DNA of 30,471 nucleotides from a virus, in IMG/VR virus record IMGVR_UViG_3300038405_000273; one strand, written 5' to 3'. Made by a program: the position numbers and the translations under genes. Below, one piece after another: positions 1 to 30,471 of this stretch (positions within the stretch are counted from its first letter, which is position 1; every line of letters starts with the position of its first letter). The notes under the pieces were generated by a model that saw nothing but the letters and a program-made list of their open reading frames with translations, was not told the DNA's origin and did no database searches.

Positions 1-2
1 TC

Positions 3-1661
3 GTGCGGGCACGCGGTGGATTGACGATTGGAGGGCTGCGCGCGCAGAGCGTAGAGGCCGCGGATGGGGACCTGATCGCGATCTGGGATGATGACGACGA
101 GAACGCGCCAACACGCCTCGAACATCAGATCAGCGAACTCAAGGACGACTTCGGGACGATCCTGTCTACGCTGCTGCTTGTCTGCACATGCGGGTTTTCG
201 TGTCCGAGTGAAGTGCGCCCCGGTGGGTGGGAACTGACGCTAGTCGCACGCCGCGGAGGATTACCGCCGTACCGCGATCTTGTCTATGGAGAGGACACAG
301 CTCTGATGGAGGACATCCGGGCGAGGCATGACGTGCGCACGCTGGATACGTTGGGGCTCTATCGCTACCACTTTCACGGCGGCAACATCTCGAACGTTGA
401 GCACTGGCAATACCTGTTCGAGCGCGCCGGGAACCATCACGACGTGTGGCGCTGTGCAGCGGATCGTGGCCTCGTCGAGCCAGAAGCCGACGAGACGTTC
501 GACGACATAGCGAAGCGTATTCGCAGCACCAAGAGCACTGTTGCGCTCATGCGTGTTACGACGGCTGTCGACCGCTTTCGGGCAAAACACGCTGCTAACG
601 GTCCGCTCGGTGACGAGCGCGCACGCCTTGCTGTACTCCTGGCGACTGCCTTCGCGGAAGCAGGTGAAGCGCAAGCCGCACAGGTGTGGGCTCTTCGTGC
701 CTTGCAGTACGGACCGCGCGCCGATGCGTTTTCACTGCTCGGAGAGATTGCGATCCTTTTTGACGAGTGGGAACAAGCTGAACGTTGGTACGAGAGTGCG
801 TGCGGAGTCACGCCGAGGCGCGAGTCCGATCACTTCGTGCGCCCCCCACACGAGCGCTATGCAGCCCTTCGACAATATGCGCGACCGGTACGTACGGTAC
901 GCCGCCGCGTTCAGCCCAACAACGAGGGGCACGTTCTCGCAGTCATGACGTGTGCGGGGCGCGAGAAGTCCCTTGAGCGCACGCTGCTATCCTTGGAGCG
1001 CGCGGGTCTTGGGCGGTGGAAGGGCGCGATGATTCTAGTCGCTGACGGACCTGTCGAGTGGCGTGCCCATTTTGATTGGTGGCGCCTCCTGCGAAGTGAC
1101 AGCATCGCTGGGCAAGCGAAGACGATGCTGCGTGTCTTCGAAGCGGCGGCAGAACACCCGGCGCTGACCGCGCTCACGCTGATCGAGGACGACGTCGTGC
1201 TCGCGCGCAACGCGCTCGACTACATCGCCACCACGAATATCGATGACGATCTCGCGCTCATCTCGTGGTTCACAACCCAAAACTATCGCGCGCCGTTTTC
1301 ACCGTTTTTGCGGATCACGAGCGCCGCTACGCACCAGCCGTCGAACGCAGGGGTTACATTCCCGGCCGCGACCGTACACGCCGTGCTGGACAGATACTTC
1401 CCAACGAATCAAGCGATCACACTGCCGGCGGATACAGTACGCGCCGTGCTTGATTCGCGGCGTCTGCACGAATGGCCTACGAAGCACGGAGCCGACACGA
1501 TTTTCTGGGAGGTCCCTGGCAAGCCGTGCGCTGTCCACTACCCAAACCTCGTGCAGCATGTAGGGGGGCTAGAGTCGCTCGTCGGGAACGAAGGCGCGCG
1601 CGTCTCCCCTACTTTTCTCGGAGAAGACGCGGATGCTTTCGCTCTTCTCCCGCCGATTTGA
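3..1661 (+). CDS. Multidomain glycosyltransferase, 5'-truncated (GT2-like N-part, TPR-like helices, second GT-A domain)
   Basis: The N-terminal 'AADGDLIAIWDDDD' is a typical GT2 DxD strand. The middle is TPR-like (ADAFSLLGEIAILFDEWEQAERWYESA). The C-terminal part has GT-A-like motifs (VMTCAGRE, TLIEDDVVL, PNLVQHVG). The ORF is open at the window edge. Confidence 0.75.
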   Translation: MRARGGLTIGGLRAQSVEAADGDLIAIWDDDDENAPTRLEHQISELKDDFGTILSTLLLVCTCGFSCPSEVRPGGWELTLVARRGGLPPYRDLVYGEDTALMEDIRARHDVRTLDTLGLYRYHFHGGNISNVEHWQYLFERAGNHHDVWRCAADRGLVEPEADETFDDIAKRIRSTKSTVALMRVTTAVDRFRAKHAANGPLGDERARLAVLLATAFAEAGEAQAAQVWALRALQYGPRADAFSLLGEIAILFDEWEQAERWYESACGVTPRRESDHFVRPPHERYAALRQYARPVRTVRRRVQPNNEGHVLAVMTCAGREKSLERTLLSLERAGLGRWKGAMILVADGPVEWRAHFDWWRLLRSDSIAGQAKTMLRVFEAAAEHPALTALTLIEDDVVLARNALDYIATTNIDDDLALISWFTTQNYRAPFSPFLRITSAATHQPSNAGVTFPAATVHAVLDRYFPTNQAITLPADTVRAVLDSRRLHEWPTKHGADTIFWEVPGKPCAVHYPNLVQHVGGLESLVGNEGARVSPTFLGEDADAFALLPPI

Positions 1662-1687
1662 CAGGCCCACCCCGCGACGGCGATCCT
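1658..1687 (+). promoter_or_regulatory. Putative promoter TTGACA-N18-GATCCT
   Basis: Perfect -35 preceded by GAT, 18-nt spacer, weak -10. Geometry matches the eight other promoters of this class in the window. Confidence 0.45.
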
Positions 1688-1694
1688 GTTCTCC

Positions 1695-1836
1695 ACCAAC
1701 ATACCGGCGGATCTGAAGGCGCGGCTACGACACGGATGGTCCGTGGCGGGCAGTGTTTCTCGTTTCGCCGCCTCTGCTGCGGTCCGGCCGCAGCCGAGCT
1801 TCGGGGTCCGGCCCCGATGGAGGAGGTACAGAGAAC
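1695..1836 (+). ncRNA. Structured 5' leader with three hairpins
   Basis: Hairpins CACGGA-TGG-TCCGTG, GCTGCGG-TCCGG-CCGCAGC (1776-1794) and TCGGGG-TCCGG-CCCCGA (1801-1817) lie directly before the RBS GGAGGAGG. Confidence 0.45.
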
Positions 1837-2340
1837 ATGGCCACGACCACACCAAACAAACGCAAGAAGCTCTACTTCGACTTCGCAATCACGGGCAGCG
1901 CCACGCGGCAGATCTTCCCGGTGACGCAGTTCCGCGCCGGGGTGACCTGCCCCGAGCGGTTCGGCGGCTTCCTGGACGCGCTGGAAGCCCTCACGGCAAG
2001 CTCCAACGCGGGCGCCAAGGCTCGCAACGAGGTCAGCGCGTGGGCGATGATCGCGAACAAGGGCGACGCGCTGGCCGCCGTGACGATCGCGCCCGTGATG
2101 ATCGACTTCATCGGGCCGACAAGCGGGAATGGCCCTGGCGGCATCACAAGGCTTCCGTACCTTACGGTCGGCGGCAACAACCTGGGGGAGAAGTGTGGCC
2201 AGAGCGCCATCTTCGGAACGGCCGGCGTCGAGCGGCATTTCGCCATTCGCGTCCGGCGTGGCAACGTGGCGCCCGGCGGCAGCACGTCGACGGTGCGCGG
2301 CGTGCTCTACGTCGCACGCCAGCACTCGATCGAGGTCTGA
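1837..2340 (+). CDS. Beta-rich 167-aa protein, candidate virion single-jelly-roll protein
   Basis: Strong RBS at 1819-1826 and ATG at 1837, marked G/C third-position bias, and alternating hydrophobic strands (LYFDFAITG, RHFAIRVRR, VRGVLYVAR). The fold is inferred. Confidence 0.55.
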   Translation: MATTTPNKRKKLYFDFAITGSATRQIFPVTQFRAGVTCPERFGGFLDALEALTASSNAGAKARNEVSAWAMIANKGDALAAVTIAPVMIDFIGPTSGNGPGGITRLPYLTVGGNNLGEKCGQSAIFGTAGVERHFAIRVRRGNVAPGGSTSTVRGVLYVARQHSIEV

Positions 2341-2378
2341 TCTAGCCCGCATCCTCGAAACTCGATAGCCTTGGCGGC

Positions 2379-3689
2379 GTGAGCCGCCCGATCATCGACT
2401 TCGAGACCGTCACCGCCGATAACCTCGCCGAGCTGGAACTACCCGAGCCGGTCCGCCTCGTCCTACCAAGCCCCAGACGAGGCGGACCCAAGCTTGGGGA
2501 TGTTCGCGCCGCGCTGGCGCCAAAAGGCTGCGTGCGCTTCTCCGCTTCGGGCGTCCGTCTGTTCGCCGACGTCGATCCAGGCGAGCCGGAAGCGCCGCTC
2601 ATCGCGCTGGACACCATCGCGCGAAGCGACGCGGACGGACTGGAGCGGATGCTCTTTTCGGTGCTCCCGCACGTCGACGAGATCGTGCTCGGTATCGACG
2701 GTCGCAGCGACGACGAAACCCTTGCTGTCGCGCGGGCCTATGCAGACACGGCGTTCGTATTCGAGGCCGCCGACATCGGGATGCCGCTCGAAGACTGGAA
2801 CCCGACGGAGGCGAACCCGCGGGGCAAGATCGACTTTGCTGCCGCTCGCAATCTCGGGCGGGTACGCGTCAAGGCTCCCTGGGCGCTCGTCATCGACAGC
2901 GACGAGTATCTCGGCGAAGCCGACGACATGCGCAAGCACGTGCGCGGAGCTGGCGATGATGTAGGGGGCTTCGGCGTGCCGGTGCGTCTCGGGACGTTCG
3001 AGCACCCCGACGGACAGCGGCTCGCCCGCACGCGCTATCGCTGGACCGAGGCGTCGCACAACCAGCTGCTCTACTCCGAGCGCCGGCTCCCCATCGGGGG
3101 CCGCATCGTATGCGATACGAGCCTGCGCACGCTGGCGGAACAGGCGAAGCGCAATGCACAGCGCCAAGTCGGAATCGAAGAGATGGTGGCCGACGCGGCT
3201 AAGGGCAACCTCACAGCGTTGTTCCACGTCGCGAAGCACAGCGCGGGCGTCGACGATGACATCAACGAGGCTGTGCGGCTCGTAGAGAGCTACCGTCTCA
3301 AGATCGAGCCCCACAGTCCGCTCGCCGACGAGCGCGCTTGGCTCGCGCTCACGATGGCGTTTCGGTACTTCAATGAGGACAATCTCGGCGAGGCAGATCG
3401 CTGGGCCGTTCGCGCGCTCCTCGATGGCCCACGGATGACGGCGTTTTGTCTTCTCGGCGACATCGCGGAGTGCGACGGCGATCTCGTTCGCGCGCGGGGA
3501 TGGTACGAGTGCGCCTGCGCGCTCACGGAAGGCCAGCAGATCGAGTGGCCGGGCGTGACGGAGCTGCGGTACGGGCGGCTATCTGGGATTCGAAAGGCGC
3601 TGGCGGTGCCGGAGCGCGCTCGCGAGGTTGGTCAGCTAGAAATCATTGATGACGATGCGCATCCTGATAAGCCATCGCCGCTCCCGTAG
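2379..3689 (+). CDS. GT2-family glycosyltransferase with C-terminal TPR-like helices
   Basis: Motifs 'VDEIVLGIDGRSDDET', 'DFAAARN', 'WALVIDSDEYL' (DxD) and 'WTEASHNQL', followed by TPR-like 'AFCLLGDIAECDGDLVRARGWYECA'. Confidence 0.85.
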   Translation: MSRPIIDFETVTADNLAELELPEPVRLVLPSPRRGGPKLGDVRAALAPKGCVRFSASGVRLFADVDPGEPEAPLIALDTIARSDADGLERMLFSVLPHVDEIVLGIDGRSDDETLAVARAYADTAFVFEAADIGMPLEDWNPTEANPRGKIDFAAARNLGRVRVKAPWALVIDSDEYLGEADDMRKHVRGAGDDVGGFGVPVRLGTFEHPDGQRLARTRYRWTEASHNQLLYSERRLPIGGRIVCDTSLRTLAEQAKRNAQRQVGIEEMVADAAKGNLTALFHVAKHSAGVDDDINEAVRLVESYRLKIEPHSPLADERAWLALTMAFRYFNEDNLGEADRWAVRALLDGPRMTAFCLLGDIAECDGDLVRARGWYECACALTEGQQIEWPGVTELRYGRLSGIRKALAVPERAREVGQLEIIDDDAHPDKPSPLP

Positions 3690-3873
3690 CAACCAGCTTC
3701 AGCGCGAGCAGGAAGCCCGTTAACCAGGTAGCCTCCACGCCGATTACGGCAGCCGCGTCGACGACTGGAGCGTCGTAGAGGTCTTCGACGTCGCTGGCGT
3801 ACGCCTTGATCTTGTCCCAGGTGGTCGCCGCTGCCGGAGCCGCCGTAGCGGGCGCGTCCGCCCCGAAGATCAT
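3643..3873 (-). CDS. Small membrane protein
   Basis: ATGA overlap with the upstream gene and a hydrophobic segment. Overlaps the convergent GT gene end by about 47 nt. Confidence 0.5.
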   Translation of the reverse strand: MIFGADAPATAAPAAATTWDKIKAYASDVEDLYDAPVVDAAAVIGVEATWLTGFLLALKLVATGAAMAYQDAHRHQ

Positions 3874-4655
3874 CGCTTCAGCAGCGCGACGAGAACGACG
3901 GCGCCGACCACTACCCCGCCGATGACGAGGTACTTGCGCGGGACCGCACCGACGCCGGGGAGCTTCACGACAGCGCCGCCGCCTTTTCCGCCCTTCCCGC
4001 CTCCGGCGCTCGCATCGGCGTTCGCGTCAGCCTCGGCCGCCGTGCCGGCGTCTTGCGCGGGCCCTGTATCGACCGTGCCGTCGCCGCCAGCCGAAGAGGA
4101 CGCTGCTGGAAGCGGTGCTTCGCCCGGGTTCGCCGGTGCCTCGCCGCTCGCGTGCGCCTTGCCTAGCAGGTGATTCATGAGGGCGATCAGCACAGGGACA
4201 GAGGCGCTGACGGTGGCCGCCGTGACGACTTCGCCGAGCAGAATGGATTCGGCAGAGGGACCAAAGAAACTTGGCCCGGCGAGCAGCGCAAGCGCCGGGC
4301 CGTGCGGCGGGTGCCGATTCAGGTAGTGCTTCGTCCAGTCGCGCGCTTCTTTCTTTTCGGCGTCGGTCGGCGTTTTGCTCTTTCGCCGATCCCACGCGAG
4401 CTTCACCGCGCGCCGGTCCTTGAGCCGCTGGACGCGATGGCGCACCGGCGTGAGCGCCCACGAGGCGAGCTTCTTTCCCGCGACGGCCATGACCGCCAGC
4501 TCGGGATTGGTCGCCTCGACGGCATACTTCCCGTACTTCTTGGTGACTCGGCCGGTGGCCTTGGCCCCCTTCGCGACACCGCGCCCGACAGCTCTGAACG
4601 GGGAGGTGACCGAGAAGCCGAGCGGGCCTCCAAGCGGTGCCTGCGAGGTGATCAT
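3870..4655 (-). CDS. Putative virion membrane protein (basic N-domain, Ala/Gly linker, C-terminal TM)
   Basis: C-terminal TM 'YLVIGGVVVGAVVLVALLKR', Lys/Arg-rich N-half, operon-like packing. Confidence 0.7.
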   Translation of the reverse strand: MITSQAPLGGPLGFSVTSPFRAVGRGVAKGAKATGRVTKKYGKYAVEATNPELAVMAVAGKKLASWALTPVRHRVQRLKDRRAVKLAWDRRKSKTPTDAEKKEARDWTKHYLNRHPPHGPALALLAGPSFFGPSAESILLGEVVTAATVSASVPVLIALMNHLLGKAHASGEAPANPGEAPLPAASSSAGGDGTVDTGPAQDAGTAAEADANADASAGGGKGGKGGGAVVKLPGVGAVPRKYLVIGGVVVGAVVLVALLKR

Positions 4656-4658
4656 TGC

Positions 4659-4748
4659 TCAGCGCGCGACTTTGACGCCGATGACGATAGCCGCGCCCGC
4701 GAGAAGGGCGCCGAAGACGATGGGGAGGTAGCCGCCAGAAGTGTTCAC
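4659..4748 (-). CDS. 29-aa transmembrane micropeptide MNTSGGYLPIVFGALLAGAAIVIGVKVAR (not in the ORF track)
   Basis: AGGAG RBS 7 nt before a GTG, a single TM helix, and it fills the gap between two co-oriented genes. Confidence 0.65.
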   Translation of the reverse strand: MNTSGGYLPIVFGALLAGAAIVIGVKVAR

Positions 4749-4779
4749 GATTCAACTCCTTGTTGGATAGCGAGACGGC

Positions 4780-5457
4780 TTAGCGCCGCCGACGACGATA
4801 GCCTTCGATCGAAGCGGCGCGCTTGCCGTGGGCGCCTCCGGCCTTTTTCTTGCCCTTCTTCTTGACGAAGAGGTACCCGCCCACGCCCGCCACCAAGATG
4901 ATCCCGCCGAAGAGCAAAAAGTGGTGCTTCTTCGGCGAGGCTGTGGCGGTCGCGCCTTCGTCGCCGCTCGGCGTCGCGCTCGCGTCGGGCGTGGAAGCGT
5001 CTTGCGCCGGCGTCAAGTCAGTCGCGGGCGCGCTCGGCGAGACGGCCGCCTGCGGCGCCGGGGCGACGGGTGCGATGGCCGGTTGAGGCGTCGCCGCTGC
5101 TGCTTGGGCCTGCGCCGCTGCAGCCTGGGCGGCTTGCGCAGTCGCCTGGGCTGCAGCTGCTTGGGCTTGGAGCGCCGCGATCTGCTGGGCGACGTTTGCA
5201 TCGCGCGCAGCCTCGGCAGCTCGGCGCACACGCTCGTGCTCGTAGCGCAGACGCGCCTGGTCGGCGACGCGTTGAGCATCGCGAGCCCGGCGGATCGCGC
5301 TGTAGTCCGGGCGGAACGTCGAACGCGCGACGACGGGCGGCGGCGGGTTGAAATGTCGCCAGCCCGAACGCGCGACGGCAACGGGCGGTGGCGCGGGCGG
5401 GGGAGGCCGGCGCCAGCCGGGGGACGGGTACGGGGCGCGGGGGAAGCCGATCTGCAT
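4780..5457 (-). CDS. Putative virion membrane protein (Pro-rich, coiled coil, TM, poly-Arg tail)
   Basis: Ala/Gln coiled coil, TM 'FLLFGGIILVAGVGGYLFV', ends 'SIEGYRRRRR'. Confidence 0.7.
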   Translation of the reverse strand: MQIGFPRAPYPSPGWRRPPPPAPPPVAVARSGWRHFNPPPPVVARSTFRPDYSAIRRARDAQRVADQARLRYEHERVRRAAEAARDANVAQQIAALQAQAAAAQATAQAAQAAAAQAQAAAATPQPAIAPVAPAPQAAVSPSAPATDLTPAQDASTPDASATPSGDEGATATASPKKHHFLLFGGIILVAGVGGYLFVKKKGKKKAGGAHGKRAASIEGYRRRRR

Positions 5458-5460
5458 TTT

Positions 5461-5814
5461 TCACTTCCTCATTGCGAGAAAAAGGACGAGGCCGACGACG
5501 ACTGCACCGCCGATCAACAGCAAGTTGCCGCGCTGGACGGGCCCGGCGGGAGCCGGAGCAGCGTCGTCATCCGCGGCCGGACCAGGCATCATCGGACCGG
5601 GCCCCGGCCCCATCGGTCCCGGCGGACGAATAATCCCGCGCGCCCGGTCGGCGTACTCCGTGACCTGGGCGTACTGCCCCGGCGCGTATGCCTGAGCGGC
5701 CGAGGCAGCGGCGCGCTGTACGCGCGGATCAGCGGCCACGTGATAGACACCCCGCGCTGCGCTTTTGACGGCGGAGAACGGGTTGAACCCCAGTTGCGGA
5801 GTACCGACGAGCAC
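5461..5814 (-). CDS. Small membrane protein with C-terminal TM
   Basis: TM 'LLLIGGAVVVGLVLFLAMRK'. The GTG start lies 7 nt after a -10 box. Confidence 0.7.
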   Translation of the reverse strand: MLVGTPQLGFNPFSAVKSAARGVYHVAADPRVQRAAASAAQAYAPGQYAQVTEYADRARGIIRPPGPMGPGPGPMMPGPAADDDAAPAPAGPVQRGNLLLIGGAVVVGLVLFLAMRK

Positions 5815-5821
5815 GAAGTCA

Positions 5822-5851
5822 AGAGTACAGGTCGGCTGCCGGAAGCGTCAA
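5822..5851 (-). promoter_or_regulatory. Leaderless promoter TTGACG-N18-TACTCT, 7 nt to GTG(5814)
   Basis: Sigma70-like hexamers; mirror image of the promoter at 5871. Confidence 0.65.
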
Positions 5852-5870
5852 ATCGGCGTCCCGCTTGGAT

Positions 5871-5900
5871 TTGACGAGGGAGCGCTCCGACGGGCATTCT
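5871..5900 (+). promoter_or_regulatory. Promoter TTGACG-N18-CATTCT, 7 nt to GTG(5908)
   Basis: Divergent partner of 5822-5851. Inverted repeat CGTCAAATC(5846-5854)/GATTTGACG(5868-5876). Confidence 0.6.
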
Positions 5901-5907
5901 GGAGTTC

Positions 5908-6468
5908 GTGTTGTACGACGCCGGTCCGGTCCTTCGCGCGCACAACGTGAGCACGCTCAACGATCGCGTCGTGCTCTTGCGCCGCCTCGTGTGGCAAGGC
6001 GAGAATGCGTTCGACTCGAAGAGCCCGCCAGTAGGTGGCCTGCGTGATCCTCGCATGCGGCAGATCGGTCTCGCCGTCACGCAGGTGTGCCGTGCACGCG
6101 ACGATCGCTGCGAGCTGGCCGCGATCTTCGAGTTCGTGAAGACGAACATCCGGTACACCGGCGACATCACGCAGAAGGACACGTTCCAGAGCGCATGGCG
6201 CACGCTGCAGCTCGGGGGCGGCGACTGTGATGATCACGCCGTGGTCAACGCCGTGCTCGCCATGGAGAATGGGTTCGAGACGCGCTTCCGCATCACCTCG
6301 AATACCGGGGCGACGTGGGACCACATCTACTGCTTGGCGGCCGTGCCGAAGGTGGCGCCGCGCAAGTGGATCGCGCTCGACACCACGCTGCCGGGCACGA
6401 ACAAGTTTGGCGTCGAGCCGCCGCGCGCGAAGTACCAGGACTTCCCGGTGACGGAGCCCCGCCGATGA
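5908..6468 (+). CDS. Transglutaminase-like (papain-fold) Cys-His-Asp enzyme, candidate viral protease
   Basis: 'IFEFVKTNIRYTGD' followed by 'GGGDCDDHAV' (Cys), 'WDHIY' (His) and 'WIALDTT' (Asp), the canonical motif order of the transglutaminase-like superfamily. Confidence 0.85.
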   Translation: MLYDAGPVLRAHNVSTLNDRVVLLRRLVWQGENAFDSKSPPVGGLRDPRMRQIGLAVTQVCRARDDRCELAAIFEFVKTNIRYTGDITQKDTFQSAWRTLQLGGGDCDDHAVVNAVLAMENGFETRFRITSNTGATWDHIYCLAAVPKVAPRKWIALDTTLPGTNKFGVEPPRAKYQDFPVTEPRR

Positions 6469-6680
6469 GCCGCTCCGACGGCAACGTGCGAACGCTCGTC
6501 CTTCCCGACGGCGGCACCGTGGACATTCCGCTCCCGGACAGCCGCTCGCGCTTCGTCGTGAAGTCGGGCGGCATCCTCTCGGAAGCGCCGGGGCGCACGT
6601 TTCCCACGCTGCTCGTCGGAGTCGTGCTCGGCGTCGCGGTCGGCATCGGCGCCACTGCGTGGTATTTCCGGAGTCGCTAA
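6465..6680 (+). CDS. Small membrane protein (71 aa)
   Basis: ATGA coupling to the TGase-like gene; C-terminal TM 'TLLVGVVLGVAVGIGATAWYF'. Confidence 0.7.
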   Translation: MSRSDGNVRTLVLPDGGTVDIPLPDSRSRFVVKSGGILSEAPGRTFPTLLVGVVLGVAVGIGATAWYFRSR

Positions 6681-6683
6681 GAA

Positions 6684-6869
6684 GTGTTGCAGCCAGGTTC
6701 GGCGCAGCCAACAGGTCTCCAGGTCCTCGGCACGTTCGTGTGGCGCATCGTCACGCGCCTCGTCCAGAACCGCTCGTATGCCGACGTGATCATTTCGATC
6801 AAAGACGGGAAGGTCCAATTCGTGCGGGTGCACCAGACGTTTTTGCCCGACCAGGTCCCGCGGGAGTAG
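6684..6869 (+). CDS. Small protein, weakly DUF2292/YezD-like
   Basis: Helix followed by the hairpin pattern 'YADVIISIKDGKVQFV'; fills an operon gap. Confidence 0.45.
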   Translation: MLQPGSAQPTGLQVLGTFVWRIVTRLVQNRSYADVIISIKDGKVQFVRVHQTFLPDQVPRE

Positions 6870-6872
6870 TCT
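6843..6872 (+). promoter_or_regulatory. Leaderless promoter TTGCCC-N18-TAGTCT, 7 nt to GTG(6880)
   Basis: Same spacing as the other class members; no clear RBS at normal distance. Confidence 0.55.
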
Positions 6873-6879
6873 GGGATAC

Positions 6880-7536
6880 GTGCTCTTCGGCATGGTACAT
6901 GGCTTTGGCGCGACTGCAGCGGCGGAGCCAGGAGTCTGCCCACCGCATCCGTCGCACAAGCCGACGCCGCTCACCAAGGTTCGGCGCCTCCAAAATGCGC
7001 TCCGCAGCCTCGCCAAGCGTGTGAGCGACACGGCGCTTGTCGTGAAGGCAGATGGACTCATCGGGCCGCACACCGTCGCCGCGACGAACCGTGCACTCGC
7101 TACGTACGCGCCTGGGTTCACGAGCGGCGGGTTCACCAAGGCGCAGATCGTGCGGCTCGCTTCGCAGATCGCCGCGTACCTGGAGAAGGCGCCCTACTCG
7201 ACGCCAGCGGCGGCCGCTGCAGCAGCTCCGGTTTTGGCCCCGCCGCCAGCAATGATACCGTCACAACAGGCGTCCGCGCCCGACACAGCGCCCGCGCCGG
7301 AAGGATCAGCGATGCCACCGTACAGCCAGCCAGGGTACTACCCGCCGAACTACTACCCGCCTCGTGGCCCCGGCGGGCTGCCGACCAACCGCGCTACCGT
7401 GGACGTCAAGGCATTCATCCCGGCGCAGTACGAGCACGTGCAGATCAACCCCGGCACGGCGATGCTCGTCATCGGGCTTGGTGTGGCCGTGACGCTGCTG
7501 CTCACGAAAGAGAAGCGAGCGAAGAAAGCCGCCTGA
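6880..7536 (+). CDS. Membrane protein with a peptidoglycan-binding-like N-domain
   Basis: 'VRRLQNALRSL...VKADGLIGPHTVAA' matches the PG_binding_1 pattern (V..LQ..L....DG.FG..T..A). Pro-rich linker and C-terminal TM. Confidence 0.65.
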   Translation: MLFGMVHGFGATAAAEPGVCPPHPSHKPTPLTKVRRLQNALRSLAKRVSDTALVVKADGLIGPHTVAATNRALATYAPGFTSGGFTKAQIVRLASQIAAYLEKAPYSTPAAAAAAAPVLAPPPAMIPSQQASAPDTAPAPEGSAMPPYSQPGYYPPNYYPPRGPGGLPTNRATVDVKAFIPAQYEHVQINPGTAMLVIGLGVAVTLLLTKEKRAKKAA

Positions 7537-7542
7537 GCCGCT

Positions 7543-7743
7543 GTGATCATCAAGGCGCAAAGCCTCGCGACCACTGCGCTCTCACAGGTCGGAATGCAGG
7601 GCTTCTCCGACGACGCGCGCACCGCGATCCAGAAGGCGCCCGACTACTTCGTGTGGTGGTACACCGTGAAGTCGGTGGGGTTGGGGGTTGCGGTGGCCGC
7701 GCTCGGATTCATGATCGGGCGGGCGACGGCGAAGAGGAGCTGA
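7543..7743 (+). CDS. Small membrane protein
   Basis: TM 'VGLGVAVAALGFMIG'; operon context. Confidence 0.6.
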   Translation: MIIKAQSLATTALSQVGMQGFSDDARTAIQKAPDYFVWWYTVKSVGLGVAVAALGFMIGRATAKRS

Positions 7744-7745
7744 CG

Positions 7746-7940
7746 ATGGCCAAGACGAAGCTCGATCTGATTTTGGACCGCGTGCGGTGCGGCCAGCGCG
7801 AGGTCACGTTCGACACTGAGGGCTACACGAAGCAGCAAGTAGCCCGGATTCGGCAGGCAGCGAAGGCGCGAGGGCTGCACGTATCGGGCACACAACGTTG
7901 GGTGCTCGTTCGCGACCTGTCGTGTGCCAAGAGGAGTTGA
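7746..7940 (+). CDS. Small basic protein (64 aa)
   Basis: GAGGAG RBS and ATG at 7746. Confidence 0.65.
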   Translation: MAKTKLDLILDRVRCGQREVTFDTEGYTKQQVARIRQAAKARGLHVSGTQRWVLVRDLSCAKRS

Positions 7941-7942
7941 CG

Positions 7943-8374
7943 ATGGCGCGTGTCGAAGACGTCACCGGTTACTTGATTCGCAACACGAGCGGACCTGGTG
8001 ACTACGTCAAGCGTGTTCAGCAGACCAAGCCCGCCTTTCGCTTGACGCCATCCCTCGAAGCGTTCTTAGAGAAGCTCCGCGCACCGAGCGACAAGACGAT
8101 CGGTCGCATCTCGAACACGCTCGCGTATGCGCGCGCAATCACGGGAAGCAAGCCGTCGTACCACACCAACATGATTCGTCTCATCAAGGGCGGAAACATC
8201 CAGGTGTGCGAGGTGGCAGCTCCCCCGCCTGCCGGCAGCAATGCGCATCGCGAGACGCCATACAACGATCGGTTCTACTTCTTGAAGGTCGGCCACGCTT
8301 GCCCGACGGAAATCGAGCCGAGCGCGGCGACGTTTCAGGGCGTGCGCTCCAAGCGTAAGCGTCGTCGCCGCTGA
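7943..8374 (+). CDS. Basic protein ending in FQG-VRSKRKRRRR
   Basis: GAGGAG RBS and ATG at 7943; Arg-rich tail. Confidence 0.65.
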   Translation: MARVEDVTGYLIRNTSGPGDYVKRVQQTKPAFRLTPSLEAFLEKLRAPSDKTIGRISNTLAYARAITGSKPSYHTNMIRLIKGGNIQVCEVAAPPPAGSNAHRETPYNDRFYFLKVGHACPTEIEPSAATFQGVRSKRKRRRR

Positions 8375-8664
8375 TGGCGAAGCGCTCTCCTGTCCGCGTC
8401 GAGACGAAACGGCTCGCGCTCGGCATCAAAAGCCAGCGCTGGACCTGCGACGCACGGCTGCAGTCGGCCCAGTTCCAAAGCCGCATCGATCCGAGCGAGA
8501 TGGCTGTCGTCCATCGCTCGACGAAGACACCAGGCAAGTGGCAGACCTCGTACTTCGATGCGGCCGGGGCCACGCGCGACGCGCAGAGCGGCTCGTGCCA
8601 GGAGGCCCTTCGCGACTTGCCCCCTCGGCGCTGGCGCCTACGCGACGTGTCGCCGAAGCGCTAG
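8374..8664 (+). CDS. Basic hypothetical protein
   Basis: TGATG coupling with the upstream gene. Confidence 0.6.
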   Translation: MAKRSPVRVETKRLALGIKSQRWTCDARLQSAQFQSRIDPSEMAVVHRSTKTPGKWQTSYFDAAGATRDAQSGSCQEALRDLPPRRWRLRDVSPKR

Positions 8665-8676
8665 ACTCTCGGCGCG

Positions 8677-8982
8677 GTGTCGACCGAAGACGACGATCCT
8701 GCTGCCGAATGGGCAGGCGTGCCCAAGACGCTTCCCGATGGGCAGATCACACCGGCGAGTGGCCTCGACACTGTCATTGAGGAGGCGCGAAAGCGCGGCC
8801 AGAAAGAAGGCTGTGCTGCTTGCTTCCCGAAGGGGCAGGAAGACGCCATTGCCGCCGTCGAACGGGTCATGCGCTGGCACGGCATGACCGACGCGGAGAT
8901 CCGACCGATTATCGCAGCCGTGCGTGCCGAGCTGACGAAGCTACTACCCGTGCGGCCGGCGCTGCCGAAGCACGAAGGCTAG
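8677..8982 (+). CDS. Hypothetical protein with CxxC
   Basis: Co-oriented ORF with natural composition; contains CAAC. Confidence 0.5.
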   Translation: MSTEDDDPAAEWAGVPKTLPDGQITPASGLDTVIEEARKRGQKEGCAACFPKGQEDAIAAVERVMRWHGMTDAEIRPIIAAVRAELTKLLPVRPALPKHEG

Positions 8983-9180
8983 GCCGCCGACAATCCAGAA
9001 CGCGGCAGCGTGCGCGATGTGCGCGAACGCCTCCTTCGTCTTGTCGTGGTCGCCATTCATGAGCGCACGTGCTCCCATGCCGGCGAGGAAGCCCGCGACG
9101 GAGCCGAGCCCGACAGGGATCACGAAGTCGTCGATGTCGACGGCGAGCCGACTCGCGGAGAGCTGTCGCGTGGAGCGCAC
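8944..9180 (-). CDS. Small two-TM membrane protein
   Basis: Two hydrophobic segments; TAGAGT box 6 nt before the GTG. Confidence 0.55.
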   Translation of the reverse strand: MRSTRQLSASRLAVDIDDFVIPVGLGSVAGFLAGMGARALMNGDHDKTKEAFAHIAHAAAFWIVGGLAFVLRQRRPHG

Positions 9181-9201
9181 GAATTCACTCTACACCCCAA
9201 T

Positions 9202-9231
9202 TTGACAGCGCCCCAAACCACGATGCACACT
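9202..9231 (+). promoter_or_regulatory. Promoter TTGACA-N18-CACACT, predicted start near 9239
   Basis: Perfect -35 with an 18-nt spacer. The GACATAG RNA motif begins 7 nt after the -10. Confidence 0.65.
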
Positions 9232-9238
9232 GGCCCTT

Positions 9239-9338
9239 GACATAGGCGAGGTGCTGTATCGGCCTCGTATTCTCGGCGAACCCGAATAACGGGGCGCTCC
9301 GACGGAAGAAACCGTTGGGCGCCCCTTTTTGCGTTTTT
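9239..9338 (+). ncRNA. Structured leader/attenuator RNA, copy 1 (GACAUAG-P1-P2-AAC-terminator)
   Basis: GACATAG; P1 GCGAGG/CCTCGT; P2 ATTC..GG-CGAA-CC..GAAT; AAC; terminator hairpin; T5. Confidence 0.65.
9291..9330 (+). terminator. Intrinsic terminator within the 5' leader
   Basis: GGGGCGC..CCGACGG-AAGAAA-CCGTTGG-GCGCCCC followed by TTTTTGCGTTTTT. Confidence 0.75.
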
Positions 9339-9364
9339 ACCCTCCAACCAAAAGGCGATCGACG

Positions 9365-10042
9365 ATGTACATCCCAACCGGACGTGCTCCTGGCTCGACG
9401 CCGCAGCTCGTGATGCGCACCGGGATCATCCGTCCGATGAACCCGGCGAACGCGCGCCGAGACATCTCGACGTCACACGTCGATTCGATGACGCGCATGC
9501 CCGTCGACGAGCCCCCGCCGGCCCTCCCCGCGCCGGTGCCACCCGCGCTCCAGCCGACACCGGCGCCTGCCGCCCCGCCGCCAGCGCCGCTCATCCCGGC
9601 CGCGCCCGGACCGGTCACGACGGCTGTCGCCCAAGCCGCGACCGCGACGCCACCGGCGCCGCTGCCCGTGGCGGCCACAACCGACCTGCCGCACTCGCCG
9701 TCGGGACAGCACCACTGGCACCGCGAGCACCGCCGGATGCATCCGCTCATGGCCGACATCAAGCGGCTGCATCCGCACGCGCGGCTGCACGGTGCGGACG
9801 ACGTGTTGCTCGGTGAGTGGCGCGGGCGCCCGCTCGCCAAGTTCGAGATCGCGTCGTCGCCGCCTGCCGGAGGTGCAGCGCACGCCGTCGAGGCGCTTCG
9901 GCGTGCGGCGCACCTCCTCCGCTCGACCGGACTCGAAGTGCTACCGCCCGAGCTGGTCGGCGGCCCGCTCGCTGCGCTTATGCGGGGCGGCGCGGTTCAA
10001 CTCCATTTCCAGAACGGGGTCGTCATGAGGACGGCCCTCTAA
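9365..10042 (+). CDS. Pro-rich putative virion/core protein
   Basis: ATG at 9365 after AAAAGG; first gene of the operon leading to the candidate capsid gene. Confidence 0.65.
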   Translation: MYIPTGRAPGSTPQLVMRTGIIRPMNPANARRDISTSHVDSMTRMPVDEPPPALPAPVPPALQPTPAPAAPPPAPLIPAAPGPVTTAVAQAATATPPAPLPVAATTDLPHSPSGQHHWHREHRRMHPLMADIKRLHPHARLHGADDVLLGEWRGRPLAKFEIASSPPAGGAAHAVEALRRAAHLLRSTGLEVLPPELVGGPLAALMRGGAVQLHFQNGVVMRTAL

Positions 10043-10071
10043 TCGACCCCAGTCCAAACCAAGGAGACATC

Positions 10072-10191
10072 ATGCGCAAGCACTGCAAGTTCGGGTTCCG
10101 AAAGGGGACCAACAAATGCCGCAAGCACCCGAAGCGGCGCAAGCGGCACAGCTTCCTGGGTCGCGCTCGTCGTCGGCGTCGTCGGCGCTAA
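10072..10191 (+). CDS. 39-aa protamine-like protein, candidate DNA-condensing core protein
   Basis: AAGGAG RBS. Sequence MRKHCKFGFRKGTNKCRKHPKRRKRHSFLGRARRRRRRR has 21 Arg/Lys in 39 residues. Confidence 0.75.
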   Translation: MRKHCKFGFRKGTNKCRKHPKRRKRHSFLGRARRRRRRR

Positions 10192-10249
10192 GCGCTGAGC
10201 CATCCAAACCCGAACCTTCAACACCTCACCCGGGAAGGAAACACACCAA

Positions 10250-10777
10250 ATGGCTCGGCATCGATTCCGCGGCTTCGGCAGTGCCGACGACCGCGCACAC
10301 ATCGCAGGGCCGCTCATCGGCGGCGGCGCCACACAGATCGGCATCATGCTGGCGCACCTGCACGCGAAGAAGAACCCGGCGGCGCTTCGGCACGCCGGCA
10401 TCCACGGCGCCATCCTCGGCGCCCTTGTCAGCGGCGGGCTGGCGATGACCCAGAAGTACCGGGCCATCGGCATCTCGGCGCTCGTCACGGTCGGCGTGAT
10501 GGCGCTGCCGCGCATCCTGGAGGGCTTCATGGGCCTCGGTCATCGCGACGAGACCATGAAGGGGTACGAACTCGGCATCATCACGCCCGAGCAGTACCAG
10601 TCCCTCTCGGACAGCGAGCCGGCGATTCAGCTGCTCGATGCGGGCGGCGGATCGACGGGCGTGCTCGGCACGCAGGTGGCAGAAGAGGTTCATCCTCTGG
10701 CCGGCGCGGGCGGGGCGGGGGACTACGTCGAGATGATGGGTTCCGGCTTCGGGACCAACTTCCTCGCCGCGCAGTAA
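10250..10777 (+). CDS. Multi-pass membrane protein, candidate major virion membrane protein
   Basis: GAAGGA RBS, strong codon bias, up to three hydrophobic Gly-rich helices and an acidic tail; immediately upstream of the candidate capsid gene. Confidence 0.7.
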   Translation: MARHRFRGFGSADDRAHIAGPLIGGGATQIGIMLAHLHAKKNPAALRHAGIHGAILGALVSGGLAMTQKYRAIGISALVTVGVMALPRILEGFMGLGHRDETMKGYELGIITPEQYQSLSDSEPAIQLLDAGGGSTGVLGTQVAEEVHPLAGAGGAGDYVEMMGSGFGTNFLAAQ

Positions 10778-10791
10778 GCGGCAAAACGCTC

Positions 10792-10893
10792 GACATAGCG
10801 GCGGCCCGAGGAGCTGCCGAATTCAGGACGACCTGAATAACAGGCGCCCATCGCGGAAGGACACTCCTTCTCGCGGCGGGCGCCTTTTTGTTT
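10792..10893 (+). ncRNA. Structured leader/attenuator RNA, copy 2
   Basis: GACATAG; P1 CGGCGGC/GCTGCCG; P2 ATTCAGG-ACGA-CCTGAAT; AAC; terminator hairpin; T-tract. Confidence 0.65.
10842..10893 (+). terminator. Intrinsic terminator upstream of the candidate capsid gene
   Basis: AGGCGCCC..CGCG-GAAGGA-CAC-TCCTTC..CGCG..GGGCGCCT followed by TTTTGTTT. Confidence 0.75.
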
Positions 10894-11009
10894 CACGGCA
10901 CCTCGCGCTTCATCGGGACTGCGTAGGCGTGAGGGCCGAAAAAAGAACGCGGTCCCGACGACGCTGGGACCAAACCGGCGCAGCCGACCCCAGCAAGGAG
11001 AACAGCACC

Positions 11010-11798
11010 ATGGCCAATCCAGGCACACTCACCGTCCGCGTTCGCGGCGTTCCGTTCCCGATCGAGTTCGCGGACTGGACGCACGATCGCCTCTACCACA
11101 CCGTCGAGTTCGAAGGCACGGACTCGCAGCCGATCCAGACGTTCATCGGCGCGGCCGGCTCGCCGATCCCCGGCGGTCAGCGCGTGCTGACGGCGGCGGA
11201 CACCAACATCCCGCGCTCGGGCGACACCGGCCTCCAGGAGGGCTGGGAGATGCTGATCTACAGCATCCAGATCTACGTCACCCGGGAGATGGCGCGGAAC
11301 AACGCGCAGCAGTTCTTCCAGCTGCAGGACCAGACCAACGTGGGCGGCGCGACGCAGTTCTCGCGCAACGTCCACCTCGGCGGCTACGACCCGGCCAACA
11401 CGGCGGGTGGCGTGCTCTTCGACTTCCTCCGGAAGGCGTACCACAAGTTCCAGGTCAACCAGAAGGTCCAGTCGGAAGGCACCGTCGACAAGTACCCGCA
11501 AGGGTCGGGTCCGTCGGTGTTCGGCACCACGACCTCGCTGGAGGTCGCGAACAACGGCGTGCCGTCGCCGCGTGACCAGAGCGCGTTCGTTCTGCCGATC
11601 TGGCTGCGGCCGAACATCGCCTACGTGGGCATCCTCGCCCCGCAGGCGGCGCTCGGCATCGGCGGCGCCAACGCGGCGGCGGGCCCGCCCTTCCCCACCG
11701 TCGAGGGCTACTTCGACTGGTCGGGCATCCCGGCGACGAACATGGGGTTCGACGTCAAGGAGACGCTGGAGGGGCTTCTCAAGCGACCGGTCGTCTGA
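11010..11798 (+). CDS. Candidate major capsid protein (262 aa, jelly-roll-like)
   Basis: AAGGAG RBS and near-exclusive G/C third positions. Beta-rich, with 'RLYHTV..F....LTAADTNIPRSG..GL..GWEMLIYSIQI' and C-terminal 'VKETLEGLLKRPVV'. Followed by a terminator. The assignment is from pattern and context, not from a search. Confidence 0.6.
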   Translation: MANPGTLTVRVRGVPFPIEFADWTHDRLYHTVEFEGTDSQPIQTFIGAAGSPIPGGQRVLTAADTNIPRSGDTGLQEGWEMLIYSIQIYVTREMARNNAQQFFQLQDQTNVGGATQFSRNVHLGGYDPANTAGGVLFDFLRKAYHKFQVNQKVQSEGTVDKYPQGSGPSVFGTTTSLEVANNGVPSPRDQSAFVLPIWLRPNIAYVGILAPQAALGIGGANAAAGPPFPTVEGYFDWSGIPATNMGFDVKETLEGLLKRPVV

Positions 11799-11886
11799 GT
11801 TGCTTTCACGTACTTACGCGATTCTGTTCAAGTTGAACTTGAGCAGCTCTTTCGGGTAAGGCGCGCTCTTCACTCCTGTTTTACCC

Positions 11887-11920
11887 AAACGCTCCGGCGG
11901 CGAAAGCTTTCGGAGCGTTT
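11887..11920. terminator. Hairpin, likely bidirectional terminator
   Basis: AAACGCTCCG...CGGAGCGTTT between convergent transcription units. Confidence 0.6.
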
Positions 11921-11966
11921 CTATATCTGGGAGAAGCGAGCGTGGCAATACCCTACGCGCATCAAA

Positions 11967-12266
11967 TCACCCGCTTTCTTCTTCCTCCGCGTCTTCTCGA
12001 TAGAGCAGTCCCTCTTGTACGAGCGTCTCCCCCAGCGCCTCGTTGCAATGCACCCAGATCCAATGCGTGTCGGCCTCGCAGAAAGACAGCCGCCCTTCTT
12101 TCGCGAGCCCCGCAAGCCGTCGTAGCGTACGGGCATCCGCCTCTAGCATCTCTGCGTGGGTGACAAAGCCAGCCGCTGCGTCGGCTGCATGCGCATGTGC
12201 CCCTGCGGCATCATCGCCCTTTTTGAAGTATCCGAGCGCCACTTCATACGTTCGCTTTTCGTCCAT
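11967..12266 (-). CDS. Hypothetical acidic protein
   Basis: GGAG/GAGGT upstream of the ATG; follows the DUF2442 gene. Confidence 0.6.
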   Translation of the reverse strand: MDEKRTYEVALGYFKKGDDAAGAHAHAADAAAGFVTHAEMLEADARTLRRLAGLAKEGRLSFCEADTHWIWVHCNEALGETLVQEGLLYREDAEEEESG

Positions 12267-12276
12267 ACCTCAACTC

Positions 12277-12540
12277 CTATCGCATCCGCTGAATGATCTC
12301 GTCGGGGCACAAGTCGATGCCTCCCGGCCATTCAACCGTTCCGTGAGCTGCACGCACGCGTGCAAAAAACTTCGGGTCGCGCAAGCGTTTTAGGACTCCT
12401 CGCGTCGTACCTACGAAACGAGAAAAATCTCGCGAGATTTTCGTGCCGTCTGTCAGATCGAGTTCCAAGCGATATCCAGCTAGCGGGCGAACTGCGCGGA
12501 CTCTAAGCAAGCGGTCTGATTTTTTTGAGAGCTTTCCCAT
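12277..12540 (-). CDS. DUF2442-family protein (putative antitoxin)
   Basis: 'VRAVRPLAGYRLELDLTDG....D', 'LRDPKFFARV' and 'GTVEWPGGIDLCPD' are characteristic. GGAGG upstream of the ATG at 12540. Confidence 0.85.
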   Translation of the reverse strand: MGKLSKKSDRLLRVRAVRPLAGYRLELDLTDGTKISRDFSRFVGTTRGVLKRLRDPKFFARVRAAHGTVEWPGGIDLCPDEIIQRMR

Positions 12541-12763
12541 CTCTTGCGAGCCTCCAGTCGTCGAGTAGCTCGTCACGACGCAACGTGATCCAGGCAGCGA
12601 CACGATACATGTCATCGGCTGGTAGGCGCCCATGTACAAGCGCTGCCGTTCGGATTTCGAAGATCGCTTCTCTCCCACCTTTAACGGCGTGAATGTGTGG
12701 CGGCGCGTGATCTTGCCAGTACATGTAGATCGTGATGCCAAGGAAACGGCTGATCGCAGGCAA
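12503..12763 (-). CDS. DUF4160-family protein (putative toxin)
   Basis: 'MPAISRFLGITIYMYWQDHAPPHIHA...G.LP...V..W...R.ELL..W....I.PL', paired with DUF2442. Confidence 0.9.
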   Translation of the reverse strand: MPAISRFLGITIYMYWQDHAPPHIHAVKGGREAIFEIRTAALVHGRLPADDMYRVAAWITLRRDELLDDWRLARDGKALKKIRPLA

Positions 12764-12766
12764 AAA

Positions 12767-12931
12767 TCACTTCCTCTTCGATTGCAGTTTGTAGGCTGGA
12801 ACAGCCTTGTCGAGCGTCTCAGCCACAAACGCCTGTAGCGGCTTTCCGAGCGCCGTAGCGTGCATCTTCACGCGGATGACAAGCTCGCGCGGCAGCCGCA
12901 CATTCATCGAGGCGGTCCCGGAACCATCCAT
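12767..12931 (-). CDS. 54-aa ribbon-helix-helix (Arc/CopG-like) regulator (not in the ORF track)
   Basis: MDGSGTASMNVRLPRELVIRVKMHATALGKPLQAFVAETLDKAVPAYKLQSKRK shows a strand-helix-G-helix pattern; its stop is 3 nt before the DUF4160 start. Confidence 0.75.
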   Translation of the reverse strand: MDGSGTASMNVRLPRELVIRVKMHATALGKPLQAFVAETLDKAVPAYKLQSKRK

Positions 12932-12937
12932 GCTTAC

Positions 12938-12966
12938 AAGCTAGCAAGCTCGGATGACTTGCGCAA
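12938..12966 (-). promoter_or_regulatory. Leaderless promoter TTGCGC-N17-TAGCTT with AGCTTG direct repeats
   Basis: The -10 is 6 nt before the ATG. AGCTTGCT-AGCTTGTA-AGCATG repeats overlap it and are a candidate RHH operator. Confidence 0.5.
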
Positions 12967-12976
12967 CCGGACCCTG

Positions 12977-15900
12977 CTACGTATCCCCGTCGAGCGCTTC
13001 GTCTAGTTCGTCTTCGAACAGCTCGTCTTCGACTTTCTCGCGATCGACTTGCGCCTCGATCGCTTTCACCACGGGCTCCGTAGCCGCAACAGATGGCGCT
13101 TCGGGCCCTTCTTCCAAGGGTGGCGTCATCCACCCGCGTGCCATCCACTTGACGACGAACAGGTTGTTCCGCCTTGGTAGAGGCGGCGTCATCCATGTCG
13201 GCGAGAATGGCGAGGGCAGAAGTGGCGGGGGCGGTACAGGCGGCGGGAACGGCGCGAGTGCCCAGCCTTCATCAGGCTGCCGAGGAACGCGATAGCGGCC
13301 GCGTTCAGGATCGGTGCTCTCGTCCCACGTGCTTTCGGACGCCGCAAACGGCTCGATACACCACGGTTCGGCAGGCTGTCGCGGCGGCGCGTAGGTGCTG
13401 CGCTCCGGGTTTTCGACTTCTTCGAAAGGCGCGGCGGAAACCGCTACGGGCGGTTGCGCCCACGGCTCGATCTCACGGTGCTTGCGCTGCGGTTGCGCTT
13501 GCTCCGTGCTGCTTGGCTGCAGAGGAAGGACGACGGGAGCAAGCGCCCACGACTCGGACGGCTGGCGCTGTACGTAAGACGCGCGCTCCGGCTGAGGCGC
13601 CGTCCACGGGGCGCCGCTTACTGCGGCCGGTGGCTGCGTCCACAGCTCGTCAGGTTGCCGCGGAGGGCGATAGCTGGAAGCGTCGGCTTGCGCAAGCGCC
13701 CACGGTGCCGCCGGCAAGGCGGCGGGATTTGCGCCCCAGACCTCATCGGGCTGTCGCGGCGGCTTATACGATGAGCGCTCTGGGTTCTCGACCTCCTCCC
13801 ACGGGGAGGCCGAAACCTCAATCGGCGGCTGACTCCAAGGCTCGACTTCCCTGTGAACGCGTGGCGGCGTTCCGCGCTCTGTGCTTGTCGTGGGCGGGGC
13901 GAGTGCGATCGGCGGTTGACTCCAAGGCTCCGCGATCGGAGGCGGCTTGCTGTACGCGTTACGTTCGGGCTGGGGTGCTGCCCACGGTGCCGCCGAAAGC
14001 TCTGCAGGTAGCTGCGCCCATGGCTCGATCTCGTGGTGAACGCGCGGCGGCGTTCCTCTTTCTGTACTGATCGCTGGCGGCGTGAGCGAGATCGGACGCC
14101 CAGACCATGGCTCGTCAATCGGACGCGGCTTTGTGTAGCCAGTACGCTCCGGCTGGGGCGCGGTCCAGAGCGCGGGTGAGCCTGTAACAGGTGGCTGACT
14201 CCACGGTTCAATCTCTTTGTGGACACGCGACGGTGTTCCGCGTTCCGTGCTAGTCGTAGGCGGTGTAAGTGCAACAGGCGGCTGACTCCACAGCTCATCA
14301 GGCTGCCGCGGCGGCTTGTAGGACGAGCGCTCTGGATTTTCGACTTCTTCGAAAGGCGCACCGGAGACTTCGATTGGCGCGAGCGCCCACGGCTCTGCGA
14401 TCGCAGCGGGCTTTACGTACGCAACACGCTCGGGTGACGGCGCCGACCACGGAGCTGGCGAGAGTTCGACGGGGGGCTGCGCCCACGCCTCGATCTCTCT
14501 GTGTGTCCGCGCAGGTGCGCCGCGCTCGGCGCTAAGCGTGGGCGGAGTGAGTGCGACAGGCGGCGCAGACCACGGCTCGTCGATCGGCCGCGGTGGGTGA
14601 TAACCGCTGCGCTCTGGATTCTCGACCTCCTCCCACGGCGCTGCAGAGATCTCGACGGGCGGCTGTGCCCACAGCTCATCGATCGGTCTAGGCTTTCCAT
14701 AGGTCGAACGTTCAGGCTGATAAGCCGTCCACGGCGCTGCGCTCGTCGTGACAGGCGGTTGTGCCCACGGCTCGATCTCGCGATGCTTGCGCTGCGGTTG
14801 TGCGACTTCGCTGCTAGTCGTCGGGAGGGTGAGACGAACTGGCGGCGCCGTCCAGCTTTCGTCCGGTTGGCGAGGAGACCGATACGTAGGCCGTTCGGGA
14901 TTCTCGACCTCCTTCCAAGTAGCAGCGCTCTCCGCGACAGGAGGCTGCGACCACAGCTCATCAAGCTGGCGCGGCTTCGCATATGGACTGCGTTCTGCTG
15001 ATGAGATGGCCCAGGGCGAAGCAGAAACGTCGATAGGAGGCTGTGCCCAAGGCTCCTCTTCTTTGAACTTACGCGGCGGTGTTCCGCGCTCGATGCTGGT
15101 AGTCGGCGGGGCGAGCGCGATTGGCGGCTGTACCCACGGCTCGTCGATCGGTCGGGGCTTCGCATACGTGTTGCGCTCTGGATTCTCGCCCTCTTCCCAA
15201 GGTGCAGCGCTTTCTTCAACAGGAGGTTGCGCCCATGGCTCGTCGATCGGGCGCGGCTTGCCGTATGTACTGCGCTCGGGCGACGGTGCCGCCCACGGAC
15301 TCGCGCTGGTTTCTACAGGAGGTTGTGACCACGGCTCTTCCTCCTTGAACTTGCGCGGTGGCGCCCCTCGCTCGGTGCTAACAGTCGGAGGTGTGAGTGC
15401 CAGTGGCGGGGCTAGCCAGGCTTCGACTTCTTTGTGAACCCGCGGTGGCGCCGAGCGCTCTGCACTAGTCGTGGGCGGCGCAAGCGCGATTGGTGGCAGC
15501 CCCCAGGGCTCATCCGGCTGCCGCGGTTTCGTGTATCCCGAGCGCTCTGGTTGAGGCGCGGTCCATGGAGCCGACGAGACCGTTATTGCTGGCTGGGCCC
15601 ACCCTTCGATCTCCTTGTGGACACGAGGAGGTGTTCCGCGCTCTGTGCTTACCGTTGGAGGCGCAAGAGCGATTGGAGGGGAGGCCCACGGCTCAGGGAT
15701 CGATAGCGCCCGTACGTAGGTCGAGCGCTCGGGGTTCTCGACTTCCTCCCACGGGGAGGCGCTTGTCTCTACTGGTGGCTGACTCCAAGGCTCCGCGATT
15801 GGAGGCGGCTTTGTATACGATGACCGTTCTGGTTGCGGCGTGAACGGCGCTGCAGACCCAGCGATCGGCGGCTGACTCCACAGCTCATCGGGCTGGCGCG

Positions 15901-16801
15901 GCGGCTTGTAGGACGAGCGCTCCGGTTGCGGAGACGCCCACGGCGCAGCCGCCACCTGTACGGGTGGGCCGAACCACGGCTCGATCTCTTTATGGACACG
16001 CTGCGGTGCCGAGCGCTCTGTGCTTGTAGTCGGGAGCGCGACACGGACGGGCGGCTGGCTCCAAGGTTCGTCGATGCGCGGTGACTTCGGTGGTATTGCG
16101 CCGGCAGGTGTTGTGTCGAACCACGGATTGAGTGGTGGAACGAATACAGGCCACGACCAGGGCTCGTCGATCGGGCGAGGCTTCGCGTAGCTGCTGCGTT
16201 CCGGCTGCGGCGCTGCCCACGGTACCGCTGATATCTCGACGGGCGGCTGGCTCCAAGGCTCGCCTTCTCTATGAACCCGCGGCGACGTTCCTCGCTCTGT
16301 GCTTGTCGTGGGCGGAGCGAGTGCGATCGGAGGCTGCGTCCACGGCTCAATCTCACGATGCAGGCGTTGTGCTGCAGACCGGTCGCTACTGACCGTTGGC
16401 GGCACCAGCGCTAGCGGCGGCTGACTCCAAGGCTCCGGTATTGGTGGCGGTTTCGCGTACGTGCTGCGTTCGGGCTGAGGCGTCCACACCGCCGATCCCG
16501 CAAGCGGCGGCAAGCTCCAAGGTTCGTCAACGCGAGGAGCGCGGCTTGGCGTTCCGCGCTCTGTGCTTGTCGTGGGCGGGGCGAGTGCAAGTGGCGCAAA
16601 CCGCCAGTCTTCGATCGGCTGCGGAACGCGCGGCTGGACGGGACGATCAGGTGCAGCGCCAATCGCAAGCGCGACGACTACTGGCGCGAGCGCCCAGGCC
16701 GAGTTGGTGTCGGCAGCCCGCGGCGCCTGTGTGCGCGGCGTGGCGTTGAGCCAGCCCTTATCGGACTGGAGGTTCTGGCCTATTTGTTGGACGAGAGGCA
16801 C
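12977..16801 (-). CDS. 1274-aa Pro/Glu/Trp-rich tandem repeat protein
   Basis: Uninterrupted ORF of about 38 units of 29-33 aa ending E-x-W-x-x-P-P, with synonymous divergence between units and an acidic C-terminus. Confidence 0.85.
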   Translation of the reverse strand: MPLVQQIGQNLQSDKGWLNATPRTQAPRAADTNSAWALAPVVVALAIGAAPDRPVQPRVPQPIEDWRFAPLALAPPTTSTERGTPSRAPRVDEPWSLPPLAGSAVWTPQPERSTYAKPPPIPEPWSQPPLALVPPTVSSDRSAAQRLHREIEPWTQPPIALAPPTTSTERGTSPRVHREGEPWSQPPVEISAVPWAAPQPERSSYAKPRPIDEPWSWPVFVPPLNPWFDTTPAGAIPPKSPRIDEPWSQPPVRVALPTTSTERSAPQRVHKEIEPWFGPPVQVAAAPWASPQPERSSYKPPRQPDELWSQPPIAGSAAPFTPQPERSSYTKPPPIAEPWSQPPVETSASPWEEVENPERSTYVRALSIPEPWASPPIALAPPTVSTERGTPPRVHKEIEGWAQPAITVSSAPWTAPQPERSGYTKPRQPDEPWGLPPIALAPPTTSAERSAPPRVHKEVEAWLAPPLALTPPTVSTERGAPPRKFKEEEPWSQPPVETSASPWAAPSPERSTYGKPRPIDEPWAQPPVEESAAPWEEGENPERNTYAKPRPIDEPWVQPPIALAPPTTSIERGTPPRKFKEEEPWAQPPIDVSASPWAISSAERSPYAKPRQLDELWSQPPVAESAATWKEVENPERPTYRSPRQPDESWTAPPVRLTLPTTSSEVAQPQRKHREIEPWAQPPVTTSAAPWTAYQPERSTYGKPRPIDELWAQPPVEISAAPWEEVENPERSGYHPPRPIDEPWSAPPVALTPPTLSAERGAPARTHREIEAWAQPPVELSPAPWSAPSPERVAYVKPAAIAEPWALAPIEVSGAPFEEVENPERSSYKPPRQPDELWSQPPVALTPPTTSTERGTPSRVHKEIEPWSQPPVTGSPALWTAPQPERTGYTKPRPIDEPWSGRPISLTPPAISTERGTPPRVHHEIEPWAQLPAELSAAPWAAPQPERNAYSKPPPIAEPWSQPPIALAPPTTSTERGTPPRVHREVEPWSQPPIEVSASPWEEVENPERSSYKPPRQPDEVWGANPAALPAAPWALAQADASSYRPPRQPDELWTQPPAAVSGAPWTAPQPERASYVQRQPSESWALAPVVLPLQPSSTEQAQPQRKHREIEPWAQPPVAVSAAPFEEVENPERSTYAPPRQPAEPWCIEPFAASESTWDESTDPERGRYRVPRQPDEGWALAPFPPPVPPPPLLPSPFSPTWMTPPLPRRNNLFVVKWMARGWMTPPLEEGPEAPSVAATEPVVKAIEAQVDREKVEDELFEDELDEALDGDT
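13255..16700 (-). repeat. Degenerate coding tandem repeat (87-99 nt units, three variants)
   Basis: Recurring GGCGGCTGACTCCAAGGCTC-like and CGCTCTGTGCTTGTCGTGGGCGG-like blocks on the + strand. Confidence 0.85.
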
Positions 16802-16821
16802 AGCGCCTCAGCCGTCCAGCT

Positions 16822-17460
16822 CTACTGAGGAAGCTCCGCCCAGAACGCGGTTACATCAGCACCCATGGCGGTGCCTGTGTTGGACGCGCCGATGGCGATG
16901 AGCGTTCCAGGCTGTGCGATTACGAGACCAAGCGTAGGGTCGCCAGCTGGAAACACGTTCAAGCCCGCCGCTGCGCCTGTCACGCCGAGCGACGCGATGG
17001 CTGCAATGGCGTTGAGTGCTGACGAGCTGGTCATGGCCGTGTTCACGAAGGCCGTGGCAACCGAGCCGGACGTCTGAAGCGAGTACGCATTTCTTGGCGT
17101 CGTCGCAGTACCGGTCGGAAGCGTGCTCGGCCCGCCATACCAAATCCAATCTTGGGCGTTGTTCCCGGTGCCCGCCGTGCGGACGCCGACGCACGTACGC
17201 AATACGACGATGTCTTTGCCCGAGCCGGCAGGATTCATGATCCCGATCGCCGGGGTACCGCCCGCGCCGCCTGTGAATCCGGTCGGGTTGATATTGGCGG
17301 CTGCCGCGAAGTAGACGACACCCGCCTTCACGAGTGTGTAGAAGTCGGGCGCGGCTTTCGAGGACAGCAGCTCCGCCATGTATCCTTGCGGAAGGTTGGG
17401 GTTGCCCGAAGTCTGCTTCGCTCCGATCTGCAAGCCGCCGACTTGGCCTTGGATAATCAT
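16822..17460 (-). CDS. Gly/Ala/Thr-rich beta protein, paralogue 2 (putative structural)
   Basis: GGAG RBS; collinear with 17471-18112, and both end WAELPQ. Confidence 0.8.
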   Translation of the reverse strand: MIIQGQVGGLQIGAKQTSGNPNLPQGYMAELLSSKAAPDFYTLVKAGVVYFAAAANINPTGFTGGAGGTPAIGIMNPAGSGKDIVVLRTCVGVRTAGTGNNAQDWIWYGGPSTLPTGTATTPRNAYSLQTSGSVATAFVNTAMTSSSALNAIAAIASLGVTGAAAGLNVFPAGDPTLGLVIAQPGTLIAIGASNTGTAMGADVTAFWAELPQ

Positions 17461-17470
17461 CTGTGACTCC

Positions 17471-18112
17471 TCACTGCGGCAGCTCCGCCCAGTACACGGT
17501 GCAGTCGATCGACGCCGCCGTCGGGCCTGCTGAGCATCCGATCGCGATCAAGTTGCCGGGCTGCGCGATGATCAAGCCGGCGGGTTGATCGACTGCCTGG
17601 ATCGCGTTGCCTACTGCCGTCGAGCCGACCGTACCGATCGACAACAACGGGCAGATCGGGCTGAGCGCTGTCGATCCCGTCATCGCCGTGTTGAGAAATG
17701 CCGTGGCGACCGAGCCGCTCTGTGCAAGCGAGTAGCCGTTGCGCGGAACCGTAGCGGTGCCGGTTGGGAGCGCGCTTTGGCCGCCGTATGCGTTGAAGTC
17801 GATATTGACAGCGGCCGTCCCGGTCGTGCGTACGCCAATGCGTACTTGGAGCACTACGAGATCGCGAACCGAGCCGGCCGGGTTCATGATCCCGACGAGC
17901 GGCGTACCGCCGGCGCCGCCGGTGAACGCTGACGGGTTCGCAGCCGTGACCGTCGCGAAGAACCCGACGTTCGCCTTGAGCAGCGTGTAGAAGTCGGGGG
18001 CGACTGCGGACCAGAGCAAGTCCGCCATGAACCCCTGCGGGGCGTTCGGGTTGCCGCTCGCTTGCTTCAGCCCTGTCTGGAGCCCGCCAGCTTGTCCCTG
18101 GAGAATCGCCAC
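17471..18112 (-). CDS. Gly/Ala/Thr-rich beta protein, paralogue 1 (putative structural)
   Basis: Shares 'APDFYTL.KA', 'FTGGAGGTP..GIMNPAGS', 'LPTGTAT.PRN.YSL..SGSVATAF.NTAMT' and 'IAQPG.LIAIG' with its neighbour. Confidence 0.8.
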   Translation of the reverse strand: MAILQGQAGGLQTGLKQASGNPNAPQGFMADLLWSAVAPDFYTLLKANVGFFATVTAANPSAFTGGAGGTPLVGIMNPAGSVRDLVVLQVRIGVRTTGTAAVNIDFNAYGGQSALPTGTATVPRNGYSLAQSGSVATAFLNTAMTGSTALSPICPLLSIGTVGSTAVGNAIQAVDQPAGLIIAQPGNLIAIGCSAGPTAASIDCTVYWAELPQ

Positions 18113-18469
18113 CTAGACACCACCGACGCCGCTGTAGTTGTCGAGATCATCGTCGGACGGCTCGGTGCCAGGCGAGAGCGCGAGCACGATCAGGCGCAAG
18201 AGCACGGTGTGCCGGCGCGCCTCGATCAGGAGCAAGTCGAGCCTGTTGTTTTCCGCGGCGTTCAAGACAGGAAGGGCGTAGGCCCCGTCCTGGCCTTGCG
18301 GCGTGTCGACGACTGCCGCGCGTGAGCTGTTGCCTCCAATGACTACCCGCTCGCGCTTGTACGACGAAACGGTCCCTGTCGAAGCGGTCGTCGGATCGGT
18401 GACGATGGTGTCGTCCATGACGTCGCCGCCGACGCCTGGATTGAGGACTGTGGTGCTGTCGTTCGCCAT
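18113..18469 (-). CDS. Hypothetical phage-type protein
   Basis: Abuts the downstream GTG; N-terminus 'MANDSTTVLNPGVGGDV'. Confidence 0.7.
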   Translation of the reverse strand: MANDSTTVLNPGVGGDVMDDTIVTDPTTASTGTVSSYKRERVVIGGNSSRAAVVDTPQGQDGAYALPVLNAAENNRLDLLLIEARRHTVLLRLIVLALSPGTEPSDDDLDNYSGVGGV

Positions 18470-18473
18470 CAGC

Positions 18474-18734
18474 TCAGATGCCCACTTCGCGGAAGAACCG
18501 CCCGCGGTCTTCCATGCGTTTCAGCTTCTTGTCGAAGGGGTCGCAGCGCCCTGTCGCGCAGCACCGTCCGCACACCATCGACATGCACACGCGGCACATC
18601 CCGCCGAGATCGTCCGGCTTTGCTTTGTGCGGGACGCGCACCACGTTGTTGCAGTGCCCGCAGGTGAAGGTCTCGTGCTCCTCGACGCCGTTCGGGCCGG
18701 TGATCTGCACGAACCCGCGCTGGCGCCCTTGCAC
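18474..18734 (-). CDS. Cys-rich Zn-binding protein
   Basis: CGHC...CRVC...CGRCC...C; tight operon packing. Confidence 0.7.
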   Translation of the reverse strand: MQGRQRGFVQITGPNGVEEHETFTCGHCNNVVRVPHKAKPDDLGGMCRVCMSMVCGRCCATGRCDPFDKKLKRMEDRGRFFREVGI

Positions 18735-18737
18735 GAG

Positions 18738-18947
18738 CTACTTCCGGCTTGTGTCGAGCTTCGTCGGGTTCAGCAGGATCGCGACGGCCCCCGCCTTCGG
18801 TTTGTCGGTCGGGCAGACCATGACGGCGAGCAGCGTCTCCGAGCCGCCGTTTCTGGTCGCCACGACCGTGAGCTGCTCCCAGTCGGCGAGCTTTTCGGGC
18901 GTCTTGGTCTCGTCGACCTCGACGCCGCAGCCGCTGCACTTCGTCAC
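18738..18947 (-). CDS. Small Zn-ribbon-like protein
   Basis: CSGC...VCP; GTGA overlap with the upstream gene. Confidence 0.6.
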   Translation of the reverse strand: MTKCSGCGVEVDETKTPEKLADWEQLTVVATRNGGSETLLAVMVCPTDKPKAGAVAILLNPTKLDTSRK

Positions 18948-19387
18948 TGCAGGACCTTGGCGTCGACGATGACCGTGCTCGCGCCGCCGAGCAGGTTCAG
19001 GAGCCAGCCGGCGCCATTCGCCGCGGTCGCTGGAAGGATGATTTCGGCGCGCTGGTCGTAGGCGACCCAGCGGAACGTGGCGCGCGGGTTGGCGCCGTAG
19101 TCGTCGATGGGGTTGCCTGTGTACGTCGGCTCCACGGTCGCGTTCGAGCCGGCGATGACGGTCGCAGCCGGATCGTTCGGATCGGTGGACTGAGGGGTCA
19201 CGGCGGTCGTGGTACCAGCAGCCGTGAAACGCTTGAGTTGGATCTCATACGAGGCGTCCGAGTTCGGCGCGCCGGTCGTTGACGACTTGTACTCGATGAT
19301 CCGAGGCCGGATGGCGGCCGTCGAGGTGATCACGAGTGCGGTCTTGGCCGATGCGGTCTGCGTTCCTTGCGCTGCGTATACCGACAT
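18944..19387 (-). CDS. Beta-rich 147-aa putative structural protein
   Basis: GAGAGGG RBS, good codon bias, first gene of the reverse operon. Confidence 0.75.
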   Translation of the reverse strand: MSVYAAQGTQTASAKTALVITSTAAIRPRIIEYKSSTTGAPNSDASYEIQLKRFTAAGTTTAVTPQSTDPNDPAATVIAGSNATVEPTYTGNPIDDYGANPRATFRWVAYDQRAEIILPATAANGAGWLLNLLGGASTVIVDAKVLQ

Positions 19388-19408
19388 GGTGTGCCCTCTC
19401 TAGAAACC

Positions 19409-19438
19409 ACTGTATCGCACAGGTCTTGACATGGTCAA
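19409..19438 (-). promoter_or_regulatory. Promoter TTGACC-N18-TACAGT
   Basis: The -35 lies within the inverted repeat TTGAC-ATG-GTCAA; positioned to drive the 19387-12977 operon. Confidence 0.6.
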
Positions 19439-19478
19439 CTCGTTGGACGGCCTATAGAAATCGGTATACTCTCGCGAC

Positions 19479-19844
19479 ATGGCCGAGAAAGACGAGGAGC
19501 CCAAACGCTGGGGCCCCGTCGAGATGCTACTCACCGTGCTTGCGACGCTGGGCGGTGTGGCGATCGGCGCGTGGATCTTCTACTTGGCCAGCAATCGCCG
19601 CGAGGCCCGGCCAGCGTTCGCTGCGCACGCCCCGATGCCGACGGTTGATCTCAGCCCGCAGATCGCGCAGATCCGCGCGTTGCTCCGTGCAGCGAACAAA
19701 GGGGCGCCGGGGGACGCCGCCGCCGCCATCGGAATGCTCGACGCACTTGAACAGACGTACGGCTATGAGGCGGTGGCGTCGGTTTGCAATCCGGAGAAGC
19801 TTCGCGGGCTGGCTGCCAAGGTTCAAGCGCGCTTGGCGAGCTGA
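19479..19844 (+). CDS. Membrane-anchored helical protein
   Basis: N-terminal TM; TATACT (19465-19470) lies 8 nt before the ATG. Confidence 0.7.
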   Translation: MAEKDEEPKRWGPVEMLLTVLATLGGVAIGAWIFYLASNRREARPAFAAHAPMPTVDLSPQIAQIRALLRAANKGAPGDAAAAIGMLDALEQTYGYEAVASVCNPEKLRGLAAKVQARLAS

Positions 19845-19864
19845 AACCTGCGGCCATCCGCGAT

Positions 19865-19894
19865 TTGACTGCCTGCGCACCGCGGACCTATCAT
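19865..19894 (+). promoter_or_regulatory. Leaderless promoter TTGACT-N18-TATCAT, 7 nt to ATG(19902)
   Basis: Near-consensus hexamers and no RBS. Confidence 0.7.
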
Positions 19895-19901
19895 CGTCCC
19901 C

Positions 19902-20402
19902 ATGAGCGTCGGCCTCTCTCCCGGTCTCGAAGCGATGATCACGCAGCTCGCGCCATTCGTGCAGCGCTTGAAGCTGGGGCTCGACTCGATTTTGAATCAG
20001 CCGTTCATTCGCCAGCCGTACTCCCTGCCGCTCGCGCAGAGCCAAGTGGTTCCGGCCGGTTCGAATGGAGTGGCGCTGAACAGCACGTCGTTCAGCTACA
20101 ACTTCGAGTGGCCATTCGAGGTGTGGGCGGTGAAGTTCTCGCAGGACATCTCGCACACGTTTCGCGACTGGCGCGTGAATTTTCAGGACCAGACGTTCCA
20201 GCAGCCGCTCCAGAAAAACTCGTCGCTGGTGGCCGATCTCGTCGACGACAACACGGGGAAGTGGGAGTGGAAATTCCCGTGGATCATTCGCCCGAAGGGC
20301 GGCGGTATGAACGTGTTCGTCGACAACCTCGACGCGGTGAACCCGATCACCGTTGACCTGTCGTTCCTCGGGTACCAGCTCATTCCGAAGCAAGGGCAGT
20401 AA
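19902..20402 (+). CDS. Candidate small major capsid protein (166 aa, single-jelly-roll-like)
   Basis: N-terminal helix then about eight strands, ending 'FPWIIRPKGGGMNVFVDNLDAVNPITVDLSFLGYQL'; strong codon bias. The fold is inferred. Confidence 0.55.
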   Translation: MSVGLSPGLEAMITQLAPFVQRLKLGLDSILNQPFIRQPYSLPLAQSQVVPAGSNGVALNSTSFSYNFEWPFEVWAVKFSQDISHTFRDWRVNFQDQTFQQPLQKNSSLVADLVDDNTGKWEWKFPWIIRPKGGGMNVFVDNLDAVNPITVDLSFLGYQLIPKQGQ

Positions 20403-20411
20403 GCACGCAAG

Positions 20412-20840
20412 ATGGTCGTCGGGAATCCAGGTCCGGGTATTGTCGGCGTGCGGGCCACGCCGGCTTTCACGCCGACCCCGAACAACGAGCCGATGGGCGC
20501 GCTCACAGGGGCGCCCGTCCGGACCACGCTTCGGAGCTACCAGATCATCCCGGCGAGCGCCGTCGGACAGGGCGGCCGCGAGGCCACGCTGATCGTCCCA
20601 CCGACAGCCTCCAATCGTGTGGCAATTCTGCTCGCACCGCTCGTCGCGTTTCGCATCTACATTGGCGGTTCGGGCGTCACGCCGCAAACAGGCTTCGCGC
20701 TTCCGCAGGGGCAGCCGTACGAGACGATCCTGCCCGGCCTCCAAGAGATCTACGCGGTCACCGACGCTCCGATCTACCTGGCGCTGCAGGTGCAGGTAGC
20801 TCCGATTCTCTACGCCGAGCAACAGCGCAAAGTGGGGTGA
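20412..20840 (+). CDS. Small beta-sandwich virion protein (vertex/spike-like)
   Basis: The pattern 'IYIGGSGVTPQTGFALPQG....L.....IYAV' resembles small viral beta-sandwich proteins. Confidence 0.55.
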   Translation: MVVGNPGPGIVGVRATPAFTPTPNNEPMGALTGAPVRTTLRSYQIIPASAVGQGGREATLIVPPTASNRVAILLAPLVAFRIYIGGSGVTPQTGFALPQGQPYETILPGLQEIYAVTDAPIYLALQVQVAPILYAEQQRKVG

Positions 20841-20846
20841 GACGCC

Positions 20847-21401
20847 GTGCTGCCGCTCGCGCTGCTCGCGATGGCGGGGCTGATGGCGGCCGCGGTCAAG
20901 CTCACCGGCGGCCCGAACGCGGCACGGGTAGCAGCGAATCTCGGCTGGCCTGTGACCTACATCCAGTACGCCGTACAGGCCGCGCGCAAGTATGGTGTGC
21001 CTTGGCAGTGGGTGCTCGCCACGATCATTGTCGAGTCGAGCGGCAACCCGCGCGCAGCCGGCGACGCAGACGGACGAAGCGTCGGGCTCATGCAGGTGAA
21101 CGTCGTCGCGAACAACCTTCCGCGTGAAAGCTTGTTCGACCCCAAGACGAACATCGACTGGGGGACCAAGCTCATGGCGCAATTCGTGGCGCAGATTCGC
21201 GGCGCGCTCGGCGGGCGCACGCCGCCGATCCCGCTGGACGAGATCATGCGCCTTTCGTACAAGGGCCCAGCAACCGTGCTGGCCGCGCTCCGTCGAGGAG
21301 AGAATCCAGCCGCCATCTCGTGGGCGCCAACAGCGCTGCAGAACTGGCGTGCTGCGATGGCGCGCGTGCAGGCTGCAAGCGGCAAGGGGGCAATCGCTTA
21401 G
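20847..21401 (+). CDS. Lytic transglycosylase (SLT domain) with N-terminal membrane anchor
   Basis: 'AARKYGVP..WVLATIIVESSGNPRA' (catalytic Glu), 'VGLMQV' and 'LFDPKTNIDWGT'. Confidence 0.9.
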   Translation: MLPLALLAMAGLMAAAVKLTGGPNAARVAANLGWPVTYIQYAVQAARKYGVPWQWVLATIIVESSGNPRAAGDADGRSVGLMQVNVVANNLPRESLFDPKTNIDWGTKLMAQFVAQIRGALGGRTPPIPLDEIMRLSYKGPATVLAALRRGENPAAISWAPTALQNWRAAMARVQAASGKGAIA

Positions 21402-21595
21402 CGCGAGGCACTATCCAGCTGGCGCAACGCCTCGTCGATCACGGCTGCAAGCGTTGGTAGATCGTCACGCGACGCGCCGAGGCTCTGCCAACCCCCTTGT
21501 GATGCACGCGCGGCCAAGCGCTTGAGCCGTTCGTAGGCTACAGGGGACACGCGCACAGGCTGTGCTACTTGTCGCTTTGTATCCTTCGCGCGCAA
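21398..21595 (-). CDS. RHH-like DNA-binding protein
   Basis: 'QPVRVSPVAYERLKRLA....TLAAVIDEALRQL'. Confidence 0.55.
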   Translation of the reverse strand: MRAKDTKRQVAQPVRVSPVAYERLKRLAARASQGGWQSLGASRDDLPTLAAVIDEALRQLDSASR

Positions 21596-21861
21596 GCGCG
21601 AGCCTCCCAGTATTTTCGTAGTGCGCGCTCGCCGTTCTTCGTGCGAATTCCAGTGGCGGCTTTTTGGTCGTCGAGCACGCGCAAGCTCTTGTCACCTGCT
21701 GCGAGCAGTTCGCGGCACTGTGGATACCGATTTGCGTTCCAGGTTTCTACTGCGAGCTTTCGCGCCGTGTATGCCTCTTCCCCGACGGAGACCAAGCATT
21801 CGTTTTGCTCTGTCTTCGCCCATGACGGCGCGAGCGGTTCAGGTCTTTGGTGGCGCGGCAT
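21565..21861 (-). CDS. Hypothetical protein
   Basis: Preceded by TTGCTC-N17-TAAGCT (21870-21898), 8 nt before the ATG. Confidence 0.55.
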   Translation of the reverse strand: MPRHQRPEPLAPSWAKTEQNECLVSVGEEAYTARKLAVETWNANRYPQCRELLAAGDKSLRVLDDQKAATGIRTKNGERALRKYWEARACARRIQSDK

Positions 21862-21924
21862 CTTTATTTAGCTTATAGCGTGCTACGCGCATGAGCAAGC
21901 AAGGCACTTGCGAACGCTCGCGTT

Positions 21925-21954
21925 TTGACCAGCTCCCGGCCGACAGTGTAGGCT
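21925..21954 (+). promoter_or_regulatory. Leaderless promoter TTGACC-N18-TAGGCT, 7 nt to ATG(21962)
   Basis: Matches the class geometry. Confidence 0.65.
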
Positions 21955-21961
21955 GGAAGCC

Positions 21962-22429
21962 ATGATCACGCGGACCTACGTCGTCAAGATGCCCACGAGC
22001 AGCCCGACGACGCCGCTCGATATTCTCGTGACGAACAGCCCTGGCACCCAGGCTGCACCAGTTGTCGCTGGCACGGATGGCGCCTACTATGAGTGGCTCG
22101 GACGGCCGCTGCGCGTCCCAGTGCTGGCCGCCGCCGGCGCGTCCGGCGGGTTCGTGCCGCGCCTCGCGCTCGGCTTCCTCGTGTCGATCACGCGCATCGC
22201 AGCCGCCATCGTCACGGACCTGCCAGGCGTGCAGCTCTCGCAGTCGTTGGCGAGTCTGGCGAGCACGGACGGCGGGCCGACGATCAGCATTCCGCTGCTG
22301 GCCGACCCGAACGGGAATCCGGCCATTCGGCTCGTGGGTGGCGCCAATACGGCGGGCGACTACTTCGTGGTCACGCTCATGTGCCCCGAGGCGAAGGACG
22401 TCGATCGCGATTCGGCGGCGGGGTCGTAA
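21962..22429 (+). CDS. Beta-rich putative structural protein
   Basis: Own promoter; strand-like pattern. Confidence 0.65.
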   Translation: MITRTYVVKMPTSSPTTPLDILVTNSPGTQAAPVVAGTDGAYYEWLGRPLRVPVLAAAGASGGFVPRLALGFLVSITRIAAAIVTDLPGVQLSQSLASLASTDGGPTISIPLLADPNGNPAIRLVGGANTAGDYFVVTLMCPEAKDVDRDSAAGS

Positions 22430-22433
22430 GCGG

Positions 22434-22715
22434 ATGGCGCGGCGACGAGACGCGGAGAACATCCGCGCATGCATCATTCCCAAAGGGAAGTCTTTGGGAG
22501 ATCGTCGATATGCGTACAAGAACTGGTGGTGCATGTCGTCGGCGGAGCGTGAACAGGCGCGAAACATGTACCCATACAACACGCCCGGCATTCCTGACTC
22601 GGCGTATGCCTACCCGATCGATGCGCGCGGACGGCTCGCGCAGGGGCGTGCACGTCGAACGCTGACGTGGGGCTTGAAGCGCGTGATGAAGCGAACCGCG
22701 CGGGAGCGTACCTGA
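22434..22715 (+). CDS. Basic hypothetical protein (93 aa)
   Basis: ATG 4 nt after the upstream stop; Arg-rich termini. Confidence 0.6.
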   Translation: MARRRDAENIRACIIPKGKSLGDRRYAYKNWWCMSSAEREQARNMYPYNTPGIPDSAYAYPIDARGRLAQGRARRTLTWGLKRVMKRTARERT

Positions 22716-22716
22716 G

Positions 22717-23166
22717 ATGATCCGCTCCGCGCAGCTCGGCGCTGGCTACGCCATCGCGCCGTACAAGCCAGCGCTCCCCGACTACTATCGAGTCCCCGGC
22801 TCGAACGTCGTCGAAGCGCATGCGGGCAACACCGTCGTCCGTGCGCCGTGGCTCGTCACGCGGGAGGCCGAGGCTGGCTCAGGATGGCCGGAGGACCTCT
22901 CGAACATGATGTTCACGCAGAACGGCCAGCTCGTGCCTGCGACGAGCGCAACGCGTGACATGTTCCGCGGCGCCGGCGACGTGGCAGTGCCGACCGGCCG
23001 TGCCATGCGCGTCGGCGGCTTCCACGACGTCGTGCGCACGCTCGTTCCCGCGGCCGCGATGTTCGCAGGCGGCTATGCCGGGTATCGGATGAGTGACGGC
23101 CACAAGGGGTGGGGCGCGCTCAGCGGCGCCGTCGTCGGAGGAATCCTCGGGCTGATCTTCAGGTGA
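22717..23166 (+). CDS. Membrane protein with two C-terminal Gly-zipper helices
   Basis: 'AAMFAGGYAGY' and 'GWGALSGAVVGGILGLIF'. Confidence 0.7.
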   Translation: MIRSAQLGAGYAIAPYKPALPDYYRVPGSNVVEAHAGNTVVRAPWLVTREAEAGSGWPEDLSNMMFTQNGQLVPATSATRDMFRGAGDVAVPTGRAMRVGGFHDVVRTLVPAAAMFAGGYAGYRMSDGHKGWGALSGAVVGGILGLIFR

Positions 23167-23169
23167 GCC

Positions 23170-23760
23170 GTGATCGACGAGGCCGGCCGCCAAATCATCC
23201 TGGAACGTAACGGGCAGGCGCCCTACCAGCAGCTCGGCGCGCTCATCAACACGCCGTGGGCGATCCGCAACGAGATGGAGACGGTGAATCGCCTCGTCGA
23301 CTCGCTCGGCGTCACGGTGAACGCGTCGCCGAAGCTGTCCAAGAGCCTGGTCCGGCAGTTCTCCGACTTCTGGAACGAGTGGAAAGCGTTCTACGCCAAC
23401 AACCAGTCGTTGACGGCGCGGTTCTTCGAAGGCTCGTACGACCAGACGCTTGCGTACCGCGACCGTGCGATGCAGTGGCAGGCTCGGCTCAAGAAAGCAG
23501 GAGCTGACGTCACGCCCGATCAGATCGTGCCGCCGTCGAGCGGAAGCAAGACGCTGACGTACATCGGCATCGGTGCAGTCGTGCTCGTCGGACTGTTCAT
23601 CGCGGGCAAGCTCGTGCACACGATCATGCTCGGCGATGGAGAGCTACAAGGCGCGAAAAAATCGCGCTCGGATCGTTCGTGGACGTTGCGGGCGGCCGAG
23701 CGTGCTGCCATCGCTATCATGGCGCGTCGTCGGATCAAGCAGCCCGGGCGGCGATCGTAG
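23170..23760 (+). CDS. Helical membrane protein with basic tail
   Basis: Amphipathic helices, TM 'YIGIGAVVLVGLFIAG', Arg-rich C-terminus. Confidence 0.7.
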   Translation: MIDEAGRQIILERNGQAPYQQLGALINTPWAIRNEMETVNRLVDSLGVTVNASPKLSKSLVRQFSDFWNEWKAFYANNQSLTARFFEGSYDQTLAYRDRAMQWQARLKKAGADVTPDQIVPPSSGSKTLTYIGIGAVVLVGLFIAGKLVHTIMLGDGELQGAKKSRSDRSWTLRAAERAAIAIMARRRIKQPGRRS

Positions 23761-23772
23761 TAGGATTTATCC

Positions 23773-23952
23773 ATGAGCCAATTCGGACAGCCCCCTTCCA
23801 AGTCAAACGCCGGCGTCGCAGCCGCCGTGCTGGGAAGCCTCGCGGCCATTGGCGGCGCCGTCGCGATCGCGGCTGCGTCGCGCGGGAAGCCTGCACCACG
23901 GCTCGGCCGCGCACGTGCACCCTTGAAGAAGCCTTGCGGCTGCGGACGGTGA
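23773..23952 (+). CDS. 59-aa membrane protein ending KKPCGCGR (not in the ORF track)
   Basis: AGGA RBS. Sequence MSQFGQPPSKSNAGVAAAVLGSLAAIGGAVAIAAASRGKPAPRLGRARAPLKKPCGCGR fills the operon gap. Confidence 0.7.
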   Translation: MSQFGQPPSKSNAGVAAAVLGSLAAIGGAVAIAAASRGKPAPRLGRARAPLKKPCGCGR

Positions 23953-23955
23953 GCC

Positions 23956-30471: not shown

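What the first reader, a model, noticed from the sequence alone, without database searches (positions are those of the whole stretch)
9239..10893. Two copies of an unrecognised structured RNA fused to intrinsic terminators gate the core and capsid genes
Seen: 9239-9338 and 10792-10893 share one layout, GACATAG + hairpin P1 + ATTC..GG-N4-CC..GAAT hairpin P2 + AAC + long GGCGC..GCGCC hairpin + T5. Stem sequences differ while pairing and linkers are kept, which is the pattern of a conserved RNA structure. Copy 1 starts at the predicted +1 of the 9202 promoter. Copy 2 sits between the membrane gene and the candidate capsid gene, and I see no promoter downstream of it. Inference: the most abundant virion genes need read-through, so this is a conditional-termination switch (protein-bound antitermination site, HK022 put-like RNA or riboswitch), or it yields two roughly 90-100 nt viral small RNAs. 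I do not recognise it as a known family.
Basis: partly seen in the sequence, partly recalled or inferred. Interest (0 to 1): 0.9.

Follow-up and report, generated by a model that had tools for sequence, protein, structure and literature searches.

The report
Viral on/off RNA gating capsid genes
A short RNA switch placed in front of a bacterial virus's capsid genes stops transcription unless something, probably a tiny protein of a common family with no known function (DUF2292), holds a small hairpin closed; neither the hairpin nor this role for the protein seems to have been described.

Summary
A 22-24 nt hairpin (bulged A, 4-bp stem, A-rich loop; 9275-9298, 10827-10848) shares 7-8 nt with the terminator's 5' strand, so the two folds exclude each other. 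I found 50 copies in related ~100-kb single-jelly-roll bacterial viruses, 1-3 per genome, always in leaders of virion operons. Both folds covary (one free pair: 45/47 paired against 19.5 shuffled). GACATAG, P1 and P2 are dispensable. Copies within one virus share the hairpin sequence but not the flanks, which points to a sequence-specific ligand. The best candidate is a DUF2292-like small protein (6684-6869), present in 8/9 genomes. An unrelated tailed phage has the same switch between a similar small gene and terminase. The same hairpin follows 7/8 bacterial DUF2292 genes (9 hits against 0 in 47 kb; pattern set after viewing). It works like RAT/LicT or ANTAR antitermination but fails both membership tests; no Rfam match. 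Switching and binding are inferred, not shown. The scan had not noted this RNA before.

The parts
9202..9231 (+). Sigma70-type promoter (TTGACA, 18 nt, CACACT) of the core/membrane/capsid operon
   Evidence: Top hit of a family promoter matrix; 38/50 copies have TTGAC upstream
9239..9245 (+). GACATAG at the predicted +1; ACATAR in 27/50 copies, not universal
9246..9268 (+). P1 hairpin of copy 1; variable, absent in distant members
9275..9298 (+). Antiterminator hairpin, copy 1 (-10.7 kcal/mol); 3-nt/2-nt internal-loop variant
9291..9331 (+). Intrinsic terminator 1 (-29.4 kcal/mol, T5); overlaps the antiterminator by 8 nt
9365..10042 (+). Pro/His-rich first gene of the operon (225 aa); absent in the distant clade
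10072..10191 (+). 39-aa Arg/Lys-rich peptide, probable core protein (inference)
10250..10777 (+). Conserved Gly-rich hydrophobic protein (175 aa), probable membrane protein (inference)
10792..10819 (+). GACATAG plus P1 of copy 2; no promoter upstream
10827..10848 (+). Antiterminator hairpin, copy 2 (about -6 to -8 kcal/mol; one A-C mismatch in the lower stem)
10842..10889 (+). Intrinsic terminator 2 (-34.6 kcal/mol, T5); overlaps the antiterminator by 7 nt
11010..11798 (+). Probable major capsid protein, single jelly roll; best solved match SPV1 capsid (Z 7.9, rmsd 3.7, 142 aligned; middling)
6684..6869 (+). DUF2292-like alpha-beta-beta small protein; candidate antiterminator, read from an unattenuated promoter at 5871
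1658..1775 (+). Orthologous third site: promoter and ACATAC kept, antiterminator and terminator base both decayed
   Evidence: no model hit

Best explanation
Each copy is a transcription attenuator that gates virion genes. SHOWN computationally: the small hairpin RGC-NA-CCNG-ANNAA-CNGG-C-GCY can form first, and its last 7-8 nt are the terminator's 5' strand; the finished leader folds into the far more stable terminator. INFERRED: by default RNA polymerase stops after about 90-100 nt. A trans factor binding the bulged A, upper stem and loop holds the hairpin and allows read-through. The capsid gene here needs two read-throughs, which would sharpen its timing. INFERRED, weaker (about 0.55): the factor is the virus's DUF2292-like protein at 6684-6869, probably acting as a small beta-sheet dimer.
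For: (1) 50 copies, 47 distinct cores, all intergenic and sense to virion operons; 1-3 per genome at three recurring sites. The model also finds the site in 5/6 held-out loci, weakly in the sixth. (2) Antiterminator covariation: 85% of cells paired against 75% shuffled and at most 47% slid; 45 double changes. The pair not fixed by my scan is paired in 45/47 against 19.5, with four Watson-Crick types. Extra bases appear on both sides together in 4 cores. (3) The terminator covaries too (95% paired), and shared bases change in both partners. (4) The antiterminator is the preferred fold of the truncated transcript in 50/50 copies. (5) The variable part of the hairpin is 0.78 alike within a genome against 0.59 at the same site in other genomes (0/10000 permutations); flanks show no such signal. 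(6) A DUF2292-like gene is in 8/9 genomes and in every held-out locus that covers the region. (7) An unrelated HK97-type phage (G160) carries a fully compensated copy between a similar 65-aa gene and terminase large subunit. (8) The upper hairpin lies 100-400 nt after the start of the domain match in 7/8 bacterial DUF2292 genes: 9 hits against 0 in 47 kb elsewhere. In the window it occurs only in the two copies.
Against: DUF2292-like sequences do not track hairpin type beyond shared ancestry (partial rho 0.13, 240/2000). G008 (88% complete) has the hairpin but no such gene. The viral proteins match Pfam DUF2292 only weakly (1/15 members, E 0.002). The G160 gene has no Pfam hit and scores only E 0.1 on my profile, although it ranks first of 1608 segments. 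The bacterial pattern was set after viewing those loci, which come from one phylum, and one hit lies inside a gene. Four short contigs with distant homologues show no hairpin. Within-genome likeness could come from duplication followed by fast flank decay. About a quarter of cores lack the top stem pair.
Confidence: 0.75

Rival explanations
1. Same attenuator, but the ligand is another viral or a host protein, for example the Arg-rich peptide (N/boxB- or Tat-like binding).
For: A bulge plus 4 bp plus an A-rich loop suits Arg-rich motifs (PMC9539567). The Arg peptide is present in all 38 loci examined. DUF2292 shows no co-variation with hairpin type.
Against: Near-identical Arg peptides occur with different hairpin types (L006 against L009). 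No ANTAR, CAT_RBD, NusG, Q or N36 match over cut-off in 5 genomes. The hairpin follows DUF2292 genes in bacteria. This confidence is a share of the attenuator reading.
Confidence: 0.25
2. The leaders mainly make ~95-nt small RNAs (protein sponges, decoys or packaged RNAs), and late genes come from leaky read-through.
For: Promoter plus terminator will yield short RNAs; ACATAR is kept at +1 in 27/50 copies and in promoter-less copies.
Against: The conserved hairpin cannot exist in the terminated RNA. Copies always precede virion operons. Two strong terminators would starve the capsid gene.
Confidence: 0.1
3. Metabolite riboswitch, or factor-free put-like RNA acting on polymerase.
For: Tandem hairpins near +1; copy 2's P2 loop is ACGA, as in guanidine-II riboswitches (from memory).
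Against: The conserved core is only ~22 nt. P1 and P2 are dispensable, and the ACGA loop occurs in few copies. The sequence is virus-specific. put does not overlap its terminators (PMC9378689).
Confidence: 0.07
4. An antisense or trans RNA pairs with the loop and sets the fold.
For: Virus-specific loop sequences would fit base pairing.
Against: No consistent 11-nt complement elsewhere in six genomes; stem pairs covary freely.
Confidence: 0.05

Closest known systems
RAT / BglG-SacY-LicT (CAT) antitermination
   Same: A weak hairpin overlaps the terminator's 5' strand by 6-10 nt and is held by a small protein (PMC5393181).
   Different: 22-24 nt with one bulge or internal loop, against 29-33 nt with two loops; different sequence; conserved apical loop; no CAT domain in the viruses; gates virion genes.
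ANTAR dual-hairpin attenuators
   Same: Several attenuators in one regulon; a mini-hairpin with A at loop position 1 overlaps the terminator (PMC3369931).
   Different: Single hairpin; loop mostly 5 nt with A, not G, at position 4; P1 dispensable; no ANTAR domain over cut-off.
Lambda pR'-tR' (Q) and N/boxB
   Same: A late operon is blocked by a promoter-proximal terminator; phage-specific recognition of an A-rich loop (from my own knowledge).
   Different: The site overlaps the terminator and is repeated at each terminator, so control looks local rather than processive; no boxA seen; no Q or N36 match.
HK022 put RNA
   Same: Two hairpins near +1 in some copies.
   Different: put acts alone on the polymerase zinc-binding domain at distant terminators (PMC9378689); here the two-stem form is not conserved.
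DUF2292 (YezD/OscA) proteins
   Same: Alpha-beta-beta small protein with the V-I-x-x-DG-x-I pattern; the same hairpin lies beside bacterial members.
   Different: No RNA-binding role in the papers I could search; viral members match the Pfam model only weakly.

Membership tests
RAT/CAT (BglG-SacY) | Antiterminator shares 6-10 nt with the terminator | tested here: met
   7-8 nt overlap
RAT/CAT (BglG-SacY) | 29-33 nt hairpin with two conserved internal loops | tested here: not met
   22-24 nt, one loop
RAT/CAT (BglG-SacY) | Cognate CAT_RBD protein | tested here: inconclusive
   0/5 viral genomes; host unknown
ANTAR | Two hairpins with 6-nt loops, A1 and G4 | tested here: not met
   Loop 5 nt in 35/47 cores; position 4 is A in 32/35; P1 loop not conserved
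ANTAR | ANTAR-domain protein | tested here: inconclusive
   None over cut-off in 5 genomes; host unknown
Lambdoid N/nut or Q | N or Q gene; site separate from the terminator | tested here: not met
   the site overlaps the terminator
HK022 put | Conserved two-stem RNA, not overlapping terminators | tested here: not met
   P1/P2 absent in many copies
HK022 put | Factor-independent action on polymerase | not testable with these tools
   Needs in vitro transcription
Any Rfam 15 family | Gathering score reached | tested here: not met
DUF2292 (for gene 6684-6869) | Pfam PF10055 match over cut-off | tested here: inconclusive
   Window protein has no hit; 1/15 homologues at E 0.002; Atlas score 0.80, TM 0.52
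Intrinsic terminator | GC-rich stem followed by a U tract, covarying | tested here: met

The most novel reading that the evidence does not exclude
DUF2292/YezD proteins are an unrecognised family of minimal RNA-binding regulators that read a bulged-A hairpin. Tailless and tailed phages use the pair as a late-gene antitermination switch, and bacteria use it in operon leaders, often at the ribosome-binding site.
Probability: 0.5. Interest if true: 0.9.

Novelty: new variant of a known kind. Interest (0 to 1): 0.8.

Why it matters
Known phage late-gene antitermination mostly works by modifying polymerase (Q, N, put). This would be a local, RAT-like switch used by viruses with two unrelated capsid types. 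It would give a function and a binding site to a common family of unknown function that has a Bacillus subtilis member, so it can be tested at once. Virus-specific hairpin variants could supply very small orthogonal transcription switches.

Tried and rejected
Rfam at gathering and E-value thresholds: only generic terminator-like matches. P2 as the conserved element: rejected. GACATAG alone: 39 one-mismatch hits against 43 expected. The built-in promoter and terminator scan missed these sites because of its rules. RNA model over 150 Acidobacteriota genomes: only weak hits (at most 32 bits), and the three inspected looked like chance; only 34 candidates were scored per genome. Most loose pattern hits in IMG/VR were chance; only L196 was real and new. 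Fold searches of the small protein were uninformative (best Z 4.5). A protein-hairpin co-variation ranking put DUF2292-like second of 29 with 9 genomes, but the signal vanished with 20; genes next to copy A scored best, as linkage predicts. Arg-peptide co-variation: none seen. No complex was predicted. The 10,006 candidate RNAs of PMC10690425 could not be compared model by model.

Full report
Observation. The two segments exist as described, fold better than all shuffles and match no Rfam family. A promoter matrix built from related loci ranks 9202 first in the window and finds nothing between 10042 and the capsid start. Unless another sigma class is used, the capsid mRNA must cross both terminators.

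Context. The gene at 11010 predicts a single jelly roll whose best solved match is the SPV1 capsid protein (Z 7.9, a middling score). Relatives lie on contigs of 90-150 kb that also encode lytic transglycosylases, so the hosts are bacteria. The host itself is unknown; one contig sits in an Acidobacteriota bin.

What is conserved. Behind the orthologous promoter the leader is present throughout the family. I collected 50 copies with 47 distinct cores. What all share is a hairpin of three base pairs, a bulged A (or small internal loop), a 4-bp stem and a loop that starts with A in 45/47. Its 3' strand is the GGCGCY base of the terminator. The first two upper pairs were part of my search pattern and prove nothing. 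The third was not, and it is paired in 45/47 cores (CG 12, AU 12, UA 10, GC 6, UG 5) against 19.5 in shuffles. On the plain alignment the fold beats all shuffles and all slid registers, and so does the terminator. Where a shared base changes, both partners follow. These counts are of sequences, not independent events, but four pair types spread across clades are hard to get by descent alone. In all 50 copies the hairpin is the preferred fold when the transcript ends at its 3' end; the full leader prefers the terminator.

Placement. Complete genomes hold 1-3 copies, at the core/membrane/capsid operon, a collagen-like spike operon and a third structural gene. A copy before the capsid gene, as here, also occurs in L017. 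In this window the third site has lost hairpin and terminator together. A model built from the 50 copies found the expected site in held-out loci.

Evidence for a trans ligand. The variable part of the hairpin is more alike among copies in one virus (0.78) than at the same site in other viruses (0.59; 0/10000), while flanking stems show no such pattern. That is expected if each virus's sites must fit its own factor, though duplication with fast flank decay is not excluded. No ANTAR, CAT, NusG, Q or N gene was found, and no complementary RNA.

Candidate protein. A 61-aa helix-strand-strand protein (6684-6869) is in 8/9 genomes and in distant members, and weakly resembles DUF2292. Its sequence does not track hairpin type, which counts against it. 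Two later results count for it. First, a pattern scan recovered a fully compensated copy in an unrelated, more AT-rich tailed phage, 29 nt after a 65-aa gene with the same strand-turn-strand pattern and directly before terminase, portal and capsid; that gene's family link is weak (E 0.1). Second, 7 of 8 true DUF2292 genes from Acidobacteriota genomes are followed by the same upper hairpin, often abutting a GGAG ribosome-binding site: 9 hits against none in 47 kb elsewhere. The pattern was adjusted after viewing these loci, so this is a lead with a striking ratio, not a blind test. No Rfam family covers those sites.

Mechanism. Shown by computation: two mutually exclusive, selected folds in virion-operon leaders. 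Inferred: termination is the default; a protein made from the unattenuated promoter at 5871 accumulates, clamps the nascent hairpin and lets polymerase through; two gates before the capsid gene sharpen the response. I put the attenuator at 0.75 and the DUF2292-like protein as its ligand at about 0.55.

Comparison. The logic is that of RAT/LicT (PMC5393181) and ANTAR (PMC3369931), but size, loop and protein tests for both families fail or are inconclusive; put (PMC9378689) and Q/N do not fit. Verdict: a new RNA family and probably a new protein partner within a known kind of control; interest 0.8.

Noticed in passing
window 10901-10958: H-type pseudoknot in the capsid 5' leader (10-bp stem; loop pairs 12 nt downstream). 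Different sequences give the same layout in many relatives. A crude scan hit 19/24 loci against 33/120 shuffles, some hits spurious. Possibly an mRNA-stabilising or processing element.
   Followed up: partly
window 10966-10990: Highly conserved hairpin with a 7x1 internal loop just before the capsid ribosome-binding site, in nearly all relatives; possible translational operator or enhancer.
   Followed up: partly
window 11010-11798 and relatives: A family of ~100-kb tailless bacterial viruses with an SPV1-like single-jelly-roll capsid, transglutaminase-like protease, Arg-rich peptides with LxG motifs and collagen spikes; I found no paper describing it.
   Followed up: partly
window 12977-16801 (minus): 1274-aa protein built of ~31-aa repeats, not seen in related genomes; no Pfam or PHROG hit.
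   Followed up: no
window 12277-12724 (minus): Two small genes that look like a DUF4160/DUF2442 toxin-antitoxin-type pair in a lower-GC patch (recognised from memory, not tested).
   Followed up: no
window 28761-29685; G001 33256-37431: Large paralogous family of small proteins ending in a WARGW-like motif, nine or more copies in some genomes.
   Followed up: no
window 5851 (minus) / 5871 (plus): Divergent promoter pair; the plus promoter drives protease, a small membrane protein and the DUF2292-like gene without an attenuator.
   Followed up: partly
L203-L210: Bacterial DUF2292 genes precede porin-like or transport genes, with one or two hairpins overlapping or near the ribosome-binding site; L205 also has a c-di-AMP riboswitch upstream.
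   Followed up: partly
window 10777-10790: Small 4-bp hairpin with an A-rich loop between the membrane-gene stop and copy 2; not seen in relatives.
   Followed up: no
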